Assembly (NCBI GenBank): GCA_021613535.1
Contig: CP075493.1
Coordinates: 12,896,001-12,960,000 of the forward strand
DNA: 64,000 bases
DNA from: Adineta vaga
Taxonomy: Eukaryota > Animalia > Rotifera
Direction of reading: 5' to 3'
Shown here one piece after another: positions 1 to 64,000 of this stretch. The notes under the pieces are model-generated. The model had not been told where the DNA came from and did not search any database. It saw only the letters and a list, made by a program, of their open reading frames with translations. Positions within the stretch are counted from its first letter, which is position 1. Every line of letters starts with the position of its first letter. Both the position numbers and the translations under genes were made by a program.

Positions 1-591
1 ATGGATAGTTGGGGAAAACTCATGCTTGAAAGTGTTCTCACTGTTGCACAGATGTGTGCTCTTGGTTTTGGTTTGCCCGTTGATACGTTTACATCTTTGA
101 TGAAGTATGGACCACATTTACTTGCTCCCACTGGTTCAGATCTTGGACGGTTTGGTAAAGAAGGCACAGTATTAGCTGGGTTTCATTCTGATATTGGTTT
201 TCTTACCATTCATGGACGTGCACGTTTTCCAGGTTTGTTCGTTTGGACACGCGAAGGAAAACGATTAGCTGTGAAAGTTTCTCACGGTTGTCTACTACTT
301 CAAGCTGGTAAACAGTTCGAATGGTTAACTGGTGGTGAAGTTTTGGCTGGTTTTCATGAAGTTATTGTCTCTGAAAAAACCGTTGAAGTTATTGATGATG
401 CATCTAAGGCTGGTCGATCTCTGTGGCGTGTTTCATCAACGATGTTCACACATATTGCTAGTGATGAGATACTCAAACCATTGCCAACATTCGCGAATTC
501 TGAGACCTTAGAAAAGTACAGTCCTATGAAAGCTGGTGCACAAGTTCTTGCTGAACTAGCAGCAATAAATATGAAGAAAACATTAAATTAA
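1..591 (+). CDS. 2-oxoglutarate/Fe(II) dioxygenase (IPNS/clavaminate synthase-like), 5'-truncated by window edge
   Basis: HxD (FHSD) and distal H (GFHEV) facial triad plus RxS (RVSS) 2OG-binding motif; LLAPTGSDL segment typical of a fungal/plant/protist family. Confidence 0.85.
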   Translation: MDSWGKLMLESVLTVAQMCALGFGLPVDTFTSLMKYGPHLLAPTGSDLGRFGKEGTVLAGFHSDIGFLTIHGRARFPGLFVWTREGKRLAVKVSHGCLLLQAGKQFEWLTGGEVLAGFHEVIVSEKTVEVIDDASKAGRSLWRVSSTMFTHIASDEILKPLPTFANSETLEKYSPMKAGAQVLAELAAINMKKTLN

Positions 592-1389
592 CACGATTAA
601 TCTTCAGTTGCTGCTCAATGATGTCTTACACTATTACACTATTTTTTTAATTTTTGTAATGCTTTTAAGGATAATAAACTCAAACAAAATGATTACACTG
701 ATATGGTAATGTCATGAAGTTACCAATAAGCTGGTTTTCTAACATATGAAGAATTTTTCTTTTCTTTAGACAGTAAAAGAACTGAAGACCTGTCTAGTAT
801 CGTGAAATACAATATCAGAACAAAAAACGAATCATTAATACAACTATCACCAGAAACACTAGCAACTACTGCTATAGCTAGTGAGTTTATTTATTTGATA
901 GAGACACTAGTTGGTATGACTTAGATTTATGTAGGATATCTAGTCGTATGTGAACTTCAGATCCATATGATCATAGATAGGAATAAGATCATTTCTAAAA
1001 AATTTAGCAAAACTTGATTGTGTTCGTTCTAAATGTTACGTAACTTGAAGATATTATCAGGTGACGTGCTTCATGTTTCGTTAGTGATGAGATCTTTTGT
1101 CAATTCATCTTTTTGAATGATTATGCATAAAAAGGTGAACCACAAGGTCGATAGACCTGCTCTTAGATTTGAAGGGGAATCATGCTGTTAGTAATGAATG
1201 TAAAAACCAAATCATCATTTGATTTGTCTGGAATAGAGAGTGAATTTGATTATGAATATAATATATGCTTCTTTCAGTAATTACGTCGCGAGTGAAAGTT
1301 ATTTAGAATCATATTAAAAAATAAAGAATTAACAAAAAATACTTACATTGATTTATTTGAAATCGAATCAAGTCAGATTAAAGTTAAGT

Positions 1390-2349
1390 TCACGTATATC
1401 GTAATGTAATAACACCATCGACACATTTCTCATAATCACTGTTGTAGCACTTGTTCCCACAAGCAAGAATAGATGGCCACAAAGGACAAATAACTCCTTT
1501 AAGGCATTTAAAAAATACCGTGTGGTAACATTGACCATTACAAAGTTCAGTAGATATAGTGCTATTACAGATGACACCATCGATACAGGTTTGATATGCT
1601 CTTTCGTAGCATTTACCATTACATAAACCAAGATTAGAACCATTACAAATAATGCCATCAAAACATCTTTGGAAGTAATTATTGTCAAAACATTTTCCAG
1701 CGCAAATAACAGCGCTACTTCCATTACAAAGAGTACCATTTAAACATGTTTGAAAAGAAGGATTATAACATTTTCCTGCACAAAGTTTTTCACCTAAACT
1801 ACAAACGGTGCCATTAATACATGTTCGCGTAAGTTTACTGTAGCATTTTCCTGCACAAAGATCCATTTGGAAGCCTTCACAAATTGTATCATTGATACAT
1901 GCTCGAATTGCTAATTGAATGAAACATTTTCCTCCGCAAAGACCAGTATCTATTCTTTTACAAATTATACCATCAATACATTTTTGCATGGATTTCATGT
2001 AACACTGTCCTCCACACATATCTGCATTACTTCCATTACAAATAAAACCATTGATACATGTTTGAAAATTGTTGTCATAGCATTTTCCTGCACATATTCC
2101 AGCTCTTTTTCCAGTGCAGATCATATCACCAAAACATTTTTCTAAACTTCTATCGTAACATTTACCAGCACAGATGCCAGCATTGCTTCCATTACATAGA
2201 ATACCATGTATACACGAATGAGTAAATCGATTATAGCATTGTTCTCCACATTCTACAGAATATATTGAACTATCAACACAATTTCCATAGGTTGAGTACA
2301 ATTGAGAAAGAAAAATCATAGAGCTAAAGACGAGCATTATTTGAGACAT
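1390..2349 (-). CDS. Secreted Cys-rich tandem-repeat protein (~11 x 26 aa), CBM52/galaxin-like
   Basis: Signal peptide MSQIMLVFSSMIFLSQLYSTYG from ATG 2349; repeats C-x-G-K-C-Y-x5-C-x-x-G-x-I-C; intronless. Confidence 0.75.
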   Translation of the reverse strand: MSQIMLVFSSMIFLSQLYSTYGNCVDSSIYSVECGEQCYNRFTHSCIHGILCNGSNAGICAGKCYDRSLEKCFGDMICTGKRAGICAGKCYDNNFQTCINGFICNGSNADMCGGQCYMKSMQKCIDGIICKRIDTGLCGGKCFIQLAIRACINDTICEGFQMDLCAGKCYSKLTRTCINGTVCSLGEKLCAGKCYNPSFQTCLNGTLCNGSSAVICAGKCFDNNYFQRCFDGIICNGSNLGLCNGKCYERAYQTCIDGVICNSTISTELCNGQCYHTVFFKCLKGVICPLWPSILACGNKCYNSDYEKCVDGVITLRYT

Positions 2350-3107
2350 CGTTTGAATTATATTCAGAATCGAAAGTAATATTTCTTGTTTCAAAATATC
2401 AGTATTTATACTAATAGGAGCACATGTAAATCAAAGAAAATCATATTTATGTACAACATGTGTCACGAAATATATACCACATTTGTCAAGAGACTGAAAA
2501 CACTTTATATTTGTAATATAATGACCTTATGTAAATATTAATATCCTTTTTTGACCTTTCGTAATAACATAAACATCTATATGTATTCATTTTTCATTTA
2601 TTTGAATAATGAGAAGAAACCTGTCGAGTGATCTAGAAAATGGTAAAGAAAAGTCTCATTTTAAAAAGTTATGTATCAATATTTGATTTCTTGTGAAATA
2701 TTCACTACTATAACTTCGCATTTTGTTTTCATCAGTCGTTTGATGAAGAACCTTAGTAGTTAAAATGCAAGAAGAGTTTTTAAATCTACAGTTCTATTTT
2801 CTTGATTAAAATAAAAATTTTCTACCTTTGTTTTTGTCGACAAATCGTATTATTTCTCGTTTTACTTATTTTACTGTCATTTTTTTCATATTGCTTAGTA
2901 TTTTTATTGTGCTCTATTGGATATATTTAACGGAAAAACCATCTTTAATGAAAAGATTCGAACAACGAGAATATAATATGGAATATTCTTGTTCCGTAAG
3001 TATAGGCCCTTATTGGTATCATTCGTAGCCGGTTTACTGCAGTATTGACTCTTGTTTATTAAAGAAATATAAAATTCATAGTTAGTTATAATAATAGAAA
3101 GATTGTT

Positions 3108-3530
3108 TTACGCGATTAAATCGCATTCGCATTTGTGTTGTGCCTCCTCGAAAGCAGTGCCACCAAGAGCACGAACCGCCATGTGTATATTAAGAGAATC
3201 AATATGACAGAGAAGACGACGAAATGATTGCCACACACTTCCGCTGCTGCCTGGTATTGCGTCACAAGCAGCATTCATACATTTTCAAAATGCTTGATCA
3301 CATTGAAATTATGTGTTTCACCACATGTTTCGTAACAAATATCATGAGCATTGCAACAAGGAATAATAGCACCTTCTCCAACTTCTCGAAGTTGTCGATC
3401 GATATGGATAAAGCCACCTACAGCGCCACAACCATTTGTTTCATGAATTTCAAAATGACCCATTGCATATGGAATCGTCAATAGAAGCGCAATAACAACT
3501 AGTTGTATCACTGTTATAACGTTAATTAAG
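3108..3530 (-). pseudogene. Group XII-like secreted phospholipase A2, disrupted
   Basis: NGCG...CCNAHDICYETCG; frameshift near 3310, after which another frame reads QCDQAF*KCMNAAC...AVRALGGTAFEEAQHKCEC with an in-frame TGA at 3285-3287. Confidence 0.8.
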
Positions 3531-4292
3531 TATGCTTTTTGTGTCCATAGTTAGATATATGTATGTATATATATACCTAGATAGCAAACGGAAGTGAAGA
3601 ACACTCAGTCAATAAAATCGAATGATTAAGTTTGGTTTTTACCAATCTGTGAGAATATACAATCATTTTTCAATTAAAAAAGTGTAATTCGATACTTTTT
3701 CGTGACCTTTTCTAGAACATTCCTAATGTATGAATGATAATATAAAAGTAATTCAAACACGTCATTTTTACAGCTATATTTTATATGTAATGTCCATGGT
3801 TCCTCCTCTCTTTTGTTTTAAATAAAAAAGAATCTCTTAAAATTTTTTCCTATCATAAATTAAAAAAACTTATGCAATCGTTTATTTTGTCTAGCTATCA
3901 CATACAGATTTCCTTATTATTCAAACAATTAATTTACAGCTAATCTAGACCGATTTTCATCCACAATAAAACTTCCTTCCAAAGATCCCTTTGAAACAAA
4001 CTCGGTATCTTTTTATAGTATTCTTTTCATACGGCTACTCTTTCGATAGATGACTTGAGGAATATTTATGTCGTTATCTGTCATTGTTGCTGTTTCGATT
4101 GAATTTAATATTTTAATTTTATCTTTAGGTTATGGTTGTACGTGTGACTTTCCCAGTCGTCCATATCCACCCTTTTGAGGGGATGACTGACCGTAGATGT
4201 TGATCTCGTTTTAGACACTACAAGTTAATAATTCATATCAATATCTTATGTTTTTATTTACTCAAAATCAACTGCAAGTAGATAGTTTTAGT

Positions 4293-4892
4293 TTAACCGT
4301 TGCTCAATTTTCCTCCCATATAATAAGTATCCCATGAATCTTTAGCATAACCATTGCCTAATACTTGAAATGATGAGCCTGATGCACCCTGTATTTTTTT
4401 ACCAGCATAGAAAACATCCCAAGAATCTTTGGCATAGTTATCACCTAAAACTTTGAATGCTGAGGCTGCTGCACCTTGTACCTTTGTTCCGGCATAGTAA
4501 ACATCCCAAGAATCTTTGGCATAACCACTGCCTAATACTTGAAATATCGAGGCTGATGCACCTTGCACTTTTGTTCCAGCATAGTAAACATCCCAAGAAT
4601 CTTTGGCATAACCATTACCTAGTACTTGAAATGCTGAGGCTGATGCACCTTGCACTTTTTTCCCCATGAAAAAGACACCCCAAGAATCTTTTGCATAACC
4701 GTAACCCAAGTCTTTGAATGATGATGCAGAAAGACCGGTAATTACTTTTCCATTGAAATAAACTTGATTAGAATATACTCGATAATCACTATTTAGAACA
4801 CTTGGTGCACTACTTGCAGACAAGGATCGTCGATCATGATACGAACGTTGTCTTCTGCCTTGAACCAGTGACAACACATATCCAGAATACAA
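4293..4892 (-). CDS. DKNYY-like repeat protein (5 x 29 aa; 87-bp DNA period); true start unresolved
   Basis: Repeats YAKDSWDVYYAGTKVQGASASxFxVLGxG match the bacterial DKNYY pattern YAKDKNxVYYxGxxIxGADxxSFxxL. Confidence 0.7.
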   Translation of the reverse strand: MYSGYVLSLVQGRRQRSYHDRRSLSASSAPSVLNSDYRVYSNQVYFNGKVITGLSASSFKDLGYGYAKDSWGVFFMGKKVQGASASAFQVLGNGYAKDSWDVYYAGTKVQGASASIFQVLGSGYAKDSWDVYYAGTKVQGAAASAFKVLGDNYAKDSWDVFYAGKKIQGASGSSFQVLGNGYAKDSWDTYYMGGKLSNG

Positions 4893-5850
4893 AAATTTTA
4901 AACATCGTGGTTTAAAAAAATCACTCGCCTTATTTTTTCAAGATTAAAATAAAAGATTACGATGGAAATGATGTTTTAACGCAAGATATTTATACATGAT
5001 GATAAAAGTAATCGAGGAATATCGTCAAATATTTATTTAAGTGTATCAATTGGGATTGATGTGTGTGCTAATGCTATTATTCATAATTGTTGTCTTTAGG
5101 ATTAAAGATAAGGTAGAAGATTAAAGAATGAATCGATGAAAAGCACCTTCACTTTTGTAGACGATGATATGTTTGGCAGTTCTCTGAGTTGAACGGACTT
5201 GAGGGTGAATTGAATCGGATATGAGTGGCAATATTTCTCTCACACATCTTGAAGATCATTACATAGTATATTTCTTCATTGTTTAGTATTTTAGCAAAGT
5301 AAGAATTTACTTTCTGCAAAAATAAAAATACGACTGGTGTACATCGAGTTTCAGGCAAAATAAATGTGTTTGCCATTGATATCGATGAATACACGATGCT
5401 TTCTTTGACATCCATCACCACATATTGAAACACCCTCCATAGCTAAGTGCATTGTGTTCTTATCGTTATCCTCTCTTATTGACGTTACTTTCTCCATTTC
5501 ATGGACGAGTATCTAGGTAAATGTTTTGTTTGAAAACGTAACTGCATCACAAATCATTACACACATGTCATGCGATTTGCTTTCTCTCGAAAAGAAATAT
5601 GTACAGAAACTAATGTTTCTATTAGAATCGGATTTACCCATCATCGACATAATATTTATTTCATATAATGAAACTTTAGCGAATGAATTCTTCTACGAAA
5701 TTGAGAGAGTATAAGTGTGCGTGTGTCTGCTTTTCAGTGGGGAGAAGACGAAGTTTGAAATTCATATAGAAATTTCAGTTCTTGAAATATAATCACAGTT
5801 GATCAACAGAATCGAAAATAGAAATATATAAATAATCATCATTGTTATAA

Positions 5851-6631
5851 CTAATTGTTTTCTGGTAATTCATGTACAGGGATACAGTTTGGTGTTGTTA
5901 GACATGATCGACATGGTCCATGGTATTCTTGAGGTAATTGATCACTGTCAATATGTTGTAAGAGTATACTTGCTTCTTCATCCTTTCTCAAAACGAAAAC
6001 TTTAGAAGCGGTGACAGGATCAAGAAATGATTTCAATAGATTCCAAATAATTGGAAAGCATCATGGCGTATTCGATGCAAATATTAGACCCATACGTTCC
6101 GGATAATGATTACTATCAATATTGAGAAATTCTTTTAATAATGGAATAGCACGTCGTCCAGTCATCAATTCCAATCCATCGAAATCCATAATTGTAACAA
6201 TTGTTTCAATATATTGTCCACATTCACGTGATTTTTGACGAGCACGATGACAGTTATATTCTTGTATGTGAATATGTCCTTGGAGAAGTTGATCAAGTGA
6301 GAAACGTTCTAGACATATGTTTAGCTTGATTTTACCTGTTTTTTCAATATAAATTGGATTTTGTTGTTTTGTAAAATCATGATATGCATATGGAACATAT
6401 TGTCTTCCAAAATCGACATCCTGTTTTGATGTATCGAATAGAATTTGATCGACATGATTTTGTTGACGCCATTGTATTGTATCGCGTATATATTTCAAAG
6501 TTTGAGAGATATGCCATTTATGTGCACGTAAATATCGACCAATCATGAATTTTCAATCGTTCGTAAACAATATTGAATTTTTCTTGTTCGTTAACTGACA
6601 ATTCTTTAATATTAAAATTGATCATGTTCAT
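5851..6631 (-). pseudogene. Sec14/CRAL-TRIO lipid-binding protein, disrupted
   Basis: RYLRAHKW, YPERMG, LDPVTASK, LPQEYHG motifs; TGA at 6061-6063 in NTP*CFPIIW where Trp is expected; the N-terminus from ATG 6631 is out of frame near 6547. Confidence 0.85.
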
Positions 6632-7086
6632 ATGTTTTTCTTCTTTCTAACCACATTATCTTTTGTGAAAATAAAAACATACAACGGAAAGAAAAGCACG
6701 TGGCTGCACAGAACGGAAAGAAAAAATAAATATAATTTGTGTATTTTATGCTTGTCATATTTTCCTCTATAACGATTAGGATAAAGATCGATGTGGATTG
6801 CTTTGCTTTAAAAGATGCGATATGATCTTAATGCCTCTCATTCAGGCAATTCTTTAACCTACGCTACGATTCTTACTCATTCGTTGTTTTTTTGTATGCA
6901 AATATTTTTATTTTAATGAATGAATCATGCGTACAATGACGAATATAAATTGCTGAATAAGTCATTCAAATGTATACGACGTTAATAGTATAGTTGATTT
7001 GTTTTAGAGAACGAAAGAAAAAAAAATCCGTTTTCATACACACATCATTATCAAACAAACATATTTTTCGATTTTTTCTTAGGAGT

Positions 7087-9412
7087 ATGCAAGCAGTTAA
7101 AATTTTACCATCGATTTTCAAAGCAGCCAAAACTATCTATGAAATCAGTAAGCAAGTCAAAGCCAATAAAAATCAATGTCAACGTAAATATTTCTTTTTT
7201 CATAATTATGAATACGTTTTGATATCATTTGTAGGACTAAGTGAACGAGTTCAATGTGTTGTTGCCATTCTCAAAGATGGTTCAATTGATGATTCAGATA
7301 CAGTAACAATGGAAAGAGCATTACGAACCTTAGCAGACACCTTACAGGAAAGTGTGGAGTTTGTTAAAGAATTTACTGATTCTTCTATTATCGGTCGATT
7401 TTTACATAATTCTGATTTCCAACAAAAATTCGAAGAACTTACAATACGATTATCAAATAGTGCTATTGATCTCAATTTAGCTCTAAATATCAGTTCAATA
7501 TTTGATCAACAACAAGATGTATTTGATCGGCAAGCTGATCTTGCTGAAATATCATCAAAACTAGATGAAATTGCATTGGAAATGGTTCGCAATCAAGAAG
7601 AATTACATAAACAAAATAAAAATATCAAAGATGAATTTAAGAAACGATTTGATTCATTCAAATTTCATCTTCAACAAGATGTATTGAAAGCACAGAAAGG
7701 TATCGAAGCAAAAAAGATCGAAGAAGAATCAAAACTTTTCCTACATATTCCATATCATGATTTATTATACGAAGAACGAATTGGTCAAGGAGGATTTGCT
7801 GATGTTTATAAAGGTATATGGCTTAGTCAACATCATCAAGTCGCAATTAAAGCAATTCGTATTACATATCTAACAGATAATGTCAAACAAAGTGTTCTGA
7901 ATGAAATTGCTACGATGTATAAAATTCGTTACAATCATGTCCTAGGTGTTTTGGGAGCATGTATAGAACCGAATTGTTATGCTCTTGTGGTTGAATATAT
8001 GTTACTTGGATCATTATTTGATGTTTTACGAAAGAATGAACATATTCATACCTGGAACGATCGATGGTCAATTGCATTACAAATGACAAAAGGTGTTAAT
8101 TATTTACATTCGATATCTATTCTTCATTGTGATATTAAATCATTGAATTTTCTGATGGATAAAGCAGTTGATGGTTATTTGGTGAAAATTAGTGATTTTG
8201 GTCTAGCAAAAATACGACAGGAGACAACTCGACAAACGAGTGAGAGTTCTGAACAATCAGGTACACTTCAATGGAAAGCACCTGAATTGTTAAAATTCGG
8301 TAAACCATCGACAGCAAGTGATATCTATAGTTTGGCTATTGTCTTTTGGGAGTTAGCTACTAGATGTATACCTTATGATGGATTGGACGAAGCAATTGTT
8401 TGTCAAGGTGTTAAAAGTGGAGAACGACTTGATATACCTCAAGATGTACCATCGAATTTTGCATCACTTATTATCAGTGCATGGCAACAAGATCCAAATA
8501 AACGATCAACAACTCAAATACTCATTGAAGAAATTAAAAAGATGAAATCAAATACAATAGAAAAATCAGCAATGTGAGTTTATTGAAAGATAATCTAATT
8601 AATTAAGAATGTGGATTCTCTTATTTAGATCAAAGTTTCCAGTAGATCAAGCTCAACCAAATGATAATCGTATGTAATTTCTATACTAATAACTAAATTC
8701 TAATTGATTCTGTTTGATTATTGCAGAATTACCCAACAGTCATAATCCAAAACTTGAAGCCTTAATCAGTCAATTTTCGCCGTGTTCTGCCATTAATTTA
8801 AGTAAACAACAATTGACCGATTCCGATATGGATATTGTCGTGCAACAAGCAATTGTCAACAAACAATGCACGAATCTCTGGTTAGAAAATAATAAAATTA
8901 CATCCAAAGGTGCTTCAATTCTTGCTGATTCATTACGCAATAGTACAACATTGAGTGATCTGTGGTTGTATGGTAATCTTATATCTGATACGGGAGTACA
9001 ATATCTATCGTCAGCACTTTCAGTTAATAGAACTGTAAGAAAACTTGGTCTTGCTTCAAACAATATTACAAATGCAGGTGTATCTCATCTTGCTGAAATG
9101 CTCAAGAGAAATCATACATTGATTATGTTAGGATTGGCCATGAATAAAATCGGCAATCAAGGAGTACAAATGTTGTCGAATGTGATTGCTCATCAAAATT
9201 CTAGTTTACAAGTGTTAACACTTGATCGAAATGAACTTATAAGCGATTCAAGTCTCGATTCATTTGTCGATATGATCAAGCAGACTCGATCAATGAAGGA
9301 ACTATGGATAAATGATTGTAGTCTCTCGGAAAAAGGCAAGAAGAAATTGAAAGAACGAATTGCATTTAAAAAAGATTTTAAATTAGTAACGACGTATGAT
9401 CATTCTTCGTAA
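7087..9412 (+). CDS. MLKL-N-terminal-like 4-helix bundle + TKL-type protein kinase + RI-like LRR (4 exons)
   Basis: Exons 7087-7183, 7235-8573, 8629-8669, 8727-9412 splice in frame via GT-AG introns; N-terminus KQVKANKNQCQRLSERV; kinase GQGGFADV, VAIK, HCDIKSLN, DFG, APE; 28-aa LRRs LxLxxNxIxDxG. Confidence 0.85.
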
Positions 9413-9538
9413 TTAATAAAAAAAAAAGTTTTTATCGAGAAATATTTAATTTTTTCAAAACAGATTTTGATGGAAATTGAAAATAAGATTAAAAGAATTC
9501 TAAAGTCTAGTCATAAAGTCTAATTCAATCAGAATGGA

Positions 9539-10957
9539 TTATATTGGAACAGCACCTCCTTCTGGATAAGTAGCAGCAGTACCTCGTTGCGATTTGTATT
9601 TCGATATATCTGATAACTCGACAGGTTCCTTTGTAGAACATGAACCATATTCACTGTTGTGCTTTTTCGTACGTAACCAAAAAGCAATACCAATGACTAT
9701 TCCAACGATAATAGCAAGTAAACCGACTACAATGCCAATTATAATGAGCATCTTTTTGGATAATAAACGATGACGTTTTTTGATAACCAAAGCTAAAAGT
9801 TACAATAAAGTAATAGTAAGAAATGGAATTTTATAGTGAAATGAAACTAACTTTTTTTATTACAAAAGTGACTTGTACAACATTCAATACGACCTTCAAA
9901 CGTTGCTCCACCATAAGATATTTTACCTAATTGTTTATTAACACATTTCGAAATGAATGTACGTATAACAAAGGCTGGATATTTGGTACCAGTTACAGTA
10001 TCACGTCCTTCGAGACCAATAATCGTCTGAAAAAGATCAATTTAAATATGAAAAGAAAACGTTTATATTATTTAGTATTACTTACTGCGCATGCTTCTGA
10101 ATAGCTAGAAGTTCCTGTTTTATACACATGTGGACTGGATTCATCTAAAACCATGCAACCTGTCAAACCAGTGATACGTGAATCACATGTATAACATCGA
10201 AGATTAGATTCTTTCACAGCATTGGTTAAAATATCTCGATTACATTCGGGAGTATTACAACAGAATACAGATGATGCACTTGTCAATTGACTTATACGTT
10301 GGGAAACATCTTTAACAGTTGCTTGACAGTTGTTTATGTAAGATTTATGATGAGTTCCTTTATGAGCTGTGATCTATTCAATACAACATGTAATAACATA
10401 TAACAAAGGATAAAATTTTATTTTAAACTTACCGAACAAGATTCGGTTGCACTACTAAGAGTCGTTATATGATTAACATCATTAATACATATACCATCAA
10501 TTACAGTACATTTACCGATAATACATTTGCGAGAAGTTAACGCAGGTAACGGTGGTGAAGGTAAAGAATTACAAAGATCTTCATTACAACAAAACTGATA
10601 TGATGAACTTCGGCATGTACGTGCCGGTACTAAATCTCGAGTTGTTAAACCTTCAGGAGTTACAGTTATCTAAACAATAACAATAAAAGACGATTAATAA
10701 ATAGCGAATATAAATATACGAACTGAACACGAAGAAAATGGTTCATGATCTTTTGAAGTCACTTTGTGTACACTTTTTGATTTTGATGAAAATAAAGTAC
10801 CACACGCTTGTCCACCACTACATGAGTAACAAACCAAACTCTGACTCATATCAATCGCTGTTTGAAAAACAAGTCGATAATTAACGATATGAATTTAGTT
10901 AGAATATCACTCACCATGAATGAATATGAAATAAAATGTAATAAATAAAATCATCAT
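9539..10957 (-). CDS. Type I membrane protein with three Ly6/uPAR (three-finger)-like domains, ~6 exons
   Basis: Signal peptide MMILFITFYFIFIH; domains begin CYSC/CIIGKC/CYTC and end CCNEDLCN, CCNTPECN, CCTSHFCN; TM helix and short tail in the last exon 9539-~9790. Confidence 0.75.
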
Positions 10958-11289
10958 TGGTTGATTATAAACAAAATACGATCAGTCGATTTGTTTTTAA
11001 CTTAAACTCAATGATAGTTTTTTTCTTACTTTCAATACAATTTTTCGTTCTTCGTATGTACGATGAAAATGAAAATGACTTATTCTCTTGTTAATGTTTC
11101 AGCATGACTGCTTATTTTCTTCTGGTCTTTTTCGTTCTGTATACAATACGATATTTCACCTTGAAAAAAGGACTATTTTGTTTTGAATGAAATCCATTCA
11201 ATGCAAACAATAACATCATCTACTACAGTCAATGACGAATGGTACGCGATTAATAAACGTTATACAATTATTTACTATACTGAATTTTA

Positions 11290-12234
11290 TTATTTCTTAT
11301 CAAAATGAACAATATGTTGAATCTTTTCTTCAATAATTTTCATTTCTTGTTCTATCGAACTGTTTTGTACATATTGTTCACCAAAATCAATTAAACATTG
11401 TATGGCAACTAATTCTCTTGATAAAGAATAAAAACGTCGTCGTTTATCGTAATCATCATCTAATTTCACATACGTTGTATAGATCGATAGAAATTCCTTT
11501 CGATAATCATCAGTCTCATTTCCTTCGAAATGTCCTTTTTCAATTCTCATTAATTCATATTCATTATGCCCAATCACTGCATCTTCAGCATCTAAAATGC
11601 CTGTTACTGTATCGTTTAATATCAGAATATTTCCACAATGTAAATCTATATGTAATAATCTTGGTACAATTTCATAATCAATCAAATGAATATTTTCAAA
11701 CAAATATTTATAAATCTTCATTCCCAATTCTTCAAATATCGTTCCTTTGAATTTTTCAATTTGTTTTTCGATTATTGTACAGAACATTTCTTTCCAACAA
11801 TAAAATTCTTGATTCTTTAAATAACCACATTTCTCATACGTATATTTCGAATGTAATTGTCCAACAAATCTGCCTAATTCTCGATAAATTTTCAATCTTT
11901 GTTCATGTGTCATAGAATCCCACGAATGTGATAAAGGAAAACCGGATAACTTCGATGAGATATAATAATTTCGAATAGTTGAATCAAATTTCAAAATTTT
12001 TGGTACAAGAAAATTCTCTACATTATTTTCATGCAATAGTTGATAGAACATGACTTCTGTATTGTCATTAGCTTTGATAAATTTCAATACAAGTTCTAGA
12101 TGTAAATCATTAGTAAATGTAATAAAATAAACTGAATTGGAATAACCATCTTTAGGTCGTGAGATAGTCTTAATTTCTAATGATTGATCGTAATCCAAAA
12201 TGATTTGTTTGACAATATCAGTTTTTTCATTCAT
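11290..12234 (-). CDS. Aminoglycoside phosphotransferase/choline kinase (APH) family enzyme
   Basis: Brenner motif LLHIDLHCGNILI followed by GILDAEDA..GHNEYEL; intronless. Confidence 0.85.
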   Translation of the reverse strand: MNEKTDIVKQIILDYDQSLEIKTISRPKDGYSNSVYFITFTNDLHLELVLKFIKANDNTEVMFYQLLHENNVENFLVPKILKFDSTIRNYYISSKLSGFPLSHSWDSMTHEQRLKIYRELGRFVGQLHSKYTYEKCGYLKNQEFYCWKEMFCTIIEKQIEKFKGTIFEELGMKIYKYLFENIHLIDYEIVPRLLHIDLHCGNILILNDTVTGILDAEDAVIGHNEYELMRIEKGHFEGNETDDYRKEFLSIYTTYVKLDDDYDKRRRFYSLSRELVAIQCLIDFGEQYVQNSSIEQEMKIIEEKIQHIVHFDKK

Positions 12235-12380
12235 AATTCGATGAAATTTATTTCGTCATACATAATTATTGTTGATAGAAAGATTAGTGCGATTGGTACA
12301 TACATTTTTCTTATCATACACAGGCATTTTAAAGATGACGCCATGATAAAATACAATAAAAGTAGAAAAGGATTTTCCAA

Positions 12381-13417
12381 TTAAAAGTTTGGTAAAAACC
12401 AATCAACATAGGAAGCGTTTATACAGAAAAATACACTCAAAGTCACAACAAAGTAAATGACGAGAAAAACAAATCCTGTTCGTCGACATATCATTTGATA
12501 ATAAACATTCTCATTGTTCCATGGACATGGACAACCAAACATACCGATTCCGAATAGAAAACCTACTAAAGCACCACCAAAATGAGCAGAATGTCCGATA
12601 TTATAATTAAGAATAGTTGTTGTTAATGTTGTAATTGTCATAGGAAATGCAACGAATAAAATCAGTTGTAAAAGTATGAAATAACGACGATCACTATTTG
12701 TTCTCATTGCATTAAGACGTTCGACGACGAAAAAAACGATGAGACCGTATACAGCTCCTGAAGCTCCAACACCACCTACGAAAAAAAAAGAAAAGTTGAT
12801 TTTCTATTGAAAATATTCTATTCACCATCTCGAGTTTTGATTAAAGCAAATAAAGAAGCACCGATGTTCGAAATCCAATAGGCAACAAATATTCTCATTG
12901 AACCATATTTTCGTTCGAGTAGAATACCAAGTAGAACTTGTCTTGAAACATTGAATAGTAAATGTAACCAATTGAAATGAACAAAATTAACAGTTACCAT
13001 TCGCCATAATTGATGTGGATATAGAAACGTGGAACATAGATTTTTCAATGCATCATCATAATAACATGTTGTATTACGTGCCCATGAGTCGCATTTGACA
13101 GTGCGCATTAGAATATGACTGGGTGTTGGACGCATACATGGAAGAAAAAGCATCCAAAGATTAATTAATAGAGATGAAATAACTCGATGCTTTCTACCAA
13201 TGCCGACAAGTATCGTCAGATGAATTAAAATATGTAAGGTAGACATAATAATGATGAATACTGGACGATAATGCTTTTCATTTGGAACAGTAGCCAGAGT
13301 GAATATTTGTCGAAATCGTGAATAGAAAGTTTTTTTCTCGATAAAAATGGGTTCGATTACACGTGCTGTCAATTGTTCTTCCATTTCCAAGTTAATACTA
13401 TCGTTAGAATTCATCAT
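12381..13417 (-). CDS. Rhomboid intramembrane serine protease, copy 1
   Basis: QLWR, HxxxxHLLFN, LERKYG, GASG (after the 12776-12825 intron), HSAHFGG. Confidence 0.9.
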
Positions 13418-13734
13418 TCGAATGAGAATACTTTGTAATTTTTTCTATCTAGGCAGTAAAAATGTAACGTCAGATATAGGATATATTCTTTTATGAGAGA
13501 TATTTACAGAAGTAGAAGATATATATGTACTTTTTCTCTTGTCAAAAACTTATAACGGAAAGAGAAAGAATTAATGAAACGTAATATTTATTTCTTCTTC
13601 TAATTGTTAATCAAAAAAACGTCTATTCCTGTTTCTTACATCTCATTGACAAAATAAGCAGTAACAATTATTTAACATGATTTTACACATGCTAACCAAA
13701 ATTGTTAATCTCTCAAGCTTGTATGAATTTCATC

Positions 13735-13930
13735 ACAGATTGAAGATTCGTTGAAGCTGATTTTTCCATTTCCAAGAAAATAGTATTATGTTGCGATACA
13801 AAACTGAGTGAGAATAATTTGTAATCTTCTCTTTTCTGACGATTTCAAAAGAGTAAATATAATATAATATTTCATATTTGTTTCTTTGCAAGAGATGAGA
13901 AAAAGAAATTCACAGGATGTTCTATTTTTT
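13735..13930 (-). pseudogene. Truncated 5' relic of a fourth rhomboid copy
   Basis: Minus strand reads SQHNTIFLEMEKS (paralogs: DSINLEMEE, DTIHLEMQE); adjacent gagaata..tgtaat..gatttcaaaa matches upstream DNA of copies 1 and 2. Confidence 0.55.
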
Positions 13931-14239
13931 ATTCTATTCTTTAACGAGTACCTACCGTGATCCGAAAATCTCTTCTCATCTTGCTTCTTTCATCTTATTT
14001 GACAAACAGGTCATGAAAATAATTCTTCTTTTCTTTTCTCCACTTTATTTTATACTAACATCTAATTCTGTAAATGTCAATCAAAGTATAATAAGTACTT
14101 TGGGAAACATGTGAATAAAATAGAAATTCTTATGATCAGATTATAAATACATCATTTATTTTAGTGATGACAAATCAAATTAAACACTCTGTGTTCAATT
14201 TATTCTCATTCACACTTTCGAAAATATAATATTGTTCAA

Positions 14240-15289
14240 CTAGAATTCGAACGAGATCCACGGATCTAATGGAGCTTCTATATGAAAAAAAATTATAAAA
14301 CTTATAATAAAATATAAAAAGAGAATGGCAAATGCTGTTCTTCGACATATCATTTGATAATAACCATGTTCACTAGTACATAGACATGGACAACCAAACA
14401 TGCCAATACCAAATAGAAAACCGACTGAACCACCACCAATATGAGCTGAATGTGCTGCATTGATTTTCAAAATAAAAAGTATAGAAACACCGATGGTCAT
14501 AGGAATTCCAACCAACAAAAGTAATTGTACAACTATATAAATACGGTGACCAGAATTCGCTTTCATTGTAGAAAGACGTTCCATGAGAAAAAATATCAAT
14601 ACACCATAAAGTGCACCAGAAGATCCGATACCAGCTACAAAAGAAAAGATTCGTAATTATAATACAATCAAAAGATATTCGAATAGATTTAACTTACGTA
14701 TACGACTATCAATCAACATGGAACTTAAACTCGCACCTAATTCCGACAACCAGTACACAATAATGATTCGAATTGAGCCATATTTACGTTCGAGTAGAAT
14801 ACCACACAAGATTTGTCTAGATAGATTTGATGATAAATGTAACCAACTAATATGAACAAGATTCACGGTTATCATTCGCCATAATTGATGTGGATAGAGA
14901 AAAGAGAAGCAGAATTTTTTCAATTGATCATCGTAATAGCATACGGTATTTTGTATTGCTGACCTACAGCTAACGATACGCATACGAAGATCGTATGCTG
15001 TTGGTCGCATACAAGGTATGTTGAAAAAGAGAAGATCAGTTAAGGAATCGGAAAAAAGTTGACCTCTCCATAAAACGTTGATATATTTTGTCAAATGAAT
15101 GGAAATATGTAAAATAGACATAATGATAATAAAGATTGGGAAATGATGTTTTTCATTTGATGTAACATCAAGAGTAAAGATATGTCGACACCATAAACGA
15201 ATGGAGTTTTTTTTCTTGAGAACTGGTTCTTCGACTTGTATCACCAATGATTCTTCGGTTTCCAAACGCATATCATCATCATTCTTCAT
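14240..15289 (-). CDS. Rhomboid protease, copy 2
   Basis: Same architecture and intron position as copy 1; GSSG and HSAHIGG catalytic motifs. Confidence 0.9.
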
Positions 15290-15589
15290 ATTATTCAAGC
15301 GAGAATACTCAATTATTTTATGATGATTTCAAAATGATTACATAAGAATAATCCACATTCTCTTTTTCCTCCCGAGAGACCTTTCGGAAAATAGATGATG
15401 TGTAGTCTTCATATATTTTTTTTTCCTCACGAGATAATGAGAGGAAAAGAACGAACTCAATGCAATCTTTTCTTCTTTTGATTTCTCGCAACATAGCTAT
15501 TTTTATCAGTGAGAAAAATTTGTTTCCTGTTTCTTTCATATCTCTCAAGAGAATACAATTACTCAACTTTCTACTTATACAATCATCAA

Positions 15590-16180
15590 TGGATAGATGT
15601 CATCCGAAATCATCACAGATATCTTTGCAAAACTTTGTCAAAATAATACAATCACAAACAAATCCAAGACTTATTTTATTTGATATATTACAATTGATTG
15701 AAATCTCTTCAGTTTTATGTATTCTTTTCTCTTTCATTGAAAATCATGCTATATTCCTTCTTATATACAATAACTATTCATTTCTCAATGTGTTGGTTAT
15801 AATATATAATATCCTCAAACATGAACATTTTATCGTTGGTGATATCGGATCGTTTTGGACACGTCTTGTTACAAGTTTTTATTTAACAACTACAGCTATG
15901 GTCTTCAACGACATATTTTTATTTTCCATAATCATTGGTCAAATATTAATCGAACACGAGTTAAATTTCATTATATTCCGCATCACTATGCTATTCAATT
16001 GTAATATATTTCTATCCTTGTGAAATTTTGCACTTATGATTATGTTGAATATTGTCTATATTCATGTTATTGTGATAATCTTATTCTATATCAACTATAT
16101 ATGATGATTTACTTCATGTTTATTTCCATTACCAGAATTATATCAGTAATTGGACGTCATAATGAGATAAGATTATAACA
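15590..16180 (+). pseudogene. Decayed multi-pass membrane protein fragment (possibly ion-channel-like)
   Basis: Several hydrophobic segments; FWTRLVTSFYLTTTAM is loosely reminiscent of a channel pore helix; no intact gene model. Confidence 0.2.
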
Positions 16181-16494
16181 GTCCTCTATATACTGCATGA
16201 ATATATGAATAAATTCACATCTGTCCTATCTTCATAACATATATGCAAGACCATATTACGTCGCAAAACGATTCAAATGTACTTTAACAGTTTGATAGTA
16301 TCACACAAAATGAATAAATGTGATATATTCACTTGAAAAGTACAAGATTATCGGATTTATTGAAATTGAAAGGTCAATATGACTATTAAACCTTTTAAAT
16401 GAATCATGAGTGATCAAAATGCTTATTATGAATAACTGAATAGTAGAGGTATATAAAGAACTACAATGCTCAATTGAAAAAAACCCCGAAAGAA

Positions 16495-17762
16495 ATGAGT
16501 TTAAATCATCAACAATCGATATCCATCGTTTCTCGAATGTATCGTTATCTTAAAGAAAATCTTGTGCAGATCAATTCTAAACAAATGAGATTTATTATAG
16601 AACCAATCATAAACGGTTTGATTCTTTTCCCTGTTATTGTCCTTTTCTGGGAATGCGGATGGAATGTCGGATTAGTTCTCTTGAATTTAATCAATAACTA
16701 TTCAGTGAACAATGGTTTTCAATCGTTTTCAGAAACAGAAGCACGAAAAAATCAAATGTTACCACAAAAATCATCAAAATTTGACAATCAATCTTTCTTC
16801 CATCACAAAAAATGGAAAGGATTATCACGTCCTCATCCTTCATCAGTTGAAAATTGCGAAACAGATTATTCGTTTCAATCATTAATCATATCTTATGTTA
16901 CCATTCAAATCATTCTCCTCTGTTTTTATCTTAATCAAGATTTTATCTACAATTATCTTAAGAAACAAAAATTCATTCTTTCTACTATTCTATTAAAATG
17001 TCATATATTTCTTCTAGCATCAATTTATATTCTTCAATGGGAAATGATTTGGATTATCTGGGATCAATATACTTATCTTGAATGGTATTTCGAATTATTT
17101 CTTTCATTTACATTTGTTTTGATATTAATTCTTCTTACGGGACATTTATCCGATCTAATTTGTGTCCCATTTCTCACTACTTATGATTCTATTGAATCTT
17201 GTATACAATTTGATTGTCCTCTTCAAACACAGCGAGTAAGTTTAGATATCCATCATTCCGTTTATCCGATATTCTTTGTTCAAAGATAAAACGATGGAAA
17301 AGTATTTTGATAAATTTTATTCTCTATGAGATTATTATTTCGAATATAATTATCATAATCTGGCGTGGTTTTTATCATTTACTTGATCGATCTCTTTATT
17401 CAGAGAATTGGAGTTGTCTAGTCATTGGTTATATTCTCTATTTTCTTATTATGTATGTTCAAAATTATTTGACATCAATCAATATTAAATATGAATTGTG
17501 GATATTTTTTACAACAAATTTTCCTCAATTTCATCGATATATTTATCAACTTCTCATTTTCTTTACATGCGTTTTTCTTTGGCGTGGCTTTTGGATTATA
17601 TTTGATACGTATATCAATATTTTCAAATTGTTTTATCAAACTTATCTTCTTTTATATATTTTATCATTTGTATTGCTGGCTTTAGTTCAAACAGCATCAT
17701 CAACAAATGGTCCATTAAGTAATACGGAAGACGAAAATCTTCGAAATAAAATCTGTGTATAG
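16495..17762 (+). CDS. Fuseless-like multi-pass membrane protein (2 exons)
   Basis: Repeated W(R/E)GxWxxxD helices (FWECGWN, QWEMIWIIWD, IWRGFYHLLD, LWRGFWIIFD); intron gtaag at ~17236 to caaag at ~17285 joins the two ORFs. Confidence 0.6.
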
Positions 17763-18019
17763 ATAGGATTTACTCATAAGCAATAATCTTCATACTCAAT
17801 TTTCTTATCGAAAGTTAGATTAAACTTTATCATATTCTTTGTATAGTAATTCTTTCCGTTATTTAATTATATTCATTGATAATAATTATAAATGACTGAA
17901 ATATCTTTTCCTTTCGTGATTATCATAATTAATTATCACGTTGAATTGAATTAATTCTTTGTAAAACATTTTTTATCGGATGTTACATTTACTTATATTA
18001 TATAGTTGTATTAAATGAA

Positions 18020-18705
18020 ACAAATAACGGCAAAGTCTGTAAGTAAAGAGCTAGAATTGAGAAACTATATATAACAAGAAAACGACTTCGTGTTTTTTTC
18101 ATTCTTAATACGAATATCATTCCCATTGTTTTATACTTATTTTTGGAATGCGGTGATGTCCTCATCAATTGTTACAACTACTTAGATCAATTCAATCCTT
18201 TATGTACACAATTACTATATGTGTTTTGGAACTCTTGATCGTCAACGTGAAAATACTTGTTCAATTTATTTAATATATTACGGTTTCATATACATATTTC
18301 CCGTTGATTGTCGAGATGGAACATCAATTGTCTTGACTATATTTGGTTATTTGACATATCGAAATTTAAAACGAAGTCGTATTCGTGTTCAAACAATTGT
18401 TGGTCATAGAAATTTTACTATTCAACGACGAGATCGAACTCTATTAAAACTTGTTATTTCCGAAACAACTGTTTATGTTATTACAGCAGGTCCGTGTCCA
18501 TTAATGTTTTTAGAAAGGATCATTAGTCAATATACTATATCAAGTAAGAGTATTCAGTATATACAATTACTATTGTTGAATTTTTATTATTTATCAATAG
18601 TGCTGCACCTTTGTATACGTATATGATTGCATTGAAAACATTTCGTCACGATTTTTTACAAATAATGATTAATTATTATCAAAAACTAAGAAAATTTCTT
18701 GCTTA
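18020..18705 (+). pseudogene. Rhodopsin-like GPCR relic (TM5-TM7)
   Basis: LTIFGYLTYRNL...RRDRTLLKLVISE pattern of expanded orphan GPCRs; TM7 and the FR motif lie in another frame. Confidence 0.65.
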
Positions 18706-18826
18706 AATTCGATTAAAAAACTGAAAAAAAACAAAACAAAAATTCACCACCTCTATATCATATGCTGCTCGAAACTTGACATTTTGTATTCATGCTGGTC
18801 GCTTCTGATGATATATATTCTATGAA

Positions 18827-19929
18827 TTAGTGTATTCTGTAGAAAATCCAATCTACATAAGGAGCATTTATAAGGAGAAAAATACTTAACGTGAAAATAA
18901 AATACAAGACGAGCAGAACATATGCAGTTCGTCGACATATCGTCTGATAACAACCATACTCATTATTCCATGGACATGGACAACCAAACATACCGATACC
19001 AAACAAAAAACCAACTAAACCACCACCAAAATGAGCTGAATGTGCTGTATTGACTCGAAGAATAGCCACTGTAGAAAGGCTAATAGTCATAGGTATTACA
19101 ATTAACAAAATTAATTGTATAAGTATGTAAATACGTTGATCAGGATTCATTCTCATTGTAGAAAGACGTTCCACAATGAAGAATAACAGTAAACCGTATA
19201 CAGCACCAGAAGCACCAATACCCGCTATAAAAATACAAACACTTCTAACTTTGATTAAGTATAGTCTTTGAAACTATAGTTGTCTTCAAGATTTACTCTC
19301 TTTATTTATACATATTTTTGAACATGTAAAACATTCTACTTACGTCTTTGTGTATTTATCAACATAAAACATAGACTTGCACCCACATTTGAAATCCAAT
19401 AGATAAGAAATATTCTCATTGAACCATATTTTCGTTCGAGTAGTATACCAAGTAAAAGTTGTCTTGAAATATTAAATAGTAAATGTAACCAGCTGAGATG
19501 AACAAAATTAACAGTTATCAATCGCCATAATTGATGTGGATATAAGAATGAGAAGCATTTATTTCTAAGTGCCTCATCATAATAACACGTCCAATTATGT
19601 ATCGATGATCCACAAGTGATATTAACCATACGATCGTTGTTAGATGTTGGTCGCATACATGGAAGAAAGAACATCCAAAGATCGCGTAATGAATATGCAA
19701 AAGGTTGTTCTTTCCAGAAAACATCGAGATATGTTGTTAAAAAGATGATTATATGTAAAATAGATACAACGATAATAAATATTGGAAGATAATGATTTTC
19801 ATTTAATGCTGTATCAAGTGTCAAAATTCGTCGTAGCCATAAACGAACGGTATGTTTTTTCGTCGAAATGATTTGTGTTGTTAAGAATGGTTCTTGCATT
19901 TCCAAATGAATCGTGTCTTCAAGCTTCAT
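18827..19929 (-). CDS. Rhomboid protease, copy 3
   Basis: QLWR, GASG and HSAHFGG motifs; same intron position with a longer intron (~19225-19343). Confidence 0.9.
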
Positions 19930-20335
19930 GTTTCAAATAAGAAGAAAAATCAGCAATCTATTCTTTTTTCTTATGACTTCCGAATGTAAAATTAATCTAA
20001 TGTTTTCTATATGTTCTCTCCCGAGATGTTTCTTGAAGGAAACGATATACATCCTGTGCTTTCTTCTTTTCTCCAACGAACGGTTCGAACAGAAGAAAAA
20101 AGTTGACACAAGCGTGTTTCTTTTTCTTTATGATCGATAGTAGGATAGAAATGCATTAGTCAGAAAGCGTCTTTTTCTATTTCTTTGATGTCTTTGGAAG
20201 AAAAGAATATAAGTATGACTCACTATTTTCTTACATGAGCTGTTCATAGATGTCATCAGATATACAATTTTCTTTTCTTTATCTTTTATTACATGTCATA
20301 CTGTATTATGTCTTATACAGTTTTCGAGTGGAATG

Positions 20336-20725
20336 TTAGTCTTGACCATTTGATTTACTCATAGATTCACGTGGAATGATATGTATAGTACTTTGTCGCT
20401 GCAAACCACTATGTCGAGTTAAACCATCTCTATTTGCTCCAGCATATACCACACGAAATCCATCGACTGGAATCCCTGTACATTCATGAATACGTTGTTT
20501 ATACCATGACCAGTTTTCCCATTTACCATAAGGTATTTCGAATACTTCGCCAGTGAGTGTTTTTACAAATAGTACACATACATGTTGATCACATATACGA
20601 TTGTTAGCCGTGCATGAAGTATTAAAAGTACATGGAAATGTAGGAACTGGAGGTAATGGAGGTGATGATGTATATGATCCGTAACTATCGTGAAGAATAT
20701 CGTTGTCCGAACTCAAATTTGACAT
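20336..20725 (-). CDS. Small protein with a C-terminal ubiquitin-like domain
   Basis: LFVKTLTG...KQRIHECTGIPVDGFRVVYAG...LQRQSTIHII; lacks the terminal GG. Confidence 0.75.
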   Translation of the reverse strand: MSNLSSDNDILHDSYGSYTSSPPLPPVPTFPCTFNTSCTANNRICDQHVCVLFVKTLTGEVFEIPYGKWENWSWYKQRIHECTGIPVDGFRVVYAGANRDGLTRHSGLQRQSTIHIIPRESMSKSNGQD

Positions 20726-21240
20726 CTTTATGTGATACTATATCGCAGATGAAGGTAACGTAAAATGTAGAAAAGAAATGAGAGAGAGAGAGCATAGACA
20801 CGTGGTGTTGTATTTATGTACACTATAACGACAAAAAGAAAAATAGAATGAATTTTAATGATGCAAGCACGATGAAAGATTGAATAGAGATCTATAAACT
20901 TTGTCAAAGACGTCACCTTGAAAATAAATTTTTTTGTGAAGATATGTACCCGAACTTTGTCCTCATCGTATCTTTTTCAAGATCAAATATTATTCTATTT
21001 TTCTACGGTCATATTCATGTACATGTCATACGATTTAACTGTACTTTAATCATCATTTGAGAACCGTTGGTAACTATCACATGCTTTATCATAAGAATCA
21101 AAATATTGATTTTTTCTTCTAATCCCATACAATCTGCATTTGGTTTTTTTTCCCATCAGACATTTAATTACTTGTCAATAGAAAGAATGAAAAAAAAGTA
21201 TGAAATGCAGTAAAAATTCGTCTCATTTCAATCAATTATC

Positions 21241-22170
21241 ATGTTTCAACATACATCTCTTCTCGTTTTCACCATCTGTTTACCGCTGTTGCTTTTCGCA
21301 AATAGTGATCGTTGTCAATCCATTCGCTTCAAAAATGTGGTCATTTTTGGCGATTCATATACTGACACAGATCGTGTATACAAGTTATCTCGTCGAACAT
21401 GGCCTGCATCACCTCCATATTATCACGGTCGATTTTCTAACGGTCCTAATTGGGTTGATCAATTAAAAGTATCCCATGTGAAAAATTATGCTTATGGCGG
21501 TGCAACAACAGATAATAATTTAGTTCAAGGTTATGCAAAATTCGGCACGATCAAAGTTCCAGGTCTTCGACAACAAGTTGAAATCTTTTCCAATGAACGT
21601 GGCTCGAGTAAACTCGATCCAGCACGTACTTTATACATTCTCTGGATTACTGGTAATGATTTCTTCTTCAATTCATCACTAGCAGCCGCTCCAGAGAAAG
21701 TTATCAACAGTCTACTCAATTCAGTTAAAGATTTGATTAGTTTTGGTGCGAAAAATATTCTACTCTTTAACTTATTTCCAGGTCAATATATTCCTGCAGC
21801 TATAGCAATGTATCCCGCACAACTATTAAGTCAAGTTACAGCTTTCTTCAATGCAAAATTAAATGTTTTAGTTAAAGAAATTCAAAACTTAAATCCACAA
21901 ATAAATCTTGATATGTTTAATATCAATTCACTTTTGACAAAGATTTTTACTACAAATTCTGATTACTTTACAAATGCAAGTGGTAGCTGTTGGAATGTTA
22001 CTTCTCCTACCAGCATACAAAAGAATTGTCAAGATCCTAACAAATATGCTTTTCTTGATGATAGACACTTTTCTAGTAATGTTCATGGATTAATTGCTGA
22101 ACCTATTCATCAATATCTTCTACCTTCTTATCAACTAAATACTGCTACTTGCTACGTTTTTAAACCTTAA
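21241..22170 (+). CDS. Secreted GDSL/SGNH lipase-acyltransferase
   Basis: Signal peptide; FGDS, GRFSNG, NYAYGGA, GND and DDRH blocks; intronless. Confidence 0.9.
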   Translation: MFQHTSLLVFTICLPLLLFANSDRCQSIRFKNVVIFGDSYTDTDRVYKLSRRTWPASPPYYHGRFSNGPNWVDQLKVSHVKNYAYGGATTDNNLVQGYAKFGTIKVPGLRQQVEIFSNERGSSKLDPARTLYILWITGNDFFFNSSLAAAPEKVINSLLNSVKDLISFGAKNILLFNLFPGQYIPAAIAMYPAQLLSQVTAFFNAKLNVLVKEIQNLNPQINLDMFNINSLLTKIFTTNSDYFTNASGSCWNVTSPTSIQKNCQDPNKYAFLDDRHFSSNVHGLIAEPIHQYLLPSYQLNTATCYVFKP

Positions 22171-22228
22171 TGCATTATATTTATTCTTAATAAAAGTTGA
22201 TTATTAATATCATTCGAATGACATATAG

Positions 22229-25200
22229 TTAGGAAACACATTTCTCTTGTTCATGTATGTATATTTGTTGCGTTTGTTTGATTGCATCGAGTTGTTCATT
22301 AATAATACGATCTTTACTAAGATTTCGAATTAATTTATAAATATCTGTTAGATGCGTTGGTTTTCGTGCTGATATTGACATTGTGCAGAATTTTTCATAT
22401 TCTTTTCTAAAATTTTTTAATTCATCATAGAGAAAATAATTCGGACCACCTTGTTGTTGTTGTTTTGCTATAACAATATTCTTCTCTTCTTCCATCATTC
22501 GATTTAAACTTGAAAGAATTGGATCATTTTCTTTCGGAATTCGAAGAATATATCTAAAAAAATCCGATAAACCAATTACCCATTGTTTTAATAGATCAAG
22601 ACTTGTTTTCATATCATTCAATGATTGTTTTCTTTTTTCCGTAGTTGTTTCATATTTCAATACATAATTGACTTTAGAATGTTGTGTTGATGTACATTGA
22701 CATTTATCACATCGATCGGAAAATATATGAACATTATCCGATACGATCCAAAATTCTTGACAAAGGATGAGAATGGGTGGACACTTGAGACAAAGATGAA
22801 CATATCTTTGTACAGCTGATGGATGTAATTGAATAAAAGTTTTGGATGATACTCGTTCTACTAATAAAATATTTCGAATATTATTTCGAATGGTTTCTAA
22901 CATCGGACGAATCATTTTATTGATTTGCCATTGAGCATTTTCAACGGATTGCCAATTTTTTTGATCACATGGTTTTAAATCTCGACAGATATATTGTAGA
23001 AAATGAGTTGTTTCTTTAACGGATATTTCCCAACTTCGTTGATATTCTTCTTTTTGATAAACATCAAATTGTAGACCATTTTGTCGTGCAATTAAATAAC
23101 GAAATGCTTCATTATCAAAACAGAATGTATTCATTTTCTTCAATGATATATTCTTTATTGAATTGGAATGAAGTAATTTTTTCAACAATGGAACTGTATT
23201 ACCAGGTGCGAAGAATGTTGCTCGAGTATGTGTAAAACAAAAGATAATATTATTACGAATTTTCTCACCTAAAAAACTCAATAATTGAGTAAAATATGAA
23301 CGAAATAGAATATTTAATTTTGATTCATTTGGTTTAAGAAGAATACAAACTGCATTGATATATGGAAGGCTATTAATATAAGATAGAATATGTTGCATAA
23401 TAAGATCATCTTGTTCCAATCCACGTGTATCACCCATACCTGGTGTATCAATTAATCGAATATTAAATTGTGAATTAATTGGTATAATATATGATTTACA
23501 TTGTTGAGTCACTGATTGTCCCGGATGAAGATGATCTTCATTTGAATCAATGCCACCAAGTTGAATGATATGTTCTTCAAATTGATCACCGACAGCTAGA
23601 GGAAATGATACAGGAATGAGTGTGAGAGGTTTATCAGCACATGCTTTATCAAATGACTCAAGTTTTAAATAATTGATTAAAGCATTAATAAACGTCGTTT
23701 TTCCAACTTGAATTTCGCCTAACAGAAGGATATTAACATATTTATTCGTTGATAAATTTGTCGGATCAAAACGAAGTCTTTTACGTGCAGAACCTTTACC
23801 AAATGAATCTTCCCATAAACTTTTTCGTGGTCCAGTAACTTCATTTAATGAAATAACTTTCATTTTTGATGGTTGAGTTGAACAAAATGAAAAATCTGCA
23901 AAGACTAAATCACTTGTTTTTTCTTCATTGAAAAATTGTTCAGTATATTTATTCCATTCACCAAGATATTCACGTTGTAGATCATCATCGAAACAAAAAA
24001 TACGTTTTCCTGGTCGTTTTCTCATTAATTCTTCTTCAATCATATCTAAATTTTCATTATCACTGGTTAACAATTCTTTTACGTTCCAATATTCTATATT
24101 TCGTTGTTTTAATTCATTAACTAATTGAACTTTTTCAATAAGTCGTTCACGTTGAATAATGATATTTTGACATTCTCTCAATAATGTTGTTGCTTCATGA
24201 TCAATTAAAGATTCTTTCATTTCATTCTGTTTTATATTTCCACAACGAATGGCTAAAAGTGAAGCACGAAGTCGACTCATTTTCTTTGGATAAGATTGAT
24301 TGATTTTTTCTTGTCGTTGCTGAAGATCATCATAGGCTGGCTTAAAATAAGTTAGAATGGATTGTTCTTTTGCAGAAGGAATGGAGAGATGTACTTGCTT
24401 TCGTATAGATGATAATTCATAGAGATATAATTCAGTTTGATTGATGAGAGTTTGATTCAATGGAACAAAGATACCTTTTTCACTTGGAAACCATGAACAA
24501 AGTGTTCGAACTGGTCGAAGTGTATATTTCATTGGAGGATATTGATAAACATTCGATCGAATTTGAGTTATTTTTTGACAAATATCTTCGAGTTTTGTTA
24601 GATTGGTAATCTCATTTATATTGGTAAATACTTTCAGATCAGTAAATTGTTCATAGAGAAGTTTATCATTCGATTTGACTGAAAATATATTTCGTGCTAA
24701 TTGTGCTTGAATTTTCTCTAAAAGTTCATCGAGAGCTGTAACATTGGTTGGTGCTAATTGTAGAAAAACGACTACATGAATACCGTATTGAATTTCCGTC
24801 ACAATATGTGTTGCGTCGATATTTGTACTGAGAATAGTCGGATTATCTTTCGTTCCATCAATGTATTGATTTGCTGCTAAATAACTATGTTTTGTTTTAT
24901 GATGAAAAAAGAAATATCGAGAATATTCATTGATGGTAAATGGATAATTGTTTAGTAAAGATATTCCTTTTGTTGTTGTTAAATTGAGATATATACTTAG
25001 ATATAATTCTTTATCAATACCAATCATATCGAGAAGATCTCGTGCTTTAAGTCGGCCACTGGTTACTACGACAGGATTTACTTCATTTCGTAATGAAATT
25101 GATCGTTTCGAAATATATAATGGTGAAGTGGATAGTAGTTGATCTTTTGTTGCATCATATAATGATCCAAGAGAACCCGATGGATCAATAGCTAAACGTT

Positions 25201-25303
25201 GAATACCTTGATCTAGTGGAAAGACTTGAGAATTACTTGTATATTTTCCAGGTTGTCGTGCCATTGAGCGAGATTGGTCAAGCCGAGATTTATTAACACC
25301 CAT
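22229..25303 (-). CDS. Stonustoxin-like MACPF/CDC domain + helical region + septin/AIG1-like P-loop GTPase + Cys/His-rich C-terminus
   Basis: RLAIDPSGSLGSLYDA and ATHIVTEIQYG (SNTX-like); GEIQVGKT, DTPG and FCFTH GTPase motifs; probable start MGVNKS at 25303 (ORF open from 25405). Confidence 0.7.
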   Translation of the reverse strand: MGVNKSRLDQSRSMARQPGKYTSNSQVFPLDQGIQRLAIDPSGSLGSLYDATKDQLLSTSPLYISKRSISLRNEVNPVVVTSGRLKARDLLDMIGIDKELYLSIYLNLTTTKGISLLNNYPFTINEYSRYFFFHHKTKHSYLAANQYIDGTKDNPTILSTNIDATHIVTEIQYGIHVVVFLQLAPTNVTALDELLEKIQAQLARNIFSVKSNDKLLYEQFTDLKVFTNINEITNLTKLEDICQKITQIRSNVYQYPPMKYTLRPVRTLCSWFPSEKGIFVPLNQTLINQTELYLYELSSIRKQVHLSIPSAKEQSILTYFKPAYDDLQQRQEKINQSYPKKMSRLRASLLAIRCGNIKQNEMKESLIDHEATTLLRECQNIIIQRERLIEKVQLVNELKQRNIEYWNVKELLTSDNENLDMIEEELMRKRPGKRIFCFDDDLQREYLGEWNKYTEQFFNEEKTSDLVFADFSFCSTQPSKMKVISLNEVTGPRKSLWEDSFGKGSARKRLRFDPTNLSTNKYVNILLLGEIQVGKTTFINALINYLKLESFDKACADKPLTLIPVSFPLAVGDQFEEHIIQLGGIDSNEDHLHPGQSVTQQCKSYIIPINSQFNIRLIDTPGMGDTRGLEQDDLIMQHILSYINSLPYINAVCILLKPNESKLNILFRSYFTQLLSFLGEKIRNNIIFCFTHTRATFFAPGNTVPLLKKLLHSNSIKNISLKKMNTFCFDNEAFRYLIARQNGLQFDVYQKEEYQRSWEISVKETTHFLQYICRDLKPCDQKNWQSVENAQWQINKMIRPMLETIRNNIRNILLVERVSSKTFIQLHPSAVQRYVHLCLKCPPILILCQEFWIVSDNVHIFSDRCDKCQCTSTQHSKVNYVLKYETTTEKRKQSLNDMKTSLDLLKQWVIGLSDFFRYILRIPKENDPILSSLNRMMEEEKNIVIAKQQQQGGPNYFLYDELKNFRKEYEKFCTMSISARKPTHLTDIYKLIRNLSKDRIINEQLDAIKQTQQIYIHEQEKCVS

Positions 25304-25816
25304 TATTACGATTGAATGATGAAATCTAAGATAGAGTTTACATAGATTTCTAAACAAAATCCAATACTTACTTAGTAACAAAATGAATATGAATTGAAAT
25401 TGCATCTAAACGTTTATGTTTCTCTTTTCGTTTTATTTTACAAAACAAACAGAAACATGTAAATGTTATTTACACAACTTGATTTCATTTTGCGTATGAA
25501 GAAAAAGAAAAGAGGAGTATTTTTTTTCAATTTACAGTCAAACATGCTGAGTAATCCTCTCTACTTTATAATCAAATGGAGGTGTTTTGACAAACATTGA
25601 CATTTTGTGTGGATATACTACATGCTTCTGATGATGAACTATCTATATTTTCATATCAAATTTAAAAGAGATTAATAAAATTACTACGAGTTAAAATTGT
25701 CTCTAGTTGATCCACATCATATAGAATGTGAAACCGAAAATCAAAAACATTGCTTTCAATCTCAAAATAAAATAGGATGTCAGATAGGAATCAGTTCAAG
25801 AATAGACATGATGTTT

Positions 25817-28800
25817 TTAGCAAAAATGTAGATGTCGTCGAATGGCAACATGCTGTCGTATAAATGAGTCCTTGAATGCATTTGAATATGTTCGTGATGG
25901 GAAAACGAAAATAGGAAACGTAAGAATCGATGGCATAAAAGAGAGAAGATAGCTAGCAATAAAAAGCCATGGATTATGTTGAGAAGTCATACAACTCGGA
26001 ATAAATAGACGAGGTAATGCCAATACTATTAGGAAACATGGACTAATCAAAATATGTTTATGCTGTCGTAATTGCTGAAATATATGTTGTGTAAACTTTT
26101 CATTTTGTCGAATATTTGAACGAGTTCGAGCTGTTTCGAAAATAATGATTAGAGCAGAGAGAATATTGATCGATAATGGAGTGAGAAAATGAAAAAAATT
26201 AATGACTGAATCTACACTCTTCAAAGAAGTAGGATAAACAGTCACGCACCATGTTCTATTTTCATTCTCAATAAATAGTAACTGCCGATGAGTTAAATCG
26301 AGAAGTGCGGTACATGAAATAGTCAATATAATAATGAGTATAATCCATTTTGCGGCTTTTTTACTTTTCGTTTTGTCGAAGCTTACTTTTTTGATAACGC
26401 TTACTGTTCGTTCAATTGCTACACAAGCAGTAAGCCATCCACTAACTTCTAGAAGAATATTAAGTAATGCATCTAACGAATAACAACTGACGAGAACAAC
26501 TTCATGTCGTGTGAGGATGTGCATTTGTGTCAAGATCAGCTGAACAGTTTTAATGCCCAATACCGTTACCATCATCGATAATACCCAAGAAGATGCTAAT
26601 AAATAGGTACCACAGCCTACGTCACGAGAGTTTTTATGGTTGAACGTCAAGATTGATAAAACACTGCAGATATATCCGAGAGCAATTAATAATACAGTAA
26701 GAATGACAATGAATTTTACAATATACGGTTGACGAGCAAATTGTAGATGCGGTTGAATCTGATAGCCAATGATAGAATCAAGCGAGACACCTAAACTTCT
26801 CGTGGAAAATTGACATAAACTACCATGGTAACATTCCAGACAAATACAAGTGTATGAGGTTGGGCATCGTAAACGATCTTGCAAACAATGAGCATCATTA
26901 TAACAAGGATTCATTTCTTTACAGTTGGATATTTGATTGAGATCATTTTCATAACAGTTTGCTTGCTGATCCGAATTACAAATGCACATCGATTTTTCGT
27001 CGTAGAAACAAACAAGTTCTTTGTTGTTTTGACACGGCAAATGGTAGTATTTCATACGTCGCAGTAAATGATATTCAAGAACTGTATTATTAAATAAATC
27101 TCGTACGTTTAAACATTTTTGTGAACTGGTAACCTCAACAGAAATGTTTTCCCATAGAATAAAATTTTCTCGTACAATTGTCAAATAATAGATTTGATTA
27201 ATTTCAATAAATAGTAATTGAAATGGTACAACTTGTCTTAGTGTGACTAAGTTTACATCGTATGGAATTTTCTGGAACTTTATTAGTCGGTAGAGTGGTT
27301 GATCTCCTAATGCGGTAATAAAATGGATAGAAATGAAAGATGGTTTAGGAATGTCCACAAACGAGATCGTTATTTTTGTCGAAACTTTTTCACAATTTAA
27401 TCCAGTAAATTGATCATTACATATACATTTATAGCCATATTCTGATTTTCTTTCATCGAAGGGAATGCATAGACCACCATTTTTGCATTCATTTTCATGA
27501 CACGATGCACTTTCTATATAACATCGCGGACCAATTTTTCCTAGTGGACACACACAGATAGATCGATTATTGGCATTTCCAGTACAAATTGAATCAGAAG
27601 AACAGTTACAGTCAATTTGTATGTTACATGAATGACCTGACCAACCCGCAGCACATTTACAGAAAAGTTTTGCTGAGTTTTCATACTGAGTACATTGACC
27701 ATGTATACCGCATGACATCGAACAATATTTTAAAGGACGAGCTGGTATTTTCAGCACATTAGCGATGCGATTTACGGGCAAAAACTGAAACGGTATAGCT
27801 ATCAGCCAGCTGATGTGATATTGTAAATTATTTGTTACATAACCATTAATATGTATATAATATTCATTACTGATATTTTTAGGTCGAGTGGCGAAGAGAA
27901 GATTTATATTGAATTTTATATCGCAGTTACCTCTCGGAGTATATAGAATCTTTTCATAAGAATTAATTTGACTCTCGTTATCGATGAGCATGACTACAAA
28001 ACTGAATATCGTCTGTTGTACGGGCATGATTTCTGGTTGAAATTCAAGTGTAAGAGCAACCCGTTGGCTTTGATATTCGCAACGATCTCCATAATAATTT
28101 GGTGGACAAAGACAACGTTTACTACGAGATTCGGATAGTCGGATAAGAATACCACGATTACAATACCATATTTTTTCATAGGTAGAAGGACTTACCTTTA
28201 AACGTGAAGTATTTGATGGCAATGCAAAATTTGAATCGGTAACTTTAAGTAGGAAACTTTTTCGCAGTAGATCAGTAGTTGGCCGAAATTTAGTATAAAT
28301 TGTTGGTCGTTGAATTAGCGTATTTGATTCATAGTCATTGGCCAAATTACATAAGAGCTGCTCGGATACTGTCCGTTGATCATCCCATGCTTCTGAGCAA
28401 ATACCACGCCGACGATCAAAATGGATGTTTAAGTCTTCGTCTTCGATAGGACATAATGTTTGATCTTCGCGATGAGGACATTGTAGAGACTCAGATGGAT
28501 AAGTGTGTCGATTGCAGAGTGATTGAGTAGACAAACAACGAGTGTCATTCCAGCAGTGATATCGCACAGTGGGCGAATCTGGATATGTTTGTTGGCAGTA
28601 CATCTGTTCATCTGTTCCTCCCAAACAGTCCACTCTACCATCACCGGCTTTCTCTAATGTAATACAAGTTAGATTTAATGTTTCCATTGAAATACATGGA
28701 TGTGAATCAGACGAACAGTGTGAATTAGAGCAATTAATTTCATCAATTCCGTTTGGACAATGCCATAATCCATCACACTTTGTATATACATTATTGCAAG

Positions 28801-30541
28801 GCCACATCTCACAAGAAGTTTCGTCTGTTTCATTATATCCATTAATTAGAACGGAATACATATCTTGGTAAATATCGCAAAGCATGGGAAACGGTGGCCA
28901 ATTTAACCGACTTCTTTGCTCAGATGAAAATTCATCATCACCGTTCACGCAATCGATATTATCATTTTCCACCGCAATAAATGACAAGCATTTTTCTTCA
29001 TATGAACATTTATAACGTTGGTGTTGCTCAAGTAGACAACTCTTGTCATATTTTTCGTCGAAACCTTCAAAGCAGTCGGACATACCATCGACAAGTCTAA
29101 ATTTCGAAATACATTTAGACGAATTTGAGCAGCAGAATAGATGTGAAGTCTGAAGTCCTTCTTTAAAAGTTACAATTGATGAACAAGCACCAAAGACTAC
29201 TTGAACTGTTCGTATCAGTTCGTTCCAATTAGAATAGTTTTTCAATCCTAAGTCTTGGTATGAAGAACATGTAGAACCATTGATATTGATTGTTGGTGAT
29301 AAGAATCCACCACACAGTGATGCATTATAACAAAAATATTCGGGTCCATAATGATGGCCGTAATGTGATTGATTGGACGAGTATACGAAGTAAACATGGC
29401 TAAACATAATAGGTGTAGCAGGAAATGCGAAAATGATCGGACATGTTTCATTAATTAACATTAGGCATGCTTGACTCCAGCTAGTCCCGCAATCATGTTC
29501 ATCACAAGCTAAGTTAGTAGATTTGATTTTTGTTAAACAAATCATTGATGACCAGCAGTCATAATTCAAATGTAAATTACTAGTATGCGAGAAAATAACT
29601 TTTCGAAATAACTCACTTCGAGCATTATCACATTTATTCTCGAATGAAATGTAAGGAAATGGATCACAAATACCATTACCACAGGTGAATTCCGCTACAT
29701 GAGAACACATGCGTTCTTCACAAATAAATGATGGATTAGATAAACAGCGTGATACCAGACTTCTTAAAGGTATTTCATCGCTTCCATCAAGACAGTCAGG
29801 ATTAAATAAATCATCATTGAACATAATAATAGGTATACATTGTGCGCCATTATGACAACGATAGTAGTCCGTATCGCAGTCGCTTAATTCAAGTAGGTCA
29901 CATCCGAGTTCATCAATACTATTATCAATACAGTCGACTTTTCCGTCACATACTTCCCGCCAATCGAGACACATCGGTATAGGTCCCCGATTACATTTCA
30001 AATGTACATAACAAGTTAAACCATTGTACTTATGATCCATTTGTGATTTTACATCTTCTTTCATACCAAATATATAACTAACAATATCATTAAATGAAGC
30101 GACATAATCGAACATAAATTGGCAGATATCACCAAAATAACCACTGCGACATTGGCAAAAAAGTTCCTTAGAAAATAGTTCGTTCGGTTCATCGAGATAC
30201 ATCTGATATCGTTCGACAAAATCGATCGGTGCAGATGTAGAAAATAATTGACGCGCTGTAAAATTGTCTTGTCGAAGCTCTTTGAATGTATAGCATTTTG
30301 TGGCTTCAACAAACCCTTCATTATAATATTTGTCCATTGACGGCTGAAGCGGTCTAAGACAAAAAGGAATAATCTGCTGGGACCATTCTAAATCTGCAGT
30401 CAAAATCGATGGATCATGTGGATAATAATACAAACATTGGTAGAATAATTCATTGTTACTCAGACGATCACTATTGTACAAATGAATCGTTTCAGCACTG
30501 ACTAATACCAACCATATCAATGTGATTATAAAATGATACAT
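25817..30541 (-). CDS. Large GPCR with LDLa and EGF repeats in the ectodomain and a rhodopsin-type 7TM
   Basis: Signal peptide; CDGKVDCID...DE LDLa repeats; EGF repeats (CxCxxGxxGxxC); 7 TM helices with CVAIERT; single 4.7-kb exon. Confidence 0.9.
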   Translation of the reverse strand: MYHFIITLIWLVLVSAETIHLYNSDRLSNNELFYQCLYYYPHDPSILTADLEWSQQIIPFCLRPLQPSMDKYYNEGFVEATKCYTFKELRQDNFTARQLFSTSAPIDFVERYQMYLDEPNELFSKELFCQCRSGYFGDICQFMFDYVASFNDIVSYIFGMKEDVKSQMDHKYNGLTCYVHLKCNRGPIPMCLDWREVCDGKVDCIDNSIDELGCDLLELSDCDTDYYRCHNGAQCIPIIMFNDDLFNPDCLDGSDEIPLRSLVSRCLSNPSFICEERMCSHVAEFTCGNGICDPFPYISFENKCDNARSELFRKVIFSHTSNLHLNYDCWSSMICLTKIKSTNLACDEHDCGTSWSQACLMLINETCPIIFAFPATPIMFSHVYFVYSSNQSHYGHHYGPEYFCYNASLCGGFLSPTININGSTCSSYQDLGLKNYSNWNELIRTVQVVFGACSSIVTFKEGLQTSHLFCCSNSSKCISKFRLVDGMSDCFEGFDEKYDKSCLLEQHQRYKCSYEEKCLSFIAVENDNIDCVNGDDEFSSEQRSRLNWPPFPMLCDIYQDMYSVLINGYNETDETSCEMWPCNNVYTKCDGLWHCPNGIDEINCSNSHCSSDSHPCISMETLNLTCITLEKAGDGRVDCLGGTDEQMYCQQTYPDSPTVRYHCWNDTRCLSTQSLCNRHTYPSESLQCPHREDQTLCPIEDEDLNIHFDRRRGICSEAWDDQRTVSEQLLCNLANDYESNTLIQRPTIYTKFRPTTDLLRKSFLLKVTDSNFALPSNTSRLKVSPSTYEKIWYCNRGILIRLSESRSKRCLCPPNYYGDRCEYQSQRVALTLEFQPEIMPVQQTIFSFVVMLIDNESQINSYEKILYTPRGNCDIKFNINLLFATRPKNISNEYYIHINGYVTNNLQYHISWLIAIPFQFLPVNRIANVLKIPARPLKYCSMSCGIHGQCTQYENSAKLFCKCAAGWSGHSCNIQIDCNCSSDSICTGNANNRSICVCPLGKIGPRCYIESASCHENECKNGGLCIPFDERKSEYGYKCICNDQFTGLNCEKVSTKITISFVDIPKPSFISIHFITALGDQPLYRLIKFQKIPYDVNLVTLRQVVPFQLLFIEINQIYYLTIVRENFILWENISVEVTSSQKCLNVRDLFNNTVLEYHLLRRMKYYHLPCQNNKELVCFYDEKSMCICNSDQQANCYENDLNQISNCKEMNPCYNDAHCLQDRLRCPTSYTCICLECYHGSLCQFSTRSLGVSLDSIIGYQIQPHLQFARQPYIVKFIVILTVLLIALGYICSVLSILTFNHKNSRDVGCGTYLLASSWVLSMMVTVLGIKTVQLILTQMHILTRHEVVLVSCYSLDALLNILLEVSGWLTACVAIERTVSVIKKVSFDKTKSKKAAKWIILIIILTISCTALLDLTHRQLLFIENENRTWCVTVYPTSLKSVDSVINFFHFLTPLSINILSALIIIFETARTRSNIRQNEKFTQHIFQQLRQHKHILISPCFLIVLALPRLFIPSCMTSQHNPWLFIASYLLSFMPSILTFPIFVFPSRTYSNAFKDSFIRQHVAIRRHLHFC

Positions 30542-31490
30542 TGGTGATTAACACTCGCCTGCCATGGTATCGATAATTTGTGTTAACCAGTAAAAAAAAG
30601 TAGACACACGTGTCGTTATCAGCATCTATAGTCAGCATAGTAAAATGCAGCTTTTTCTATCTATCTAAATGTGTAAATCGTGTCTTTCAATCAATAGTTT
30701 CGACAACACGTTTTAATAAAATGACATGTCTTATGAGAGAACCAGTACATATCATGCTTTACTAGTGCCTCGAAGAAGAAGTGTGACAAAGTGTTGAGAA
30801 TTCATTTGCTTAAGAAACATGATTCTTCGATATTTCTAGTTCTTTGATAAGCCTATTAGATATATATTGTACGGGAAGGAATATATGGTGTTCATCGCCC
30901 ACCTCAGATCCATCTGCATAGTAATTTATTATAACATTATGTGTTCAGTTTATAAGTTGTCGAGAGTTAACTAAGCAGACAGGGATATTGCTTCTCTGTA
31001 TCATTTGATTCTCTCATTTTGAACTCCATAGAATTACGTCACACTTTTTTTAAAAATCAATTGTAAGAGAAAACATGTTTCGAGTGATATATACTACTTC
31101 AAACAATGTATGATATAGGGATGACATACAATGCTCGCGAATTCGGATACGATCATTCAAATTACAACCTTCGAAACTACACTCAAATAAATCCTCTCAA
31201 ATATATCATGCATTCAAAAAATCAAACCAGTCATCTTTTTGTGATTGACACAGATTTACTGAGGATGCATTTATAGATAAAACTGTTGGTATCATTCGCA
31301 TTCTCAACTATGTTAGAAAAGTGATAAGCATTTAAATTACAATATTACGTGATATAATTGGCAAGAAAATGAAATGGTTATATGCATCTTCAGAATGTAA
31401 ATGTAGCTGATAGAAAATGATTATATTTGCGCCTATAGTAACTCTGGAGTCACTTCAACATTAGATTTATGTATATTCATTCAATATGTA

Positions 31491-33032
31491 TTAGTCGTCT
31501 GAGGAAGGTACTGGTGGACCAGTAAAATGTTGTCTTCCCCAAACAATATACCACATGATGCTAATACTAGCAAAGAAAATAAATAATATACTAGCATAAT
31601 TCATTGTCGAAGCGGTAACTGGTATTGCTGTCGGCATTGAGCAGATAACCATGACTAATAAGATCCAAAGAATTGTAATAATATTAATAACATAACCAAA
31701 TTTACCGAGATAAAAAGGAGCATTATGAACTAAATGACGTCCTCTAAAAACAAGAACAAAAACAGGTAATCCATAAGATGCAGAGAGACATATTGTTGCC
31801 ACACCAGTAAATGCATTAAATGCAGCTGATGAATAGAAATAAATAAGACCGAGAAGACCTTGAATGGTGATCGAAAGTAATAAAGCATTAAGTGGAATAT
31901 CATAATGTTTATTGATTTTTGACCAGATCCTTGAAGCTGGTACTGCACCGTCTCGACTAAACGCGTAGAGACATCGAGAAGTGGCTGTTAGAGAACCAAT
32001 CGAAGCAAATAACTGAATACCAAGTAACAAACACAAAAGACTAAATCCACCAGCAATCGAACCGGTTGCTTGCATAAAAATATAACCAATTGGTTGACTA
32101 GTTGGTATAGAGAGTAATTTATCAACATTAGGCAAGACAAAAAGAATAGGAATGAGATAAATAATACCAGTAATTCCAGCAGTAACAACAGAGAGTACCA
32201 TTGCTTTTGGTACTTCTCGTTCTGGATTTTGAACTTCTTCACACATAGATGCTACCATACCATAACCTGTAAGAGTATAAGCTGATTGTAATAATCCAAC
32301 AAAAAATGTCCATATTGGTGGCCAACCAGCTCTTGACGCATCAAATTCTGTAAAGACATAAGTTGCACTTCTTCTTCCTCCTTTTGCCATCGTTAGTACA
32401 GTAGTAATTATAATCAAAACCGATATACCTGTCCAATAAACACAGATTACATTAATGAGATCTAAATGTTTTGCAGCGAAAATATTTACAAGTAAAGCGA
32501 CACATAATACAGCCCAATATACGACGACAACATGCCAGCTAGCTGGACTATAAGCTTCATTCCACAGTCCAATAGCAGATAATATTAATTGTCCACCAGA
32601 GAAACAAATGGCAGTTGTCACTGTCCAATTTCCGACAAGACCTAACCATCCTGTTATCCAAGAAGTAATAGGTGCCCATTTTTTATGTGCTAAGATTGCC
32701 GACCAATAATAAACACCACCCGAAGTTGGATATTTTGAACAGATCTCTGCTAAACTTGCAGCGATACATATCGAAATAATAGTTACTAATATCCAACCGT
32801 AAAGAATCGTAACTGGACCGCCATCAGTTAAACCAATAGTAAGAGTTGCGGATTCACCAGTAGGTACAGCCATAATTGCAAATGAGAGTCCAAGTACAGA
32901 AAAGAAAGATAAGGTGCGGGGTAATTCAGATTTATATCCCATGATAGTAAGTTGAGCATTGGCTTCCTCAATAGCAATTTCTTTCTGTTGATCTTTTGGT
33001 GTCATGAGACAAGTATTTTCATCAGTATGCAT
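31491..33032 (-). CDS. APC-superfamily amino acid/GABA/choline permease (fungal UGA4/HNM1/TPO5 type)
   Basis: GYKSELPR, SLAEICSKYPTSGGVYYW, MCEEVQNP, AFSRDGA motifs; ~12 TM helices; intronless. Confidence 0.9.
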   Translation of the reverse strand: MHTDENTCLMTPKDQQKEIAIEEANAQLTIMGYKSELPRTLSFFSVLGLSFAIMAVPTGESATLTIGLTDGGPVTILYGWILVTIISICIAASLAEICSKYPTSGGVYYWSAILAHKKWAPITSWITGWLGLVGNWTVTTAICFSGGQLILSAIGLWNEAYSPASWHVVVVYWAVLCVALLVNIFAAKHLDLINVICVYWTGISVLIIITTVLTMAKGGRRSATYVFTEFDASRAGWPPIWTFFVGLLQSAYTLTGYGMVASMCEEVQNPEREVPKAMVLSVVTAGITGIIYLIPILFVLPNVDKLLSIPTSQPIGYIFMQATGSIAGGFSLLCLLLGIQLFASIGSLTATSRCLYAFSRDGAVPASRIWSKINKHYDIPLNALLLSITIQGLLGLIYFYSSAAFNAFTGVATICLSASYGLPVFVLVFRGRHLVHNAPFYLGKFGYVINIITILWILLVMVICSMPTAIPVTASTMNYASILFIFFASISIMWYIVWGRQHFTGPPVPSSDD

Positions 33033-33482
33033 ATGAAATGATATTTGAAAAACTAAGTTACCGGTGAAATTCTAGTTTTAATTCGATTTAAATCAAAAGA
33101 AACGATGATTAATAAATATAATGATGAAAAAGCAAAACTATACCAAGATATAAAAAATAGCGTGTGCATATCTTCAATGATCATTGATGCATAGATTGGT
33201 TATATTTTTCTTCTTTCACCTATTCGCATATGAAGAGAAAAAGAACGATCGTATATACATCAATTTTTTTTCTTTTGGATTTTATCGAAATGCAACAATA
33301 AAACTACAAAAAAATCATCAATAAATATACGCGTGTATGAATAGGAGGGTGCGGGTGTGAGTGTAGATGAGAGTAGAGAACCCACACTCATATCGGAAGG
33401 ATCTTGAAATATAAAGATAGATTGTGAGAGAATATATGTTTTATTCATTCTATTCCCAAATTTCGTATTGCGAACTTGATTT

Positions 33483-34992
33483 TTAAATACTTTTAATCAT
33501 ATAATTTTCATTGTCAAATAATTCAAGTTCAAGTTGATGATATTGTTGAAGTGAATCATGATGACCAATACTAATCATTGTCAAATTTTGATTAATCAAA
33601 TATGTATACATTTTCATTTCCATTCGGACATCAATTGACGAAGTAATTTCATCTGGGAAAACTAGATTAATACGTGGATGTTCATTTGATGCAAGACGAA
33701 GAAGTAATCGTATAAATGATAAACGTTGAATTTCACCCGATGATAATAAATCTTGCCAAGGATATTTTGGACATTGATGAATATTTCCTTGAACACAATT
33801 TAGAATATGCGCAAGATTCCATTCCGTAAGAAATTGTTCAATTTGTATTTGATGAATGACATTTGATTGAGAGTCAAGAGTAGGATAAGAAAGTTCATCG
33901 TACAATGAACTATTGGTGAAATAGGGACGTTGTGGAAGTAGATAAACTTGATCAGATCTATATGAAAATGATCCATTTTTGTTCACTGGCCATAAGGAAT
34001 GAAGAATACGAAATAACGATGTTTTACCAACACCACTACTACCTATGATTATAATTCGTTCAGATCTTCTGTTATATCAAATAAAATCTACCTGTGGTTA
34101 ATAAACGGTGTCCTTCACGCAAAATCAAATTTAGATTATTCATTAGTAAAACGTTTCCATTGTCCGGTGCTGTATATGAAAGATCTCTAATAATAAGAAT
34201 TTCATTGCCATGAATTTCTTCATTGATTTGTTTTTTAAAACGATTGTACACGATGTGTATTTGATGCAATGATCGTTAAATCACTTGCTGTATCATTCAA
34301 TTGATTGAAACAAAAGATAAGATAGCCAATAATAAATATCGTTTCACTGATTTTCTGTACAAGTGCAAGTGTTGTTAAATGACCGTATAAATGAAAAACA
34401 AGAATTGCTAATGCTAATAATAGATAAGCGAATATACTACCAATGTAAACATATAGAGTTGTAGATAAACTACGTTCATCGGGATTATCAATTATTGGTT
34501 TTACATCATTCGTTGACGACGATTCTACTGAACAAGGATTGTTATGCTCACTAGTTGTGTTACACTCAGTTTTTGTAGTAGGATTTAATACGTGATAGTA
34601 ATGTTGCTCTGTAAAATACAGTGAATGTAAATAAACAGTCAATCTTTTACGCCATTGAATATAAATTATTGATGATAGAAAAGTCGATAGTGATTTGAAG
34701 AATGCATCAAGTGCGACGTAGAAAAATGAACGAATAATTAACCAATGGAATTCGGAAAGATTACGTTCGGTGGATGACTTACCTAATTGAAAAGAATATT
34801 GCGATGGTAGTAAACCATAACTAAATAGATAATAAATTGAAAAATAATTTGATTAATTGCTATCAATAATAAAAGTATTAGTGGATGAGAATAGAAACGT
34901 TCATCCAAATGACGAGAAAATGATGATCATATACGAAAAATTTGTATAAATCGTTTGAGGAATAGATAATTTAAGTTGTTTATCGAACTCAT
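33483..34992 (-). pseudogene. ABCD4: ABCD4-like half ABC transporter, disrupted
   Basis: FLKRFIQIFRI, GLLPSQY, WRKRLTVYLHSLYF, IDNPDER, Walker A GSSGVGKT, LSSGEIQRL; in-frame stops, a frameshift near 34235, a TMD deletion and degenerate Walker B (VFPDE). Confidence 0.75.
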
Positions 34993-35243
34993 AATACATA
35001 ATGATATATTAAAAAAGTATTTTATCACTCTTCGATATATGAGACAATATTGTTGACGCTCTAATGTTGCCAGACGTTGTGTTTTTTTTTCATATTGTTA
35101 AATGTTATCTATCGTCACACACGTTCTCTCTTCTTTCTTTCTATACGAATTCCTTGACTATAGCTTTATTTAAGTTTGACGAAATGATATACTCAGAGAG
35201 AAAAGGTAAAAAAACAGTTAAATAATATCATATATAGTTTTTT

Positions 35244-36953
35244 CTACAGCTTCTCTGTGATCCTTGGATATTTGTTATCAATCCAAATACATATGTGTGT
35301 ATCATGCGATGTTGTTCCATCATTTTCATAATCTCTTGTGGTATGTCCAGTACGAAAACGAGCATTACGTTTACGTAATTCACTTTCCAATGATGATAAA
35401 TCAATTGGATTATCAAATATATCAAAACAAACTTTTATTGTCAATAATTTTGATAATCGTTCTAGTAAAATTAACACATAATTTGTTTGTTTAATACTAA
35501 TTGTCAGATGTTTAAGATTTGAAAATACTTTGCAGAATTCTATAGTAACATTTTCATTAATAAAACATGTTGGATATGAACAGATACATAAATTTTTAAT
35601 CCTTTCAGTCAAATATCTGCATAATTTCGTGTTTTTGAAGACGAAGGAAATATGTTGCGAACTAATACATAGTTCGGATAATTTTCGAGCTTTACTCAAT
35701 ATATTGAGTAATAAAGATGAAATATGAACTTGAGGAGTTTGTGCAGCATTCAAGAAGACTAGATTAGATAAATTAACAATTGTTTCCAAGGATTGAATGT
35801 TCTGAATTTGTCCCGTATATGATAGATTTAATATTAGACTTGTGATATTTCTAAAATAATATTTGTATTCGTTTTGTATGTCTAGATAATAGATAGTTAA
35901 ATTTTTAACATCATTAAATTTGTTCAAATTCTTCGGTATATTATCACAACCAACAGTAGTAATATATGTTGGTAATGTGAAAGGAAATGATGCAAAAGGT
36001 ATTGTATAAATTTTCGCTTTATCTTCTTCGTATGAATATTCTGTATACCATCGATGTGTTTTTAACCAGAAATCACTTTGAAACGCTTGGTATTTATCAA
36101 AAATTGTTATCTTATCATTATTATAATAAATAAATTCAAAACTAAATTTGAAAACTGTTAATTGAGGAAGTACAGATGTAATTAAATTTTGCCAACGAAA
36201 AGCATCAATAATATCATTATTAACAATAGATGAGATCATCAAAGTTTTCAAATTTGGTGTTTGTTTCATAAGCATTTCGATATATTCAAATGGTCCAAAG
36301 AATGCCGTTAAGATCAATTTGTTTAGATGAACAGCACAATAATTACTAAAATTTGAAAAACGATCTGACCAACGTGAAAAACATGATACATTTCGACAAT
36401 TGACATATTTTAACATAGGTGCATATTCAAATAAATGACTTAAATCACAACAGGAACTATCTGAAAGTGTCAAATGTGTTATCAATGAAGTTATTTGAAA
36501 TAGAAGTGGTACAGAATCATTTAATTCACTTTTTAGTTTATCATTTGGTTTGATTAAATGTATATACCGTAGATTTGATAAATATGGTAAGATGAATTTT
36601 AATTTGTCATTATCATCTTTGTCAATTTCGACTAGAATTAATGATCGAAGAGAAGAAAATTCATTGAATGAGAAAAATGAAAGAAATGTTTGAATTTGAT
36701 GACATGTCGGATTATTTGATAGAATTAATGAATAAATTTGCTTTTTAATTGCCGGATTTAATAATATTAGTATACAAAATTGATCGAATACGGACTTGGA
36801 AATATATCTGCAATCGAAATGTAATGAAATATTTTCAAGTAATTGCTTAAAACGATAATTTAATTGACCAAATGAATAAAAAATATCTGGTGCATTGAGA
36901 TAATCGAAACATTCGAGAAGAATTTCATTTGGTAAAGTTTCAAATGTCACCAT
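35244..36953 (-). CDS. F-box-like/LRR protein (lineage-expanded type)
   Basis: N-terminal FETLPNEILLECFDYL; degenerate LRRs; IYTIPF motif. Confidence 0.8.
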   Translation of the reverse strand: MVTFETLPNEILLECFDYLNAPDIFYSFGQLNYRFKQLLENISLHFDCRYISKSVFDQFCILILLNPAIKKQIYSLILSNNPTCHQIQTFLSFFSFNEFSSLRSLILVEIDKDDNDKLKFILPYLSNLRYIHLIKPNDKLKSELNDSVPLLFQITSLITHLTLSDSSCCDLSHLFEYAPMLKYVNCRNVSCFSRWSDRFSNFSNYCAVHLNKLILTAFFGPFEYIEMLMKQTPNLKTLMISSIVNNDIIDAFRWQNLITSVLPQLTVFKFSFEFIYYNNDKITIFDKYQAFQSDFWLKTHRWYTEYSYEEDKAKIYTIPFASFPFTLPTYITTVGCDNIPKNLNKFNDVKNLTIYYLDIQNEYKYYFRNITSLILNLSYTGQIQNIQSLETIVNLSNLVFLNAAQTPQVHISSLLLNILSKARKLSELCISSQHISFVFKNTKLCRYLTERIKNLCICSYPTCFINENVTIEFCKVFSNLKHLTISIKQTNYVLILLERLSKLLTIKVCFDIFDNPIDLSSLESELRKRNARFRTGHTTRDYENDGTTSHDTHICIWIDNKYPRITEKL

Positions 36954-37468
36954 TTGAGAAACGATATGTTATATACTCTCCTGTTTAATTTCAAGTATGT
37001 TTTGATTGTGTTATTTCGTCATAATATAGAAACATTCGTATTTTCTTTCTTCCTTTCTTTCTCTCATCACCTATTCGTTATGAGAGAAACAAATCATATA
37101 ATTCGATTTTTCTTTTTAAAAAATATCATCGAAAGAATTGAGTTTATATAACTCAAACGAGATGGAAATCATCTTTGAAATTGATATGCTTAAACCATTC
37201 CAGTTCTATATTGATTAGAACAAATGAAAATCATCAATTCTTAATAGCATCGATTTGGTTTCTTGAGGATACAATAAAAAAATGCGTAATTGAAATTGAA
37301 AATAAGAAAAACAAAACCATATTACTGCCTTCTTTGTCTGACAGTTTCGTTTGTGCTTGTCGGTTGTTTATGTTATCAACATAACGAAAGTTTCTATAGA
37401 ATTGATTTAAACATAAAAGCATATAGGATTTTTCATCTGCTTCATTTCTTCGATTCAAAGTTGTGGAA

Positions 37469-38554
37469 ATGAGTAAAAAACAATTTTTTACAGCCTCTTT
37501 CGTTCCAAAACCAACTACAAGAAAAAGATGGAATCAAGTATCCTTCCTTATCAAAGAAAATTAGCTTCGATTCTACTTTTTCTATAAGGTAATACCAATC
37601 AAACATGAACGACATCCTCGAAAGATTAGAAAACGATCGATTTCAAATGAAAATAAAGTATCATCGTATGGGTCGTCACCATTATTTGAAAATATCAATT
37701 CATCATTGAACATGCCAAATACAGAAATATCTTCATTTCATCAAGAACAATTCGAGACTAATGACACCTCGCATGCTTCACTTGCTACTTCCGACCGCCC
37801 CTTGCAATTCAAGTGAGTATAAATTCTCCAATAGTCTTTCCTATAGTTTTTTATCTACAGTAATTTTACAATGTACAATGATGGTGTTCATCAAAGAATA
37901 CGGCATTTAGAATATTCCTGGATTGTTACAACATTTTGGCTTACTGTCGTTTCTTTGACAGTCCTTTTAATAGCCATATATCTCCTTTTGATTTTAATTA
38001 AAAATCCGATAATGACAGCATCAACAATAACAACAATAAGTGGTAAAAATCAACATTTTTTTCTATTTTTAAAAGTCTGTTTCTTTATTTATTTACGAGT
38101 AAAGTTACAACGCAAACGACTACAACAACAGCAACGACAACGACGGCGACAACGACAGGTGAAAAGATAATTGATGAAAGCTTACTTTTTGCTGCAAACA
38201 GAAGGATTTATTCAAAATATTTGATTATTTTTTTCTTTAGCTACACCAACTAAACAATCATATTATTGTTCTGGTGTTTCACCATATTCATTATGGATTA
38301 CAGGCCCCTATGGTGACATTATGATGAACATCAATACGAGTCAATGTAATTTTAATTCCACTCCAGTGTACTTTACTAGTTTAGGTGGTGATATGGCACA
38401 TTATGGTGCGGGTGGTTATACTGCTATTTATAGTCCAACGAAAAATTCGTTTTCTGTCTTTATTGCTCCAATTATATCATATACTTTTGCAATCGTGCAG
38501 AATTATACACACTTCTACAGATGGAATGTCAACTGGGTTGGTATATTAGAATGA
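37469..38554 (+). CDS. Multi-exon type II membrane protein with Thr-rich stalk and C-terminal beta-rich (H-lectin-like?) domain
   Basis: TM helix WIVTTFWLTVVSLTVLLIAIYLLLIL; (aca/acg)n Thr stalk ~38105-38158; last exon INTSQCNFNSTPVYFTSLGG...WNVNWVG; exon boundaries only partly resolved. Confidence 0.55.
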
Positions 38555-39973
38555 AGAACATTTATCTTCGATGCTGTCCACAGTTTTCTGAGAAGTCTCC
38601 TTTCAGTTCAACGACCTTTTTTTCATAATTATAATCACTTTCATTAATGTTACCGATACGAAGATAAGTTTATTTGTAACAAAGAATAATATAAGAAAGG
38701 AATTCTTGCCAGTGCCAATTTTTGTGTTTCATAATAATATATTTAACAGTGACGAATGGAGATATTCTGGATAGAAAAGGCTCCAGCGTTGATGAAGTTA
38801 TGCTTTTCTTTATTTCTTCATATCATATCATGTCGTTTGCATATTAAAACAGTGACCTATTTACCCTTCCAAAGAAGAACAGAACACAGTATTATAAGAA
38901 TAGAATACAAAATATGGACAAAGTCCAAGGTAAGAACAAAGAAAAGGATGTAATGCTGTTCATTGATTTCGTGACAATAGAATACTTTTTTACTTCTATA
39001 AAATAAGTCTGTTCTTTTATAGAGTCTGTCTATCTCTCTCGTTAATACATTCCTCCTCATACAGAAAATTCAATCTAGTCATTTGGTCTTTTCTTTCTAA
39101 TTCCTTTTTTATTGATACAATTGCAACTTAATAACATCAATAAAGATGCATCTCTCGTATATTCTGGTAGCTCTGTGCTTTGTTTTGATCATTCCAGCAA
39201 CTGCATCAATGGATTAGCTTAAGTTTACTAATTGGTGTGCTGGTAAGAAGTTGAAGGCACAATATGATGAAATGCAGAAAGCCAATTGTATACATTGTGA
39301 TAGATTTTTCCATTGCAAAGGAAATTACAATGCTGTTTATGAATGTTGAAACTCTGCTGAAACCAAACGCGTTGCAAAAAAAAGTGAGTCATGATGATGC
39401 TCTGCATATCAGTCATATTTCATTTTGTTTCGTTTCAAGTTATTCAGTTAGTAATTGCCGTGAAGAAGTGATGATAGAAAAAAGTGAAGAAAAAGAAAGT
39501 TATTCGAGCACGCTTACTATCATTGGGTGTAAGCAAGTATATATCTCAATAGTTTTTTATGAATACGAAAGTATATTCATATTAGATCGATGTCATTTGG
39601 TTTTATATTATAGTACTATAGTGGAAGTACTCAGGATTGCTCGTGAAATTTTTTTTTCTTCTGTAGAACGAAGATATAAAGTTTCTCTGATTCCAATACT
39701 GTTACACTTCAAACATAAACAAAATAGAAAAAGAAAGACTCCGTATCATGCTAAAGCCGTGCTTTTCATCTCGATCACAATTCCTACTAGACTCTAATCT
39801 ACATTCGCACGCTCATAGCCTGATTTGCTACTTTTGATACAAATCAAAGTCAATAGGTGGTGTCGCCAGATGTTTTTTGCCACATTGATCTGTAGTTTTT
39901 ATCGAAAAAACAGTTCGTTGATAAACATTCTGACTCACTTACTGTAAAGAAAACGAATGAAAGAAAAAAACAA

Positions 39974-40705
39974 ATGACGTTAAATGTATCTATGAAAATA
40001 GATGTAAATTTACAGACTGTTACCGATCTTGTGCATAAACAGTTCGATCTTCATGTTAATCCAGAACGTGAAAGTAAAGTATATGCAACACTCTATGCAT
40101 TTGATATCTTACATAGACGAGCAAATGAATATACTCAATTGTCTGAAGCCTCTCGGACTCGAATTTCTCAACGACTGATAATCTTATGTGACACTGCTGA
40201 AACAATAGATCCACCTGATTGTCCAGAATTAATGATCGACAATAATGATACCACCATGATACTATTTCAGAAGATTAATAGATATCTTTTTCATGAACTG
40301 GATTCGATATTAGAAACACATATTCATGCTGAAATGTCCCATGTTTCTACCATGCCGACTTCATCGTCGTCGTCGTCGTCGTCGTTCGAACTACCTTTGC
40401 CACCTATTGAATGGGCAGTTAACCTTGTTGAAGAATTAGATTATACTAACTATCTCACTCTTCAACCCAGACCATCACTAATTGAATGGATTCAAACAAT
40501 CATTGACAAACATTACAATCCTAGCAATCTCACGCTCTATTTATGCAGTGGATGGAATGCTGTCATAGCTCGTTACAACGAAGTCATCATGGCTCCTATT
40601 GGTAGCAGTCGTCGTACTCAATTATTAGACGCTTTTATCGACAGATTACGCAATACAATGTGCTATCCTGTTCGTGTATCTATTTTGTCAGCTAATCTAA
40701 ATTGA
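39974..40705 (+). CDS. Hypothetical protein with internal poly-Ser tract
   Basis: 243-aa ATG-initiated ORF with protein-like composition; no recognised family. Confidence 0.6.
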   Translation: MTLNVSMKIDVNLQTVTDLVHKQFDLHVNPERESKVYATLYAFDILHRRANEYTQLSEASRTRISQRLIILCDTAETIDPPDCPELMIDNNDTTMILFQKINRYLFHELDSILETHIHAEMSHVSTMPTSSSSSSSSFELPLPPIEWAVNLVEELDYTNYLTLQPRPSLIEWIQTIIDKHYNPSNLTLYLCSGWNAVIARYNEVIMAPIGSSRRTQLLDAFIDRLRNTMCYPVRVSILSANLN

Positions 40706-40734
40706 CATTTTTAAATAATCGAAAGAAAGAGATA

Positions 40735-41225
40735 CTATAGATATAGTACTGTTAATGTTAAATAGTAGCTGTAACTATGACAGGATATGCTTCCTGTTAA
40801 TGTATATAAATAGAAACTACTTGTATGTGCAAAAAATAATAATATATTGAAAGTTTGAGTGGCTAAATTTTCTTGTGCAGTTCAAAATGCATTCTTCGTA
40901 GTGGCTTCTATAAATGATAGATACAATTGAATAATACTGGATGGTATAGTAGAAAGTATAATAACAAGCACTTGAACAGTTAGCATACGTAAAAGTTGTG
41001 TATCTGTACGTCGATGACGTTGATTATTTCCATTCAGTATTGGCGATATTGATGAATATTCTTCACTGTTCGAATACCAAATAAAAAAATTAGAAAACAG
41101 GGACATAATGAATATACAGCCATATGTCAAGGTGCATTGCACAACGGTGTAACTCTACTAGATTGGTGAACAAGATTAGCTATTTCACAATAAACTATCA
41201 TATGACTCTATATAAGACGATCATT
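40735..41225 (-). pseudogene. Orphan GPCR relic (TM5-TM7)
   Basis: RRTDTQLLRMLTVQV; TGA at 40882-40884, then AQENL...SSFYLYTLTG continues in frame. Confidence 0.7.
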
Positions 41226-41234
41226 ATTAAGGTA

Positions 41235-41258
41235 ATATATATATATATATATATATAT
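41235..41258. repeat. (TA)n microsatellite
   Basis: About 11 consecutive TA units. Confidence 0.9.
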
Positions 41259-41601
41259 GTAGTGGACAAATGAAAACATCAGAAAATGAATTGAGATTTA
41301 TTTTTTTGTTGTGACATGCAATTAAAAGAAATCAAATTGCGTTCAGTTGCACAATTCTGATAAAATTATGCTTATTATTTCAGTTATGGACTATACGGAA
41401 TTCGCTCTCACTCTTAAGTTATGCTATGAGTACTATGTGAGTATAATACATACAAAAAGATACTCGTTTGTAAAAGGACCGAAAAAGAAATTAAATGTTA
41501 GTTTCGATTTATTTAGTGTTGATTACAACGAATAATATCTCTGTTGATGTGTTTATTTAAGAATGATCTTCATCAAACACATATTTAGTCAGTGAAATAA
41601 T

Positions 41602-43138
41602 TTAGCACCAAAGATCACCACCCTGAAATTCAAACTTTTGAACTCGATGATTTCCTCTGTCACATACATACAAATTCATTTTACTGTCAAATGCTAGGCT
41701 GTACGCAATACTCAAATGTTCAGCATCATTTCCACTTTTTCCCTCTATACTACCAGCTATCACTTCCATTTTCTTATCTCTTATACTCATTCGTTTAACG
41801 CGAGGTGAGTATTGTTCCGTAATATATAAATTACCATATTGATCAAGGATTACATCTGAAGGTCTATCCAGACTAGATGCAACACTAACGCTCTTAGTAT
41901 TGTTGCCATTATAAAATAACTGAATTGTCCCTCTAGAGTAATCACATACATAGATATTATCACATTGATCAACAAAGAATCCACCGTTAGACCATGCTGC
42001 GACGATACTTCTATTATTAAATAATGTACTTGGCGAATACTTAATAATTCCACCTGAATATTCTGCCGAAACATATATATCTCCTTGTTTGTTAAGAAAA
42101 ACTCTAGTTGGATGGTCTATATCTCTAATAACGGTTTCACCTTGTGTGCTATTTATAGATCACTTTTGTATGCGGTTACTCGAGGAATCAGCAATGAATA
42201 GATCACCGTTTATATTACCAGAGACATCGTATGGATAATAGAATTGATTACTTGCATTACCACGTCCATTTCCTCCAGCCACAACCTTACCAATATTTGA
42301 TCCTTGTACAAATTTCGAGACAACTTCTTTTCCTTCATCTACAACATAAAGATTATCATTTTGATCAATGAATATGCCAGAAGGCCAATGAAGTTGCACA
42401 TTTGATTTTCCCCATGTTCCATTCCCAGCGACAATGACACCGCATGGATTCCATTTGGGTTTGCTGCATGTAGAGCCTTTTGGTGGTTGTTGAAATGGCA
42501 CACATTTTTCAGAACCAGGAACAGTACTAATTGTACTTGTTCATACATTTGTTAAAGTAGTGTTTTCAAAACAATCATGATCTAAAGTATTATATTATAA
42601 CACATCGCTGATAAAAATTCGAGTAAAATCAATATCATATATCTTACAAGACTTATTTTGACACTGTTTCCATGTTAAATTTTGAAACTCTTGTCCTTGA
42701 TAAGTTGATTGATGCAATTTCAAACATTGAGCTATTAGTTTATCACAAAGACAAATCGAGTATTCACATGTACCATCATTATCTGTACAAGTCATTAAAT
42801 CTTTTGGTATCATAAAATCGTAGTCAACTGTTACATTGTTACATAAACTTGAAGAACTTTTATAACAATCATAGTGTTGTCGGCAACAGCGATCAGTTTC
42901 ATCCATAGCGCCATTTGTCTCTTCATGATTCAGTGAATTACACCTACCAGCAAGATAGAATTGATAAAATCTTAAATATTCTAAAACTTTAAACTTACCA
43001 ACATCCGTATGACTGATAATCACTGAATGATTTCTTTGTCAAATATGTTATTATGTCATTGAGTCGAGGTGAGAAAGAAGTTGATACCGCTGAATTGAAT
43101 ATAATAATCGCACAAAAGTAAAATGTAATAATCAACAT
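41602..43138 (-). pseudogene. Secreted PLA2 (group I/II-like) fused to an NHL beta-propeller; two in-frame TGA codons
   Basis: Signal peptide from ATG 43138; YGCW|C across an intron; DETDRCCRQHYDCY; CLCDK; a second intron joins in frame to NHL repeats; TGA at 42541-42543 and 42160-42162. Confidence 0.75.
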
Positions 43139-43474
43139 TTTGCGTTTTTAGTGAAAGATAAAATATCGTTACGAAGTATATACCCTTGACAAATGAGAGA
43201 TTAGTGACACAAATACTGTATTGTTAAAATAATGCCACCTGCATATTTCTAACACAGAATATCAAATTTCAAGTTTTTTTTCTTGGAAAATGAATTTTTT
43301 TTTTCGTAGAAGAAAGGATTATACATTTATTTTTTGTCTACACCTATATATTCTCAATGATTGATGAAAATCTTTTATATCGTTATCAGATGACAACCAA
43401 TGTGATTTCAATAGATCGTTTATCTCAATTAAAAATAAAAAATAACATTTAAAAAACTAACAATCAAGATATAT

Positions 43475-44044
43475 TTATAACGAAGATGATGTTTTGGAAA
43501 GATTTAATTGATAATTTTCTTTGAAATTTTCAATAGTTGATGGAAGTTTAGGTGATTGAATGGATTTATGATAAAGATCATCAATTATCATCTGTGGTGT
43601 AAGAGTACGTGGAATAACAGCACATCTTCCTAATAAAGAAAAAGCTATTTTTTGATTTTTTTCAAGAATAATTAATTGTTCCATATAAAAAGCTTTATCA
43701 TCCCATCCATGTAAACGTGAAACTACTTGAAATCGATCGTTCCATCCAATGCTATGTCGATATTGACCTTGAAATGCACTAACAACATAAAAGGCATTTG
43801 CAAATCCTGCTTTTCTTCGCTCTACTACAGCATCCCATAAACCAGTTTGAAGTAGATATTTAAATCGACCAAAATCACAATGAAGAATAAATCGTGAATT
43901 GTTCATATGCCAATTAAAATCAAGATCATTTAATCGACATCGACTATGAATTATAACATCATCAAGGATATTCACACGAGACTTCGATATTTTATGTCGA
44001 AAATAAGAAAAAATTTGACGAGAAAAATAGCTTAAATCCAACAT
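43475..44044 (-). CDS. THEM6-like hot-dog-fold thioesterase
   Basis: DLDFNWHMNNSRF..DFGR and WDDKAFYMEQ motifs. Confidence 0.8.
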   Translation of the reverse strand: MLDLSYFSRQIFSYFRHKISKSRVNILDDVIIHSRCRLNDLDFNWHMNNSRFILHCDFGRFKYLLQTGLWDAVVERRKAGFANAFYVVSAFQGQYRHSIGWNDRFQVVSRLHGWDDKAFYMEQLIILEKNQKIAFSLLGRCAVIPRTLTPQMIIDDLYHKSIQSPKLPSTIENFKENYQLNLSKTSSSL

Positions 44045-44488
44045 TACTTCATTTCACTCATAACTAGCCGTTTTAATCGTAGTACAAAGACCTATTAACA
44101 ATCTTTCATTGGCCGTTCGATATGACCAATGAACAAGAAGAGGTCGCACGTTGTCAGCTATACGTAAATCTTTTGTTTTTGGTAGACAAAAAGAAACTGT
44201 CTCAGCAGTTTATTTTTATAGAAGAAATTATCAGATTCATATGAACATTACTCACTCGTAATCACAGTGAGATAATTATCATTTAACGTAAAGGGATGAG
44301 CTAGATGTTGGTTGTATCTTTTTCGCGGCTTCCAAAGTGTGAACGAAGTAACACCTGTTTCGTCATGTTTTTTTTATTGAAGTAATTAATTCATATTTCA
44401 AAGAAGAAGATGAATTTATTCTTGAATGAGAAAAAGCAGCTTGATATTTATTTGAAAAAACTCATGTCTACATAGAGTTCATAGCTGT

Positions 44489-45430
44489 CTATTTTGCCAA
44501 GGGAACGACAGTTCCTCGTGGTTGCGCTCTCCAAAATAATAATGCACGTAGCTTCGATTTTAATTGAGATAAAGCAAATAGATTTACATAAGGCAATAGA
44601 AATCCGGGAATATATGCCAATGCTACGATATACCATCCGGTATCATCATTATTTAAAATAGTAACTCCAAACGATTGTGTAATAAACACAATCACATAGG
44701 GCAGATAAAAGGCAAAGTAGATAGTAGAAACTGAAATCAATTGAATAATCATTTTTCGTTGTCGACGCCAATCAATTGCCCGTTGTAAACGACGTTTTTA
44801 TTGTATTAGAACACGAATAAGCAGAGAACAACTAAATATACCGATCATTATAACTGGAAAAATATAATGAACAATTGATTCGAACCAACTGAACTATTCA
44901 GGCATGAAACCATAAAAACAACGGACACCACAATAAAGCAAAGATGAATTATAATTACGTTCACAAAGACAAAGAATAACTAAATAAAAATAAAGAATTG
45001 GTGCATAGACAGAAACAAATCCAAGTGGGATATAATGAAATAAGATACGGCGACGTTTTGTTCGGTGTAGATTGGAATAGAATACAAAAATATGTCGTTC
45101 TATAGAAATCCAAAACATAATATGAAGAGCTCCATACCAAATTCCGAAATCAGCATAAGTACGAAGAAAACAAAGAGGAATACTGAAGAAAGAATGATAC
45201 CCTAATCGATAAAAATCTAGTTGCGTTGATACAGTAGTTATCACATGAAAAAAATGATAAACTAATAAAAGAATAATGGAATGATTTTGAAGATTTTTTC
45301 GTGAAGTTTTGTCACGAAAATAATGATACAATAAAAATAAATAACAAGGAATGCATAATAATTCACCAGTCAATAACATTATATACAAATTTATTCGCCG
45401 TTGCGAAGAAGAATCTTTCACAGTCAACAT
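44489..45430 (-). pseudogene. Rhodopsin-like orphan GPCR with two nonsense codons
   Basis: WISIERHIFV, WRRQRKMIIQL; one continuous frame broken by TAG 44894-44896 and TAA 44798-44800. Confidence 0.85.
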
Positions 45431-46706
45431 TAATAGATTCCTTTAAACTTTGTCAAATAGCGTCTCTCACAGTTTTAACAGATTAAAATAATGATCATTG
45501 TAAAATTTTCTGTTTGTGCTATTTTTCAGTAGTTGTTATGCATGAGTATTCTAGAACATTTTTTATTATATTTTAAAATAGATTAAAGAAAAATATGAGA
45601 GAAAACCGAGTTTATTCTTTTTAATGAATTAACAACTCTTTTTTTAGCTTCAATTCATTAGTGCGTAGGTGTCTAGATTACAAAGACATCACTTTTTGAA
45701 AGAACAGATATGATTTCATACGTAATCAATCATTGTACTTCACAAATTCGTCTTTCACTCTATATCGTCGACGTTATTTTTACAAAACCTTTGGCAACAA
45801 ATATAGGTACTATAAATAATGTCTCACAAGAAGCTTATATATAATTCACACATTTGCCAAAACTTTTCATAAGATGTAATCCAATGACATCGATTTGCAA
45901 CTTTTTTTAATACCTTTCTTTTTTTATCAAATCCTTTTTCACGATAATGTTTCTTAAAAAAATATGTAAGCGAGTTATTATAGTTGTACGAATATAATTG
46001 TATACATCGATGCTATGCCAAAGTCATTCATACCTTCGAATTTCGTCACTTTTTCGAATTCAAACTTTTACAAATAAAAGCCATATTCAACAGATAATTC
46101 AATGATTTATAAAAATAGAAAAATAATTCTCTCTTACGTTCAACCATGCTCTAATAGTCTATTATATACGAACAATCCTCTATATTGGTTCTGTATATAT
46201 CATACATTTCAGTTGATTTTTCAATAAATAAAAAAAATAAAATATTGACATGAATGAATTAGTAACTTTTAGCATCTAAAATAAAATGTCTTGTTTTTCA
46301 TAAGAGATGAAATCTTAATCTAATATGTGAATGCAAAGAGGAGATTATAGCATTTACATCCAGTTATTAGGGATATTTAGCTTGTTTGTCATCGAACTTA
46401 TCTTGAGGATATGAAGTTAAGTGTGAAAGTACGATTGTGTTGAATAGAAATTTGAATCGTGAGACTAAAGAAAGGTCTGTTCTACGAGAAAAAAATGATG
46501 ATGGTGATGAAATAGCGACAACTAATTTTACCATATTGCTGCTATGTTGCCATGACTTACTATACGAAAGAAAGAGAAAGAAAAAAAAAGTAAACATCAC
46601 TATTATTCATTGCAACGCGTCATGCTATTGCATCATGCTGTTTTTTTCTGTAGATAAATACATTTCATTTCTACTGAAAAACCCATAAAAAGAAATCATC
46701 AAAAAA

Positions 46707-59218: not shown

Positions 59219-60172
59219 ATGGTGATCGGTGAAATGATTTTTTTCGTATTTTTATACACGACAATAGTTCCTTGTGAAAGTTTTATGAATATCGATGAAT
59301 TTATGCTGACTAATCAAACGAAAAGTCGATTGAATGTGACATGTCAATATTATGATGAACATACCACTGATTGTGAGTATTGTGTTTATCAATATTATAG
59401 TAATGGTTCAGTTACACAAACATCATGGGATTTTATTCAAATGAGTAATATATATAAAAGTATTTCAAAACACTGTGAAGGTTTTTCTGATAAAAATGAT
59501 ATTGGTTATGGTGTATGCTCACCACTTACCTATGAAACATTTAATACATCAATACTTTGTATTTGTGCTACAAATCTATGTAATCAAAATTTGGAATCAT
59601 GTCAATTTTCAGTTCGAAATCAAACAGAATCGAATACAATACCATCGAATTTACCAGCATTACTTCCTCAATTAAAAACATCCATTTCATGTGTTAATCA
59701 GAATAATTTTGAAAAAGATTCAATCAATACAAGTTATTATTGTCTATATTCTCGTTCTCCTTTCATAAATGTCACTAAATGTAATGACTATATTGATCAA
59801 AATATGGTTCTATGTCTCATTATGCTTCGAGGTAATGATACTCTATCAATAGGATTATCCGACGATGTTTATGAATCAACATTAATTGGAAATATTCAAA
59901 ATATTTATTATTTAAATGAATATCCTGGTGTAACAGTTTCTTATAATCAAACTTCATCGTATTTCTATGTGATTTATAATCAAACGATTAATTCTGCCGG
60001 AAATACTAACATTCAACAGATCTGTTTTTGTGTACAGGATAATTGTAATCTAAATCTAAACAGTTGTTTCAATGCGAATCGATCAATACTAATTGCAAAT
60101 GATGGTCAAAGAAAGATTCATACATATTTATTCTTTTTTTCTTATTCAATTATAAGATTAGTTCTTTTTTAA
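59219..60172 (+). CDS. Cys-rich secreted or GPI-anchored protein with two divergent LU/three-finger-like domains
   Basis: Signal peptide; CICATNLCN and CFCVQDNCN domain ends; many N-glycosylation sequons; hydrophobic C-terminal tail. Confidence 0.65.
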   Translation: MVIGEMIFFVFLYTTIVPCESFMNIDEFMLTNQTKSRLNVTCQYYDEHTTDCEYCVYQYYSNGSVTQTSWDFIQMSNIYKSISKHCEGFSDKNDIGYGVCSPLTYETFNTSILCICATNLCNQNLESCQFSVRNQTESNTIPSNLPALLPQLKTSISCVNQNNFEKDSINTSYYCLYSRSPFINVTKCNDYIDQNMVLCLIMLRGNDTLSIGLSDDVYESTLIGNIQNIYYLNEYPGVTVSYNQTSSYFYVIYNQTINSAGNTNIQQICFCVQDNCNLNLNSCFNANRSILIANDGQRKIHTYLFFFSYSIIRLVLF

Positions 60173-60216
60173 TTGTTTTGAGTTTCATTCATTCATTGGT
60201 TCGAATAAAATCATTT

Positions 60217-62012
60217 TTAATAACGTAAAAATTTTTGAATTCGATGATTTTGATTATCGGCAATATAAAGATTTAATTGGTTGTCTAAAGCAACTGTATA
60301 GGGTTGATTCAATGATACACTATCATTTCCTAATTGACCAGTTACGCCAGCAATTGTTGTACCATTCATTTCACCATTGAGAAATAACTGGATACGATGA
60401 TTAGCTAAATCGGCGACATATAAATTACCCATTGGATCAAGAGTCAAGCCGGTAGGAAAACAGAGTGATGTTGATGTACTACCAAGTATGCCGTTGATAT
60501 CACCAGCTACAAGTGTCCAATTATTTGCACCTAATGTCCAACGAACAATATTATGACGATTAAAATTTGCAATAAAAAGACTATTCGTTACTGAATCGAA
60601 ATACATAGCAATTGGACCATCTAATTGTGTATAACTTGGTCCTGGTCCATTACCACCAGCGACGACGAAGCCTGTAATATTCCCAGGTTTATATCCTAGA
60701 ATGCGATCATTTCCATAATCTAGGACATAAGTAATATCTAAATTCAAATCACGAGCAATATCGTATGAACAATTTAATTGATTGAATGCATTGCCAGCGG
60801 TATCTATGAAGAAATTTAACGTATACCACTAAGGTATGTTGCTTCCGAATCGTACCTGTGCCCGCAATAAGAACTCCAGAATTTGAATTTTTCGGCCAGA
60901 AGAGTGCTCGACTATTCAATGCATCTGCTATGTATAGATTATCATTTGAATCGAGAACGATCTTCGCCGGATAATATAAAGAAGTTAGTGTAGTATTGGG
61001 CGTACCATTGGCACTGCCTGCTACAGTCGTTCCTTGTTTCGAATATGATGGAAATTTTTGAATTCGACTATTAAAACGATCTGCAACGTAGAGTGTACGA
61101 TCGTAAGTTAACACTAATCCCCATGGATTATTTAATTGACTTTCATTAGCTCCACTTCGGCCAGTTATACCAGCAACTGTTATGCCACTGGCATTCCAAC
61201 GAAGTACAGGATCGACAACTGTAGAAAAAGAAACCGAAAACGTCATGTTTGAATTTCATGTATCTTACTGTTTGTTTTTGTCTTTGATTTTGTCAAAAGA
61301 ACGATGGGAACAATAATGGCCACTATAATCATGAGTAAAAAGAGTATGATTAAACAAATCAGACATAATCTTTTGTATCTACAATAGAAATAGAAGATGA
61401 AACTATAAAATAAGACGATGAACATCGAATACTTTTTCTTTTTCTTTTCCTTTTCATTCAAATTCTTTTGGAGACGCTTATGATGATAATCCATTGGATT
61501 TGCCCATGTATCTTTGATCTTCAAAGGATAGAAATACTATTGAATATATTTTTTGTTATTTTACTAAGTGAAACTAACTTCAGATGAATTGAATGAAACA
61601 TCTCTATCAGCAGTGGGTGTGCGTGTGGGTGTGGTATAATAACTATGATCTTGAACGAGTTTTGTTTGTGTGTTCTCGCTTCCTACTTTTGATAGCTTAT
61701 GTTGTTGATATTGGCTTGATGGGACAGATTTATTGATGTTTTTCTATGAATTATCAATCGTATTTTTTAATATCTATGTGAAGAATATCGGAACTTACAG
61801 AACGTAAAGTATTCTGAGAACCTTTGAACTGATTATAGCGTGATGTTTTTAAAGTTACATGAACCACTCTATTCGGTGATTTTATCTCTTTCAAACGTTG
61901 ATTGTACTAAATGAAATATTGATCAATGTAATGAAGAATTAAACCAATTTACTTTCATTTGTTTTGATCGTTCGCATGTACTGTTGATGATAGTTACAGA
62001 ATTTGTTTTCAT
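60217..62012 (-). CDS. Type II membrane NHL-repeat protein (multi-exon)
   Basis: TM helix LCLICLIILFLLMIIVAIIVPIVLL; WNASGITVAG and LYVADxxNxRI repeats; intron ~60804-60855 joins the two NHL ORFs in frame. Confidence 0.8.
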
Positions 62013-62803
62013 CTTCGTTGTTTCTTATTTCTTACAAACTAATTCACAATGTTGAATTATTTCTTCTTTAAATTACACGATATGAAAGGCTTCATAGATA
62101 TGTGGAACACATAACGAACTCAAATACAAATAGAAAAGAAATGAAAATTGCGTTTTTTTATTATGTATGAAAAGTTTAAGAATATTCTACTGTATATAGG
62201 CAATCGTGTTGTATGTCATTCTGTGACTACACGACGAAATTGACATATATTTGTGTAAAGTTTTAACTGATTTTGCATACAGATGAAGATGAGAGCTGAT
62301 CGAAAGACGCTCTCATTCTGATTAATTAAGACGTTTTATTTTATGTGGAAAGATATTTATAGTTAGCTTTACGCGTAAACTCAAAAATTTGAGTTCACTT
62401 AAGAATTCAGTTCGGAAAAATAGGACATAGTTGTTCTGATTTAAAACATTCACTTCGTTATTGTGAATAGTAGTGGTATGTCAATGTAAGTCCGTATATT
62501 CAGTACTGCATGAAAAAGCTTGGTCTTTTTTTCTTTTATTTAGGATCAAGAGGAAAAAACCATAATGAGTCATTTGACGTATCGTTTTCTTTCTGTTCTA
62601 TGTTACGTTGTGTTTGTTTCGGTGTCGTGTTCGTCTGTGGCGATTGACTAATATAAGAAAAAAAGAATCTTACGCATTCACATGCTTTATTTTTTCATTT
62701 TATCGAGTAAAGAAAAACCAACTTAATCATTATGGCTTGGTAAGTTATGTTAAATTCTTTTTTTTAATATCTATGCTTATATTTTAGTGGATCTACATCA
62801 TCT

Positions 62804-64000
62804 ATGACCTGCTTTGAAGATCTTTCTAATGAACTAATCTATGAAATTTTTGATCATCTGGATTTTTATCATATTAATGAAAGTTTTTCAAATCTGAATA
62901 GTCGTTTTAATAATCTTATCAACTCACCGATATGTCCTATTAAAGTCAATCTTTCATCAATTTCAAAATCAACGTTCGAACATTATTATACACATATTAT
63001 TATTCCTTATCCAAATCGAATTACTTTACTTCGATTATCAAATTGTTTCATCGCAGATATTCATCCCATACCATACAATCATATGTTTCGACTTCAAACA
63101 TTAATTCTTCAAGAGATTGAATCAAAACAACTTGGAGATATTCTTACAGATTTATCAGATTTACCTTTACTTTCCTCGTTGATCCTTAAACCGATCGATA
63201 CTGTTGACGACGTAAACAGTTTATATCGTCTAATATTTCGTTTACCTTTTTTAAAATATTGTGCTGTAACAACTAATGGACATATCTCTTCTGAACCCTT
63301 ACCATTTGCCACTTGTGTTGATTTTAGCCCTATCGAAACATTTCTTATCAATAGTAGTTGTTATATAGATGAACTTAATGCTCTTTTATCATATGTTCCT
63401 CACATTCGTTATTTATCATGTGATATTAAATTCAATGAACCGATACTAATACGACCTCTTGAATTAAATAATTTAACACGTCTTCGTCTTAAAATGAAAC
63501 ATCTTCCGTTCGATCAGATTGTATTATTATTGAAAAATCTTTTTAATCACCTTCAAATCTTCTATATTATCACAGACTATTCATCATCATACATCGATCC
63601 AAATCAATGGGAACAAATAAGGCTTTCTTTCTTATCAAATTTACTTTTTTTTTCAAGTTAAATTACTATCTAATCAACCAACATATCTGTTTTGGTTCAA
63701 TCAACAATGGCATTGTCAAGAATTCGGAAGTTTTCCTCATTCATTCTATTCCATAGAATCAATTAAGTAAGTTTATAGGAAAGCTAGATATTCATCTTAT
63801 CGTTTTTCTTTTCTTTTAGACCGATTTGTTCATATCGAAATATCTCTTCAATTATGAATACGAATAATCTTTATTCAGTTAATCATATCTCTATTCGTAA
63901 TGAAGTAGAGACAAGTTGTAATTTAATTTATTTTCCTCATGTTACTACATTGACGATTTCTTTGCATTCAAATCGAACTTATCATTCGCTTTCAACGGTA
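62804..64000 (+). CDS. F-box-like/LRR protein, 3'-truncated; apparent frameshift at poly-T ~63645-63653
   Basis: MTCFEDLSNELIYEIFDHL; coding-like sequence and an intron (~63767-63819) continue past the stop at 63661. Confidence 0.7.

Follow-up and report, generated by a model that had tools for sequence, protein, structure and literature searches.

The window analyzed here is a 64,000-nt stretch of the Adineta vaga genome (contig CP075493.1), and positions 7087 to 9412 of its forward strand hold a single expressed gene of four exons that encodes one 720-aa chain. As read from the sequence, the exons lie at 7087-7183, 7235-8573, 8629-8669, and 8727-9412. The introns of 51, 55, and 57 nt are all of the GT..AG type, and the frame is intact over the three junctions. 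The spliced coding sequence of 2163 nt consists of 720 codons and a stop, and its product is identical, junctions included, to GenBank UJR17341.1 (I4U23_004236, Adineta vaga; P0001 in our set). This protein was already named AvMLKL-4 by Wang et al. (2024, Int J Mol Sci 25:10626; PMC11476962). The whole-chain steps of the analysis used the database protein, and the genomic exons were searched singly. The features of the locus are as follows.

7087..7183, + strand: exon 1; aa 1 to 32 and base 1 of codon 33 (residues 1 to 32 of UJR17341.1), with the start codon, helix 1, and the start of helix 2; Pfam MLKL_N profile positions 3 to 26
7184..7234, + strand: intron 1; 51 nt, GT..AG; removed in contigs of studies X1, X5, and X6
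7235..8573, + strand: exon 2; aa 33 to 478 and 2 bases of codon 479, with the remaining bundle, the brace helices, and the entire kinase; MLKL_N 32 bits, PK_Tyr_Ser-Thr 189 bits
8574..8628, + strand: intron 2; 55 nt, GT..AG; removed in contigs of X5 and X6
8629..8669, + strand: exon 3; 41 nt, part of the disordered linker, aa 479 to 493; seen in RNA contigs
8670..8726, + strand: intron 3; 57 nt, GT..AG; removed in contigs of X5 and X6
8727..9412, + strand: exon 4; aa 493 to 720 and the stop, with the linker end and the entire LRR cassette
7093..7497, + strand: predicted MLKL_N four-helix bundle, aa 3 to 120, with intron 1 inside (Pfam PF22215; AF2, Foldseek, VIA-align)
7498..7737, + strand: predicted brace, aa 121 to 200, two long helices between bundle and kinase (AF2 helices 124-140/142-157 and 163-198)
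7762..8565, + strand: TKL-type kinase domain, aa 209 to 476 (Pfam PF07714, E 2e-55)
8747..9394, + strand: ribonuclease-inhibitor/NLR-type LRR, aa 500 to 715 (Pfam LRR_6; phmmer; AF2)

The initial annotation had proposed in-frame splicing of four exons into a protein of about 720 aa, and here the reading of the sequence, the database protein, and transcript-like contigs agree. The 7183>7235 junction is spliced in contigs from three studies (X1, X5, and X6), and the 8573>8629 and 8669>8727 junctions, for which transcript reads had been suggested as a check, are both spliced in contigs from two (X5 and X6). In the X1 contig, 8573 is joined to 8727 with 41 letters between, and the DNA run X10 retains the introns. 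One 1613-nt transcript contig spans the bundle, the kinase, and the LRR. This means that separate mRNAs for the kinase and the LRR are excluded for the assembled transcripts. Intron 1 lies, in frame and without a stop, within a 527-aa open reading frame (6994-8577), as the annotation had recognized, and its removal yields ...NQCQRLSERV.... A metagenome relative (P0035, 48% identical) carries an in-frame 17-aa insertion at the intron 1 site; it has no intron 2, and its kinase and LRR lie in one continuous open reading frame. Because intron 1 is stop-free and in frame both here and in P0035, its use as optional coding sequence was considered and then rejected: it is spliced out in the RNA contigs, the insertion would break helix 2, and other relatives have stops at that site with no read-through of the open reading frame.

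By sequence profile and structure model, the N terminus of AvMLKL-4 is a predicted MLKL-type four-helix bundle. The Pfam MLKL_N profile (PF22215) matched UJR17341.1 with 64.7 bits against a cut-off of 27 bits (E 8e-18), and the phmmer matches of the bundle in the PDB with E <= 0.006 were MLKL chains only. The AF2 model (pLDDT 85) places helices at residues 3-23, 28-46, 55-77, and 91/95-111. Human MLKL executioner domains filled ranks 1 to 9 of the Foldseek search with this model at weak E-values (5.6e-3), which is usual for helical bundles. Because of this weakness, the assignment rests on the rank order, the VIA-align Z-score (14.8, with an rmsd of 2.7 A over 132 residues and MLKL as the top eight matches), and the sequence profile. 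The MLKL-like bundle proposed at the outset is thus borne out by the profile and by best fold matches that are all MLKL, and neither the profile nor the model shows the lack of a four-helix bundle that would have refuted the annotation. The bundle is basic, with 8 K/R compared to 2 D/E in the first 45 residues.

Behind the bundle, the full-length AF2 model found mouse MLKL (4BTF) as its top Foldseek match, collinear over 480 columns. Judged from its residues, the kinase keeps the full catalytic set and is predicted to be active: the Gly loop, K238, E256, H330-C-D332, N337, D353-F-G, and A381-P-E can all be read in the sequence, including the VAIK (K238, 7849-7851), HCD (D332, 8131-8133), DFG (8194-8202), and APE (8278-8286) motifs named beforehand. 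Across 37 family members, no variation is seen at G216, G218, K238, E256, H330, D332, N337, D353-F354, A381-P382-E383, and R456, and G355 is more than 90% conserved. The activation loop (aa 353 to 383) is rich in Ser and Thr (T363, T364, T367, S368, S370, S371, S374, and T376). Among solved kinases, CTR1, ZAK, RIPK2, and MLK are nearest in sequence. The initial annotation had also taken the non-RD motif as a mark of immune receptor kinases. The HCD motif is indeed present; as an argument of that kind it is weak and was set aside, since it is no family trait: outside the Adineta branch, HCD is found in no more than a few sequences, from metagenomes or Rotaria sp., and Rotaria orthologues of the same architecture have HRD.

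The linker that follows is predicted to be disordered (pLDDT below 50, aa 475 to 497) and evolves fast, with 12 to 14% identity to the Rotaria orthologues. The C-terminal cassette was modeled as eight beta-strand/helix repeats of 28 to 29 residues each (pLDDT 90 to 97), with strands at 514, 542, 570, 598, 626, 655, 684, and 711. Its phmmer matches in the PDB include the ribonuclease inhibitor (E 4e-30), NLRP14 (9e-26), and rabbit NOD2 (1e-22), and together with the LRR_6 match and the modeled repeats these sustain the NLR/RI-type tail first proposed. The pTM of the full-length model is 0.51, so the packing between domains is uncertain, and docking of the bundle-kinase part (aa 1 to 480) against the LRR (aa 495 to 720) scored 0.00, which weighs neither way. 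Identity between Adineta and Rotaria is 63% for the LRR compared to 52 to 55% for the bundle, and A. vaga has one copy of the gene. With an LRR that matches the bundle in conservation and just one gene copy, AvMLKL-4 does not resemble a fast-diversifying receptor; these two features fit a conserved partner or a regulatory role as well as they fit pathogen sensing.

A survey of the architecture across rotifers, as had been suggested, showed that A. steineri, A. ricciae, and Rotaria have orthologues built from bundle, kinase, and LRR, and the LRR-bearing members form one clade (support 100/99). Elsewhere among the relatives, the bundle-kinase core is joined to NHL, TPR, ankyrin, Sel1, or LRR repeats; Sel1 is found in 51 of the 74 long representatives, and an unrelated GC-rich organism has a bundle-kinase-LRR fusion of its own. 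One member bears the label of a Coxiella-like ("Coxiella sp.") MAG, a hint of bacterial provenance. A scan of bacterial and archaeal genomes with an MLKL_N-kinase-Sel1 protein (P0203) returned kinase or Sel1 pieces only and no bundle. Within the A. vaga genome, the LRR cassette occurs near full length at at least 56 other places and also serves as a C-terminal module on ADP-ribosyltransferase and RING proteins. Bdelloids gained the LRR of this gene once, early in their evolution, and its source was this same cassette. The genes around AvMLKL-4 are unrelated to it (a CRAL/TRIO-like open reading frame, an APH-type kinase, a permease, a GPCR, and an FG-GAP protein), and an immune gene cluster was rejected on this ground. 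One SNTX-MACPF/AIG1 gene, at a distance of 13 kb, is the sole possible immune neighbor.

Wang et al. reported MLKL in Rotifera, with four A. vaga genes, AvMLKL-1 to -4, and detected no RIPK homologue there (PMC11476962). In their HEK293T cells, none of the four full-length proteins was cytotoxic; the N-terminal domain of AvMLKL-1 caused lytic death, and this killing was impaired by mutating I10, I17, C31, R37, F99, N103, L106, L113, or L115 (PMC11476962). In our alignment, AvMLKL-4 has I10, I17, C31, and R37, and the other five one position lower (F98, N102, L105, L112, and L114). Six robust killers were described, and the text names AvMLKL-1 alone among the AvMLKL N-terminal domains (PMC11476962). 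The text of that paper has 0 occurrences of LRR and no discussion of the catalytic intactness of rotifer C-terminal kinase domains (PMC11476962). The gene is already known, and the intact kinase and the LRR tail are features absent from the published account.

The sensor-kinase-executioner mechanism that we infer for AvMLKL-4 is that of an autoinhibited MLKL-family effector that is LRR triggered, self-phosphorylating, and membrane attacking. It is our tentative choice, with a little less than an even chance of being right. In the resting state, the basic bundle would be kept inactive by the kinase and the brace, and perhaps by the LRR. Once the LRR had bound a conserved ligand or partner, the kinase would be able to autophosphorylate, in cis or in trans, at the Ser/Thr-rich activation loop, a step that would take the place of RIPK3, for which the search of Wang et al. 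in rotifers came up empty. The freed bundle would then oligomerize and attack membranes, leading to a necroptosis-like defense or death response. A wider proposal is that bundle-kinase-repeat proteins are a widespread and so far unrecognized class of kinase-centered, NLR-like, all-in-one receptors in which the repeat senses a ligand, the active kinase stands in, through autophosphorylation, for the NACHT switch as well as for RIPK3, and the bundle kills; on this view, AvMLKL-4 would be the first case in an animal of a self-contained necroptosis-like pathway, independent of RIPK, within a single polypeptide. We consider this wider proposal doubtful.

Part of the evidence can also be read in other ways. 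The kinase and the LRR could be two adjacent genes, or the N terminus a generic coiled coil, as might be suspected from the separate open reading frames in which the two parts appear and from the middling scores that helical bundles reach by chance. However, spliced contigs bridge the domains, the relative P0035 has an uninterrupted open reading frame, the same architecture occurs in at least six species, the MLKL_N profile match is strong (8e-18), and the top eight fold ranks are all MLKL, with all unrelated bundles lower. Such an artefact is already refuted for the assembled transcripts and is extremely improbable overall. A weightier, though still somewhat unlikely, alternative is that AvMLKL-4 is a signaling kinase and no executioner, with the LRR as a scaffold and the bundle as a module for membrane targeting, oligomerization, or regulation; the kinase would phosphorylate downstream defense or stress substrates, in the manner of RIPK2, IRAK, MLK, ZAK, or nonlethal functions of plant MLKL. 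The strict invariance of the catalytic residues across the family suggests that catalysis on some substrate matters, and the nearest solved kinases are signaling TKLs. In addition, human cells were unharmed by the full-length protein, and its N-terminal domain is unnamed among the robust killers (PMC11476962). Yet the bundle retains the residues that killing by AvMLKL-1 needs (PMC11476962), it is basic like the lipid-binding face of MLKL, and its fold match is specific to MLKL executioner domains; moreover, killing and signaling can coexist.

The conservation of the LRR bears on a different alternative, in which AvMLKL-4 is an executioner or a kinase whose LRR either acts as an autoinhibitory lid or docks an endogenous partner that is itself conserved, such as a guarded host protein or an adaptor acting upstream, with sensing done by another protein. 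In its evolution the LRR does not outpace the remainder of the protein, the Adineta and Rotaria orthologues with this architecture form one well-supported clade with a single A. vaga copy, and the genome attaches the cassette to the C termini of ART and RING proteins as a general-purpose module. However, NLR LRRs are among its best relatives, and slow evolution is also seen in the conserved-ligand receptors NOD1 and NOD2, which counts against this alternative; we judge it quite improbable.

MLKL is usually treated as a RIPK3-dependent pseudokinase. If the kinase of AvMLKL-4 does work, this would be an animal MLKL with an NLR-type LRR in a lineage where no RIPK has been found, and necroptosis-like killing could be wired without the vertebrate necrosome. 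The label "orthologue of MLKL" in the sole paper on AvMLKL-4 hides the most informative part of its architecture. The recurrent fusion of a bundle-kinase core to differing repeats in rotifers, Glomeromycotina fungi, the GC-rich organism, and possibly bacteria provides a testable hypothesis.

Comparison with known systems places AvMLKL-4 within the MLKL family by its MLKL_N bundle and its brace and kinase fold and sets it apart by the absence of a pseudokinase. Vertebrate MLKL (PDB 4BTF, 2MSV, and 6ZVO) has the same order of bundle, two-helix brace, and C-terminal kinase fold, and a Ser/Thr-rich activation loop is found in both; the bundles align at Z 13 to 15 with an identity of just 21 to 27%. 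However, vertebrate MLKL is a pseudokinase that needs RIPK3 and has no C-terminal repeat domain, whereas AvMLKL-4 retains all catalytic residues and carries the LRR. The A. vaga set itself appears larger than reported, with at least 11 MLKL_N loci in the genome here compared to the four genes counted by Wang et al. (PMC11476962). Among plant proteins, AtMLKL2 (PDB 6LBA) matches the bundle at Z 12.8, and the AtMLKLs are pseudokinases. Wheat Pm13, which confers race-specific immunity with cell death, combines an MLKL_NTD with a kinase that has all key catalytic residues; an MLKL-type bundle, a brace, and such a kinase are thus present in both proteins (PMC10951266). Pm13 differs in that no C-terminal repeat domain is reported for it (PMC10951266) and its kinase belongs to a plant RLK-type subfamily, and the likeness is one of shared domain features. 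The plan of bundle, kinase, and C-terminal repeat is the same in the Sel1-bearing MLKL homologues of Glomeromycotina (PMC8778642) and in the MLKL_N-kinase-Sel1/TPR/ANK/NHL proteins found here, although all of these have another repeat type and identities of just 25 to 37%. Pfam found no Roc or COR match to link AvMLKL-4 with ROCO/LRRK proteins, and its LRR is C-terminal to the kinase. Finally, animal, plant, and fungal NLRs, some with HeLo or CC-RPW8 domains, resemble AvMLKL-4 in starting with a helical domain of the killing type and ending with an RI-type LRR, and NLRP14, NOD2, and NLRP3 are among the best solved relatives of its LRR. Pfam scans of the exons and of UJR17341.1 gave no NACHT or NB-ARC match, and AvMLKL-4 is not an NLR because a protein kinase, rather than a NACHT/NB-ARC STAND ATPase, lies at its center. 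A similar "all-in-one" logic is found in the fungal HeLo-NLRs (PMC12881547).

AvMLKL-4 is a single chain of three folded modules, a bundle, a kinase and a leucine-rich repeat (LRR) domain, that is expressed and conserved across bdelloid genera. The gene lies in AT-rich eukaryotic DNA (31% GC in the window), assigned by its best protein match to the bdelloid rotifer Adineta vaga, and reading of the sequence gave four exons:

7087-7183, + strand, exon 1
7235-8573, + strand, exon 2
8629-8669, + strand, exon 3
8727-9412, + strand, exon 4

The introns, of 51, 55, and 57 nt, carry GT..AG ends in all three cases (reading of 6800-9700), and the frame is preserved at each exon junction, for a coding total of 2163 nt (720 codons plus stop). 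Because intron 1 has no stop and its length is a multiple of three, the ORF list splits the gene into a 527-aa ORF that reads through the intron (6994-8577) and a separate 232-aa ORF (8714-9412). The exons were searched singly, and exon 2 led to the deposited protein P0001 (GenBank UJR17341.1, locus tag I4U23_004236), which was used for all whole-chain analysis. It is exactly 720 aa long and contains the three predicted junctions exactly (...NQCQR/LSERV..., ...EKSA/ISKF..., and ...NDN/QLPNS...), in agreement with the initial annotation, which had joined four exons in frame into one protein of about 720 aa with a stop-free 51-nt first intron hidden inside an ORF. Intron 1 (7184-7234) and its counterpart in the metagenome locus L012 (residues 37-53 of its protein, P0035) are both 51 nt, in frame, and stop-free, and other relatives have stops at this site; the shared property is probably due to chance.

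Contigs from four public sequencing runs were placed on 6900-9600 (2701 letters). The index gives the run type (RNA or DNA) as a guess, and the X1, X5, and X6 contigs were taken as RNA since intron-less contigs can arise only from RNA. The 7183>7235 joint was found in contigs of these three runs, which come from three studies, and the predicted 8573>8629 and 8669>8727 joints were both spliced in contigs of X5 and X6. X1 contains a 1613-nt contig, which covers 7235-8573 and 8727-8934 with the 41 letters of exon 3 between them and has 25 more letters 5′ of 7235 that cross intron 1. Therefore, the bundle, kinase, linker, and LRR lie within one assembled transcript. Introns were retained in the deep run X10, evidently DNA, whose contig 13 is unspliced over 8567-8934. 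Independent support for the joined kinase and LRR came from P0035, encoded on a 30%-GC contig and 48% identical to P0001 across the whole length, in which kinase, linker, and LRR form a single unbroken ORF. Three-domain orthologues are also annotated in A. steineri (P0002), A. ricciae (P0003), Rotaria magnacalcarata (P0015), and R. socialis (P0023 and P0025). Together, these data exclude separate kinase and LRR mRNAs for the assembled transcripts.

The MLKL-like four-helix bundle proposed for the N-terminus was recovered by sequence and by structure. Pfam MLKL_N (PF22215) matched P0001 residues 9-120 with 64.7 bits (E 8e-18; cutoff, 27 bits). With single exons, exon 1 matched profile positions 3-26 and exon 2 positions 39-116, collinear and with about 12 positions unaligned between them, which fits the removal of intron 1. 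A phmmer search of all PDB sequences with this domain returned only MLKL chains at E ≤0.006. In an AlphaFold2 model of residues 1-200 that drew on 31 family sequences (mean pLDDT, 85; pTM, 0.70), helices are predicted at 3-23, 28-46, 55-77, and 95-111, with long brace helices after them, and human MLKL executioner-domain entries took Foldseek ranks 1 to 9, followed by AtMLKL2. Chance fold scores of helical bundles run high, and VIA-align gave Z 14.8 for 6ZVO (rmsd 2.7 Å over 132 residues), 13.2 for mouse MLKL 4BTF, and 12.8 for AtMLKL2, compared to 11.2 for the first unrelated bundle and 8.1 and 7.7 for the plant CC domains of Rx and NRG1.1. The assignment as an MLKL-type bundle rests on sequence profile, rank order, and coverage combined. 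The N-terminus is basic, with eight K/R against two D/E in the first 45 residues.

The kinase matched Pfam PK_Tyr_Ser-Thr (E 2e-55) and belongs to the TKL group, since its nearest solved kinases by sequence are CTR1, ZAK, RIPK2, and MLK1/4. As the initial annotation had held, it retains all catalytic residues: in an alignment of 37 bdelloid family members, G216 and G218 of the Gly loop, VAIK K238, helix αC E256, catalytic-loop H330, D332, K334, and N337, D353 and F354, A381, P382, E383, and R456 are invariant, and G355 of the DFG motif is kept in >90%. The activation loop (DFGLAKIRQETTRQTSESSEQSGTLQWKAPE) has a conserved E-T-S/T-R-Q-S/T stretch. The HCD motif, read initially as the non-RD mark of an immune kinase, is indeed present in A. 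vaga, but in the alignment it is confined to the Adineta branch and a few sequences from metagenomes or Rotaria sp., with HQD in a side branch. Rotaria orthologues of the same architecture have HRD, and therefore non-RD is not a trait of the bundle-kinase-LRR architecture.

Exon 4 encodes the whole LRR domain, and its assignment to the NLR/ribonuclease inhibitor type held: ribonuclease inhibitor was the best solved match (E 4e-30), followed by NLRP14 (9e-26), rabbit NOD2 (1e-22), and NLRP3. The full-length model (mean pLDDT, 83.6; pTM, 0.51) predicts eight strand-helix repeats of 28-29 residues each (pLDDT 90-97), preceded by a disordered linker (475-497). Its top Foldseek match was full-length mouse MLKL over 480 columns with a high rmsd, so the domain order is common to both and the packing uncertain. 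Matches to the LRR cassette lie at 56 or more further sites in the A. vaga genome (30-48% identity), with clusters on C1 (4.0-4.4 Mb), C3, and C4 (8.3-10.2 Mb). Examples are loci L001-L010, which include C4:8838700-8841000 and C1:15432500-15434900. In ten sampled long ORFs the partner, N-terminal of the LRR, was an ADP-ribosyltransferase (ART) in seven, a RING finger in one, and none recognized in two, which looks like a large "enzyme-LRR" repertoire. The closest nonorthologous LRRs in databases belong to Rotaria RING-LRR proteins (51% identity); the AvMLKL-4 LRR was therefore drawn from the pool of cassettes that the rotifer already had.

We counted at least 11 MLKL_N loci in the A. vaga genome (e.g., C5:394542-394874, C4:9586898-9587233, and C3:17746242-17746571) versus the four reported (PMC11476962). 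Several sit in short open frames (152-260 aa), possibly as stand-alone bundles that lack a kinase. Only the AvMLKL-4 locus in this genome combines the bundle-kinase core with an LRR, and no LRR match was found within about 30 kb of the three kinase paralogues closest to it, which are 49-58% identical. A maximum-likelihood tree built from bundle plus kinase separates the 13 LRR-bearing sequences from the rest by a branch with support 100/99, and P0013, a Rotaria model without a recorded LRR, groups with them. This single group, with three-domain orthologues in both Adineta and Rotaria, indicates that the LRR fusion happened once, before the two genera split.

A bundle-brace profile search of 1.84 billion representatives gave 1156 clusters at E ≤0.001. 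Among the 74 longest of the top 150 representatives, all had MLKL_N, 73 a kinase, 51 Sel1, four TPR, two NHL, and one each ankyrin, LRR_6, and ART; judged by these domain matches, the bundle-kinase-repeat plan recurs widely. P0155 (L011:1483-4887) consists of MLKL_N, kinase, and a long ribonuclease inhibitor-type LRR in one 1134-aa ORF without introns; its metagenome contig, at 58.5% GC, comes from a nonrotifer organism. It is 37% identical to AvMLKL-4 over bundle-brace-kinase and only about 30% over the LRR, and is a fusion of the same type that arose independently. P0203 and some 50 relatives among the metagenome representatives lack introns and have the architecture MLKL_N-kinase-Sel1 in about 600 aa; one of them is labeled as from a Coxiella-like MAG. 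The other reported source is Glomeromycotina fungi, in which in silico work noted "MLKL" homologues carrying Sel1 repeats (PMC8778642). An MLKL-domain effector of a Legionellales symbiont is figured in a 2026 preprint. P0142 (1109 aa, 28 near-identical metagenome members) is unusual in its domain order, ART-TPR-MLKL_N-kinase-ART within one protein.

Two further long ORFs were noted in the window. One, of 1058 aa (22229-25405, − strand; 13 kb downstream of AvMLKL-4), has weak SNTX-type MACPF and AIG1/GTPase matches and is another candidate pore-forming immune gene; the other, of 1439 aa (47823-52142, − strand), consists almost entirely of FG-GAP-like repeats (25 stretches).

The gene is already published. 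Wang et al. (2024) listed UJR17341.1 among four A. vaga "MLKL orthologues," under the name AvMLKL-4, and found no RIPK in Rotifera (PMC11476962). The two most distinctive features of the protein, its LRR and its intact kinase, went unnoticed there: "LRR" or "leucine-rich" has zero occurrences in the text, and there is no discussion of the catalytic intactness of rotifer C-terminal kinase domains. In that study, the AvMLKL-1 N-terminal domain, the only AvMLKL one named among six robust killers, caused lytic death of HEK293T cells, and mutation of I10, I17, C31, R37, T77-K78, F99, N103, L106, L113, or L115 impaired killing; full-length AvMLKL-1 to -4 were not toxic (PMC11476962). AvMLKL-4 has I10, I17, C31, and R37, and its F98, N102, L105, L112, and L114, one position below the published numbering, are kept in at least 90% of the family.

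The modules differ in their identity between P0001 and the Rotaria orthologues:

Bundle, 52-56%
Brace, 68-69%
Kinase, about 70%
Linker, 12-14%
LRR, 63%

On these values, purifying selection acts on the LRR as on the remainder of the protein, which favors a conserved partner or ligand over a receptor in an arms race.

For the mechanism, the literature provides the killing by the paralogous AvMLKL-1 bundle and the inertness of the full-length proteins; we infer the remaining steps. The LRR would recognize a conserved partner or ligand, autophosphorylation of the activation loop by the kinase would take the place of RIPK3, and the bundle would be released to attack membranes. We hold this whole sequence of events tentatively, at slightly below even probability. 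The main rival, which we consider rather unlikely, is that AvMLKL-4 is a signaling kinase with a nonlethal bundle. The invariant catalytic residues and the inert full-length protein would fit such a kinase; the retained residues required for AvMLKL-1 killing would fit a lethal bundle. An effector whose LRR serves in regulation, or in the docking of an endogenous partner, seems improbable to us; purifying selection on the LRR would suit it, as it would the binding of a conserved ligand in the proposed mechanism. Of the initial reading as a sensor, kinase, and executioner in one chain, the domain architecture, catalytic residues, and single chain stand, and the action from LRR through kinase to bundle is what we infer.

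Vertebrate MLKL and the AtMLKLs are pseudokinases; the AvMLKL-4 kinase is the opposite, with its catalytic residues intact. In this it is like wheat Pm13, an MLKL_NTD-brace-kinase protein that has all key catalytic residues and acts in immunity (PMC10951266).
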